Origin: Anaerovibrio sp.
Lineage (GTDB): Bacteria > Bacillota > Clostridia > Oscillospirales > Oscillospiraceae
Assembly: GCA_963647775.1 (NCBI GenBank)
Contig: CAVJBM010000103.1
Span: forward strand, 1-35,223
Direction of reading: 5' to 3'
DNA length: 35,223 nucleotides
Part shown: positions 1-35,223 of the stretch, piece after piece
How the letters are laid out: the number at the start of each line of letters is the position of its first letter
How positions within the stretch are numbered: position 1 is the first letter of the stretch
Made by a program: the position numbers and the translations under genes
Notes under the pieces: generated by a model
Database searches by the model: none
What the model saw: the letters and a program-made list of their open reading frames with translations, nothing else
Told to the model about the DNA's origin: nothing

Positions 1-1
1 T

Positions 2-172
2 ATGACCCAGATCGGCGTCAAGCCGCCCCACTTCGTCATCTTCTGCAACGACGCCAAGCTGTTCCATTTCTCCTACCAGCGGTATCTGGAGAACCAGATC
101 CGCTCCACCTTTGCCCTGACGGGCACTCCCATCCGCATCACCATTCGCCAGCGGGGCGATAAGGAGGACTGA
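2..172 (+). CDS. der: Ribosome biogenesis GTPase Der/EngA, C-terminal fragment (partial)
   Basis: Hand translation of frame 2 gives [56 protein letters not shown], the Der KH-like C-terminus (PPxFV, [12 protein letters not shown]). It lies in the conserved der-plsY-gpsA order. Confidence 0.93.
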
Positions 173-177
173 GCACC

Positions 178-963
178 ATGCTGGATACTTTGCTGCGCCC
201 GCTGATGGACCGGGGGAACGTGACCCCCGGCTGGCTGGTGCTGGCGCTGGCGGGCATTGCCGCGGTGAGCTATTTTCTCGGCTGCTGCAACGGGGCGGTC
301 ATGGTCTCCCGGAGCATTTTGAAGGACGACATCCGCCAGCACGGCAGCGGCAACGGCGGCCTGACCAACTTCTGCCGCATCCACGGCGGGGCCCTGTCCC
401 TGCTGGTCATCTTCATCGACGTGGCCAAGGCGGTGGTGTCCGTGCTGCTGGCGGCCTTCGCCTTCAGCCACCTGGCCCCCGGCCTGACCATCTTCGGCCG
501 GTACTGGGGCGGCCTGTTCTGTATGCTGGGGCACATGTTCCCCTGTATGTACGGCTTCCGGGGGGGCAAGGGCGTCCTGTCCGGCGGCACCATCGCCATC
601 CTCATCGACTGGCGGCTGGCCCTGGTGGTATGGGGGGCCTTCCTCATCCTGGCGGTGGCCACCCGGTACGTCTCCCTGGGCTCCTGCGCGGCGGGCCTGC
701 TGTTCCCCATCGGCAGCTGGGTGCTCTATCACTCTCTGCTCATCACGGCCCTGGCCGCCGTCATGGGCGGGCTCATCATTTTGAAGCACGCCGGCAACAT
801 CTCCCGCCTGGTGAAGGGGCAGGAGTCCAAGTTCACCTTCAAAAAGGGCAAAAAGCCCGACCCGGCCCCGGCGCCGGAGCCTCCCGCCCAGCCGGAACCT
901 CCGGCGGAGCCCGAAGCGCCCGAGCACACTGAAACCCCCTCAGAGGAGGAACCCAACGCATGA
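178..963 (+). CDS. plsY: Glycerol-3-phosphate acyltransferase PlsY, with a Pro/Glu-rich C-terminal tail
   Basis: Motifs DIRQHGSGNGGLTN, GHMFP, FRGGKGV, RYVSLGS and KHAGNISRL; hydrophobic helices; RBS AAGGAGG upstream. Confidence 0.95.
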   Translation: MLDTLLRPLMDRGNVTPGWLVLALAGIAAVSYFLGCCNGAVMVSRSILKDDIRQHGSGNGGLTNFCRIHGGALSLLVIFIDVAKAVVSVLLAAFAFSHLAPGLTIFGRYWGGLFCMLGHMFPCMYGFRGGKGVLSGGTIAILIDWRLALVVWGAFLILAVATRYVSLGSCAAGLLFPIGSWVLYHSLLITALAAVMGGLIILKHAGNISRLVKGQESKFTFKKGKKPDPAPAPEPPAQPEPPAEPEAPEHTETPSEEEPNA

Positions 964-1970
964 AAACCGCGGTGATCGGCAGCGGCGCCTGGGGCACGGC
1001 CCTGGCCATGGTGCTGCTGGAGAACGGACACGACGTGTCCCTGTGGAGCTATACCGAGCAGGAGCGGGCCGCCATCCTGGCCCACGGGGAGAACCCCATG
1101 CTCCGGGGTGTGCCCATCCCGGAGAAAATGGACCTCACCTGCGACCTGGACTGCGTGAAGGGCTGCGGCCTGGTGGTGCTGGCCACGCCGTCCTTCGCCG
1201 TGCGGTCCACCGCCCGCCGCCTGGGGGAGACCGCCGACCCCGGCACCCCCATCGTCCTGGTGTCCAAGGGCATTGAGAAGAACACCACCCTGCTCCTCCA
1301 TCAGGTGGTGGAGCAGGAGGTGGGGGACCGCCACCCGGTGGTGGTGCTCTCCGGCCCCTCCCACGCGGAGGAGGTGGGCCGCAGCGTGCCCACGGCGGTG
1401 GTGGTGGCCTCGGCCAGCCGGGCCGCCGCCGAGCTGGCCCAGGACGTGTTCATGAACGAGCGCTTCCGCATCTACACCTCCCCGGACATCGTGGGGGTGG
1501 AGATCGGCGCGGCGCTGAAGAACGTCATCGCCCTGTGCGCCGGCTGCTGCGACGGCATGGGCTTCGGCGACAACACCAAGGCCATGCTCATGACCCGGGG
1601 CCTCACCGAGATCGCCCGGCTGGGGGTGGCCCTGGGGGCCCGGAAGGAGACCTTCGCCGGCCTCACCGGCGTGGGCGACCTGATCGTCACCTGCTGCTCC
1701 ATGCACTCCCGCAACCGCCGGGCGGGCATCCTGCTGGGCCAGGGGCGGACCATCGCCCAGGCCATGGAGGAGATGAACGGCGCCGTGGTGGAGGGCTATT
1801 ACGCCGCCGCCAGCGCCATGGAGCTGGCGGGCCGCACCGGCGTGGAGATGCCCATTACCACCGGGGCCTACCAGGTGCTGTACGAGGGCAAGGACCCCCG
1901 CTGCGTCCTGCGGGAGCTCATGGCCCGGGACAAGAAGGGCGAGCTGGAGACCGAGATCTCCTGGATCTGA
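960..1970 (+). CDS. gpsA: NAD(P)H-dependent glycerol-3-phosphate dehydrogenase
   Basis: GSGAWGTALA Rossmann motif, SKGIE, LSGPSHAEEV, ALKNVIA, GDLIVTC, SRNR; ATGA overlap with plsY. Confidence 0.97.
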   Translation: MKTAVIGSGAWGTALAMVLLENGHDVSLWSYTEQERAAILAHGENPMLRGVPIPEKMDLTCDLDCVKGCGLVVLATPSFAVRSTARRLGETADPGTPIVLVSKGIEKNTTLLLHQVVEQEVGDRHPVVVLSGPSHAEEVGRSVPTAVVVASASRAAAELAQDVFMNERFRIYTSPDIVGVEIGAALKNVIALCAGCCDGMGFGDNTKAMLMTRGLTEIARLGVALGARKETFAGLTGVGDLIVTCCSMHSRNRRAGILLGQGRTIAQAMEEMNGAVVEGYYAAASAMELAGRTGVEMPITTGAYQVLYEGKDPRCVLRELMARDKKGELETEISWI

Positions 1971-1979
1971 ACGAATAAG

Positions 1980-2017
1980 ATCCCCCCCGGCACGTGCGTG
2001 CCGGGGGGATTTGCTTT
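1980..2017 (+). terminator. Intrinsic terminator of der-plsY-gpsA
   Basis: GC-rich stem ccccccggcac/gtgccgggggg followed by atttgcttt. Confidence 0.65.
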
Positions 2018-2032
2018 GCCATCATTCCGCGC

Positions 2033-2069
2033 AAAACAAAAAGAGCCCCACGCGGATGCGTGGGGCTCT
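2033..2069 (-). terminator. Intrinsic terminator of rpmB
   Basis: Stem agagccccacgc/gcgtggggctct with an A-rich tract on the + strand (T tract on -), just after the rpmB stop. Confidence 0.8.
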
Positions 2070-2087
2070 CTGTGTCGTCTTGCTGGA

Positions 2088-2276
2088 TCACACCGCGCGG
2101 TTGACCTTGCCGGTACGGAGGCAGCGGGTGCACACATAGACGTGCTTGGGAGTACCGTCGACCACAGCCTTAACGCGCTTGACGTTGGGCTTCCAGGGAC
2201 GGTTGGAGCGGCGGTGGGAGTGGGAAACCTGGATACCGAAGTTCACGCCCTTGCCACAGAACTCACATTTGGCCAT
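2088..2276 (-). CDS. rpmB: 50S ribosomal protein L28 (Zn-ribbon, C+ form)
   Basis: MAKCEFCGK...VSHSHRRSNRPWKPNV...VCTRCLR; RBS GGAGG upstream. Confidence 0.97.
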   Translation of the reverse strand: MAKCEFCGKGVNFGIQVSHSHRRSNRPWKPNVKRVKAVVDGTPKHVYVCTRCLRTGKVNRAV

Positions 2277-2327
2277 ATCTACAAACCTCCTCGCTGGTCA
2301 GAATTGCACATTTGCATTAACTATGTC

Positions 2328-2356
2328 AGTTTATCAGAAAACGGCGAGAAAATCAA
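2328..2356 (-). promoter_or_regulatory. Putative sigma-A promoter of rpmB
   Basis: TTGATT-17 bp-TAAACT with an extended TG on the minus strand. Confidence 0.5.
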
Positions 2357-2399
2357 GTGCTATTTTCGTGTTTCCCCTATTTTTTTTGCGCCCGGAATA

Positions 2400-2408
2400 T
2401 GATATACT
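2400..2408 (+). promoter_or_regulatory. Putative extended -10 promoter of the murB operon
   Basis: TGaTATACT upstream of murB; no good -35. Confidence 0.4.
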
Positions 2409-2445
2409 ATCCTTGTATGATTATGACCACTGGGAGGGTCCCCGT

Positions 2446-3375
2446 ATGAAGGATCTGGAGCGACTTTACCAAACGCTGACGACCGCCTGCCCGGCGCTGG
2501 AGCTGCGCAGGGATGAGCCCATGTCCGCCCACACCTCCTTCCGCATCGGCGGCCCGGCGGCGCTGATGGCCCTGCCCAAGTCGCAGGAGGAGGCCGCCCT
2601 GGCCCTGCGCACGGCGGCGGAACTGGGGGTCAGGCCCTTTTTCCTGGGCAACGGCACCGACCTGCTGGTGGACGACGCCGGGGTGGACCGCTTTCTCATC
2701 AAGCCCGCCGGGTCCCTGGGGGCGTCGCCGCTGAACACGGCCTGCCTGCCGGAGGAGGGCCTCATCCGGGCGGGGGCGGGGCTGTCCCTGGCCAACCTGG
2801 CCCGGGCGGCCTGGGCCAACGTCCTCACGGGACTGGAGTTCGCCCAGGGCATCCCCGGCACCGTGGGCGGCGGCCTGACCATGAACGCCGGGGCCTACGG
2901 CGGCGAGCTGTGCCAGGTGCTGGATTCGGTCACCGCCCTGACCCTGACGGGGGAGCGGCGGGTCCTCTCCGCCGCCGACTGCGCCATGGGCTACCGCCGC
3001 AGTCTTTTTTCCGCCGGGGACTACCTCATTGTGGAGGCCGATTTCCGGGTCGCTCCCGGCCAGCCGGAGGCCATCAAGGCCCGCATGGAGGACCTGGCGG
3101 CCCGCCGGCGGGAGAAGCAGCCTCTGGAGTACCCCAGCGCCGGCTCGGCCTTCAAGCGGCCGGAGGGCCACTTTGCCGCCGCCCTCATCGACCAGTGCGG
3201 CCTGAAGGGCCTGACGGTGGGGGGCGCCCAGGTGTCGGAAAAGCACGCGGGCTTCATCATCAACCGGGGGGGCGCCACCTGCGCCGACGTGCTGGCCCTG
3301 ATGGACCAGGTGCGGGCGCGTGTTCTGGACGAGACCGGCGTGGAGTTGGAGCCGGAGATCAAATATCTGCACTGA
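2446..3375 (+). CDS. murB: UDP-N-acetylenolpyruvoylglucosamine reductase
   Basis: HTSFRIGGPA, LGNGTDLL, GIPGTVGG, MNAGAYG, QPLEYPSAGS, VSEKHAGFIIN, LEPEI. Start placed at ATG 2446 behind a GGGAGG RBS; the ORF-track upstream extension overlaps rpmB. Confidence 0.95.
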   Translation: MKDLERLYQTLTTACPALELRRDEPMSAHTSFRIGGPAALMALPKSQEEAALALRTAAELGVRPFFLGNGTDLLVDDAGVDRFLIKPAGSLGASPLNTACLPEEGLIRAGAGLSLANLARAAWANVLTGLEFAQGIPGTVGGGLTMNAGAYGGELCQVLDSVTALTLTGERRVLSAADCAMGYRRSLFSAGDYLIVEADFRVAPGQPEAIKARMEDLAARRREKQPLEYPSAGSAFKRPEGHFAAALIDQCGLKGLTVGGAQVSEKHAGFIINRGGATCADVLALMDQVRARVLDETGVELEPEIKYLH

Positions 3376-3389
3376 GAAAGGAGCACAGC

Positions 3390-4253
3390 ATGGAATTCCT
3401 CATCGTATCTGGCCTGTCCGGGGCGGGCAAGTCCACCGTCATGTCCATTCTGGAGGACAGCGGCTTTTTCTGCGTGGACAATCTGCCGCCGGTGCTCATC
3501 CCCAAGTTTGCCGAGATGTGCCTGGCGGGCGCCGGCGCCTATGAGCAGGTGGCCATGGTGTGCGACATCCGGGGCGGCAAGGACTTCTCCGGCCTGTTCC
3601 AGGCGCTGGACGCCCTCCACGAATTGCAGTTCGACTACAAGATCGTCTTTGTGGAGGCCGCCGCCGACACCATCATCAAGCGCTATAAGGAGACCCGCCG
3701 GGCCCATCCCCTCATGCGGGACGGTCTGACTCTGCCCGAGGCGGTGGAGCAGGAGCGCCAGGCCATGGAGCCCGTGCGCCAGCGGGCGTCGTACATCATC
3801 ACCACCACCGACATGCCCTCCAAGAAGCTGCGGGACCAGGTGATGGACCTGCTGCTGCCGGCGGGGAAGAAGAAGGGGGAGCTGGCGGTGTCCGTCACCT
3901 CCTTCGGCTTCAAGTACGGCCTGCCGGCGGAGGCCGACCTGGTGTTCGACGTGCGCTTCCTCCCCAATCCCTTTTACGTGGACGCACTGCGGGACCAGAC
4001 CGGGCTGGAGCCCGGCGTGCGGGACTACGTGTTCGACTCCCGGCAGACGGCGGAATTCATGGAGAAGCTGGAGGACCTGCTGGCCTTCCTGCTGCCCAGC
4101 TACCGGGAGGAGGGCAAGAGCACCCTCATCATCGCCGTGGGCTGCACCGGCGGCCGCCACCGCTCCGTGGCGGTGACCCACGCCCTGGCGGAGTACATCC
4201 GGGGCCTGGGCTACCACGTCAGCGAGAACCACCGTGACATGACGAGGGCCTGA
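3390..4253 (+). CDS. rapZ: RNase adapter / P-loop NTPase RapZ (YvcJ)
   Basis: GLSGAGKS Walker A, CVDNLP, ETRRAHPL, SFGFKYG, DVRFLPNP, GCTGGRHRSV; RBS AAGGAG before ATG 3390. Confidence 0.95.
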   Translation: MEFLIVSGLSGAGKSTVMSILEDSGFFCVDNLPPVLIPKFAEMCLAGAGAYEQVAMVCDIRGGKDFSGLFQALDALHELQFDYKIVFVEAAADTIIKRYKETRRAHPLMRDGLTLPEAVEQERQAMEPVRQRASYIITTTDMPSKKLRDQVMDLLLPAGKKKGELAVSVTSFGFKYGLPAEADLVFDVRFLPNPFYVDALRDQTGLEPGVRDYVFDSRQTAEFMEKLEDLLAFLLPSYREEGKSTLIIAVGCTGGRHRSVAVTHALAEYIRGLGYHVSENHRDMTRA

Positions 4254-4255
4254 CC

Positions 4256-5248
4256 ATGGGAGAGGAGCGAAACGGCCCGGCCATCGTGGCCCTGGGCGGG
4301 GGCAACGGCCTGTCCGCCATCCTGCGGGGGCTGAAGCTGTATACCGACCGCATCACCGCCATCGTCACCGTGGCGGACGACGGCGGCGGCTCCGGCGTGC
4401 TGCGCCGGGACCTGGGGATGCCGCCCCCCGGCGACATCCGCAACTGCATGGAGGCCCTGGCCGACACCGAGACTCTCATGCAGCAGCTGCTGTCCTACCG
4501 CTTCCCGGAGGGGCGGCTGGCGGGCCAGGCATTTGGAAACCTGCTGCTGGCGGCGCTGGACGGCATCTCCGACTCCTTCGAGCAGGCGGTGGAGCGCATG
4601 AGCAAGGTGCTGGCCATCACCGGCCGCATCCTGCCGGTGACCAACGCCAACGTCCAGCTGGAGGCCAGCTTTGAAAACGGCACCAGCGTCTGCGGCGAGT
4701 CCCGCATCTTCCAGTTCAAGAAGACCCAGAACTGCCGCATCCACCATGTGCGGCTCCTGCCGGAGAGCCCTCCGGCCCTCCCCGCGGCGCTGGAGGCTAT
4801 CCGTCAGGCGGACATCGTCCTGCTGGGCCCCGGCAGCCTGTACACCAGCGTGATCCCCAACCTGCTGGTGGACGGTATTGCCGACGCCATCCACAACAGC
4901 AAGGCCCTGAAAATTTATATCTGCAACATCATGACCCAGGACGGCGAGACCGAGGGCATGACCGCCGCGGACCATCTGGCGGCCCTGCTGGAGCACGGGG
5001 GCCCCGGCCTGGTGGACATCTGCCTGTGCAACAGCGCCCAGCCCAGCCGCGCCCTGCGGGAGCGCTACTCCCGGGAGGATGCGGAGCCCCTTCAGGTGGA
5101 CCGCCGGGCGGTGGAGGCCCTGGGGGCGGAGGTGGTGCTGCGGCCTCTGATGGACGAGGGGGCGGACTACGCCCGCCACTCCGGCGTGCTGGTGTCCAAG
5201 GCCGTGCTGGAGCTCTACCACCAGCGGGCGGATACCCGCATCTTCTGA
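4256..5248 (+). CDS. yvcK: YvcK/GlmR (CofD-like) UDP-GlcNAc-binding protein
   Basis: GGGNGLS, VTVADDGGGSG, PPGDIRN, GPGSLYTSVIPNLL, NIMTQ-GET, ARH; conserved rapZ-yvcK-whiA order. Confidence 0.93.
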   Translation: MGEERNGPAIVALGGGNGLSAILRGLKLYTDRITAIVTVADDGGGSGVLRRDLGMPPPGDIRNCMEALADTETLMQQLLSYRFPEGRLAGQAFGNLLLAALDGISDSFEQAVERMSKVLAITGRILPVTNANVQLEASFENGTSVCGESRIFQFKKTQNCRIHHVRLLPESPPALPAALEAIRQADIVLLGPGSLYTSVIPNLLVDGIADAIHNSKALKIYICNIMTQDGETEGMTAADHLAALLEHGGPGLVDICLCNSAQPSRALRERYSREDAEPLQVDRRAVEALGAEVVLRPLMDEGADYARHSGVLVSKAVLELYHQRADTRIF

Positions 5249-5249
5249 T

Positions 5250-5529
5250 GCCGCCCCGGGTTAGGAAGATTCGCTCCCTATCAAGAGGAACCGCCTTCCT
5301 TCAAATTATTTGCACAGCGGCAGCGGGCGGGAGAACGGCCAGACAGTCCTGTCACCGCGAGTGCAGTGATTTGGATGATTCGATTTACAGAATTAAGGCC
5401 CTTCGGCGGGATATCTAAGGGCGGCAGCCCTTAGACGCGTTCTTTCCCCCATTTCTTTCGCGAAAAAGAAATGGGGCCTTAGCGGAGCGTCCCGCCGCCC
5501 GCAGGCGGCGGAAGCCCCGCCCCGGCGGC
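5250..5529. repeat. Structured intergenic insert (REP/MITE-like hairpin cluster) between yvcK and whiA
   Basis: Hairpins tctaagggc-ggca-gcccttaga (5414-5435), ccccatttcttt..aaagaaatgggg (5447-5476) and ccgccgcc-cgca-ggcggcgg (5492-5511); imperfect inverted ends gccgcc..ggg / ccc..ggcggc. Confidence 0.45.
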
Positions 5530-5559
5530 TGCGATCATTTACATTGGGAGGTCTTGCCC

Positions 5560-6453
5560 ATGAGTTTTTCCGCCAATGTCAAGCAGGAGCTGTGCCGCCA
5601 GCCGGTGAGCCGCCGCTGCTGCGCCCAGGCCGAGGCCTACGGCATCCTGCTGTACTGCAACACCTTCCAGGCGGAGCAGGTGCGCATCGTCACCGAATCC
5701 CCCCAGCTGAAGGAGCGCCTGCCGCTGCTCTTCCGCAAGGCGTTCAAGGTGGCCTTTGACCGCACGCCCGGTGAGGCGGAGGGCAAGGGCACCTTTCTGC
5801 TGGAGGACCCGGACAAGCTCCAGGTCATCTTCGACGCCTTCGGGCTGGAGCGCGCCCCCGGCGTGTCCCTCCACGTGAACTTTGCCCACCTGGAGGAGGA
5901 GCACTGCCGCACCGCCTTCCTCCGGGGGGCCTTTCTGGCCGGCGGCTCGGTGACCGACCCGCTGAAGAGCTACCATCTGGAGCTGGCCACCTCCCACTTC
6001 TACGTGGGCCGGGAGGTGCCCGCCCTCATGCGGGAGGCGGGGTTCGAGCCCAAGGAGACCGTCCGCAAGGGCAACTACATCACCTATTTCAAGCAGAGCG
6101 AGCACATTGAGGACTTTCTCACCTCTATCGGCGCGCCCCTGTCCGCCATGGAGATGATGACCGCCAAGCTGGAGCGGGACCTGCGGGGCAGCGTGAACCG
6201 CCGGGTGAACTGCGACGCCGCCAATCTGGACAAGCTGGTGGCGGCCTCCCAGGCCCAGGTGGAGGCCATCCGCCGGCTGGAGGGGAGCGGCGTGCTGGCC
6301 GCCCAGCCGGAAAAGCTGCGGGAGGCCGCCCGGCTCCGCCTGGAAAACCCGGAGCTCACCCTGGCCCAGCTGGCCCAGCTGTGCGACCCGCCGGTGACCA
6401 AATCCGCCCTGAACCACCGCCTGCGCAAGCTGATGGAGCTGGACCGGGCGTGA
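5560..6453 (+). CDS. whiA: DNA-binding protein WhiA
   Basis: MSFSANVKQEL, FLRGAFLAGGSVTDP, YHLEL, NRRVNCDAANLDK, TKSALNHRLRKL; RBS GGGAGG. Confidence 0.96.
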   Translation: MSFSANVKQELCRQPVSRRCCAQAEAYGILLYCNTFQAEQVRIVTESPQLKERLPLLFRKAFKVAFDRTPGEAEGKGTFLLEDPDKLQVIFDAFGLERAPGVSLHVNFAHLEEEHCRTAFLRGAFLAGGSVTDPLKSYHLELATSHFYVGREVPALMREAGFEPKETVRKGNYITYFKQSEHIEDFLTSIGAPLSAMEMMTAKLERDLRGSVNRRVNCDAANLDKLVAASQAQVEAIRRLEGSGVLAAQPEKLREAARLRLENPELTLAQLAQLCDPPVTKSALNHRLRKLMELDRA

Positions 6454-6489
6454 CCGCCTGTACATAGAGAGAAAGGAGGGGGCAGGCAA

Positions 6490-9400
6490 ATGGCCTTTAC
6501 CCATCTGCACGTGCATACGGAGTTCTCCCTGCTGGACGGCGCCTGCCGCATCAAGGAGCTGCCCCGGCAGGTGAAGGCCCTGGGGCAGGATTCGGTGGCC
6601 ATCACGGACCACGGCGTCATGTTCGGCATCATCGACTTCTACCGGGCCTGCAAGGCCGAGGGGATCAAGCCCATCATCGGGTGCGAGGTCTATGTGGCCC
6701 CCCGCACCCGCTTCGACCGGGTCCACGAGCTGGACGCCGAGGCCCGGCACCTGGTGCTCCTCTGCCAAAACGAGACGGGCTACCGCAACCTGTCCTACAT
6801 GGTGTCCATGGCCTATACCGAGGGCTTCTACATCAAGCCCCGCATCGACATGGACCTGCTGCGGGCCCACAGCGAGGGCCTCATCGCCCTGTCCGCCTGC
6901 CTGGCGGGGGAGATCCCCCGGCTCATCCTCCAGGGCTGCTACGACAAGGCCAAGGCCCACGCCCTGGAGATGCGGGACCTCTTCGGCCCGGACAACTATT
7001 ATCTGGAGCTGCAGGACCACCACATCCCGGAGCAGCAGACCGTCAATGCCGGCATCCTCCGCCTGCACGAGGAGACGGGCATCCCCCTGGTGTGCACCAA
7101 CGACGCACACTACCTCACCCGCGGGGACTCCGCCATGCAGGACACCCTGCTCTGCATCCAGACGGGCAAGCTGCTGGAGGACGAGAACCGGATGCGCTTC
7201 TCCACCGACGAGTTCTACCTCAAGAGCGAGGAGGAGATGCGCGCGCTGTTCCCCGCCTGCCCGGAGGCCCTGGAGAACACCGTAAAGATCGCCGAGCGCT
7301 GCAATGTGGAGTTCGAATTCGGCCACTACCATCTGCCGGAATTCAAGCTGCCCGACGGCTGGACCGACGCAGCGGCCTATTTCGAGCATCTCTGCCGGGA
7401 GGGCTTCGCCCGGCGCTATCCCCGGCAGCCGGAGGACTACCGGAAGCAGCTGGAGTATGAGATCGGCGTCATCGAGCAGATGGGCTTTGTGGACTACTTC
7501 CTCATCGTGTCCGACTTCATCGGCTACGCCAAGGGCCAGGGCATCCCCGTGGGCCCGGGCCGCGGCTCGGGGGCGGGGTCCATGGTGGCCTACTGCCTGA
7601 ATATCACCGACATCGACCCCATGAAGTACAACCTGTTCTTCGAGCGGTTCCTGAATCCCGAGCGGGTGACCATGCCCGATATCGACATCGACTTCTGCAT
7701 CCGCCGCCGGCAGGAGGTCATCGACTACGTGGCCCGCAAGTACGGCCCCGACCATGTGGCCCAGATCGTCACCTTCGGCACCATGAAGGCCAAGGCCGCC
7801 ATCCGGGACGTGGGCCGGGTGATGAACCTGCCCTACGCCGAGGTGGACGCCATCGCCAAGCAGGTGCCCTTCTCCCTGGACATGACTCTGGACAAGGCGC
7901 TGGAGGTGTCCAAGGGCTTTGCCGACCTCTACCACGGGGACGAAAAGGTGAAGCGGCTGGTGGACATGGCCCGCCGGCTGGAGGGGATGCCCCGCAACAC
8001 CTCCACCCACGCCGCCGGCGTGGTCATCACCAAGCGCCCGGTGTACGAGTACGTCCCCCTTGCCACCAACGACGGCCAGCCCGTCACCCAGTATATCATG
8101 ACCACGCTGGAGGAGCTGGGCCTGCTGAAGATGGACTTCCTCGGCCTGCGCAACCTGACCATTCTGGACGACGCCGTCCAGATGGTGCGCCGGCAGGAGC
8201 CCGACTTTCAGCTGGACCAGATCCCGGAGGACGACCCGGAGGTCTACAAAATGCTGTGCGAGGGCCGCACCTCCGGCGTGTTCCAGATGGAGTCTGCCGG
8301 CATGACCGGCGTGTGCGTGGGCCTGAAGCCCAAGTCCATCGAGGACATCACCGCCATCATCGCCCTCTACCGCCCCGGCCCCATGGACTCCATCCCCCGG
8401 TTCATCGCCTGCGCCCAGGACCCGGGCAAGATCCGCTACAAGCACCCCCTGCTGGAGCCCATCCTGGCCGTCACCTACGGCTGCATCGTCTATCAGGAGC
8501 AGGTCATCGAGATCTTCCGCCGGCTGGCGGGGTACTCCCTGGGGCAGGCGGACATGGTCCGCCGGGCCATGTCCAAGAAAAAGGTCAAGGACATCGAGCG
8601 GGAGCGGGGCGCCTTCCTCCGCGGGGACCCGGCCCGGAACATCAAGGGCTGCGCCGCCAACGGCATCCCCGAGGACGTGGCCCAGTCCATCTACGACGAG
8701 ATCTACGACTTTGCCAGCTACGCTTTCAACAAGGCCCACGCCGTGGCCTACGCCGTGGTGGCCTATCAGACGGCGTGGTTCAAGTGCCGCCACACCCGGG
8801 AGTATATGGCCGCCCTGCTCACCTCCGTGCTGGACTCTCAGGAAAAGGTGGCGGAGTATATCGCCGAGTGCCGGGAGAACGGCATCGCCCTCCTGCCGCC
8901 GGACGTGAACGAATCCGGCCCCACCTTCACCGTCTCCGGGCCCAACATCCGCTTCGGCCTGGCCGCCCTGAAGGGGGTAGGCCGCAGCTTCGTCAACGCC
9001 CTCATTGCAGAGCGTGAAAAGGGTGGGGCCTTTACAGATTTCCCCGACTTCTGCCAGCGGATGTACGACAGCGACCTGAACAAGCGGGTGCTGGACAGCC
9101 TGATCCGCTCCGGCTCCTTCGACAGCCTGGGCTACCGCCGCAGCCAGCTGCTGGCGGTGTACGAGCAGGTGGTGGACTCCATCGCCCGGGACCGGCGGGA
9201 GAAGCTGGAGGGCCAGCTGGACCTCTTCGGCGGCGGGGAGGACAAGCCCGCCCCCCTGGTCATGACCCTGCCCGACCTGCCGGAGTTCACCCCCGGGGAG
9301 CTGATGTCCATGGAGAAGGAGACCACGGGCCTCTACCTCTCCGGCCACCCCATGGACGAGTACCGGCAGCAGGCCCGGGCCGTCCGGGCGGTGTCCATCG

Positions 9401-9963
9401 CCTCCATCCTGGCGGACGCCGGCGGCGAGGGGGAGCCCCGCTTCGGCGACGGCCAGCGGGTGACCCTGGCGGGCATCGTCTCCACCGTGCGCACCAAGAC
9501 CACCAAGAACAATTCCCTCATGGCCTACGTCATGCTGGAGGACGCCACCGGCTCCATGGAGCTGATGGTGTTCTCCCGCACCCTGTCGGAGTGCGGGGCG
9601 TACCTCAAGGCCGGCCAGCCCGTGGCGGTCACCGGCCGGGTGTCCATCCGGGACGAGAAGGAGCCCCAGCTGATGGTGGACCGCGTCTCCCCCCTGGACG
9701 GCGCCGCCCCCGCCCGGCCCGGAGCGGGGGAGCAGGGGAAGCCCGCCGTCCCCCGCACCCTCTGGATCAAGCTGGAGAACGGCGGCGCCCCCTTCGACTG
9801 GCTGAAAAAGCTGCTGGACATGTTCCCCGGCAGCGACTCCGCCATCGTCTACCTGGCGGACAGCGGGAAAAAACTCAAGCTTCAGACCGGCTGCCTCATC
9901 CACGACGCTCTCCTGGCCGAGCTGCGGGAGACCCTGGGCGAGGCCAGCGTGGCCCTGAGATAG
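6490..9963 (+). CDS. dnaE: DNA polymerase III subunit alpha (DnaE)
   Basis: PHP motifs HLHVHTEFSLLDG, ITDHG and TNDAHY; GPGRGSGAGS; MPDIDIDF catalytic motif; KMDFLGL; YAFNKAHA; OB fold. Confidence 0.98.
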   Translation: MAFTHLHVHTEFSLLDGACRIKELPRQVKALGQDSVAITDHGVMFGIIDFYRACKAEGIKPIIGCEVYVAPRTRFDRVHELDAEARHLVLLCQNETGYRNLSYMVSMAYTEGFYIKPRIDMDLLRAHSEGLIALSACLAGEIPRLILQGCYDKAKAHALEMRDLFGPDNYYLELQDHHIPEQQTVNAGILRLHEETGIPLVCTNDAHYLTRGDSAMQDTLLCIQTGKLLEDENRMRFSTDEFYLKSEEEMRALFPACPEALENTVKIAERCNVEFEFGHYHLPEFKLPDGWTDAAAYFEHLCREGFARRYPRQPEDYRKQLEYEIGVIEQMGFVDYFLIVSDFIGYAKGQGIPVGPGRGSGAGSMVAYCLNITDIDPMKYNLFFERFLNPERVTMPDIDIDFCIRRRQEVIDYVARKYGPDHVAQIVTFGTMKAKAAIRDVGRVMNLPYAEVDAIAKQVPFSLDMTLDKALEVSKGFADLYHGDEKVKRLVDMARRLEGMPRNTSTHAAGVVITKRPVYEYVPLATNDGQPVTQYIMTTLEELGLLKMDFLGLRNLTILDDAVQMVRRQEPDFQLDQIPEDDPEVYKMLCEGRTSGVFQMESAGMTGVCVGLKPKSIEDITAIIALYRPGPMDSIPRFIACAQDPGKIRYKHPLLEPILAVTYGCIVYQEQVIEIFRRLAGYSLGQADMVRRAMSKKKVKDIERERGAFLRGDPARNIKGCAANGIPEDVAQSIYDEIYDFASYAFNKAHAVAYAVVAYQTAWFKCRHTREYMAALLTSVLDSQEKVAEYIAECRENGIALLPPDVNESGPTFTVSGPNIRFGLAALKGVGRSFVNALIAEREKGGAFTDFPDFCQRMYDSDLNKRVLDSLIRSGSFDSLGYRRSQLLAVYEQVVDSIARDRREKLEGQLDLFGGGEDKPAPLVMTLPDLPEFTPGELMSMEKETTGLYLSGHPMDEYRQQARAVRAVSIASILADAGGEGEPRFGDGQRVTLAGIVSTVRTKTTKNNSLMAYVMLEDATGSMELMVFSRTLSECGAYLKAGQPVAVTGRVSIRDEKEPQLMVDRVSPLDGAAPARPGAGEQGKPAVPRTLWIKLENGGAPFDWLKKLLDMFPGSDSAIVYLADSGKKLKLQTGCLIHDALLAELRETLGEASVALR

Positions 9964-9973
9964 GAGGACTGCT

Positions 9974-11524
9974 ATGTACAAATTTCTCGCCAAGCTGGGC
10001 AAGCTCCTCTTCCACCGCATCGGCGTCATCGCCGTGCTGGTGGGGCTTCAGATCGCGGCCTATGTGCTGCTGTTCACCGCCCTGGCCGGCACGTTTTACT
10101 ACACCGTCATCACCTCGCTGCTGACGGTGCTGTCGGCGGCGGCGGTGCTGTGGATCGTGGGCAACAACAGCAACCCGGGCTATAAGATCGGCTGGATCAT
10201 CATCGTGCTGGCCTTCCGGCCCTTCGGCGCGGCGGCCTACGTGCTGCTGGGGGGCAACCGCCTGTCCCGGTACAACCAGCGCCGCCTGGGCAATATGGAG
10301 CACACCATGAAGCGCTGGCTGGACGCGGACTGCGGCCGGGCCGGCGCGCTGGAGGCCCTGGTGGGCCCCGATGCCGGCCGCATGGCCCACTATCTGGAGG
10401 CGTCCGCCGCCTGCCCGGTGTACGCCAACACCGCCACCCGCTACTACCCCCTGGGCGACCTGTGCTACGACGACATTCTGGACGCCCTCCACAGCGCCCG
10501 GCGCTTTATCTATATCGAGTATTTCATCATCGAGGAGGGCATCCTCTGGAACTCGGTGCTGGACATCCTGAAGCAGAAGGCGGCGGAGGGGGTGGAGGTC
10601 CGGGTGATCTACGACGACATCGGCTCCATCTTCACCCTGCCCTCCAACTATCCCGCCCGGCTGGAGGCCATGGGCATCCACTGCCGGGCCTTCAACCGGC
10701 TGGTGCCGGTGCTCTCCCTGCGGCAGAACAACCGGGACCACCGGAAGTATATGATCGTGGACGGCCGGGTGGCCTTCACCGGCGGCATCAACATGGCGGA
10801 CGAGTATATCAACGCCAAGGAGCGCTTCGGCCACTGGAAGGACTCCGCCATCCGCCTGGAGGGGGACGCGGTGTGGTCCATGACGGCCTCCTTCCTCTCC
10901 ATGTGGGACTTTGAGACCAACGAGACGGAGCAGTCCCTGCCGGAGCGCCCGGCCCCCGCCCCGGCGGACCTCCAGCTGGGCTATGTCCAGCCCTACCACG
11001 ACTGCCCCTTGGACAACGAGCCCGTGGGCCTTACGGTCTACCTCAACCTCATCAACCGGGCCAAGCGGTACGTCTACCTCACCACGCCCTACCTGGTCAT
11101 CGACTACTCCATGACCGTGGCTCTCACCTCGGCGGCCAAGTCGGGGGTGGACGTGCGCATCATCACCCCCCACATCCCGGACAAAAAGACGGTGTTCGAG
11201 GTGACCCGCGCCCACTACCGGGAACTGCTGGAGGCCGGTGTGCGCATTTTCGAGTACAAGCCCGGCTTCATCCACAGCAAGAACATGGTGGCGGACGATC
11301 TCTACGGCACCGTGGGCACGGTGAACATGGACTACCGCAGCATGTTCCTCCACTTTGAGAACGGCGTCCTCCTGTATGAGACGCCCTCCGTGGCCGCCAT
11401 CCGGGACGATTTTCTGGACACCCAGGACAAGAGCCTGGAGGTCACCCTGGCCGACTGCATGCAGGTGCCCTGGTACCGCCGGGCCCTGCGCTCGGCCCTG
11501 CGGGTGCTGGCCCCGCTGCTGTAA
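9974..11524 (+). CDS. cls: Cardiolipin synthase
   Basis: N-terminal TM helices and two PLD HKD motifs (HRKYMIVD, HSKNMVAD). Confidence 0.95.
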   Translation: MYKFLAKLGKLLFHRIGVIAVLVGLQIAAYVLLFTALAGTFYYTVITSLLTVLSAAAVLWIVGNNSNPGYKIGWIIIVLAFRPFGAAAYVLLGGNRLSRYNQRRLGNMEHTMKRWLDADCGRAGALEALVGPDAGRMAHYLEASAACPVYANTATRYYPLGDLCYDDILDALHSARRFIYIEYFIIEEGILWNSVLDILKQKAAEGVEVRVIYDDIGSIFTLPSNYPARLEAMGIHCRAFNRLVPVLSLRQNNRDHRKYMIVDGRVAFTGGINMADEYINAKERFGHWKDSAIRLEGDAVWSMTASFLSMWDFETNETEQSLPERPAPAPADLQLGYVQPYHDCPLDNEPVGLTVYLNLINRAKRYVYLTTPYLVIDYSMTVALTSAAKSGVDVRIITPHIPDKKTVFEVTRAHYRELLEAGVRIFEYKPGFIHSKNMVADDLYGTVGTVNMDYRSMFLHFENGVLLYETPSVAAIRDDFLDTQDKSLEVTLADCMQVPWYRRALRSALRVLAPLL

Positions 11525-11530
11525 GCGCAT

Positions 11531-11569
11531 AAAAAGGTCCCCCATCCACAGGGATGGGGGACCTTTTTT
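11531..11569. terminator. Bidirectional intrinsic terminator between cls and asrB
   Basis: aaaaaggtcccccatcc-acag-ggatgggggaccttttt, a perfect stem with A and T tails between convergent genes. Confidence 0.9.
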
Positions 11570-11573
11570 GGAT

Positions 11574-12368
11574 TCAGTCGAACAGATTTTTGGCTCTGGT
11601 GTAGTTGAACACCGGGCCCTCCAGGCAGACATAGGTCTCGTTGATCTTGCAGTGGCCGCACTTGCCCACGGCGCAGGACATCTTCCGCTCGAAGGACACC
11701 CAGATCTTTTCCTCCGCCGCGCCGTTTTTCATGCACTCCAGGGCGGCGAAGTGCATCATCACCGGGGGGCCCACGATGGCCACGTTGTAGTCCTCAAACT
11801 CGGCGAAGGGCACCTTGCCGATGTGGGCGGTGACCATGCCGGTCTCGAAGCCGGGGGCGGAGGAGTTGTCCAGGGTGGGGATCACATGGAACTTCTCCGT
11901 GTGCTTGAAGCGCTCCAGCTCCTCGGTGAACAGCACGGCGTTGATGTCCTTGAAGCCGGCGATGAGGTACACGGAGCTGATCTCGTCCAGGTGCTCCCGG
12001 AAGTAGTTGAGGGTGGTCTTTACCGGGGCCATGCCCGTGCCGCCGCAGATGACCACCAGGTCCTTGCCCTTGAACCGGTCGATGGGGAAGGGGTTGCCGT
12101 AGGGCCCCCGCATGAACAGGGTATCCCCCTCGCCCAGGCCGAAGATGCCGTCGGTGAGGCGGCCCACCTTGCGGATGGTGAACTCCACATAGCCTGGGCC
12201 CTTGCCGCTGACGGAGATGGGGGCCTCCCCCACCTTGGGGATGGACAGCTGGAAGAACTGGCCGTGCTGGGTCTCGCCGTTGTAGGCCACCCGGAAGGTG
12301 TACTCCGCCCGGGTCTCCTTCAGCACCCGGAGGATCCTGTGGGGGGAGGGGAGCATGATGTTGTCCAT
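11574..12368 (-). CDS. asrB: AsrB-like FAD/NAD(P)H-binding [2Fe-2S] subunit (anaerobic sulfite reductase subunit B family)
   Basis: GQFFQLSIPKVGEAPISVS, RGPYGNPFP, GGTGMAP, VGPPVMM, ERKMSCAVGKCGHC..YVCLEGPVF. Confidence 0.9.
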   Translation of the reverse strand: MDNIMLPSPHRILRVLKETRAEYTFRVAYNGETQHGQFFQLSIPKVGEAPISVSGKGPGYVEFTIRKVGRLTDGIFGLGEGDTLFMRGPYGNPFPIDRFKGKDLVVICGGTGMAPVKTTLNYFREHLDEISSVYLIAGFKDINAVLFTEELERFKHTEKFHVIPTLDNSSAPGFETGMVTAHIGKVPFAEFEDYNVAIVGPPVMMHFAALECMKNGAAEEKIWVSFERKMSCAVGKCGHCKINETYVCLEGPVFNYTRAKNLFD

Positions 12369-12369
12369 A

Positions 12370-14016
12370 TCAGTGAGCCTCCTTTTCCAGCAGCTCGGCC
12401 AGACCGCAGACGGCCTGGAGGTAGTCGATCTTCTTGGGACAGCGGTCGATGCACCGGCCGCAGCCCACGCACATGTGCTCGCTGCCGCCGAAGCGCAGGT
12501 TGTAGTCGTACACCTTGTGCAGCACCTTGAAGCGCATGTTGGCCCCCTGGGTCTTGCGGGCCATGCCGCCGCCGGCGGTGCGGGTGAAGTCCGCCAGCAT
12601 GCAGGAGGACCACACCCGGCGGCGCTCGCCGTCCCGGCTGGTCTCGTTGTAGATCACGTCCACCGTGTCGAAGCAGGAGCAGGTGGGGCACACGGTGTTG
12701 CACCCGCCGCAGCCGATGCACTCCTCGTCGTACTGCTTCCAGTAGTCGCTTTTGCACACCTCGCCCAGCTGCTCCCGGCTGCGGATGACGGGCAGCCTGG
12801 CGGCCCGGGGATTCTCCGTGACGAACTCCGGCGTGAACCGGATGGGCACCTCGTCGGCAAAGTAGGGCAGCAGGGCCTCCTCCCGCACCTCGATGAGGGC
12901 GCAGATGTCGTCGATGCGGATGGCGGCCTCGTAATCGTCCGCCACGTTGGAGCCCATGGACACGCAGAAGCAGTTCTCGCCGCTCTCCCGGCACTCCAGC
13001 AGGAACAGGTGGACCTTCTCCCGCATCCGGCGGTAGTAGAGGTCGGCGTTCCCGTTATGGAGGAAAATATTGTCCAGCCGGCGGATGGCGTTCAGGTCGC
13101 AGGGCCGGGCGATGAGGATGATCTCCCGGTCGTCCTCCAGCTCCTTCTGGGTGCACTCCTGGTCGTTGAAGTAGAACATGGTCTGGGAGATGGGGTAAAA
13201 GACCTCCTTGGGGGAGAAGTGGGAGCGCTCCTTATATTCGATGTCCCCCAGGGCGTTGATCTCCCCGTAGCGGATGAGGTCGGTGCCGCCGGGGCCCCGC
13301 CTGGGCAGGCGCCTGGGGGCGAACACCCGGTAGCGCTCCTTCAGCCGGGCCAGCAGGTCGGCAAAGCGCTCGGCCCGGACGGAGTAGCTGCGGGCCTCCT
13401 GGATGCTCCCCTCCGCCAGGGCGGACAGGAACTCCCGCTCCCCCTGGAGGAAGCCCGCGGTGATCAGGCCCACGGCCTTGTAGAAGTCCTGGTCCGCATA
13501 CTTTTCGATGTCCCCGGCAAAGGCGGGCACCCAGTTGAGCAGATGCTGGTCCAGGAAGGCCAGGGCCCCGGCGCTGTCGCCCTGCTCGGTCAGCAGGGCC
13601 ATGTACTCCAGTTCCAGGGCCAGATGGTCCTCCGGCAGGTCGGAGAAGCCCTCCGCCTTGCCCAGGCCCGCCTGGAGGTAGACGGCCCGCACGGCCTCCC
13701 AGGCGTCCTGCATGTAGATCTTCTTTTTGCTGGTGTAGACGGACTCGCAGGGGATGGCGGCGGCCCCGTCGGCGGAGCCGGCGGCCAGGAAGGCGGCGGC
13801 GTAGTCCACCGCCAGGTCCTCCAGGGCGCTGTCCCCGCAGCCCTTCAGCCAGGCCCCCAGCAGGGCCCAGCCCTCGCCCAGCTGCCCCTCGGCGGCGGGG
13901 AGGGAGAGGGCCTTCAGCCGCTCCAGCAGGGCCCTGTCCACCTCAGAGCGGTAGAGCCGGGCCAGCAGGCGGTACATCTCGCAGCGAAGCTGCACGTGAG
14001 AACGGGAGATCATCAT
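12370..14016 (-). CDS. Fusion protein: N-terminal TorD/DmsD molybdoenzyme chaperone + C-terminal AsrA-like 4Fe-4S subunit
   Basis: N-terminal ~200 aa carry PCESVY, PEDHLALELEYM, HLLNWVP and FY (TorD/DmsD). The C-terminal part carries SPKEVFYP, RPCDLNAI, C..NCFCVSMG, CIGCGGCNTVCPTCSCF, RRRVWSSC and CVGCGRCIDRCP (AsrA). Confidence 0.88.
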   Translation of the reverse strand: MMISRSHVQLRCEMYRLLARLYRSEVDRALLERLKALSLPAAEGQLGEGWALLGAWLKGCGDSALEDLAVDYAAAFLAAGSADGAAAIPCESVYTSKKKIYMQDAWEAVRAVYLQAGLGKAEGFSDLPEDHLALELEYMALLTEQGDSAGALAFLDQHLLNWVPAFAGDIEKYADQDFYKAVGLITAGFLQGEREFLSALAEGSIQEARSYSVRAERFADLLARLKERYRVFAPRRLPRRGPGGTDLIRYGEINALGDIEYKERSHFSPKEVFYPISQTMFYFNDQECTQKELEDDREIILIARPCDLNAIRRLDNIFLHNGNADLYYRRMREKVHLFLLECRESGENCFCVSMGSNVADDYEAAIRIDDICALIEVREEALLPYFADEVPIRFTPEFVTENPRAARLPVIRSREQLGEVCKSDYWKQYDEECIGCGGCNTVCPTCSCFDTVDVIYNETSRDGERRRVWSSCMLADFTRTAGGGMARKTQGANMRFKVLHKVYDYNLRFGGSEHMCVGCGRCIDRCPKKIDYLQAVCGLAELLEKEAH

Positions 14017-14642
14017 GCCTTGCGGCCTCCTTTCTTCCAGGCGCTGTGCTCAACGCAGTCCTGGGGCCGGACGTCCACCCAGCTGTCCCGCCGCAGGATG
14101 TAGCGGACGGTGGGGCCGTTGCCCTCGTCCTTCAGGGAGTAGATCTTGCCGGGGTCCACCGACGCCAGCAGGCGGGAGACCTCGCTCTCCGGGTCGTTCA
14201 CGTCGCCGCAGCGCAGGGCGCCGCCGGCGCAGTTGCGCACGCAGGCGGGGGTGCCGCCCTCTGCCCGGAGGTGGGCGCACAGGTCGCACTTGTCGGACAC
14301 CCGCAGCTCCTTATTGGGGTGGATGCAGCCGTAGGGGCAGGCCCGGATGCAGCTGCCGCAGCCGATGCACAGGCTCTGATCGATGGAGACCACGCCGTCC
14401 TCCTCGTGCTTGAAGCACGCGCCGGTGGGACAGACCCGGGTGCACATGGGGTCCCGGCACTGCTGGCACATGACGGTGAGGAAGTACATCTGGAGATCGG
14501 GATAGGTGCCGTTGGGGCCGATGGTGCACACCTTGTTGCGCCCCTGGCCCAGGGCGATGCCGTTCTCCAGCTTGCAGGCCACCTGGCAGCCCTTGCAGCC
14601 GATGCAGCGGTCGATATCGACCACGAAGGTCATCTGCTTCAT
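14013..14642 (-). CDS. 4Fe-4S dicluster protein, DmsB/NrfC-type electron-transfer subunit
   Basis: CIGCKGCQVAC, CQQCRDPMCTRVCP, CIGCGSCIRACPY and KCDLC..PACVRNC motifs; ATGA overlaps with neighbouring genes. Confidence 0.92.
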   Translation of the reverse strand: MKQMTFVVDIDRCIGCKGCQVACKLENGIALGQGRNKVCTIGPNGTYPDLQMYFLTVMCQQCRDPMCTRVCPTGACFKHEEDGVVSIDQSLCIGCGSCIRACPYGCIHPNKELRVSDKCDLCAHLRAEGGTPACVRNCAGGALRCGDVNDPESEVSRLLASVDPGKIYSLKDEGNGPTVRYILRRDSWVDVRPQDCVEHSAWKKGGRKA

Positions 14643-17299
14643 ACCTCCACCTCCTTGGTGATCTCACCGGCCGCAGGCAGCCAGGGCCGGAAATCCTCCG
14701 GGTTGAGCCACACGCCCTCGGGGGCGCCCTCCGCGGGATAGACCTTCACCTGGAAGGCCCGCAGGGTATAGGTGCCCACCACGTCGTTGAAGGGGGCGGT
14801 GGCCTTGGTGAGCATGTTCACGTTCATTTCCTTCCACCCGTGGGTGTCGGTGTTGAGGGTCTCCGGGTTCCAGAACCGCTCCATATACACCGTGGAGGGG
14901 TGGATGCCCTCGGTGATCTTGGCCACCCCTCTGGTGCGGCCCCGGCGGGACTCCAGCCATACCCACATGCCGTCCTCGATGCCGTACTTCTCGGCGGCGG
15001 AGGGGTGGATCCACATCTCGGGGGCGGGGTACATCTCCCGCAGCCAGGGGACGTTGCGCAGGGTGCCGTGGTGGTAGAAGGGTACCCGCCCGCCGGTGTA
15101 GACCAGGGGGTACTCCTCGTCGGTGAGGGGGCTCTCCACCGGCTCCAGATAGTAGGGCAGGGGCTCGTAATCCTGGTCGGCGGGCTCCAGATCCACGGGG
15201 CTGAAGGGCCGGCCCGTGCGGCCCAGGGTGATCATGGCGTCGTTGTAGATCTCGCACTTGCGGGAGGCGGTGGGGAACCCGCCGGGCAGGCCGCCCAGCT
15301 TGGGGTCGGGCTGCCTGTAGACATAGTAGGACCGCCACTGCTCCTTGGGCAGGTACTCGATGGGGGCCTTGGCGGCGAACTCCTTCCAGCTCATGCCCAG
15401 GCGCTCCACCCAGTGGGACAAGAATTCGTCCATGCTGTTCCAGTAGGGCAGGTCGTGGCCCATGTACTCGGCGTCAAAGGCCTTGGCGCAGGACTCGTGG
15501 CCCAGCTCGCCGCAGCGCTTGGCCAGCTTGGACCAGAACAGCGTCTCGTCCATGGTCTCCCACAGGTGGGTGCACTGCTGCCGGGCCACCAGGGTGTTGC
15601 AGGTCTCCACCAGCATGTCGGTCTCCAGCCACTCCTCCGAGGGGATGAGGATATCCGCGTAGGCGGAGAAGGAGGTGGGGTACATGTAGACGTGGACGAT
15701 GAAGTCCAGCTTATGGATGGCCTGCTCCCACTTCTGGCTGTCGGCGGTGGCGCCCAGCTTGTTGCCGGAGCGGTCGATCCACACCCGGGGCTGATAGGGC
15801 TCGCCGGTGAGGACGGCGTCCAGGATGCTGGAGGGGTGCCCCGCCCACCAGATGCCCAGGCCCTTGTGGGCCCGGCCGCCCAGGCGCTTTTTCAGCTGCT
15901 CCACCGGCAGCCGGTCCGCCGCCACAGGCACGGGATAGTTGGGCATGTCGAAGCAGCCGCTGGTGCGGAACCGCTGGAGCAGGGCGCCGGGGCGCTCCAC
16001 ATTGCCCATCAGCAGGTCGATGGTGCAGGCGGCCATGGCGGCCTGGACGGAGTTGGGGGTCTGGTCGGTGGCCACGCCCAGGCACAGGCCGCTGGGGGTG
16101 TTGTCGGCAAAGACGTGGATGGCCTCCTCGATCTTGTCCCGGTCCACCTGGCAGATCTCCGCGGCCTTCTCCAGGGTGAACTCCTCGCACCGCTCCCACA
16201 GAAGCTGCCAGCCGGTCCTGCACACCCGGCCGTCCACCAGGTACTCGCCCTCCAGGGCGGGGTCCAGGTCGTCGTTCCAGGGGTAGGGCAGGGGCTGGGC
16301 GGAGTTGGTCTTTTTGTCCCAGACCATGTAGGTGTCCGGCGCGCCGTCCTTCCCCGCCTCGGCCCGGAGGGTCATTTTGGTCTCCACGTCCACCAGGTAG
16401 GGCAGGTTGGTCCACTTCATGACGAAGTCGGCGTCGTACAGCTTATGCTCCATGATGTAGCGCACCCAGGCCAGCTCCAGGGCCACGTCGGTGCCCGGCC
16501 GCACGGGGAGCCACACGTCGGCCTTGGCCGCGTCGGGGGTGAAGCGGGGGTCGATGACCACGGTCTTGACCCCCTTGGCCCGCAGGTCGGACACCATGCC
16601 GCCGCCGGAGGCGGGGCAGGAGTACGACGGGCAGGCCCCCCACAGCACCAGGGCCTTGATGGGGGTGTCGTCGGTGAAATAGAGCTCCAGGGCGTTGGAG
16701 TCGGAGATGCTGGGGTCCACGCCGCCGTACATCATGGTGTAGGCCAGCACCCGGGGGAGGTAGCACTGGGCGCAGCCCGGCTCGAACCAGTTGGGGGTGC
16801 CGAAGATGTTGCAGAACCGGGCGATGGACCAGATCTCCGGGTTGCCGCCGCCGCCGGTGGAGCAGAACACGGCCTCGGCGCCGTACTTCTCCCGGGTCTC
16901 CATCAGCTTTTTGGCGATGATGTCCAGGGCCTCGTCCCAGGAGATGCGCTTCCATTTGCCGCTGCCCCGGGGGCCCACCCGCTGCATGGGGTACTTGTTC
17001 CGGTTGGGGTTGTACAGGGCCTGCACGCCGCTGAGCCCCTTGGCGCACATGCGGCCCTTGCTCATGGGGTCCTGCGGGTTGCCCTGGAGACTCACCACCC
17101 GGCCGTTGCGCACCGTGGCCAGCACGCCGCAGTTGGCGATGCAGGCCCGGCAGGCGGTCTTGATGACCTTCACGTCATCCTTGGACGCGCCCGGCCCCTC
17201 CGGGCGGGGGACCAAGGCGCGCGGCCCCTCCGGGAAGCCGGTCAGGCCGCCGGCGCGGAGGGAGCGGAGATAGTCCTGTGCGTGGAATGCTGCTTCCAT
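14639..17299 (-). CDS. Bis-MGD molybdopterin oxidoreductase catalytic subunit (DMSO reductase superfamily), cytoplasmic
   Basis: N-terminal Fe-S motif CRACIANC..MCAKG, WKRISWDEALD, VIDPRFT, RPGTDVAL, ADILIP, and a C-terminal molybdopterin-dinucleotide domain (WIHPSAA, ESRRG). No twin-arginine signal. RBS GAGGAGG. Confidence 0.93.
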   Translation of the reverse strand: MEAAFHAQDYLRSLRAGGLTGFPEGPRALVPRPEGPGASKDDVKVIKTACRACIANCGVLATVRNGRVVSLQGNPQDPMSKGRMCAKGLSGVQALYNPNRNKYPMQRVGPRGSGKWKRISWDEALDIIAKKLMETREKYGAEAVFCSTGGGGNPEIWSIARFCNIFGTPNWFEPGCAQCYLPRVLAYTMMYGGVDPSISDSNALELYFTDDTPIKALVLWGACPSYSCPASGGGMVSDLRAKGVKTVVIDPRFTPDAAKADVWLPVRPGTDVALELAWVRYIMEHKLYDADFVMKWTNLPYLVDVETKMTLRAEAGKDGAPDTYMVWDKKTNSAQPLPYPWNDDLDPALEGEYLVDGRVCRTGWQLLWERCEEFTLEKAAEICQVDRDKIEEAIHVFADNTPSGLCLGVATDQTPNSVQAAMAACTIDLLMGNVERPGALLQRFRTSGCFDMPNYPVPVAADRLPVEQLKKRLGGRAHKGLGIWWAGHPSSILDAVLTGEPYQPRVWIDRSGNKLGATADSQKWEQAIHKLDFIVHVYMYPTSFSAYADILIPSEEWLETDMLVETCNTLVARQQCTHLWETMDETLFWSKLAKRCGELGHESCAKAFDAEYMGHDLPYWNSMDEFLSHWVERLGMSWKEFAAKAPIEYLPKEQWRSYYVYRQPDPKLGGLPGGFPTASRKCEIYNDAMITLGRTGRPFSPVDLEPADQDYEPLPYYLEPVESPLTDEEYPLVYTGGRVPFYHHGTLRNVPWLREMYPAPEMWIHPSAAEKYGIEDGMWVWLESRRGRTRGVAKITEGIHPSTVYMERFWNPETLNTDTHGWKEMNVNMLTKATAPFNDVVGTYTLRAFQVKVYPAEGAPEGVWLNPEDFRPWLPAAGEITKEVEV

Positions 17300-17318
17300 A
17301 GGCTGATCCTCCTCTGTT

Positions 17319-18032
17319 TTACTGCTGCGTATTTCTGCGGACGGACTCGATGTGTCCGCACATGATGTCCTGGGCGCGCTGCTCGTCCCGGGCCTCGATG
17401 GCGTCGATGAGCTCCCGGTGGAAGCGGACGGAATCGTAGTACTTCTCCGGCTGGCGGCCGTAGGTCTGCTCGTACAGGCCCATGTCCGTGCCGGCGCTGT
17501 GGACGATGTTCACGAACTGGATGTAGAACTCGTTGTGGGAGGCGGCGGCGCACCGCAGGTGGAACAGGTCGTCCAGCTCCAGCATGTGGGCCAGGGGGAA
17601 CTCCCCCCGGATGTAGGCGGGGATGTCCGCCTCCATGCGGTCTGCATCCTGCCGGAGGGCGGCGATGTCCTCGGTTCGGGCGTTGCGGGCGGCCAGCCGG
17701 GCGGCGGCCCCCTCCACCACCGAGCGGGCCTCGAACAGGTCCCCGGCCAGGGAGTGGTCCAGCACCGTGTAGGTGTGGAGGATGCGCCCCAGGATGGCGG
17801 GGGAGAAGCCGGCGATGTAGTTGCCGTCGCCGTGGCGCTTTTCCACGATGCCCAGGGCGGACAGGGCGCTGATGGCCTCCCGCAGGGGCACCCGGGAGAT
17901 GCCCAGCCGCTCGGCGAACTCCCGTTCGCCCGGCAGCCGGTCCCCCTGCTTCAGCTCCCCGCGGTCGATGCAGTCCAGCACGTAGTCCACCACCTGCTGG
18001 CTGACGCTGCTTCTTTGAATCGGTGTCTCCAT
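17319..18032 (-). CDS. GntR-family, FadR-subfamily transcriptional regulator (wHTH + FCD)
   Basis: GDRLPGEREFAERLGISRVPLREA wHTH; FCD motifs EARSVVE, DDLFH, SHN, H..I.AI and HI. Confidence 0.93.
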   Translation of the reverse strand: METPIQRSSVSQQVVDYVLDCIDRGELKQGDRLPGEREFAERLGISRVPLREAISALSALGIVEKRHGDGNYIAGFSPAILGRILHTYTVLDHSLAGDLFEARSVVEGAAARLAARNARTEDIAALRQDADRMEADIPAYIRGEFPLAHMLELDDLFHLRCAAASHNEFYIQFVNIVHSAGTDMGLYEQTYGRQPEKYYDSVRFHRELIDAIEARDEQRAQDIMCGHIESVRRNTQQ

Positions 18033-18057
18033 GAAAATGCTCCGTTTCTGCTGCTTG

Positions 18058-18100
18058 TATACTGGTAATACCAGTATAGCGGTTCCGCGGGAAATGTCAA
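18058..18100 (-). promoter_or_regulatory. Sigma-A promoter of the molybdoenzyme operon with an overlapping FadR-type operator
   Basis: TTGACA (18095-18100, minus)-16 bp-TATACT (18073-18078). The perfect palindrome TATACTGGT-aat-ACCAGTATA (18058-18078) matches the FadR-type TGGT-N3-ACCA. Confidence 0.8.
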
Positions 18101-18124
18101 CCCCCGGCGGACGTCCGGGCGCAG

Positions 18125-18153
18125 AAAATCCCCGCCGGAAAACCGGCGGGGAT
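18125..18153 (-). terminator. Intrinsic terminator of the csaB-glycosyltransferase operon
   Basis: atccccgccgg/ccggcggggat stem followed by TTTT on the minus strand. Confidence 0.7.
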
Positions 18154-18159
18154 GCTGGC

Positions 18160-19239
18160 TCAGAACAGTCCGGTGGACTCCAGGATGCGCTCCACCTCCG
18201 CCGCCCGGAGGGACCAGGCGGACCGCTCCGCCAGTTCCTTCCGTCGGGGGGCCAGGGCGGCGGAGTCCTCCTTCAGGGCGGCCTGGCACCGGCGGAGGAA
18301 GCCTGTGCCGTCATAGGCGGTGTACACCAGGTCGGGGAAGGGCTCGGGAGCGTCGGGGGCGGCCATGGTGACGATGGGCAGGCCGGTGGCCAGGTACTCG
18401 TAGAGGTGGGCGGGGACGATGTCGCTGCCAATGCGGTCGGCCCGGTTCAGGTCGAAGAGCGCCGTGCACACGCTCAGGCAGTCGGGCACCTCCACGGCGC
18501 TCACCGGCCCGGCCAGGATGACGTTGGGGCAGGGGGCCAGGGCCTTGGCCGCGGGCTTGGTCACCCGGCCCAGCAGCAGGAAGGTCCACTCGGACCGGCG
18601 CAGGGCGGCGGTGACCAGGGGGGAGAGGTCCGTCCGGCTGTCCAGGTCCCCCAGGCGGCCGAACACCGTCTGTCCGGCCAGCCCGGCCAGGGCCTCCGGC
18701 GGGGCGAACTCCCCCCGGGAGAACATCAGCGGGTTCACCCCGTTGGGCAGCAGGGCGATGTTGTCGCCGCACGGGGACAGGCGCTCCGCCAGCCCCGGGG
18801 AGGCGGCGAAGGTCACGTCCGCCCGGGCCACCAGGTCGCTCTCGTCCGCTAAAAATTCCTCGCCCCACTCCCGGGCGCAGTCGTACACCAGCCCGGCCTG
18901 CTCCACCCGCCGGGCCAGGGGCCCCTGCTCCGGGGCGGTGCACCACAGCACCGGGCCGCGGAAGCGGTGCCGCCGGGCGGCCTCCTGGATGAAGCCGGCG
19001 CACCGGGCCAGGGCCCGCCGCCGGAGCAGCTCCGGGCCGGGGGCATCGGGCCGTGCCGGCAGGGTATATACCGTGATGTGGGCCCGCACCCGGCGGCCCT
19101 GCTCGGGCATGGGCGCGCCCCGGGGGGGCGCGGGCTCAAAGAACAGGATCTGGACGTCGCCCATGCGGGCGAACAGCTGCTGCGTCCGTGTGGGCCGGGC
19201 CTGCCAGGGCAGGTGGGAGAGACAGATGATCTGCTTCAT
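18160..19239 (-). CDS. GT-B glycosyltransferase (TuaH-like, GT4-related), cell-wall polysaccharide synthesis
   Basis: RPTRTQQL, VYDC, ADVTFAAS, LPNGV, NVILAG, LYEYLATGLPIV. Confidence 0.8.
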   Translation of the reverse strand: MKQIICLSHLPWQARPTRTQQLFARMGDVQILFFEPAPPRGAPMPEQGRRVRAHITVYTLPARPDAPGPELLRRRALARCAGFIQEAARRHRFRGPVLWCTAPEQGPLARRVEQAGLVYDCAREWGEEFLADESDLVARADVTFAASPGLAERLSPCGDNIALLPNGVNPLMFSRGEFAPPEALAGLAGQTVFGRLGDLDSRTDLSPLVTAALRRSEWTFLLLGRVTKPAAKALAPCPNVILAGPVSAVEVPDCLSVCTALFDLNRADRIGSDIVPAHLYEYLATGLPIVTMAAPDAPEPFPDLVYTAYDGTGFLRRCQAALKEDSAALAPRRKELAERSAWSLRAAEVERILESTGLF

Positions 19240-19248
19240 GCCGCCGCC

Positions 19249-21480
19249 TCAGTCTTCCAGCAGTCCGCGGGCAGCGGACAGGTTGTTTTTCTCCAGCTCC
19301 AGCAGGCGGCGGGCCTTCTGCTCCAGCAGGGGCCGCTGATCCCGCCGGGCGGCGGCCTGCTCCAGCTGGGCCCGGAGCCCCTTGGCCGTCAGGCCGGACA
19401 GGGGGGCGTACAGGTCCTGCCCCACGCTGTCCAGAAAGGCGCTCACCTTGGGGTCGTACACGATGCCCACCAGGGGCACCCCGTGGACGGCGGAGAAGAT
19501 CAGCGCGTGCAGCCGCATGGACAGCACCACGTCCATCTGGGCGAACAGGGCGGACACCTGCTCCCCCTGCTGGGAGCCGGGGAGGATGGCGTAGGGCGCG
19601 CGGCGCAGGCAGGCGGCCACCTGTCCGGCGGCCCCCACGTCCAGCCGGGCCTCGATGGGGATGAACACGGGGATGAGCCCGTGGTCGTCGTACAGCCCGT
19701 CCAGGGCGGCGGCGATCAGGGCGGCCTTGGCCTCAAAGCCGTGCCACGGCCGGACGGACACGCCGATGTACCGCTGGCCCCCGTCGGGGTCCAGCCCCGC
19801 GTCCCGCAGCAGCTTCCGGGCCAGCTCCGGGTCGGCGGAGGGGAGGGTCACCGTGGGGTCGGCGGCCAGGATCACCTGGGGCCGGGTCACCCCCATGGAC
19901 TCCAGCTCCTTGGCGGAGTTCTCGTCCCGCAGGGTGATGACGTCCACGCTGCGGTCGATGACCCTGGCGGCGTGGGCGCGGTCGGAGGGGAAATTCACCG
20001 GCCCGATGCCGCAGCCGTACATCATTACCTTACAGCCCTGCCGCTTGGCGGTGGTGAGGGTGGACAGATAGAACCACAGGGACCGGCGGCTGGAGATGTC
20101 CTGGATCAGGGAGCCGCCGCCGTTGACGTACAGCCTGGCGGTGGACATGGCCCGCCGGTAGCGGAGCCAGTTGAAGGTGTACACCGCCTCGGTGCGGCAG
20201 TCCCGCCGGGCCAGCTTGGGCCGCCGGGTCATGACGCAGATGGGCAGGGCCGGGTCGATGGAGCGCAGCTCCGCCACGATGGCCCGCATGATGGCCTCGT
20301 CCCCGGCGTTGCCCCGGCCGTAGGCGCCGCACACCACGGCCCCGTCCCGGCGGGCGCGGGAGCAGCCCTCCCGCCGGAGGATCTTCCGGTAGATCTCCAG
20401 CTGGGTCTGGATGGTGCGCTCCAGGGAGAACTTGTCGGAGGCCTTCTCGTACAGCCGCCGGCCGAAGGCCAGCCGCAGCTCGTCGTTGCTGCCCAGCTCG
20501 GCCAGGCAGCGACCCAGGGCCTCCCAATCCCCGGCGGGGAAGAGGCAGCCGTTCACGCCGCTGTCGATGAGGTTGGGGATGCCCCCCACGGCGGAGGCCA
20601 CCGTGGCCAGCTTATGGCGGGAGCCCTCGGTGAGGGCGTAGGGGAAGGTCTCGGACAGGGAGGTGAGGGCGTTGACGTCGATGGCGGCGTAGAAGTCGTC
20701 CATGCCGTTGATCCACCCGGCGAAGGTCACCTGCCGCTCCACGCCCAGGTCCCGGGCCAGGGCCTTCAGCTTGTCCAGCTCCTCGCCGTCGCCGGCGATG
20801 ACCAGCCGCAGCCGGGGGCAGCGGGCGTAGGCCGCGGCGTACCCCCGGATGAGGGTGGACATGTCCTTCACCGGGTTCAGCCGGGCGGCGATGCCCACCA
20901 CCACGGAGTCCTCGTCCACATCGGCCCCCAGGCCGCGCAGATAGGCCAGCCGGTCCCCGGCGGGCGGGGCGGGGGTGAACTCGATGCCGTTGTAGATGGC
21001 GTAGATGCCCCGCCCGGCGATGCCCCGGTCGATGAGCAGGTCGGCCATGGCATCGGACACGCCGATGTGGTACGGGATGTGCCGCAGGGCCCACCCGTTG
21101 AGGGAGCCGAAGGCCAGCCGCCCGAAGAACCGGCCCATGTAGTCCAGCTCCGGGTCGCTGTGGACGGTGGTGACCACGGGCAGGCCGGTGCTCAGGTGGA
21201 GCAGGGCGCCCATGAGGTTGCCCCGGGAGCCGTGGCAGTGGACCAGGTCATAGCCCCCGGCCCGCACCAGGGCCCGCAGCTTCCGCTGCACGGAAAAGAT
21301 GTTGCGGCCGGGCAGCACCGTGGTGGAGATGCCCAGCTCCCGGGCCTGCCGGGCGAAGGGCCCCTCGGTGAAGCACACCATGTCCGCCTGGATATGCCCG
21401 GACAGCCCCTGGAGCAGGGAGAACACATGGGTCTTGGCGCCGCCGCTGTCGCCGCCGCTGATGAGATGGATGACTTTCAT
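19249..21480 (-). CDS. csaB: GT4 glycosyltransferase fused to polysaccharide pyruvyl transferase CsaB
   Basis: N-terminal GT4 (GGAKTHV, HCHG, ARLNPVKD, SETFPYALTE); C-terminal GAYGRGNAGDEAI, GGGSLIQD.SS, GIGP, ITLRD, MRLHALIFS, YDPKV. Confidence 0.9.
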   Translation of the reverse strand: MKVIHLISGGDSGGAKTHVFSLLQGLSGHIQADMVCFTEGPFARQARELGISTTVLPGRNIFSVQRKLRALVRAGGYDLVHCHGSRGNLMGALLHLSTGLPVVTTVHSDPELDYMGRFFGRLAFGSLNGWALRHIPYHIGVSDAMADLLIDRGIAGRGIYAIYNGIEFTPAPPAGDRLAYLRGLGADVDEDSVVVGIAARLNPVKDMSTLIRGYAAAYARCPRLRLVIAGDGEELDKLKALARDLGVERQVTFAGWINGMDDFYAAIDVNALTSLSETFPYALTEGSRHKLATVASAVGGIPNLIDSGVNGCLFPAGDWEALGRCLAELGSNDELRLAFGRRLYEKASDKFSLERTIQTQLEIYRKILRREGCSRARRDGAVVCGAYGRGNAGDEAIMRAIVAELRSIDPALPICVMTRRPKLARRDCRTEAVYTFNWLRYRRAMSTARLYVNGGGSLIQDISSRRSLWFYLSTLTTAKRQGCKVMMYGCGIGPVNFPSDRAHAARVIDRSVDVITLRDENSAKELESMGVTRPQVILAADPTVTLPSADPELARKLLRDAGLDPDGGQRYIGVSVRPWHGFEAKAALIAAALDGLYDDHGLIPVFIPIEARLDVGAAGQVAACLRRAPYAILPGSQQGEQVSALFAQMDVVLSMRLHALIFSAVHGVPLVGIVYDPKVSAFLDSVGQDLYAPLSGLTAKGLRAQLEQAAARRDQRPLLEQKARRLLELEKNNLSAARGLLED

Positions 21481-21511
21481 TTCAGCCTCCGAATCTTAAT
21501 ACAAACTTCAC

Positions 21512-21540
21512 TTGTCATGGAGCGGGGAATACGCTACAAT
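21512..21540 (+). promoter_or_regulatory. Sigma-A promoter of the PAP2 gene
   Basis: TTGTCA-17 bp-TACAAT. Confidence 0.6.
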
Positions 21541-21562
21541 ACCGTCGAGTGATCGAACTACT

Positions 21563-21591
21563 ATTATACCGGCTTTTTGGCCGGCGGTCAA
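21563..21591 (-). promoter_or_regulatory. Sigma-A promoter of csaB
   Basis: TTGACC-17 bp-TATAAT on the minus strand. Confidence 0.7.
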
Positions 21592-21608
21592 GCAAAGGAG
21601 CGATGGAT

Positions 21609-22169
21609 ATGAGCGCGATACAGGCCCTGGACGAGTGCATCCTCTGGTGGATCGCGGAGCATCTGCGGGTGGGCTGGCTCAACGGCCCGGTGGTGCTGTT
21701 CTCCAAGCTGGGCAACGCGGGGCTGCTGTTCATCGCGGCCACCCTGGTGCTGCTGGCGTTCCGGCAGACCCGGCGGCTGGGCATCCACACGGCGGCTGGG
21801 CTCATCATCGACGTGCTGGCGGTGAACGCCACCATCAAGCCCCTGGTGAGCCGGGCCCGGCCCTGGCTGGTGATGGAGGGCTTCCAGACCCTGGCCCGCA
21901 GCAGCGACCCCAACTCCTTCCCCTCGGGGCACACCTGCGCCGCCTTCGCCTTCGCCGCGGCCATCTGGGTGGCCACGCCCAATAAAAAGATCAGGGCCGC
22001 GGCGCTGATCGCCGCGGTCCTGATGGGCCTGTCCAGATTGTACGTGGGCGTCCACTTCCCCAGCGACGTGCTGGCCGGCGTGGTCATCGGCTCCCTGTGC
22101 GGCCTGCTGGGGGGCCTGCTGGCCCGGCAGGGCCTCACTCGGTGGGAACGCCGGAAAGCTGAAGGATAA
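21609..22169 (+). CDS. PAP2-family membrane phosphatase (undecaprenyl-pyrophosphate phosphatase-like)
   Basis: K..VSRARP, SFPSGH and SRLYVGVHFPSDV motifs. AAGGAG lies 8 nt before ATG 21609 (alternative ATG at 21603). Confidence 0.9.
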   Translation: MSAIQALDECILWWIAEHLRVGWLNGPVVLFSKLGNAGLLFIAATLVLLAFRQTRRLGIHTAAGLIIDVLAVNATIKPLVSRARPWLVMEGFQTLARSSDPNSFPSGHTCAAFAFAAAIWVATPNKKIRAAALIAAVLMGLSRLYVGVHFPSDVLAGVVIGSLCGLLGGLLARQGLTRWERRKAEG

Positions 22170-22857
22170 CGGCCTGGGCCAGCAGCAGGCCCGCCGCGGC
22201 GGGCACCCACATGGCGCTGGCGGGGACGCTCCTGCGGCCGGGGGGCGGGGCCTCGGCCCCCTCCTCGCCCCGGTGGGGCAGCTCCGGGGAAAAGACCACC
22301 TGGTGATGCCGGATGCCGCGATTGCGCAGTTCCTTGCGGATGACCCGGGCCAGGGGGCAGCCCTCCGTGCGGGAGATGTCCGCCAGGCGCAGCTGCTGGG
22401 CGTCCAGCTTGTTGCCGGTGCCCAGGGCGGAGATGATGGGGATACCCCGCTTATGGGCCGTCTCGATCAGGTCCAGCTTGCAGGCCACCAGGTCGATGGC
22501 ATCCACGATGTAGTCGTAATGCCCGGCGAAGAACTCCTCCCGCCGCCCAGCCTCGTACCGGGCATAGACGGGGTGGAGCACACAGTCCGGGTTGATATCC
22601 CGCAGGCGGAGGGCCAGGGCCTCCGCTTTTTTCATGCCCACGGTGGAGTGGAGGGCGGCGGCCTGCCGGTTGAGGTTGCTGACGGATACCTCGTCCTGGT
22701 CGAACAGGGTCAGCTCCCCCACGCCGGAGCGGCACAGCGCCTCGGCGCACCAGCTGCCCACGCCGCCCAGGCCCAGCACGGCCACGTGGCTGGCGGCCAG
22801 CTTCTCCACGGCCCCGGAGCCCAGCAGCATCCGGATGCGGTCAAATTGCTCGTCCAT
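22135..22857 (-). CDS. tcdA: tRNA threonylcarbamoyladenosine dehydratase (ThiF/E1-like)
   Basis: GLGGVGSWCAEAL, SNLNRQ, YDYIVDAID, GTGNKLD, CPLARVIRKELR, VVFSPE; RBS AAGGAG. Confidence 0.9.
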   Translation of the reverse strand: MDEQFDRIRMLLGSGAVEKLAASHVAVLGLGGVGSWCAEALCRSGVGELTLFDQDEVSVSNLNRQAAALHSTVGMKKAEALALRLRDINPDCVLHPVYARYEAGRREEFFAGHYDYIVDAIDLVACKLDLIETAHKRGIPIISALGTGNKLDAQQLRLADISRTEGCPLARVIRKELRNRGIRHHQVVFSPELPHRGEEGAEAPPPGRRSVPASAMWVPAAAGLLLAQAVILQLSGVPTE

Positions 22858-22873
22858 GAGTAGGACTCCTTTC

Positions 22874-22910
22874 AAAAAAACGGGCGCGCCGTTCCTGCGG
22901 CGCGCCCGTT
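22874..22910 (-). terminator. Intrinsic terminator after the foldase gene
   Basis: aacgggcgcgccg/cggcgcgcccgtt stem with a T7 tail on the minus strand. Confidence 0.8.
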
Positions 22911-22921
22911 CGGCGTTTTCG

Positions 22922-24418
22922 TTACCGGCCCAGCAGCTCGGCGCCGGAGGCCAGCTCGGTGGAGTAGTCGTCCAGGAAGCCGTCCATCCACTCGGTCATG
23001 GCGTCGGAGGTCAGGGTATTGCGCACGGTGATCTTCCAGGTGGGGTCGTTCACGCCCTGGAAGTACAGCACGTAGTAGCCGTGATAGCTGCCGGACTCGA
23101 ACTTCACCACGGCGGCATCGCCGGCGGCGCGGTCCTCAGCAAAGACCCACTCGCCCCGGGCATCCTCCGCCAGGTTGGCCTGGGTCACGGCGGTGCTCAG
23201 GCCGCCGCTGCTCATGCCGTTGTCGGTGGCCAGGGCGGCAAAGGCGTCGTCGGTCTTTTCGCCGCTCTCATAGGCGGCCAGGATCTCCTCGGCCTTGGCC
23301 TTGGCGGCGGCCCAGGCCTCGTCGGTGGGCTCGTCGGCGTCCTCGGCCACCTCGGCGGCCACGTAGATCTGCCGGATGTCGGCGGTGGAGGACTCCTCCA
23401 GGCGGCGGCCGTGATAGATCACCAGGTAGTAGCCGTAGTCCTCATACTCCACCACGGCGGCGCCGTCCGCATCCAGCTTCAGCAGGTCCTCGCGGTAGAT
23501 GGAGCTGATGGAATCGGTGCCCACCACGGAGGTGTGGTCGGCGGAGGTGGTGGGCTCCCGGGCGTCGATGATCTTGGAGATGTCGGTGCCGTTCTCGTAC
23601 TGGGTCAGGGCCAGGTCGGCCTTCTCCTTGACGGCGGCCATGGCCTCCTCCTTCAGCTTGGCCAGCTCCTCCTCGGTGCGCTCGTTGCCGTCGTTGTCGG
23701 TGGAGGAGACGGTGTCGGCCTTGAAGTACAGGTAGGAGTACTCAAAGGTGTCCACGCTGTCGGCGTTCTCCTCATAGTACTTCTGCAGGTCCTCCTCGGT
23801 GAGGGCGTCCTGCTTCTCCTGATAGAGGTCGGAGTAGTAGGTCTTGGCCACCAGCTCCCGGGTGAGCAGTTTCTCGAACACGGCGGGGGTCATATACTGG
23901 CCGTAGGTGGCGATGAGGTAGGACTTGTAGCTGTAGCCGTTGTTGGCGGCAGAGCTCTTCATGGAGCTGACCTGCGCGTCCAGATCGTCCTTCACGTCGG
24001 CGTCCTTGTAGCCGGCGGCGATGGCCTTGTCATATACGGCCAAGGTGCGCTGGGCGGTGGACAGGGCGGTCTCAAGGAAGAAGTCCCGGTAGGACTTGTT
24101 CTCCTCGGCGTTGTAGACCTGGTCGGCGTCGGCCTTGCTGGTGTCGATCAGACCATACAGGGCGTACATATACCGGGCGCCGTAATAGTAGTAGCCCAGC
24201 TCGCCCACGGTCAGCTTCTCGCCGCCCACGGTGGCGGCGGTCTTGCCCCGCTCAAAGACGCCGGAGCCGTAGACCAGCAGCAGCACCACCGCCACGGCCA
24301 CCACGGCGGCAATGACGGAATAGGTGCGTACCTTCTTCTTGTAAGCGGCCTGGGTCTGATCGACCTTGCCGGTCCGCTCTGCGCCCTGGCGCTGCTTCTT
24401 CTCTCTGGATGCGCTCAT
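22922..24418 (-). CDS. Membrane-anchored SurA/PrsA-like foldase (degenerate parvulin PPIase domains)
   Basis: Basic N-terminus, single TM helix, AATVGGEKLT SurA-N-like motif, and parvulin-like AKAEEIL..FAALA..GG..GYYVLY. Start placed at ATG 24418. Confidence 0.75.
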   Translation of the reverse strand: MSASREKKQRQGAERTGKVDQTQAAYKKKVRTYSVIAAVVAVAVVLLLVYGSGVFERGKTAATVGGEKLTVGELGYYYYGARYMYALYGLIDTSKADADQVYNAEENKSYRDFFLETALSTAQRTLAVYDKAIAAGYKDADVKDDLDAQVSSMKSSAANNGYSYKSYLIATYGQYMTPAVFEKLLTRELVAKTYYSDLYQEKQDALTEEDLQKYYEENADSVDTFEYSYLYFKADTVSSTDNDGNERTEEELAKLKEEAMAAVKEKADLALTQYENGTDISKIIDAREPTTSADHTSVVGTDSISSIYREDLLKLDADGAAVVEYEDYGYYLVIYHGRRLEESSTADIRQIYVAAEVAEDADEPTDEAWAAAKAKAEEILAAYESGEKTDDAFAALATDNGMSSGGLSTAVTQANLAEDARGEWVFAEDRAAGDAAVVKFESGSYHGYYVLYFQGVNDPTWKITVRNTLTSDAMTEWMDGFLDDYSTELASGAELLGR

Positions 24419-24503
24419 GGAGATCAATCCTCTCAAACGTAAAATGATGCGTTGCGTTCTGGAAACGGAACAAAGGCACATCCATGATGTGCCGAATACC
24501 GGC

Positions 24504-24532
24504 ATTATAGCACGGAACCCCCCGCCATGCAA
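24504..24532 (-). promoter_or_regulatory. Sigma-A promoter of the foldase gene
   Basis: TTGCAT-17 bp-TATAAT with an extended TG. Confidence 0.7.
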
Positions 24533-24583
24533 GCAGAAAATGCCCCCGGCGGTTCCAGGCGGCGGAATATTTACAAAATGGAC

Positions 24584-24616
24584 AAAGAAAACGGGGGAGT
24601 GCAGGGCACTCCCCCG
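24584..24616 (-). terminator. Terminator downstream of the 6S RNA
   Basis: cgggggagtgc-agg-gcactcccccg stem with a TTTTCTTT tail on the minus strand. Confidence 0.75.
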
Positions 24617-24625
24617 GTGCGGTCA

Positions 24626-24834
24626 AGGACCCCCGCCATGGCCGTGTCGCCCAGTCAAAGACCTGCACATACATGCAGGTGGGTCGCTCCCGCTTGGCAT
24701 TACCGCTTCCAACGTCCGGGGTCCTCCGAAGAGGGCCGGGAGGCCTGCGAACCGCCGCGCGAGGGGGGCGTCCCGTATTAAAGGTGTCGGTTTTGAAAAG
24801 GCGGATCACGTAGTTAGAACCCGGCAGGGGTCAG
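24626..24834 (-). ncRNA. ssrS: 6S RNA (SsrS)
   Basis: About 205 nt and non-coding. The 5' gacccctgcc pairs with the 3' ggcgggggtc as a closing stem. It has an unpaired central bubble, a clostridial-type CCCACCTG..CAGGT hairpin and a 3' acggccatggcgg, followed by a terminator. Recognised by eye; boundaries are approximate. Confidence 0.75.
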
Positions 24835-24843
24835 GGCGGGGCG

Positions 24844-25143
24844 TTACTGGTCCGCACCGTCCTCCTCGTCGTCAAACAGGACGTCCATGAACTGCTCGTA
24901 GACGGCGTCCAGCTCGGCCTCGTCGTCGATGTCGGCCAGCAGCTCCTCGCCGTTCTGCTCCACGACCTTCAGCAGGATCAGGCCGAAGTCCTCGTCCTCC
25001 TCGTCCATGTCGGCGGGGACGAAGGACATGTAGGTGGTGCCGTTGTACTCCAGTGTGCCCAGGTGCTCCAGTTCAAATTCGTTGCCCTCTTCATCGGTGA
25101 CGGTGATGAAATCGGGGCCGTACTCTTCTTCCAGATCAGCCAT
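24844..25143 (-). CDS. DUF1292 family acidic small protein
   Basis: ITVTDEEGNEFELEHLGTLEYNGTTY...ILLKV...LADIDDEAELDAVYEQF; RBS AAGGAG. Confidence 0.85.
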   Translation of the reverse strand: MADLEEEYGPDFITVTDEEGNEFELEHLGTLEYNGTTYMSFVPADMDEEDEDFGLILLKVVEQNGEELLADIDDEAELDAVYEQFMDVLFDDEEDGADQ

Positions 25144-25181
25144 CGTGCTCGCTCCTTCCCGGCCGTTCGGCCTACGGCTAT

Positions 25182-25210
25182 ATTGTATCTGCTGCGGGGG
25201 GAAAATGCAA
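25182..25210 (-). promoter_or_regulatory. Sigma-A promoter of DUF1292-6S
   Basis: TTGCAT-17 bp-TACAAT on the minus strand. Confidence 0.65.
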
Positions 25211-25248
25211 GGGGTAGTGGATAAATTTTGTGCCCCGGCCGCCGGGTG

Positions 25249-25277
25249 TGGACAAACGGCCCATTCTGTGGTATAAT
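25249..25277 (+). promoter_or_regulatory. Sigma-A promoter of the PBP gene
   Basis: TGGACA-17 bp-TATAAT with an extended TG. Confidence 0.75.
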
Positions 25278-25379
25278 CACTCAGTTATCTCCGGCGCTCA
25301 GCGCGCCGGCAGGCTGGGACCCCGTGTCCACCGGAGCGCCGCGGCAGCCGCGGCGGATACATTCGGAGGTATTTATTTT

Positions 25380-28055
25380 ATGTCTGATACGAACCACCGC
25401 GGGCAGGAGACCCGCAGAAAACGCCGCGGCCCCTCCCGGGGCGGCAGGATCGCCATCCGCATCCTCCAGGTGCTGGGGACGCTGCTGCTCATCGGCGTGG
25501 TCACCGGCGCGCTGTTCAGCTGCTACGCGGCGGCCTATATCAAAAATTCCGTCATCCCCAACGCCACCCTGAACCTGGACGACTATACCCTGAACGAGAA
25601 CTCCGTGGTCTACTACTATGACAGCGCCACCGGCCTGCCCGTGGAGCTGGCCACCCTGGTGGGCAAGGAGAACCGGGAGTGGGTGGACTATGAGGACATC
25701 CCCCAGGACCTCATCAACGCCGTCATCGCCGTGGAGGACAAGCGCTTCTATCAGCACCACGGCGTGGACTGGTACCGCACGGCGGGGGCCTTCCTCAACA
25801 TGTTCCTGGGTATGCGCAACACCTTCGGCGGCTCCACCATCACCCAGCAGCTGGTGAAGAACCTCACCCAGTATGACGACGTCACCGTCACCCGCAAGAT
25901 CAGCGAGATCTTCACCGCCCTGGACGTGGAGCGGCGGTACGAGAAAAAGGACATCATCACCTGGTATCTCAACTATATCTACCTGGGCAACGGCTACAGC
26001 GGCGTGCAGGCGGCGGCCAAGGGCTACTTCGGCAAGGACGTGTCCGACCTCACCCTGGCCGAGTGCGCCAGCCTGGCGGGCATCACCAACAACCCCTCCC
26101 TGTACAGCCCCTACGCCGCCATCTCCATCGACCGCTACCCCTGCCTCACCTGTAAGGCCAACGGCGTCACCGCCTACTCCCTCAGGGAGGATGAGCCCTG
26201 CTCCGTCTGCGGCGAGACCAACTACGGCCCCGCGGAGGTGTGGACCGGCCGGGAGTACAACAAGAACCGGCAGGAGCGCATCCTGCGGCTGATGGCCGGC
26301 ATCGAGGACCCGGACATCGAGCCCATGATCACCATGGCCCAGTACGAGGCCGCCGTGGCGGAGCCCCTGGTCCTGGCCAGGGACCGGAAGGACCAGCCCG
26401 AGGAGGACACCGCCGAGACCAAGACGGTCAGCACCTACTCCTGGTACGTGGAGGCGGTGATCAACGAGGTGATCGCCGACCTGACGGAGCAGACCGGCCT
26501 GTCCCGGGAGCTCATCACCGCCCGGGTGTACAGCGGCGGCCTGCGCATCTATGTGCCCTACGATCCAGACGTGCAGGCGGCGGTGGACGCGGTCTACAAC
26601 GACCCCTCCAGCCTGGACCGCACCTCCCGCACCGGGCAGAAGATGACCTCGGGCATCACCGTGGTGGATAATTCCAACGGCTATGTGGTGGCCATGGCCG
26701 GCGGCATCGGCGGGCAGACCACCAACCGCGGCTGGAACAACGCCAAGACCCTGCGGCAGCCGGGCTCCTCCATCAAGCCCCTGTCGGTGTACTCCCCGGC
26801 CTTTGAGATGGGCCTCATCACCCCCGCCACCGTCAGCGACGACAATCCCCGCCTGCTGAACGACAAGGTCTGGCCCCTGAACGTGGTGGCCAGCTACCGG
26901 GGGCTTACCACCATCATGTACGGCGTGACCCAGTCCCTGAACACCATCGCCGTGAACGTCCTGGCGGACATGGTCACCCCCCAGGTGTCCTACGAGTACC
27001 TTACCGAGCGGTACGGCATCACCTCCCTGGTGGCCTACCGGGAGGATTCCAGCGGCCGGGTGTGGTCGGACATCGACGTGAGCCCCCTGGCCATGGGCGG
27101 CCTCACCGACGGCGTCTCCACCTACGAGATGGCGGCGGCCTTCGCCACCTTCCCCCGCAACGGCGCCTATACCGAGCCCACCACCTATCTCCGGGTGGAG
27201 GACATCGACGGCAATCTGCTCATCGACAATACCCCCTCCACGGACTACGTCATCCAGTCGTCCACGGCGTACTATATGAACTACGTGCTCACCAACGCGG
27301 TGAACTCCGGCACGGGCTACAACGCCCGCATCGCCGGCCACACCGTGGCGGGCAAGACCGGCACCACCAACAACCAGTTCGACCTGTGGTTCGCGGGCTA
27401 CACCCCTTACTACACCGCCGTGGTGTGGACCGGCTACCCCTATAACGAGCGGGTGGGCAACGACAATCCCTCCGTGGTCCTCTGGCAGAAGGTCATGGCC
27501 ATCCTCCACCAGGACCTGCCCTCCGCCGGCTTTGCCGAGCCGGACGACCTGGTCACCGTCCGCACCTGCATCGACTGCGGCAAGCTGGCCACCACCGACT
27601 GCGCCAACGACCTCCGGGGCGACCGGGGCCAGTCCTTCCGCCTGATCAAGAGCGACGCCCCCACGGAGTACTGCGAGTGCCACGTGCCCGTGGTCATCTG
27701 CACGGAGTCCCCCGTGCTGGACGCCAACGGCAAGGAGACGGGGGCCTACTACCTGGCCGGCGAGCTCTGCCCCGAGGAGTGCCGCAAGGAGGTCACCCTG
27801 GTGGACTACACCCGCGAGGTGGTGAAGGACACCGTGGTGGTGAAGGACTACTTCGCCCTCATCAATTTCTACGACACCCTGGAGGACCCCTACTGCCCCA
27901 ACCATCTGGAGCCCGAGCCGGAGCCCGAGCCCGAGCCCACCGACCCCTCCGTGGACCCCACGGAGCCGGTGGAGCCCACAGACCCCGTGGAGCCGGTGGA
28001 CCCGGTGGAGCCCACCGAGCCCCCGATGCCCGAGCCCAGCGAGCCGGCGGCATAA
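25380..28055 (+). CDS. Class A bifunctional penicillin-binding protein (PBP1A family)
   Basis: TM anchor; GT51 motifs EDKRFYQHHGVD, GGSTITQQLVKN, RKISE and YLN; transpeptidase motifs SSIK, SLN and KTGT; RBS GGAGG before ATG 25380. Confidence 0.95.
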   Translation: MSDTNHRGQETRRKRRGPSRGGRIAIRILQVLGTLLLIGVVTGALFSCYAAAYIKNSVIPNATLNLDDYTLNENSVVYYYDSATGLPVELATLVGKENREWVDYEDIPQDLINAVIAVEDKRFYQHHGVDWYRTAGAFLNMFLGMRNTFGGSTITQQLVKNLTQYDDVTVTRKISEIFTALDVERRYEKKDIITWYLNYIYLGNGYSGVQAAAKGYFGKDVSDLTLAECASLAGITNNPSLYSPYAAISIDRYPCLTCKANGVTAYSLREDEPCSVCGETNYGPAEVWTGREYNKNRQERILRLMAGIEDPDIEPMITMAQYEAAVAEPLVLARDRKDQPEEDTAETKTVSTYSWYVEAVINEVIADLTEQTGLSRELITARVYSGGLRIYVPYDPDVQAAVDAVYNDPSSLDRTSRTGQKMTSGITVVDNSNGYVVAMAGGIGGQTTNRGWNNAKTLRQPGSSIKPLSVYSPAFEMGLITPATVSDDNPRLLNDKVWPLNVVASYRGLTTIMYGVTQSLNTIAVNVLADMVTPQVSYEYLTERYGITSLVAYREDSSGRVWSDIDVSPLAMGGLTDGVSTYEMAAAFATFPRNGAYTEPTTYLRVEDIDGNLLIDNTPSTDYVIQSSTAYYMNYVLTNAVNSGTGYNARIAGHTVAGKTGTTNNQFDLWFAGYTPYYTAVVWTGYPYNERVGNDNPSVVLWQKVMAILHQDLPSAGFAEPDDLVTVRTCIDCGKLATTDCANDLRGDRGQSFRLIKSDAPTEYCECHVPVVICTESPVLDANGKETGAYYLAGELCPEECRKEVTLVDYTREVVKDTVVVKDYFALINFYDTLEDPYCPNHLEPEPEPEPEPTDPSVDPTEPVEPTDPVEPVDPVEPTEPPMPEPSEPAA
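27908..28050 (+). repeat. Low-complexity Pro/Glu repeats (EP; PTDP/PVEP) at the PBP C-terminus
   Basis: gagccc/gagccg and gacccc/gacccg tandem units. Confidence 0.7.
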
Positions 28056-28066
28056 ATCGGAACAGG

Positions 28067-28101
28067 AAAACAGGGAGCGGCCTTGTCCGCTCCCTGTTTT
28101 T
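28067..28101 (+). terminator. Intrinsic terminator after the PBP gene
   Basis: aaaacagggagcgg/ccgctccctgttttt. Confidence 0.85.
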
Positions 28102-28166
28102 GCGTTTTGCCGGGAGATGCCTGTCTCCGGCTGACAAACTTCGTCGAAATTCCACGGGGAAAGCCC

Positions 28167-28195
28167 TTGCTGAATGTCCGTGAAAATGGTACAAT
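28167..28195 (+). promoter_or_regulatory. Sigma-A promoter of thrR-hom-lysC
   Basis: TTGCTG-17 bp-TACAAT with an extended TG. Confidence 0.55.
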
Positions 28196-28237
28196 AGGCC
28201 GCGATAGAGAGACAACAAAAGAAAGGACGGGAATGAT

Positions 28238-28678
28238 ATGGGACCCAAGCCTCAGTATTTCGTGGTGGAAGCCACGGCCCTGCCGGAGGTCTATCTGAAG
28301 GTGGCCCAGGCCAAGGAGCTGCTGGAGACGGGGGAGGAGCAGACGGTGAACGCCGCCGCCCGCCGCGCCGGCATCAGCCGCAGCGCCTTCTACAAGTATA
28401 AGGACGCCATCCGCCCCTTCCGGGACCTGCTCCACGGCCGCATCGTCACCATCCAGATCCTGCTGCGCAACGAGCCGGGCTCCCTCTCCGGGGTGCTCAA
28501 CCTGCTGGCGGACTGGGGCGGCAACGTGCTGACCATCAACCAGGGCATCCCCGGCGGCGGCACCGCCGCCGTCACCGTGGGCCTGGAGACCACGGAGCAG
28601 AGCGCCGACCTGGAGCAGCTGCTCTCCGCCCTCCGGGGGGACCGCCGGGTGGTCCGCTGCGAAGTGCTGGCGGGCTGA
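28238..28678 (+). CDS. thrR: HTH-ACT regulator, ThrR/PheB (UPF0735) family
   Basis: LPEVYLKVAQAKELL..GISRSAFYKYKD followed by an ACT domain (PGSLSGVL, NVLTINQ); directly upstream of hom. Confidence 0.8.
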   Translation: MGPKPQYFVVEATALPEVYLKVAQAKELLETGEEQTVNAAARRAGISRSAFYKYKDAIRPFRDLLHGRIVTIQILLRNEPGSLSGVLNLLADWGGNVLTINQGIPGGGTAAVTVGLETTEQSADLEQLLSALRGDRRVVRCEVLAG

Positions 28679-28690
28679 GGGGGTGCGGAC

Positions 28691-29896
28691 ATGAACGCAG
28701 CGATCCTGGGCTACGGCACCGTGGGCTCCGGCGTGGCGGAGATCCTTTTGAGCCATGAGCAGAGCATCGAACGCAAGACCCGGCAGCCCATCCGGGTGAA
28801 GTACATCCTCAACCGCAGGCCCCTGCCCGCCCAGCTGGCGGACCGGCTGGTCACCGATTTTTCCGTCATCGAGTCCGACCCGGACGTGGACGTGGTCATC
28901 GAGACCATGGGCGGCACCGACGCCGCCCTGGACTACACCCGCCGGGCCCTGACCGCGGGCAAGCATGTGGTCACCTCCAACAAGGAGATGGTGGCCGCCC
29001 ACGGCTACGAGATGAACCTGCTGGCGGCGGAGCACGGCGTCTGCTACCTCTTTGAGGCCAGCGTGGGCGGCGGCATCCCCATCATCCGCCCCCTGTCCCA
29101 GTGCCTGGCCGCCAATGAGATCCTGGAGATCCGCGGCATCCTCAACGGCACCACCAACTATATCCTCACCCGCATGATCCGGGCGGGCCTGACCTTTGGC
29201 GAGGCCCTGGCCGAGGCCCAGGAGAAGGGCTATGCCGAGCGGGACCCCTCCGCCGACGTGCTGGGGCTGGACGCCTGCCGCAAAATTTGTATCCTGTCCG
29301 ACATCGCCTTCGGCCGCAACGTCCCGCCGGAGCTGGTGCCCGCCGAGGGCATCACCGCCGTGACCTTGGAGGACGTGGCCTACGCCGCCTCCGCCGGCAA
29401 GCGGATCAAGCTGCTGGGCCGGGCGGTGCGCCAGCCGGACGGCCGGGTGTGCGCCCTGGTGGCCCCCCACCTGGTGGACGAGTCCGACCCCCTCTCCGGC
29501 GTGGAGGACGTGTTCAACGCCATCACCGTCCGGGGGGACGCCATCGGCGAGGTCATGTTCTACGGCCGGGGGGCGGGCAAGCTGCCCACCGCCTCCGCCG
29601 TGTGCGCCGACGTGCTGGACATCGCCGCCCATCAGGGCCATCGCAGGGCCATGTCTTGGGGCCCCGGCGGGGCGGAGGTCCTGTGCCCCGCCGACGGCCT
29701 GCGCTCCCGCTGGTACGTCCGGGCCCTGGAAAGGGAGGAGATCTTACAGTCCGCCCTGGGCAGGGCCCAGGCCCTTCACGCCCCCGCCGCCGCGGAGGAG
29801 TGCGCCTGCCTCACCGGGGAGGAGCTGACCCGGGCGGAGCTGGACGGCCGCCTGACCGGGCTGGAGGTGCTGTCCGCCTTCCGGGTGCTGGACTGA
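28691..29896 (+). CDS. hom: Homoserine dehydrogenase
   Basis: GYGTVGSG, HVVTSNK, FEASVGGGIP, GILNGTTNYIL, GYAERDP, GAGKLPTASAV. Confidence 0.96.
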   Translation: MNAAILGYGTVGSGVAEILLSHEQSIERKTRQPIRVKYILNRRPLPAQLADRLVTDFSVIESDPDVDVVIETMGGTDAALDYTRRALTAGKHVVTSNKEMVAAHGYEMNLLAAEHGVCYLFEASVGGGIPIIRPLSQCLAANEILEIRGILNGTTNYILTRMIRAGLTFGEALAEAQEKGYAERDPSADVLGLDACRKICILSDIAFGRNVPPELVPAEGITAVTLEDVAYAASAGKRIKLLGRAVRQPDGRVCALVAPHLVDESDPLSGVEDVFNAITVRGDAIGEVMFYGRGAGKLPTASAVCADVLDIAAHQGHRRAMSWGPGGAEVLCPADGLRSRWYVRALEREEILQSALGRAQALHAPAAAEECACLTGEELTRAELDGRLTGLEVLSAFRVLD

Positions 29897-29950
29897 CCGC
29901 CGCCCCCGGCATAGAATGAACTGATACCATCCGAAGGGATCGTGAACCAC

Positions 29951-31177
29951 ATGGCATTGATCGTACAAAAATTCGGCGGGTCCTCCGTGGCCGACGCGGC
30001 GAAGCTGCGCAACGTGGCCCGCATCATCACCGATACCTACCGTCAGGGGAACCAGGTGGTGGCCGTGCTCTCCGCCCAGGGGGACACCACCGACGACCTC
30101 ATCGAAAAGGCGGCGGAGATCAACCCCAGGGCCTCCAAGCGGGAGATGGATATGCTCCTCTCCACCGGCGAGCAGATCTCCTGCGCCCTGTGCGCCATGG
30201 CCATCGAGTCCGTGGGCTGCCCGGTGGTGTCGCTGACGGGGTGGCAGGCGGGCTTCCGCACGGACTCCGGCTTCGGCAACGCCCGCATCAGCCGGGTGCG
30301 CACCGAGCGCCTGCGGGAGGAGCTGGACAAGAACCGCATCGTCATCGTCACCGGCTTTCAGGGCCTGACCAAGGGGGACGACATCACCACCCTGGGCCGG
30401 GGCGGGTCGGACACGTCGGCGGTGGCCATCGCCGCGGCCCTCAACGCCGACCTCTGCCAGATCTACACCGACGTGGACGGCGTGTACACCGCGGACCCCC
30501 GCCTGGTGCCCACCGCCCGCAAGCTGGATGAGATCACCTACGATGAAATGCTGGAGCTGGCCACGCTGGGGGCGCAGGTACTCCATAACCGCTCGGTGGA
30601 GATGGCCAAGCGCTACAGCGTCCGGCTGGAGGTGCGCTCCAGCTTTTCCGAGGATCCCGGTACGAAAGTCAAGGAGGTAGTCAAGACCATGGAGAAGTCC
30701 CACATCAGAGGCGTCGCCAAAGACAAGAACATCGCCCGGCTGGCCCTGGTGGGCCTGGAGGATACCCCGGGCATCGCCTTCCGCATTTTTTCCCTGCTGG
30801 CCCACAACAGCGTCAACGTGGACCTGATCCTCCAGTCCATCGGCCGTGACGAGAGCAAGGACATCAGCTTCACCGTGGCCAAGGGCGACATGGAGCAGGC
30901 CCGCCAGCTGCTGGAGGACAACCGGGACACCATCCGCTTCGACCACATCGACGTGTCCGACAACATCGCCAAGGTGTCCATCGTGGGGGCGGGCATGATC
31001 AACAACCCCGGCGTGGCCGCCGCCATGTTCGAGGCGCTGTTCAACGCCGGCATCAACATCCACATGATCTCCACCAGTGAGATCAAGGTGTCCGTCCTCA
31101 TCGACAGCGACGACGCCGACCGGGCCGTGAAGGTCATCCACGACCGGTTCTACGACGAATTCACCGACGTGAAGTAG
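29951..31177 (+). CDS. lysC: Aspartate kinase (alpha2beta2 type, alpha subunit)
   Basis: VQKFGGSSV, TLGRGGSDTSAV, TDVDGVYTADPR, GAQVLH, two ACT domains, ISTSEIKVS. Confidence 0.95.
   Translation: MALIVQKFGGSSVADAAKLRNVARIITDTYRQGNQVVAVLSAQGDTTDDLIEKAAEINPRASKREMDMLLSTGEQISCALCAMAIESVGCPVVSLTGWQAGFRTDSGFGNARISRVRTERLREELDKNRIVIVTGFQGLTKGDDITTLGRGGSDTSAVAIAAALNADLCQIYTDVDGVYTADPRLVPTARKLDEITYDEMLELATLGAQVLHNRSVEMAKRYSVRLEVRSSFSEDPGTKVKEVVKTMEKSHIRGVAKDKNIARLALVGLEDTPGIAFRIFSLLAHNSVNVDLILQSIGRDESKDISFTVAKGDMEQARQLLEDNRDTIRFDHIDVSDNIAKVSIVGAGMINNPGVAAAMFEALFNAGINIHMISTSEIKVSVLIDSDDADRAVKVIHDRFYDEFTDVK
30689..31177 (+). CDS. Nested in-frame aspartate kinase beta subunit
   Basis: Internal SD AAGGAGGT (30671-30678) precedes an in-frame ATG at codon 247, at the start of the ACT domains. 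Confidence 0.65.
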   Translation: MEKSHIRGVAKDKNIARLALVGLEDTPGIAFRIFSLLAHNSVNVDLILQSIGRDESKDISFTVAKGDMEQARQLLEDNRDTIRFDHIDVSDNIAKVSIVGAGMINNPGVAAAMFEALFNAGINIHMISTSEIKVSVLIDSDDADRAVKVIHDRFYDEFTDVK

Positions 31178-31187
31178 ATCACCCCCC

Positions 31188-31221
31188 AGCGCGCCCGGGA
31201 ATTTTCCGGGCGCGCTTTTTT
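31188..31221 (+). terminator. Intrinsic terminator after lysC
   Basis: agcgcgcccgg/ccgggcgcgct followed by a T tract. Confidence 0.85.
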
Positions 31222-31256
31222 CGCCTGAAAAAACCATCGGAGCCGGGGGAAAACCG

Positions 31257-31285
31257 TTGCATTGAGGGCGGGGAAATGGTATAAT
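31257..31285 (+). promoter_or_regulatory. Sigma-A promoter of smc-ftsY
   Basis: TTGCAT-17 bp-TATAAT with an extended TG. Confidence 0.75.
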
Positions 31286-31337
31286 ATCATATCTTATTAT
31301 GCGGTCTTATGCCGCTGACGACAAAGAGGTGCGCGCA

Positions 31338-34300
31338 TTGTATCTGAAAGCACTGGAGATCCAGGGGTTCAAGTCCTTCCCGGACAAGACAGTCCTCACC
31401 TTCGGCTCGGACATCACGGCCATCGTGGGGCCCAACGGGTCCGGCAAATCCAATATTTCGGACGCCATCCGCTGGGTCATGGGGGAGCAGTCCTCCCGCA
31501 GCCTCCGGGGCAGCAAGATGGAGGACGTCATCTTTGACGGCACGGCCAAGCGCAAGGGCCTGGGCTTTGCGGAGGTCACCCTGGTGCTGGACAATACCGC
31601 CCACATCTTCCCCGTGGAGGAGACCGAGGTGGCGGTGACCCGCCGCTACTACCGCTCCGGGGAGAGCGAGTACTACATCAACCGCCGCTCCTGCCGGCTG
31701 AAGGACATCAACGAGCTGTTCATGGACACCGGCCTGGGCCGGGAGGGCTACTCCATCATCGGCCAGGGCCGCATTGATGAAATTCTGTCCGTCCGCAGCG
31801 CCGACCGCCGGGAGATCTTCGAGGAGGCGGCGGGCATCTCCCGCTTCCGCCACCGGAAGGAGGAGGCCGAGCGCAAGCTGGAGCGCACCGACGAGAATCT
31901 GGTGCGCATCAACGACAAGATCGACGAGCTGGAGCTCCAGGTGGAGCCCCTGCGGGTCCAGGCGGAAAAGACCAAGAAATTCCTGGTCTACCGGGACGAG
32001 CTCAAGGGCCTGGAGATCTCCGTCTGGCTGGACCAGCTGGAGCAGCTGCGGGCCCGCAGCATCAAGCTGAAGGCCGACCTGGACGCCGCCGTCCGCCAGC
32101 GGGAGGACGCCCAGCGGGACCTGGACGCCCTCTACGCCGCCGCCGAGGAGTACGCCGGGCAGATCCGGGACAAGGACGTGCAGGCGGAGGAGCTGCGGGG
32201 CGAGCAGTCCGGCCTGGACCAGCAGATCCACCAGGCGGAGAGCGGCATCGAGCTGCTGCGCAACGACATGAAGAACAACAGCGAGAACGTCCGCCGCATC
32301 AAAGAGGAGCAGGCCCAGCAGGAGGGCCGCGCGGGCAGTCTGGCCGCCCAAATCGCCGACCGGCGGGAGCGTCTTGCCGCCATCGACGCGGAGATGGAGA
32401 CCTGCCGTCAGCGGGCAGAGGAGCTGGCCCGGGAGAGCGAGGATGCCCTCCGCTCCGCCGGCGGTCTCACCCGGGAGCTGGAGGAGCTGCGGGAGCAGGA
32501 GCGGCTGAGCACCGCCTCCGCCGGCGAGGCGCGGGAGCTGCTGTCCGCCCTGGCCGCCGCGGCCCAGGAGCTGATGGACCGGGAGGAGAAGCTGGGCCGG
32601 GAGCTGCTGGAGCAGGAGGACCGCACGGCGGAGGCCAAGGCCGCCGCCGACCAGGTCCGCCGGGAGCTGGACCGCGTCACCGAGGACCGGGACGCCGCCA
32701 AGAACGTCATCTCCGGCTACCAGATGCGCTGTCAGTCCCGCCAGCGGAAGGCCGACGAAATCGGGGAGCGGCACCGCCGCCTCCAGATGGACGAGAACAA
32801 CCTGAACAGCCGCATCAAGCTGCTGGCCGAGATGGAGAAGGTGTACGAGGGCTACTCCAAGGCGGTGAAGCTGGTGATGACCGAGGCGGAGCGCGGCGGC
32901 CTGCGGGGGGTCCGGGGCCCGGTGGCCGGGCTGCTCCACGTGCCCGACCAGTACGCCGTGGCCATCGAGATCGCCCTGGGCGGCGCCATGCAGAACATCG
33001 TCACCGAGCGGGACGAGGACGGCAAGAACGCCATCCAGTGGCTCAAGCGCCGGGACGGCGGCCGGGCCACCTTCCTGCCCATGAACACCATCCGCCCGGC
33101 GGACTTCAAGGACAAGGCCGTGGAGCGGGAGGACGGCTTCGTGGGCATGGGGGACGCCCTCATCCGCTTCGAGCCGGAGTACGCCGCCGTCTTTTCCAAC
33201 CTGCTGGGCCGGGTGGTCGTCGCCAGGGATATGGACCGGGCCATGGCCATGGCCCGCAAGTTCGGCCACCGCTTCCGCATCGTCACCCTGGACGGCCAGG
33301 TGCTCAACGCCGGCGGCTCCATGACCGGCGGCTCGGTGTCCCGCAGCGCGGGCATCCTGTCCCGGGCCAACGAGCTGGAGCGCCTGAACCAGCAGAAGGC
33401 CGCCCTGGCGGAGGACCTGCGGGCCGCAGCCGCCGACCTGGCCGCCGCCCAGCGGGAGCTCACCGCCGCCAATTACGAGCTTGACACCGCCTCCGCCCAG
33501 CTGCGCGAGGCGGAGGACGCCGTCCTGAAATACACCGAGCGGGCGGACAGCGCCGCCGCCCAGCTGGCGGACCTCACCATCCGGGGGGAGCAGCTGCGGG
33601 CCGACCGGGAGCAGGTCCGCCGCCGCATGGAGGAGAATTCCTCCGCCACCGCCGCGGCCAAGGGCCGCATCGAGGAGTTGGAGGGCTCCGCCGCCGCCCT
33701 GCGGGCGGAGAGCGAGGCCCGGGCCCAGGGCCAGAGCGAGCTGCGGGAGCGGGTGGACGCCCTCAACGCCCAGACCGCCGAGCAGAAGGCCAGGCTGGCC
33801 GGGCTGGAGGGCGAGCGCGCCGCGTCGGAGCAGAATCTGGACGAGCTGGAGCGGCTCAAGGCCGACCTCTCCGGCGACGCCGCCGACCGGGACCGCCGCA
33901 TCGCCGGCCTGGAGGGGGAGAACGAGAGCCTGCTGGCCAGAATTCAGGAGGCGGAGCTGCGGCTCCAGACCCTGCGCACCTCCGGCCAGGGCTATGCCGA
34001 CGCCCTGCGCCGCCTGAACGAGGAAAAGCTGGCCCTGGAGGGCAGGCGCAACCAGGCGGACAAGGGTGCCCGGGAGAAGAACACCGAGCTGCTGGACATG
34101 CAGAAGGAGGTCTCCGCCCTGGAGCAGAAGTCCATGTCCGCCGCCACGGAGGAGAGCCTGCTGCTGGACAAGCTGTGGGAGAACTACGAGCTGTCCCACG
34201 AGGCGGCCCGCGCCCTCCGGGTGGAGCTGGAGTCGGTGCCCAAGGCCCAGCGCCGCATCGGGGAGCTGAAGCGGGCCATCTCGGCCCTGGGCAGCATCAA

Positions 34301-34907
34301 CCCCGACGCCGTGGAGGAATTCCAGCGGGTGAACGAGCGCTACACCTACTTCGCCCAGCAGCGGGACGACGTGTCCAAGGCCAAGGGCGAGCTGGAGGGC
34401 ATCATCGCCCAGATCACCGGCGAGATGACGTCGATCTTCAAGGAGCAGTTCACCCTCATCAGCCAGACCTTCCAGGAGACCTTCCTGGAGCTGTTCCGGG
34501 GGGGCAAGGCCACCCTGGAGCTGGAGGACCCGGACGACATCCTGAACTGCGGCATCGAGATCAAGGTCCAGCCCCCGGGCAAGGCCCTGAAGGTGATCTC
34601 CCTGCTGTCCGGCGGCGAGAAGGCCTTCGTGGCCATCGCCCTGTACTTCGCCATGCTGAAGGTGCGGCCCACGCCCTTCTGCGTTATGGACGAGATCGAG
34701 GCCGCCCTGGACGACGCCAACGTGGTGCGCTTTGCCCAGTACCTGCGGAAGATGAGCGATAAGACCCAGTTCATCGTCATCACCCACCGCCGGGGCACCA
34801 TGGAGGAGGCCGACGTCCTCTACGGCGTCACCATGCAGGAGCAGGGCGTGACCCGGCTGCTGACCATCAACCTGAACGACGTGGAGAAGGAGTTGCACAT
34901 CAAGTGA
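31338..34907 (+). CDS. smc: Chromosome segregation protein SMC
   Basis: GFKSF, GPNGSGKSN Walker A, long coiled coils, hinge (GRATFLP, GGSMTGG), LSGGE signature, MDEIEAALD, ITHR. TTG start at 31338 behind AGAGGT. Confidence 0.97.
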   Translation: MYLKALEIQGFKSFPDKTVLTFGSDITAIVGPNGSGKSNISDAIRWVMGEQSSRSLRGSKMEDVIFDGTAKRKGLGFAEVTLVLDNTAHIFPVEETEVAVTRRYYRSGESEYYINRRSCRLKDINELFMDTGLGREGYSIIGQGRIDEILSVRSADRREIFEEAAGISRFRHRKEEAERKLERTDENLVRINDKIDELELQVEPLRVQAEKTKKFLVYRDELKGLEISVWLDQLEQLRARSIKLKADLDAAVRQREDAQRDLDALYAAAEEYAGQIRDKDVQAEELRGEQSGLDQQIHQAESGIELLRNDMKNNSENVRRIKEEQAQQEGRAGSLAAQIADRRERLAAIDAEMETCRQRAEELARESEDALRSAGGLTRELEELREQERLSTASAGEARELLSALAAAAQELMDREEKLGRELLEQEDRTAEAKAAADQVRRELDRVTEDRDAAKNVISGYQMRCQSRQRKADEIGERHRRLQMDENNLNSRIKLLAEMEKVYEGYSKAVKLVMTEAERGGLRGVRGPVAGLLHVPDQYAVAIEIALGGAMQNIVTERDEDGKNAIQWLKRRDGGRATFLPMNTIRPADFKDKAVEREDGFVGMGDALIRFEPEYAAVFSNLLGRVVVARDMDRAMAMARKFGHRFRIVTLDGQVLNAGGSMTGGSVSRSAGILSRANELERLNQQKAALAEDLRAAAADLAAAQRELTAANYELDTASAQLREAEDAVLKYTERADSAAAQLADLTIRGEQLRADREQVRRRMEENSSATAAAKGRIEELEGSAAALRAESEARAQGQSELRERVDALNAQTAEQKARLAGLEGERAASEQNLDELERLKADLSGDAADRDRRIAGLEGENESLLARIQEAELRLQTLRTSGQGYADALRRLNEEKLALEGRRNQADKGAREKNTELLDMQKEVSALEQKSMSAATEESLLLDKLWENYELSHEAARALRVELESVPKAQRRIGELKRAISALGSINPDAVEEFQRVNERYTYFAQQRDDVSKAKGELEGIIAQITGEMTSIFKEQFTLISQTFQETFLELFRGGKATLELEDPDDILNCGIEIKVQPPGKALKVISLLSGGEKAFVAIALYFAMLKVRPTPFCVMDEIEAALDDANVVRFAQYLRKMSDKTQFIVITHRRGTMEEADVLYGVTMQEQGVTRLLTINLNDVEKELHIK

Positions 34908-35153
34908 CGCCGTAAGGACGTCGGCCTCCTTTTTTGAACTATGCCGACGGACTCTGCGGAAAAGGGCTCCCGACGGAGCCCAGCGAAGCGGGTCCGTTGG
35001 GAAGAGGAGGAGCAAGGGAGCGGGCGCAGCTTTTGCCAAAGGCGGAAGCGGAGCAGAGCGGACTTTGCGACGACGATATGCAGGAGCAGGGCGTGACCCG
35101 GCTGCTGACCATCAACCTGAACGACGTGGAGAAGGAACTGAACATCAAGTGAC
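34833..35153 (+). repeat. 76-bp direct repeat of the smc 3' end (34833-34908 and 35078-35153; 73/76 identical)
   Basis: Both copies read atgcaggagcagggcgtgacccggctgctgaccatcaacctgaacgacgtggagaagga..tg.acatcaagtgac. They differ at GAG/GAA, TTG/CTG and CAC/AAC. Confidence 0.95.
34909..35077. mobile_element. Small non-coding structured insertion element between the duplicated smc ends
   Basis: Flanked by the 76-bp duplication. Contains antisense and sense copies of smc sequence and several hairpins. Encodes no transposase. Confidence 0.55.
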
Positions 35154-35197
35154 ATCGCCCGCCCCACGATCATCAACGATACAAAGAGGAATGAAAC

Positions 35198-35223
35198 ATG
35201 GGCTTTTTTGACAAAGTAAAGAA
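35198..35223 (+). CDS. ftsY: Signal recognition particle receptor FtsY, N-terminus (partial)
   Basis: RBS AGAGGA, then MGFFDKVK; conserved smc-ftsY order. Confidence 0.75.

What the first reader, a model, noticed from the sequence alone, without database searches (positions are those of the whole stretch)
34802..35153. Target-programmed gene-end element at smc: duplicated 3' end, antisense 'guide', structured core
Seen: the order is T (smc 34804-34831), D1 (last 76 bp of smc), anti-T (34904-34930), T' (34943-34959), a ~118-bp hairpin core, D2 (second smc end, 35078-35153), then ftsY. The insert is 245 bp, has no recognisable protein gene and leaves smc intact. Ordinary IS target-site duplications and attL/attR scars do not carry a sequence complementary to the host DNA beside the junction. 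Inference: this is a non-autonomous element, or the product of an unknown RNA- or ssDNA-templated mechanism. Base pairing would specify the target and bring the core and D2 next to the T|D1 junction, enabling guided insertion, splicing-like exon swapping or 3'-end replacement. From memory, unverified, similar purine-rich cores recur intergenically in Oscillospiraceae.
Basis: partly seen in the sequence, partly recalled or inferred. Interest (0 to 1): 0.9.

Follow-up and report, generated by a model that had tools for sequence, protein, structure and literature searches.

The report
Mobile repeat duplicates smc gene end
A 116-base structured repeat found throughout gut Oscillospiraceae has landed in the end of the smc gene, copying the gene's last 76 bases and leaving a short backwards copy of the junction, a scar that recurs at other genes and points to an unusual copy-and-switch way of inserting.

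Summary
Its last 76 nt (34833-34908) recur at 35078-35153 (73 of 76), and 34904-34930 is complementary to 34804-34831 (27 of 28). A 98%-identical relative and 27 other genus relatives have the empty site (smc, then its downstream sequence), so this is a young 245-bp insertion.

The "core" (34960-35077) is one copy of a roughly 116-nt repeat family with strongly covarying, sense-strand hairpins. It occurs up to 28 or more times per genome across Oscillospiraceae genera and matches no Rfam family.

Seventeen of 96 copies examined, at 16 loci in about 10 genes, some in cultured isolates, are followed by a second copy of the neighbouring gene end. Twelve of those 16 loci also carry an antisense copy of the junction. 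One simple intergenic insertion with empty alleles has neither feature.

The antisense piece is therefore a templated "snap-back" scar of insertion, not a guide. I infer this order of events: the 3' end joins inside the gene, the interval is re-copied, and the 5' side joins just past the stop codon, because only such events keep the gene intact.

No partner enzyme was found; RT and Y1 transposase do not track copy number. The mechanism remains inferred.

The parts
31299..34907 (+). smc coding sequence, intact, ending in TGA at 34905-34907
   Evidence: ORF; Pfam SMC_N and SMC_hinge
34804..34831 (+). T: smc sequence just upstream of the duplication border; template of the antisense patch
   Evidence: 27 of 28 complementary to 34904-34930
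34833..34908 (+). D1: last 74 nt of smc plus 1 nt; the copy that completes the working gene
   Evidence: differs at one position from the corresponding stretch of the empty allele in G014
34904..34930 (+). anti-T: reverse-complement copy of T. Its first 5 nt (GTGAC) are shared with the end of D1 (microhomology). It is followed by six T (34930-34935)
   Evidence: absent from the empty allele
   Evidence: no convincing second copy in the own genome (best 16 nt, E 0.011)
34960..35077 (+). repeat element E (about 116 nt). It comprises an A-rich leader, hairpin P1 (about 34968-35002), a purine tract GAGGAGGAGCAAGGGAGCG, hairpin P2 (about 35031-35048) and a conserved 3' tail ending GACGACGA at 35076
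   Evidence: family alignments; covariation; no Rfam family
35078..35153 (+). D2: displaced second copy of the smc end, starting directly at the element's 3' end and continuing into native downstream DNA
   Evidence: the sequence after 35153 is identical to that after the smc stop in the empty allele
35198..35223 (+). start of ftsY-like gene, cut by the contig end
   Evidence: same start in G014, whose full ORF is an SRP54-type GTPase

Best explanation
SHOWN. The 245 bp at 34909-35153 are a recent insertion, in this lineage, of one copy of a roughly 116-nt dispersed repeat (E). E has a conserved, strand-specific secondary structure and is spread across Oscillospiraceae. Its fixed 3' end (…GACGACGA) is joined inside smc, 74 nt before the end of the stop codon. 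Its 5' side is joined 1 nt after the stop codon. The interval between the two joints is therefore present twice (D1, D2) and smc stays intact. A 27-nt reverse-complement copy of the sequence next to the inner joint sits at the outer joint. The same layout recurs at other genes and in other genera.

INFERRED MECHANISM. E inserts as a single (sense) strand, 3' end first. Its 3' tail often lands on a short look-alike of itself (CGACG-like). A polymerase primed at that joint re-copies the target interval. The new 3' end then has to be joined to the 5' end of E without a template. At that step it sometimes folds back, primes on microhomology (here GTGAC on GTCAC) and copies 9-28 nt of the junction backwards before switching to E.

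The two joints can lie apart by a variable distance. Inside a gene, only events whose outer joint lies beyond the stop codon keep the gene intact. That is why the duplications end at or within a few bases of stop codons. The antisense piece is a scar, not a guide.

Later homologous recombination with alleles of related strains explains why D1 and D2 differ almost only at synonymous sites. D2 is dispensable and erodes. The enzyme is unknown; it could be a host repair or replication polymerase, a reverse transcriptase, or an unrecognised partner.
For: Empty site. The 98%-identical G014 reads T-D and then exactly the window's post-D2 sequence. None of the 29 fetched genus alleles has the insert: 28 are readable through the stop and one is cut by a contig end. 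No smc match listed continues into the insert.

Family. There are 3 copies in the own assembly, 2 of them at contig ends. Nineteen of 24 same-genus genomes have matches, up to 28 per genome.

Structure. On 48 copies, 98.3% of cells are paired. The covariation score is 0.451, against 0.129 in shuffles (0 of 500 as high) and at most 0.123 when partners are slid. G.U pairs are frequent (for example 17 of 48, 17 of 48 and 48 of 48 at three pairs), so only this strand folds.

Recurrence. Four of 25 validly scored copies in relatives plus the window, and further cases among 69 collection copies, have a duplication that starts at +1 or +2 after E. The protein-level re-scan finds 17 of 96 copies at 16 loci. 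These are SMC x4, triosephosphate isomerase x3, enolase, enoyl-CoA hydratase, RNase H, a LepA-like GTPase 5' end and others (Pfam).

Antisense patch. It is present at 12 of 16 loci, scoring 9-22 against means of 5-8 for mismatched loci, and it spans or abuts the inner junction. The window's patch carries this genome's own alleles at 34817 and 34829.

Simple insertion. The empty allele reads …TTTTATCT|ATG|AGGAG… and the filled allele reads …TTATCT|E|AT AGGAG…. Eight genomes are filled.

D2 erosion. L037 versus L139, and L070 versus L071.

Independent data. A DNA contig spans T-D1-anti-T. An RNA-library contig of a relative has the smc end, a 19-nt stretch between the smc stop and the core that includes an antisense copy of the junction, and then E.
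Against: No enzyme is identified. RVT_1 is absent from G019, which has 20 E matches and is 94% complete, and is present in G018, which has none. Y1_Tnp is absent from the E-rich genomes G004, G019 and G022.

Only one simple insertion was checked against empty alleles. The claim that long duplications are not obligatory therefore rests on that locus and on the absence of purely intergenic duplications among 96 copies.

The snap-back always copies the inner junction rather than nearer parts of the interval. My model explains this only loosely.

The smc-borne copies in four genera share a first-hairpin sequence. This could mean lateral spread of one insertion, or real target preference, rather than independent events.

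Most genomes used are MAGs. Collection copies were selected by an exact 3'-tail 18-mer, which inflates the apparent conservation of the tail.
Confidence: 0.6

Rival explanations
1. Lateral spread by recombination. A cassette [gene end + E] from another strain, in which E simply lay behind the stop codon, entered by one homologous crossover inside the gene and one illegitimate (microhomology) joint at E's 3' tail. This displaced the resident gene end, which became D2.
For: D1 and D2 differ almost only at synonymous sites, and the differences cluster at one end: 7 of 7 in L020 and 2 of 3 in the window. L141, L071 and L139 differ mainly synonymously, including a TCT/AGC serine switch. The same genes and nearly the same sites recur across genera, with similar first hairpins. 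Several target junctions resemble E's tail, for example CCCGACGT|GGACGG against CGACGA|GGACGG.
Against: It does not explain the antisense patch at 12 of 16 loci. The window's D1 and T are native-like (1 difference from G014 in D1), and the patch copies the local allele. Recombination after a local insertion explains the synonymous pattern equally well.
Confidence: 0.15
2. The antisense segment is a programmable guide (RNA or ssDNA) that pairs with the host sequence and directs insertion, exon swapping or 3'-end replacement.
For: The antisense segment matches its locus at 12 of 16 duplicated loci and lies 5' of the element. The T/anti-T helix is very stable. One E subtype sits at smc in four genera.
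Against: The guide lies outside the conserved element, varies from 0 to 28 nt, and is missing at 4 of 16 duplicated loci and at the simple insertion. A guide would have to exist before insertion, yet it carries the recipient's own SNPs. No recombinase or RT gene lies beside the element or tracks it. D2 erodes, so exon swapping is not maintained.
Confidence: 0.06
3. An intron-like or alternative-3'-end arrangement: D1 through E is removed from the RNA, so that T joins D2 and D2 is translated.
For: D2 copies keep the amino-acid sequence at several loci. A 72-codon frame, 34934-35152, runs through E into D2 in the smc frame.
Against: No ribozyme or intron family matches. D2 is partly deleted in L037 and L070. 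T-D1 already gives the full protein, so there is no selective need. Open frames are common in this G+C-rich DNA.
Confidence: 0.03
4. A metagenome assembly artefact: a repeat-induced or strain-chimeric contig end.
For: The window is a MAG contig that ends 70 nt after D2, and the two other E copies sit at contig ends. No public run holds the whole stretch; the best share of sampled words is 0.23.
Against: An independent contig spans T-D1-anti-T. The same layout is present in isolate assemblies: Dysosmobacter sp. HCP28S3_G4, Pseudoflavonifractor sp. AF19-9AC and Intestinimonas sp. HCP28S3_D6.
Confidence: 0.02

Closest known systems
Bacterial interspersed non-coding repeats (REP/BIME, BOX, ERIC, Correia/MITE-type elements); comparison from my own knowledge
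   Same: Short, non-coding and hairpin-rich. Many copies per genome, mostly between genes, oriented with transcription, modular, and sometimes in tandem or inverted clusters.
   Different: There are no terminal inverted repeats. There is no fixed short target duplication: 0-2 bp at the checked simple site and roughly 17-116 nt at gene ends. Templated antisense fillers are present. No RAYT or transposase correlates with copy number. No match to any described RNA or repeat family in Rfam.
SINE/LINE-type target-primed insertion (eukaryotic retroposons); from my own knowledge
   Same: A defined 3' end joined first. Variable-length target duplications. Fillers and inversions at the 5' junction. A non-autonomous, structured, RNA-like unit that is abundant in one RNA library.
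   Different: No poly(A) or 3' repeat. No reverse transcriptase tracks copy number. No RNA intermediate has been shown. Nothing of the kind is known in bacteria.
Templated 'snap-back' insertions at microhomology-mediated end joining or template-switch repair junctions (Pol theta-type scars, quasipalindrome template switching); from my own knowledge
   Same: A short reverse-complement copy of nearby sequence at a junction, started on a few bases of microhomology (GTGAC/GTCAC here).
   Different: Here the scar accompanies the arrival of a specific mobile repeat, and its template is 17-108 nt away at the other joint. The bacterial enzyme is unknown.
Integrative elements and prophages that insert into gene 3' ends and restore them (att-site duplication); from my own knowledge
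   Same: The gene end is present twice, the gene stays intact, and the displaced copy decays.
   Different: There is no integrase and no cargo. The duplicated segment is made from, or matched to, each local target rather than carried as one fixed attP.

Membership tests
MITE (cut-down DDE transposon) | terminal inverted repeats | tested here: not met
   Consensus of 48 copies: the 5' end CGGGGCCCCC… and the 3' end …GCGACGACGA are not complementary.
MITE (cut-down DDE transposon) | short target duplication of fixed length | tested here: not met
   0-2 bp at the empty/filled locus; 17-116 nt, variable, at 16 gene-end loci.
REP/BIME with RAYT | a Y1 (RAYT/IS200-like) transposase in genomes that carry the repeats | tested here: not met
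   PF01797 is absent from the E-rich genomes G004, G019 and G022 and present in the E-free genome G018. MAG incompleteness weakens this result.
IS200/IS605-derived PATE | subterminal hairpins, insertion 3' of a conserved short motif, no duplication | tested here: inconclusive
   Hairpins are present. No conserved left-flank motif is seen in the alignments. The duplications at gene ends are not expected for this family.
Group II intron (including terminator-targeting class C) or other ribozyme | match to intron or ribozyme covariance models | tested here: not met
   cmscan of 34500-35223 at E up to 10 gave only three sub-threshold chance hits; the best was 26.9 bits against a gathering score of 120.
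IS110/IS1111 bridge-RNA element | a DEDD recombinase gene next to a non-coding RNA with target and donor loops | not tested
   The 245-bp insert contains no recombinase-sized ORF, only short frames that are common in this G+C-rich DNA. PF01548 was not searched.
SINE-like retroposon | dependence on a reverse transcriptase/endonuclease partner | tested here: not met
   RVT_1 counts do not follow E counts: G019 has 0 RT and 20 E matches; G018 has 4 RT and 0 E matches.
SINE-like retroposon | variable target duplications with a fixed 3' junction | tested here: met
   The duplication starts at +1 or +2 after E at all 16 loci, with lengths of roughly 17-116 nt.
Diversity-generating retroelement (TR/VR pair) | adjacent RT and adenine-specific differences between the repeats | tested here: not met
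   The three D1/D2 differences are not A-specific. The only RVT_1 hit in the genome is on another contig, C69.
Integrative element att duplication | an integrase and a fixed attP carried by the element | tested here: not met
   The insert is 245 bp without a gene, and the duplicated segment differs with each target gene.

The most novel reading that the evidence does not exclude
E is a bacterial counterpart of a SINE. It would be a small structured RNA (or its single-stranded DNA copy) inserted by target-primed copying with template jumps. This would produce long, variable target duplications and snap-back fillers, and would write a target-complementary tag next to each new copy, which transcripts of the locus then carry. 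Such a copy-and-switch insertion route has not been described in bacteria.
Probability: 0.2. Interest if true: 0.85.

Novelty: new variant of a known kind. Interest (0 to 1): 0.66.

Why it matters
Gut Oscillospiraceae genomes carry dozens of copies of this element, and it breaks assemblies: two of the three copies in this MAG sit at contig ends.

Its junction scars are a natural record of how it inserts. They comprise a fixed 3' joint, a re-copied target interval and a backwards-copied patch. They point to a polymerase-driven, template-switching integration rather than classical cut-and-paste or site-specific recombination.

If the enzyme is found, it would be a new mobility route in bacteria and possibly a tool for template-directed insertion. 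For annotation, the duplicated gene ends and long hairpins behind essential genes (smc, tpiA, eno) should be recognised as products of this element, not as pseudogenes, terminators or guides.

Tried and rejected
Rfam scan of the region: nothing above threshold.

Promoter/terminator consensus scan: none found.

Phage and plasmid collections: only two unannotated 4-kb faecal "Bacteriophage sp." contigs with partial 77-78% matches, and one 32-nt chance hit.

Search for a source of the 29-nt filler in the own genome: best match 16 nt, E 0.011. Search for the 39-nt filler of L068 in its genome: only itself.

Search for a long autonomous version: in five E-rich genomes, the matches compared by eye had the purine tract and the 3' tail about 55 nt apart. 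A region crowded with copies (G015:C6) holds parA/parB-type housekeeping genes and no transposase-like ORF (I named the proteins by eye).

Public runs: no run holds the whole stretch. Contigs cannot give strand or RNA ends.

Duplications flagged at L082 and L086 were dropped. They start at +48 and +22, not at the element's end, and have no antisense patch. L022 was mis-indexed and not counted.

Literature: three full-text searches (listings only, no paper read) found no description of this element or of this junction pattern.

Ideas considered and dropped:
- A retron, because there is no RT.
- CRISPR-like repeat duplication, because there is no cas context and the lengths vary.
- Translation-coupled definition of the outer joint, because selection plus short offsets explains the stop-codon coincidence more simply.
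Full report
1. WHAT IS IN THE WINDOW

The smc frame (31299-34907; SMC_N and hinge domains) ends in TGA at 34905-34907.

Its last 76 nt (34833-34908) occur again at 35078-35153. The spacing is 245 and 73 of 76 positions are identical. All three differences lie in the last 16 nt.

Bases 34904-34930 are the reverse complement of 34804-34831, with 27 of 28 paired and one base skipped. The first five bases of this antisense piece (GTGAC) are also the last five of the first repeat. Six T follow it.

Between the antisense piece and the second repeat lie a 29-nt filler and the 118-nt "core". The ATG at 35198 begins an SRP54-type GTPase (FtsY-like) in a relative's complete gene.

RNA folding of 34798-35080 gives -143.4 kcal/mol (z = -8.3; 0 of 200 shuffles as good), with the long T/anti-T helix in the best structure.

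Its 14 of 17 identity to T is in the range of chance families, and the stretch also resembles the first hairpin's 5' arm.

2. IT IS AN INSERTION, AND A YOUNG ONE

The window is a whole contig of a 255-contig, 87%-complete MAG.

Seventy-four of 77 other genomes of the genus match this smc region. Every smc match listed for them stops at the smc stop; none continues into the insert.

The closest relative, G014 (98% identity), reads T, D and then exactly the sequence that follows D2 in the window. None of the 29 fetched alleles has the insert. Twenty-eight can be read through the stop, and one (L055) is cut by a contig end.

The antisense piece carries this genome's own bases at two sites (34817 and 34829) where G014 differs.

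3. THE CORE IS A MEMBER OF A LARGE REPEAT FAMILY

The own assembly holds two more copies, both at contig ends. One of them lies behind enolase.

In a draw of 40 relatives, 19 of 24 same-genus genomes and 2 of 16 genomes of other families had matches, up to 28 in one genome.

Most are in Pseudoflavonifractor, Flavonifractor, Lawsonibacter, Intestinimonas, Dysosmobacter, Oscillibacter and Flintibacter, including cultured isolates. A few hits in unrelated phyla are probably chance.

Alignments define a unit of about 116 nt with these parts:
- a short A/T-rich leader;
- a long hairpin, P1, whose stem sequence differs from copy to copy, often with a conserved apical part CCCAGC-GNA-GCGGG;
- a conserved purine tract GAGGAGGAGCAAGGGAGCG;
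- a second hairpin, P2, in two sequence types;
- a conserved tail GAGCGGACTTTGCGACGACGA.

On 48 copies, 98.3% of cells pair. Sixteen of 29 pairs show compensatory double changes. The covariation score is 0.451, against 0.129 in shuffles (0 of 500 as high) and at most 0.123 with slid partners.

G.U pairs are common and A.C pairs are rare, so the fold belongs to the strand shown. This is the sense strand of the neighbouring genes wherever I looked.

One caveat applies: the collection copies were selected by the tail 18-mer, so the invariance of the tail is partly built in.

No Rfam family matches.

In one chicken-gut RNA library, contigs of core-like sequence had depths of 308-537 against about 6 for smc. 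The strand is unknown, and DNA carry-over is not excluded.

I tested whether the DNA right after each copy repeats DNA to its left.

- In the first set, 4 of 25 validly scored copies did: the window, L019, L020 and L024. Controls with mismatched flanks scored at most 15, against 46-79 for these four.
- Among 69 usable collection copies, further cases appeared: L131, L094, L068, L126, L136, L130, L081, L139 and L095. Shorter or more diverged cases were L071, L141 and L146.
- A protein-level re-scan of 96 copies gave the same set: 17 copies at 16 loci.

In every case the second copy starts at +1 or +2 after the element's tail.

The genes involved are:
- SMC, four times, in four genera and at nearly the same site;
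- triosephosphate isomerase, three times;
- enolase;
- enoyl-CoA hydratase;
- RNase H;
- two copies of one unnamed gene;
- three further unnamed genes;
- once, the 5' end of a LepA-like GTPase on the opposite strand (Pfam).

In all 16 loci the intact gene lies on the element's 5' side.

At 12 of the 16 loci, a 9-28-nt antisense copy of the inner junction lies between the first copy and the element. It scores 9-22, against means of 5-8 for mismatched loci. High control maxima come only from loci in the same gene. Four loci (L071, L139, L141, L146) have none; in three of these the stop codon abuts the element directly.

The own genome's enolase copy also has a 9-nt antisense match right before the element, but the contig ends inside the element.

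A contig from an RNA library shows a relative's smc end, a 19-nt stretch that includes an antisense copy of the junction, and then the core.

5. SIMPLE INSERTIONS LOOK DIFFERENT

I compared one intergenic copy (L010) with its alleles across the genus. Eight genomes are filled and many are empty.

The cleanest empty allele reads …TTTTATCT|ATG|AGGAG…. The filled ones read …TTATCT|element|AT AGGAG…. This is a plain 116-nt insertion with at most 2 bp duplicated and no antisense piece.

None of the 96 copies showed a duplication of purely intergenic DNA starting at the element's end. The two flagged cases, L082 and L086, start at +48 and +22 and were set aside.

6. WHAT THE DUPLICATED COPIES TELL

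The outer joint lies at the stop codon or within about three bases after it at roughly 13 of the 15 gene-3'-end loci. At L019 and L095 it lies further downstream. At two loci the stop codon is rebuilt by the inserted DNA (L068, L071).

The inner joint often resembles the element's own tail. Examples are CCCGACGT|GGACGG and ATCGACGT|GACGG against …CGACGA|.

D1 and D2 differ almost only at synonymous sites, often clustered at one end: 7 of 7 in L020, 6 of 6 in L068 and 10 of 12 in L139, with a TCT/AGC serine switch in L071. Yet D2 is not maintained. The G016 allele (L037) of the L139 locus keeps only about 16 nt of it, and L070 keeps only 9 nt of the copy seen in L071.

Replacement of parts of D1 or D2 by homologous recombination with working alleles of related strains explains both facts. 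This is an inference.

7. MECHANISM

Shown: a fixed 3' joint, a variable 5' joint, a re-copied interval, and a reverse-complement patch templated at the inner joint and started on microhomology.

Inferred: the element enters as one strand, 3' end first. A polymerase primed at that joint copies the target interval again. The free 3' end is then joined to the element's 5' end, sometimes after folding back and copying the junction. The distance between the two joints varies.

Inside a gene, only events whose outer joint clears the stop codon survive. For the LepA-like case the outer joint must clear the ribosome-binding site. Because short distances are favoured, the outer joints pile up at the stop codon. 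This accounts for the stop-codon coincidence without invoking translation.

I cannot say whether the copied strand is RNA or DNA. RVT_1 and Y1_Tnp genes do not follow element load. G019 has 20 matches and neither gene; G018 has no element, 4 RT matches and 8 Y1 matches. MAG incompleteness limits this test. No copy was found on phage or plasmid records.

8. RIVALS

Lateral spread of a [gene end + element] cassette, by one homologous and one illegitimate crossover, explains the hot-spot genes and the synonymous differences. It does not explain the antisense patch or the native-like D1 of the window.

A programmable guide is contradicted by points 4 and 5.

Splicing is contradicted by D2 erosion and by the lack of any ribozyme match.

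An assembly artefact is contradicted by the independent contig and by the isolate genomes.

9. NOVELTY

The element belongs to the broad kind "bacterial interspersed non-coding repeat". It matches no described family in Rfam, and three literature searches (listings only) found no account of it.

Its junction signature of long, variable target duplications plus templated antisense fillers is not a property of REP, BOX, ERIC or MITE elements as I know them. It resembles eukaryotic target-primed insertion and template-switch repair scars. I rate it a new variant of a known kind, with a real but unproven chance of a new mobility route.

Noticed in passing
window 34960-35077; own-genome contigs C221:1-118 and C117:1-53: Two of the three copies of the element in this MAG lie exactly at contig ends, and the window contig itself ends 70 nt after D2. 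The repeat evidently breaks short-read assemblies, so copy numbers in MAGs are underestimates.
   Followed up: partly
L189 (G015:C6:12000-30000), about 6.3-12.7 kb: There are eleven element units in about 6.4 kb around parA/parB-like genes. They form tandem runs of about 110-nt units, three on each strand facing outward, and both outer flanks read GTTTCACGTGAAA. This suggests an inverted duplication of the whole array together with its flank.
   Followed up: partly
L204-L209 versus L197-L203 (orthologous site between an attenuator-like terminator and the ribosome-binding site of the next gene): The same few bases are occupied in different species by the element, by unrelated 37-49-nt hairpin-bearing inserts, or by nothing. 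This looks like a hot spot for small insertions in a 5' leader.
   Followed up: no
RNA run X3 laid on window 34957-35082: Core-like contigs have depths of 308-537, against about 6 for the smc part, in one chicken-gut metatranscriptome. The element may accumulate as a stable RNA. Strand and ends are unknown.
   Followed up: no
window 34998-35016 and all copies: The invariant single-stranded tract GAGGAGGAGCAAGGGAGCG contains strong Shine-Dalgarno-like GGAGG motifs. It might bind ribosomes or the 16S 3' end.
   Followed up: no
L141, L071, L139 (D1 versus D2): In the most diverged pairs, the working copy D1 has A/T at third codon positions where the displaced copy D2 has G/C. In L141 the shift is confined to about the last 20 codons of the gene. 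In L068 the shift is reversed.
   Followed up: partly
window 34934-35152: A 72-codon open frame (TTG start) runs through the filler and the element into D2, in the smc reading frame. This is probably chance in G+C-rich DNA.
   Followed up: no
L136 (tpiA-like locus): A second element of a different subtype sits inside the displaced gene-end copy D2, splitting it into 25-nt and 49-nt pieces. The displaced copies are themselves targets for insertion.
   Followed up: partly
L085, L090, L069, L107, L128 flanks: Other, unrelated repeat families lie directly beside some copies, for example GCCGCC(A/G)…GGCAAAGTAACTCGCC and CGTCGGAACCGTCTGAGGAA…. These genomes have composite repeat clusters.
   Followed up: no

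Follow-up and report, generated by a model that had tools for sequence, protein, structure and literature searches.

An antisense arm behind smc and its association with dispersed structured elements and duplicated gene ends in Oscillospiraceae

The window, which is the whole stretch of 35,223 nucleotides analysed here, contains an intact smc gene followed by an antisense copy of part of its own coding sequence. The copy starts one base upstream of the smc stop codon (TGA, 34905-34907), is followed by a run of six T residues, and lies between smc and ftsY. The question that the locus raises is whether such a copy is a working part of the smc–ftsY transcript or the trace of a rearrangement. A preliminary description, made from the letters alone, had proposed that the copy might be a guide sequence or part of a long-loop terminator coupling ftsY transcription to smc translation, and had named a one-off fold-back duplication as the remaining possibility. 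The identification of the downstream gene is based on the orthologous open reading frame in a relative, which encodes FtsY (TIGR00064, 353.7 bits). The features of the locus are listed in Table 1.

Table 1 Features of the smc–ftsY locus in the window
Feature	Position	Strand	Evidence
smc, intact, 1202 amino acids	31299-34907	+	Open reading frame; TIGR02168 (SMC_prok_B), 1069.5 bits (cutoff 567)
A, segment of the smc coding strand with which the antisense arm pairs	34804-34831	+	Inverted-repeat search; RNA fold
D1, final 75 nt of smc plus one base; functional copy, loop of the stem	34833-34908	+
Antisense arm, reverse complement of 34804-34831 minus one base	34904-34930	+	Equal score in 0 of 500 shuffles
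T6 run straight after the arm	34930-34935	+
Linker, T-rich	34936-34963	+
E, single copy of a dispersed structured repeat	34964-35075	+
E, hairpin P1	34969-35001	+
E, purine box with AGGAGG	35004-35022	+
E, hairpin P3	35029-35049	+
E, invariant tail	35057-35075	+
Two filler bases (AT) between E and D2	35076-35077	+
D2, untranslated second smc 3' end with three mismatches, followed by native intergenic sequence	35078-35153	+
Native smc–ftsY spacer and first ftsY codons (ATG at 35199)	35154-35223	+	Relative G014/L005

The inverted repeat behind smc and the insertion to which it belongs

The complementarity noticed in the preliminary description is real: 34804-34819 pairs with 34915-34930 at 16 of 16 positions and 34821-34831 with 34904-34914 at 11 of 11, so that the single bulge is the unpaired base 34820. 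The stem encloses the duplicated segment D1 in a loop of 72 nt (34832-34903) with a stop codon, and the TTTTTT run is present at 34930-34935, as described. Prediction of the RNA fold of 34795-34965 yields the stem with a free energy of -80.1 kcal/mol, compared with -55.3 ± 3.9 kcal/mol for shuffled sequences (z = -6.35; none of the 200 shuffles was equally good). The stem is kept when a 376-nt context is folded (z = -6.77), in which the sequence from 34944 is used as an alternative 5' strand. Perfect inverted repeats of at least 16 nt within 200 nt occur at three places in the 35-kb window (five seed hits), and 30 Markov shuffles of the window contain a mean of 0.67 and a maximum of 5 seed hits. 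The inverted repeat behind smc is far beyond chance. The first five bases of the arm, GTGAC, overlap the end of D1 and constitute a microhomology, and the linker contains a segment (34943-34959) that is similar to A in 14 of 17 positions and also to the 5' strand of the first hairpin of E.

The stem resembles an intrinsic terminator in part. It is G+C-rich, has 27 base pairs ending at 34930, and is directly followed by the T6 run; the loop has 72 nt instead of the 3–8 nt of a short local hairpin, and a consensus scan of 34600-35223 found no terminator-like site. No promoter of its own is predicted for ftsY here. A DNA contig from another sample contains the long arm of the window together with five bases at the start of the T-run, with five differences. 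No T6 run follows the arm at the other sites that were looked at in detail.

The last 75 nt of smc (34833-34907) are repeated at 35078-35152 with 96% identity and three mismatches, and weaker similarity between the two copies reaches as far left as 34818 and 35063. The most similar of 24 genomes of the same genus, G014, has an smc end that is 98% identical to that of the window over 306 nt. In G014, the smc stop codon directly precedes sequence that matches the window from 35154 onwards, with one base different in the start of ftsY. Because the smc stop of G014 runs straight into the ftsY leader, the window carries 245 extra bases. As judged from this alignment, the arm lies at the 5' end of an insertion of 245 nt, which is composed of the arm, the T-rich linker, E, the filler, and D2. 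Among 19 other loci of the same genus, a second smc end is missing in 17, one (L019) is cut by the end of its contig, and one, in genome G005, has its own array of smc-end copies.

The contigs assembled from sequencing runs, with a best word share of 0.24, contain no joint that skips exactly the 245 nt, and the joints seen in them come from relatives. A contig from an RNA library joins the smc end of a relative to a 13-nt arm and E. The E part of metatranscriptome contigs has a depth of 100–540 compared with about 10 for smc, where contig depth is a poor measure to which other copies of E contribute.

Dispersed elements and the coupling of arm and duplicate

Element E, of which the window contains one copy, has a length of approximately 112 nt and is dispersed among genomes. 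Positions 34998-35076, extended to about 34960-35076 in the longer matches, match dozens of places in the same genus, for example 22 in genome G015. The 18-nt motif of the tail was found at no fewer than 121 places in public genomes, mostly with titles that name Oscillospiraceae; the genera among the matches listed are Pseudoflavonifractor, Flavonifractor, Lawsonibacter, Intestinimonas, Dysosmobacter, Oscillibacter, Flintibacter, and many other Oscillospiraceae. The aligned matches are clearly E in 71 of 76 rows, and those that are not are L040, L071, L086, L089, and L110. In an alignment of 44 copies, compensatory changes affect 18 of the 30 predicted pairs in two hairpins, and a long-range pairing, the AGGAGG purine box, and the tail are invariant. 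Judging from the frequency of G-U pairs, it is the sense strand that folds. With many copies at unrelated loci and a conserved secondary structure, E shares two properties with dispersed structured repeats of the REP or MITE kind. A coding function of E was rejected, as no frame is preferentially open in 77 copies. Scanning of 34000-35223 against Rfam at E ≤ 1 found no family for E, the sole match having 26.9 bits against a threshold of 120, which is attributed to chance; the same search of five related loci found nothing for E and identified an S10 leader next to one copy. Terminal inverted repeats or a short target-site duplication of fixed length are not apparent in the alignments of E copies.

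Copies of E occur in either orientation relative to neighbouring genes. The upstream gene is co-oriented with E in 37 cases and opposite in 13, and the downstream gene in 25 and 23, respectively, and there is no strict co-orientation. The sites occupied by E include an S10 leader region, a T-box-like leader, and a parA–parB spacer, and E is also found in tandem arrays. At seven of eight protein-coding sites, inspection by eye places E and D2 in phase. Microhomology with the period-3 coding sequence could explain the phase, and the array at L169 duplicates non-coding sequence.

The layout of the window, comprising a gene end, an antisense arm that covers the left edge of the duplicated segment, an element, and a second gene end, was found at about 17 sites in many genera. 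Among the usable copies of E from public genomes, a direct repeat of upstream sequence beside the element tail is present in 12 of 74, or in 11 after the removal of one. The apparent duplicate at L051 proved to be a tandem c-di-GMP-I riboswitch according to Rfam, and L046, L070, L073, and L114 were left out of the count. The duplicate-bearing copies of E are located at the 3' ends of smc (two genera), a tpiA-like gene (two species), eno, rpsI, a flagellin-like gene, and others, and a further one is at the end of rnhA in a genome of the same genus; the gene names are derived from the translated ends. At least ten different genes have served as targets.

An arm of 12–27 nt is significant in 10 of 14 scored cases (0 of 500 shuffles), and the duplicate starts one or two positions after the element tail in 12 of the 14. 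Arms accompany nine of the 12 duplicate-bearing copies of E, as opposed to three of 54 other copies, and those three originate from neighbouring inverted copies of E. The arm thus occurs only together with the duplicate. A significant arm is missing at the duplicate-bearing copies L098, L115, and, by score, L058. Outside the window, the arm extends from about -8 to +12 relative to the left edge of the duplicate and mostly abuts the first hairpin of the element. The arm of the window is atypical, since it covers -27 to +1 without straddling the junction, is separated from E by approximately 27 nt more than most arms are, and continues into the T6 run and an odd linker, unlike the common pattern. 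The arms at L047 and L103 are also displaced.

When the final 75 nt of smc were searched for across the family, 99 of 301 genomes gave a match. Twelve of the 99, from at least ten genera, have a second or third copy of the smc end 107–255 nt downstream. When ten such loci were fetched, one was found to contain an E-type element, seven a different element of about 150 nt, here called F, one an F-like fragment, and one (L166) no element. F is also present in G005. The boundaries of the duplicate at smc vary and are located about 105, 80, and 57 nt before the stop codon. At L157 and L161, long and partly decayed arms start from the stop codon and share the GTGAC overlap of the window, and the arm of L157 carries the synonymous smc variants of its own species. 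One complete genome contains 35 matches to F, including arrays of 3.3 units of 161 nt, 3.4 of 202 nt, 2.3 of 218 nt, and 2.4 of 224 nt with 96–100% identity, in which the unit is formed by the gene end, the arm, and F. An arm of 11–12 nt that spans the junction is positioned directly 5' of F in all five arrays inspected, one of which is non-coding (L169); a sixth F locus, L171, is outside this set. In L168, L164, L158, and L058, an arm is found behind the final gene-end copy as well, and it is therefore either part of the repeated unit or was already present there.

The two copies of a gene end do not evolve separately. In the orthologous insertions L047 and L103, species-specific substitutions are common to D1 and D2. 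The core of the arm is conserved between these loci in 12 of 12 positions, whereas 5 of 14 and 12 of 24 flanking positions are different. Conservation of the core would equally fit selection for pairing. The preliminary description had expected that covariation of the arm with smc would distinguish a functional stem from a one-off duplication, and arms do track the smc sequence of their species, as a comparison of the window with L157 shows, but the untranslated D2 does so as well. Because D2 also follows the sequence of the species, re-templating or gene conversion would account for the covariation of arm and smc as well as selection would, and the concerted conservation of the dead D2 implies that conservation need not mean function.

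Possible origins of the module

The modules have a common geometry, in which the sequence 5' of the element is a reverse-complement copy spanning a point t of the target and the sequence 3' of the element is a direct copy that begins at t+1. The gene upstream of the module stays intact. The element thus connects the bottom strand of the target with the top strand at one and the same point, which is the signature of a strand switch, also called a fold-back or U-turn, and the repeated gene end would result from re-annealing behind the point of departure. We consider it somewhat more probable than not that the arm, the E or F element, and the duplicate together are the footprint of strand-switching copying at the insertion of the element, followed by gene conversion. 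In the proposed sequence of events, the growing sense strand would reach the end of the gene, fold back, and copy the junction of A and D backwards to produce the arm; in the window, this step could have been primed by the 5-nt GTGAC overlap. The strand would then copy an element, re-anneal at t+1, and copy the gene end again to produce D2. The resulting direct repeats D1 and D2 would permit the precise loss of the insertion, as in the empty site of G014, its tandem amplification to 2–3.4 units, and gene conversion, which would keep D2 and the arm matched to the gene. In several targets the tail of the element resembles the sequence just left of t, an assessment made partly by eye. This resemblance and the GTGAC overlap in the window, L157, and L161 are microhomologies of the type expected of switches, and they favour an origin in a single event with several switches. 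The copying may have taken place on DNA at a stalled replication fork or on RNA by a reverse transcriptase.

An origin of the D1 side from the 3' end of a transcript was considered but not adopted, as the loci disagree. In L084, L058, and L170, the D1 side runs through the terminator of the gene, which fits such an origin. L047, where the D1 side ends ahead of the terminator, contradicts it, as do the window and L080, where the D1 side ends with the stop codon.

The strand-switch explanation has weaknesses of its own. The path with three switches is intricate and was constructed to match the observed layout, the capture of an element on each occasion is left without explanation, and L166 has a duplication without any element.

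An alternative to strand switching is that the stem functions as RNA. The arm would then pair with the coding part of the mRNA and might serve as a long-loop terminator, a protector of the 3' end, or an attenuator, and in combination with the T6 run it could couple transcription of ftsY to translation of smc. Several observations are compatible with such a role, namely the very stable predicted stem with its G+C-rich base and immediately following T-run, the retention of the long arm and of most of the T-run in the contig from another sample, the preservation of arm cores between species while the flanks drift, the strand-specific fold of the element, and the high depth of E in metatranscriptome contigs, poor as that measure is. 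Nevertheless, a dedicated function of this kind is unlikely. The T-run is peculiar to the window among the sites detailed, the loop is long and no terminator is called by the scan, and in L084, L058, and L170 the terminator of the gene itself is located upstream of the arm. Furthermore, ftsY, for which no separate promoter is predicted, must still be expressed, and the dead D2 is conserved in the same concerted manner as the arm. The specific proposal of the preliminary description, a terminator that makes ftsY transcription dependent on smc translation, is unsupported on the same grounds, although it is conceivable at this one locus. The stem and T6 run of the window may by accident form a weak terminator, which would not reflect the general nature of the arm.

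A guide function would make different use of the same pairing: the 5' half of the arm would pair with the start of D and the 3' half with the end of A, and the arm would direct a reaction of RNA or DNA such as homing, splicing out of the stretch from D1 to the element, or cleavage. The position of the typical arms, which lie across the junction and mostly abut the element, is that which a guide would have, the duplicate starts from t+1, the element is structured and strand-specific, and the arm is found only with the duplicate. By contrast, the arm of the window does not straddle the junction, a new guide without an evident source would be needed for every site, the element is small and has no match in Rfam, and neither an enzyme nor a ribozyme or RNA family could be associated with it. 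We regard a guide as very unlikely. The spread of the modules could alternatively be attributed to Campbell-type integration of a small circle, containing the gene end, the arm, and the element, by homologous recombination, followed by unequal crossing-over. Such a process would account for the order of parts, (D-arm-element)n-D and then the native downstream sequence, in which the element is never last in most arrays, for arrays of 2.3–3.4 units that are 96–100% identical, and for the precise empty site in a relative. It would explain spread and copy number but not how a circle with an arm arose in the first place. No integrase was identified, and the target genes are many and different, which leaves this process an improbable account of the modules. 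The remaining suggestion of the preliminary description, a fold-back duplication peculiar to this genome, can claim the unusual length of the arm and the idiosyncratic linker of the window. A fold-back or template-switch origin does fit the data, but its being a single occurrence is refuted by the roughly 17 sites in many genera, by the two families of elements, and by the presence of an smc-end duplicate in 12 of 99 genomes with a match, so that it is hardly credible as a one-off event.

Established types of mobile introns and elements were also considered for the window and rejected. Covariance models of Rfam detect no ribozyme core of a group I or group II intron in 34000-35223. A diversity-generating retroelement is contradicted by the differences between D1 and D2, only two of three of which are at A in D2, by other loci with identical copies, and by the gene that follows, which is ftsY and not a reverse transcriptase. 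An integrative element of the att type is contradicted by the 245-nt insert without an open reading frame for a recombinase and by the existence of at least ten target genes instead of one cognate target.

Relation to known systems

Structured intergenic repeats of bacteria include REP/BIME, ERIC, BOX, RUP, and bcr1-type families. E and F resemble repeats of the REP/BIME type in their length of about 100–150 nt, dozens of copies, hairpins with compensatory changes, location in transcribed intergenic regions, and occasional tandem arrangement, and differ from them in that no terminal inverted repeats are visible and no transposase is linked to them. We know of no REP/BIME-type family described with an antisense arm that spans the junction and a direct copy of 25–127 nt of a gene end. 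The module behind smc is also similar to the products of quasipalindrome-associated or microhomology-mediated template switching, because an inverted copy is positioned beside the GTGAC microhomology and the direct duplication fits re-annealing. Classical cases of template switching are sporadic and have no cargo, whereas the E and F modules occur at many loci, have a structured element at the apex, and form arrays.

Integrative elements that replace the 3' end of their target are represented by phage 21 and e14 in icd and by islands in tRNA and tmRNA genes. The E and F modules share with them an intact gene, a 3' end that is present twice around the insert, and tandem accretion. They differ in the size of the insert (110–170 nt), the lack of an integrase, the unrelated targets, the presence of the arm, and the identity of the duplicates within a genome. 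The two halves of the arm pair to the left and right of one junction in the same way as the internal guide of a group I intron (P1/P10). Unlike in a group I intron, there is no ribozyme core, no match in Rfam, and no U-G pair at the junction, and the downstream ‘exon’ is present as a complete copy in the loop. The stem of the window shares its G+C-rich base and the directly following T-run with intrinsic terminators, a likeness limited to the window among the sites detailed, and is distinguished from them by the stop codon in its large loop and by the lack of a call in the scan.

The E and F modules combine two known kinds of sequence, structured dispersed repeats and template-switch rearrangements. 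The listings and abstracts returned by a literature search contain nothing on E or F repeats or on the architecture of an arm with a duplicate, and it is a realistic possibility that the modules are produced by a dedicated mechanism not described so far. More specifically, it is conceivable, if rather doubtful, that Oscillospiraceae possess an undescribed route by which E and F are placed behind genes through strand-switch copying. Such insertions would make their own arm, provide the gene with a fresh 3' end, and be reversible and amplifiable, and the arm would pair the 3' UTR of the transcript with the coding sequence in a programmable stem, for use as a homing guide or in the control of mRNA 3' ends at highly expressed genes. 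If a dedicated mechanism exists, it would represent a new, harmless way for tiny non-coding elements to colonize the 3' ends of essential or highly expressed genes such as smc, eno, tpiA-like genes, rpsI, and flagellin-like genes, and it would generate tandem arrays and long-range mRNA stems in bacteria that are abundant in the gut. The stem and T6 run of the window should not be taken as an evolved regulatory device of smc and ftsY. The modules break genome assemblies, and the pseudo-gene ends that they contain may be miscalled by annotation pipelines.

Purine box and arrays of the E repeat

The dispersed repeat E contains a purine box that is invariant in all of its copies and includes the motif AGGAGG, a perfect Shine-Dalgarno-like sequence. 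No start codon is conserved 3' of this motif. The purine box might function in ribosome binding or mRNA stabilisation. Some E units are organized in head-to-tail arrays, in which short variable linkers take the place of the usual tail, and several of the terminal copies are followed on their 3' side by a palindromic motif of the TTTCACGTGAAA type.

Features of the repeats and of the smc-ftsY spacer
Feature	Location	Size or period
Purine box of E	window 35004-35022	
Head-to-tail arrays of E	L024 (G015:C6:16000-27000), L025-L029	period ~110 nt
Second dispersed element family, F	L157-L164, L008 (G005), L167-L172 (G134)	~150 nt
Contig-end sites in the window's assembly (E-like matches / ftsY start repeat)	G000:C221:1-118, G000:C117:1-53, G000:C224:6360-6414	
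Same-genus smc-ftsY spacers with Cys-rich ORF	L010, L013, L017, L021, L022	~110 aa
E copy apparently within an ORF	L033 (G004:C1:35000-38000)	
smc-end duplicate lacking an element	L166 (G312:C30)	~100 nt

E copies within coding-like or possible coding sequence

At the tpiA-like locus L090, the dead duplicate of the gene end, D2, contains another E copy; approximately seven D2 bases are missing, and there is no arm, the short antisense copy of target sequence. This second E copy is a plain insertion into coding-like sequence. At L033, one E copy apparently lies inside an open reading frame that continues across it with no stop, which makes an in-frame insertion within a gene possible.

The second element family

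F elements have two hairpins, one of them A/T-rich, together with a conserved core of the GGATTCA type and a terminal hairpin of the GGGGCCCC type. One complete genome has 35 F matches. The elements often form arrays of 2-3.4 units, interleaved with copies of the 3' end of a gene.

The smc-ftsY region and assembly breaks

Several same-genus relatives carry a small ORF rich in cysteines, with CxxC motifs, between smc and ftsY; the spacers of the window and of its closest relative, G014, lack it. In the window's own assembly, the remaining E-like matches are positioned at contig ends, and the start of ftsY occurs a second time at the end of another contig. The assembly seems to have been broken by these repeats. 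The smc 3' end is also duplicated in tandem at L166, where a four-base gap and no element separate the copies, the second of which is decayed. This arrangement may be a derivative that remained after element loss.
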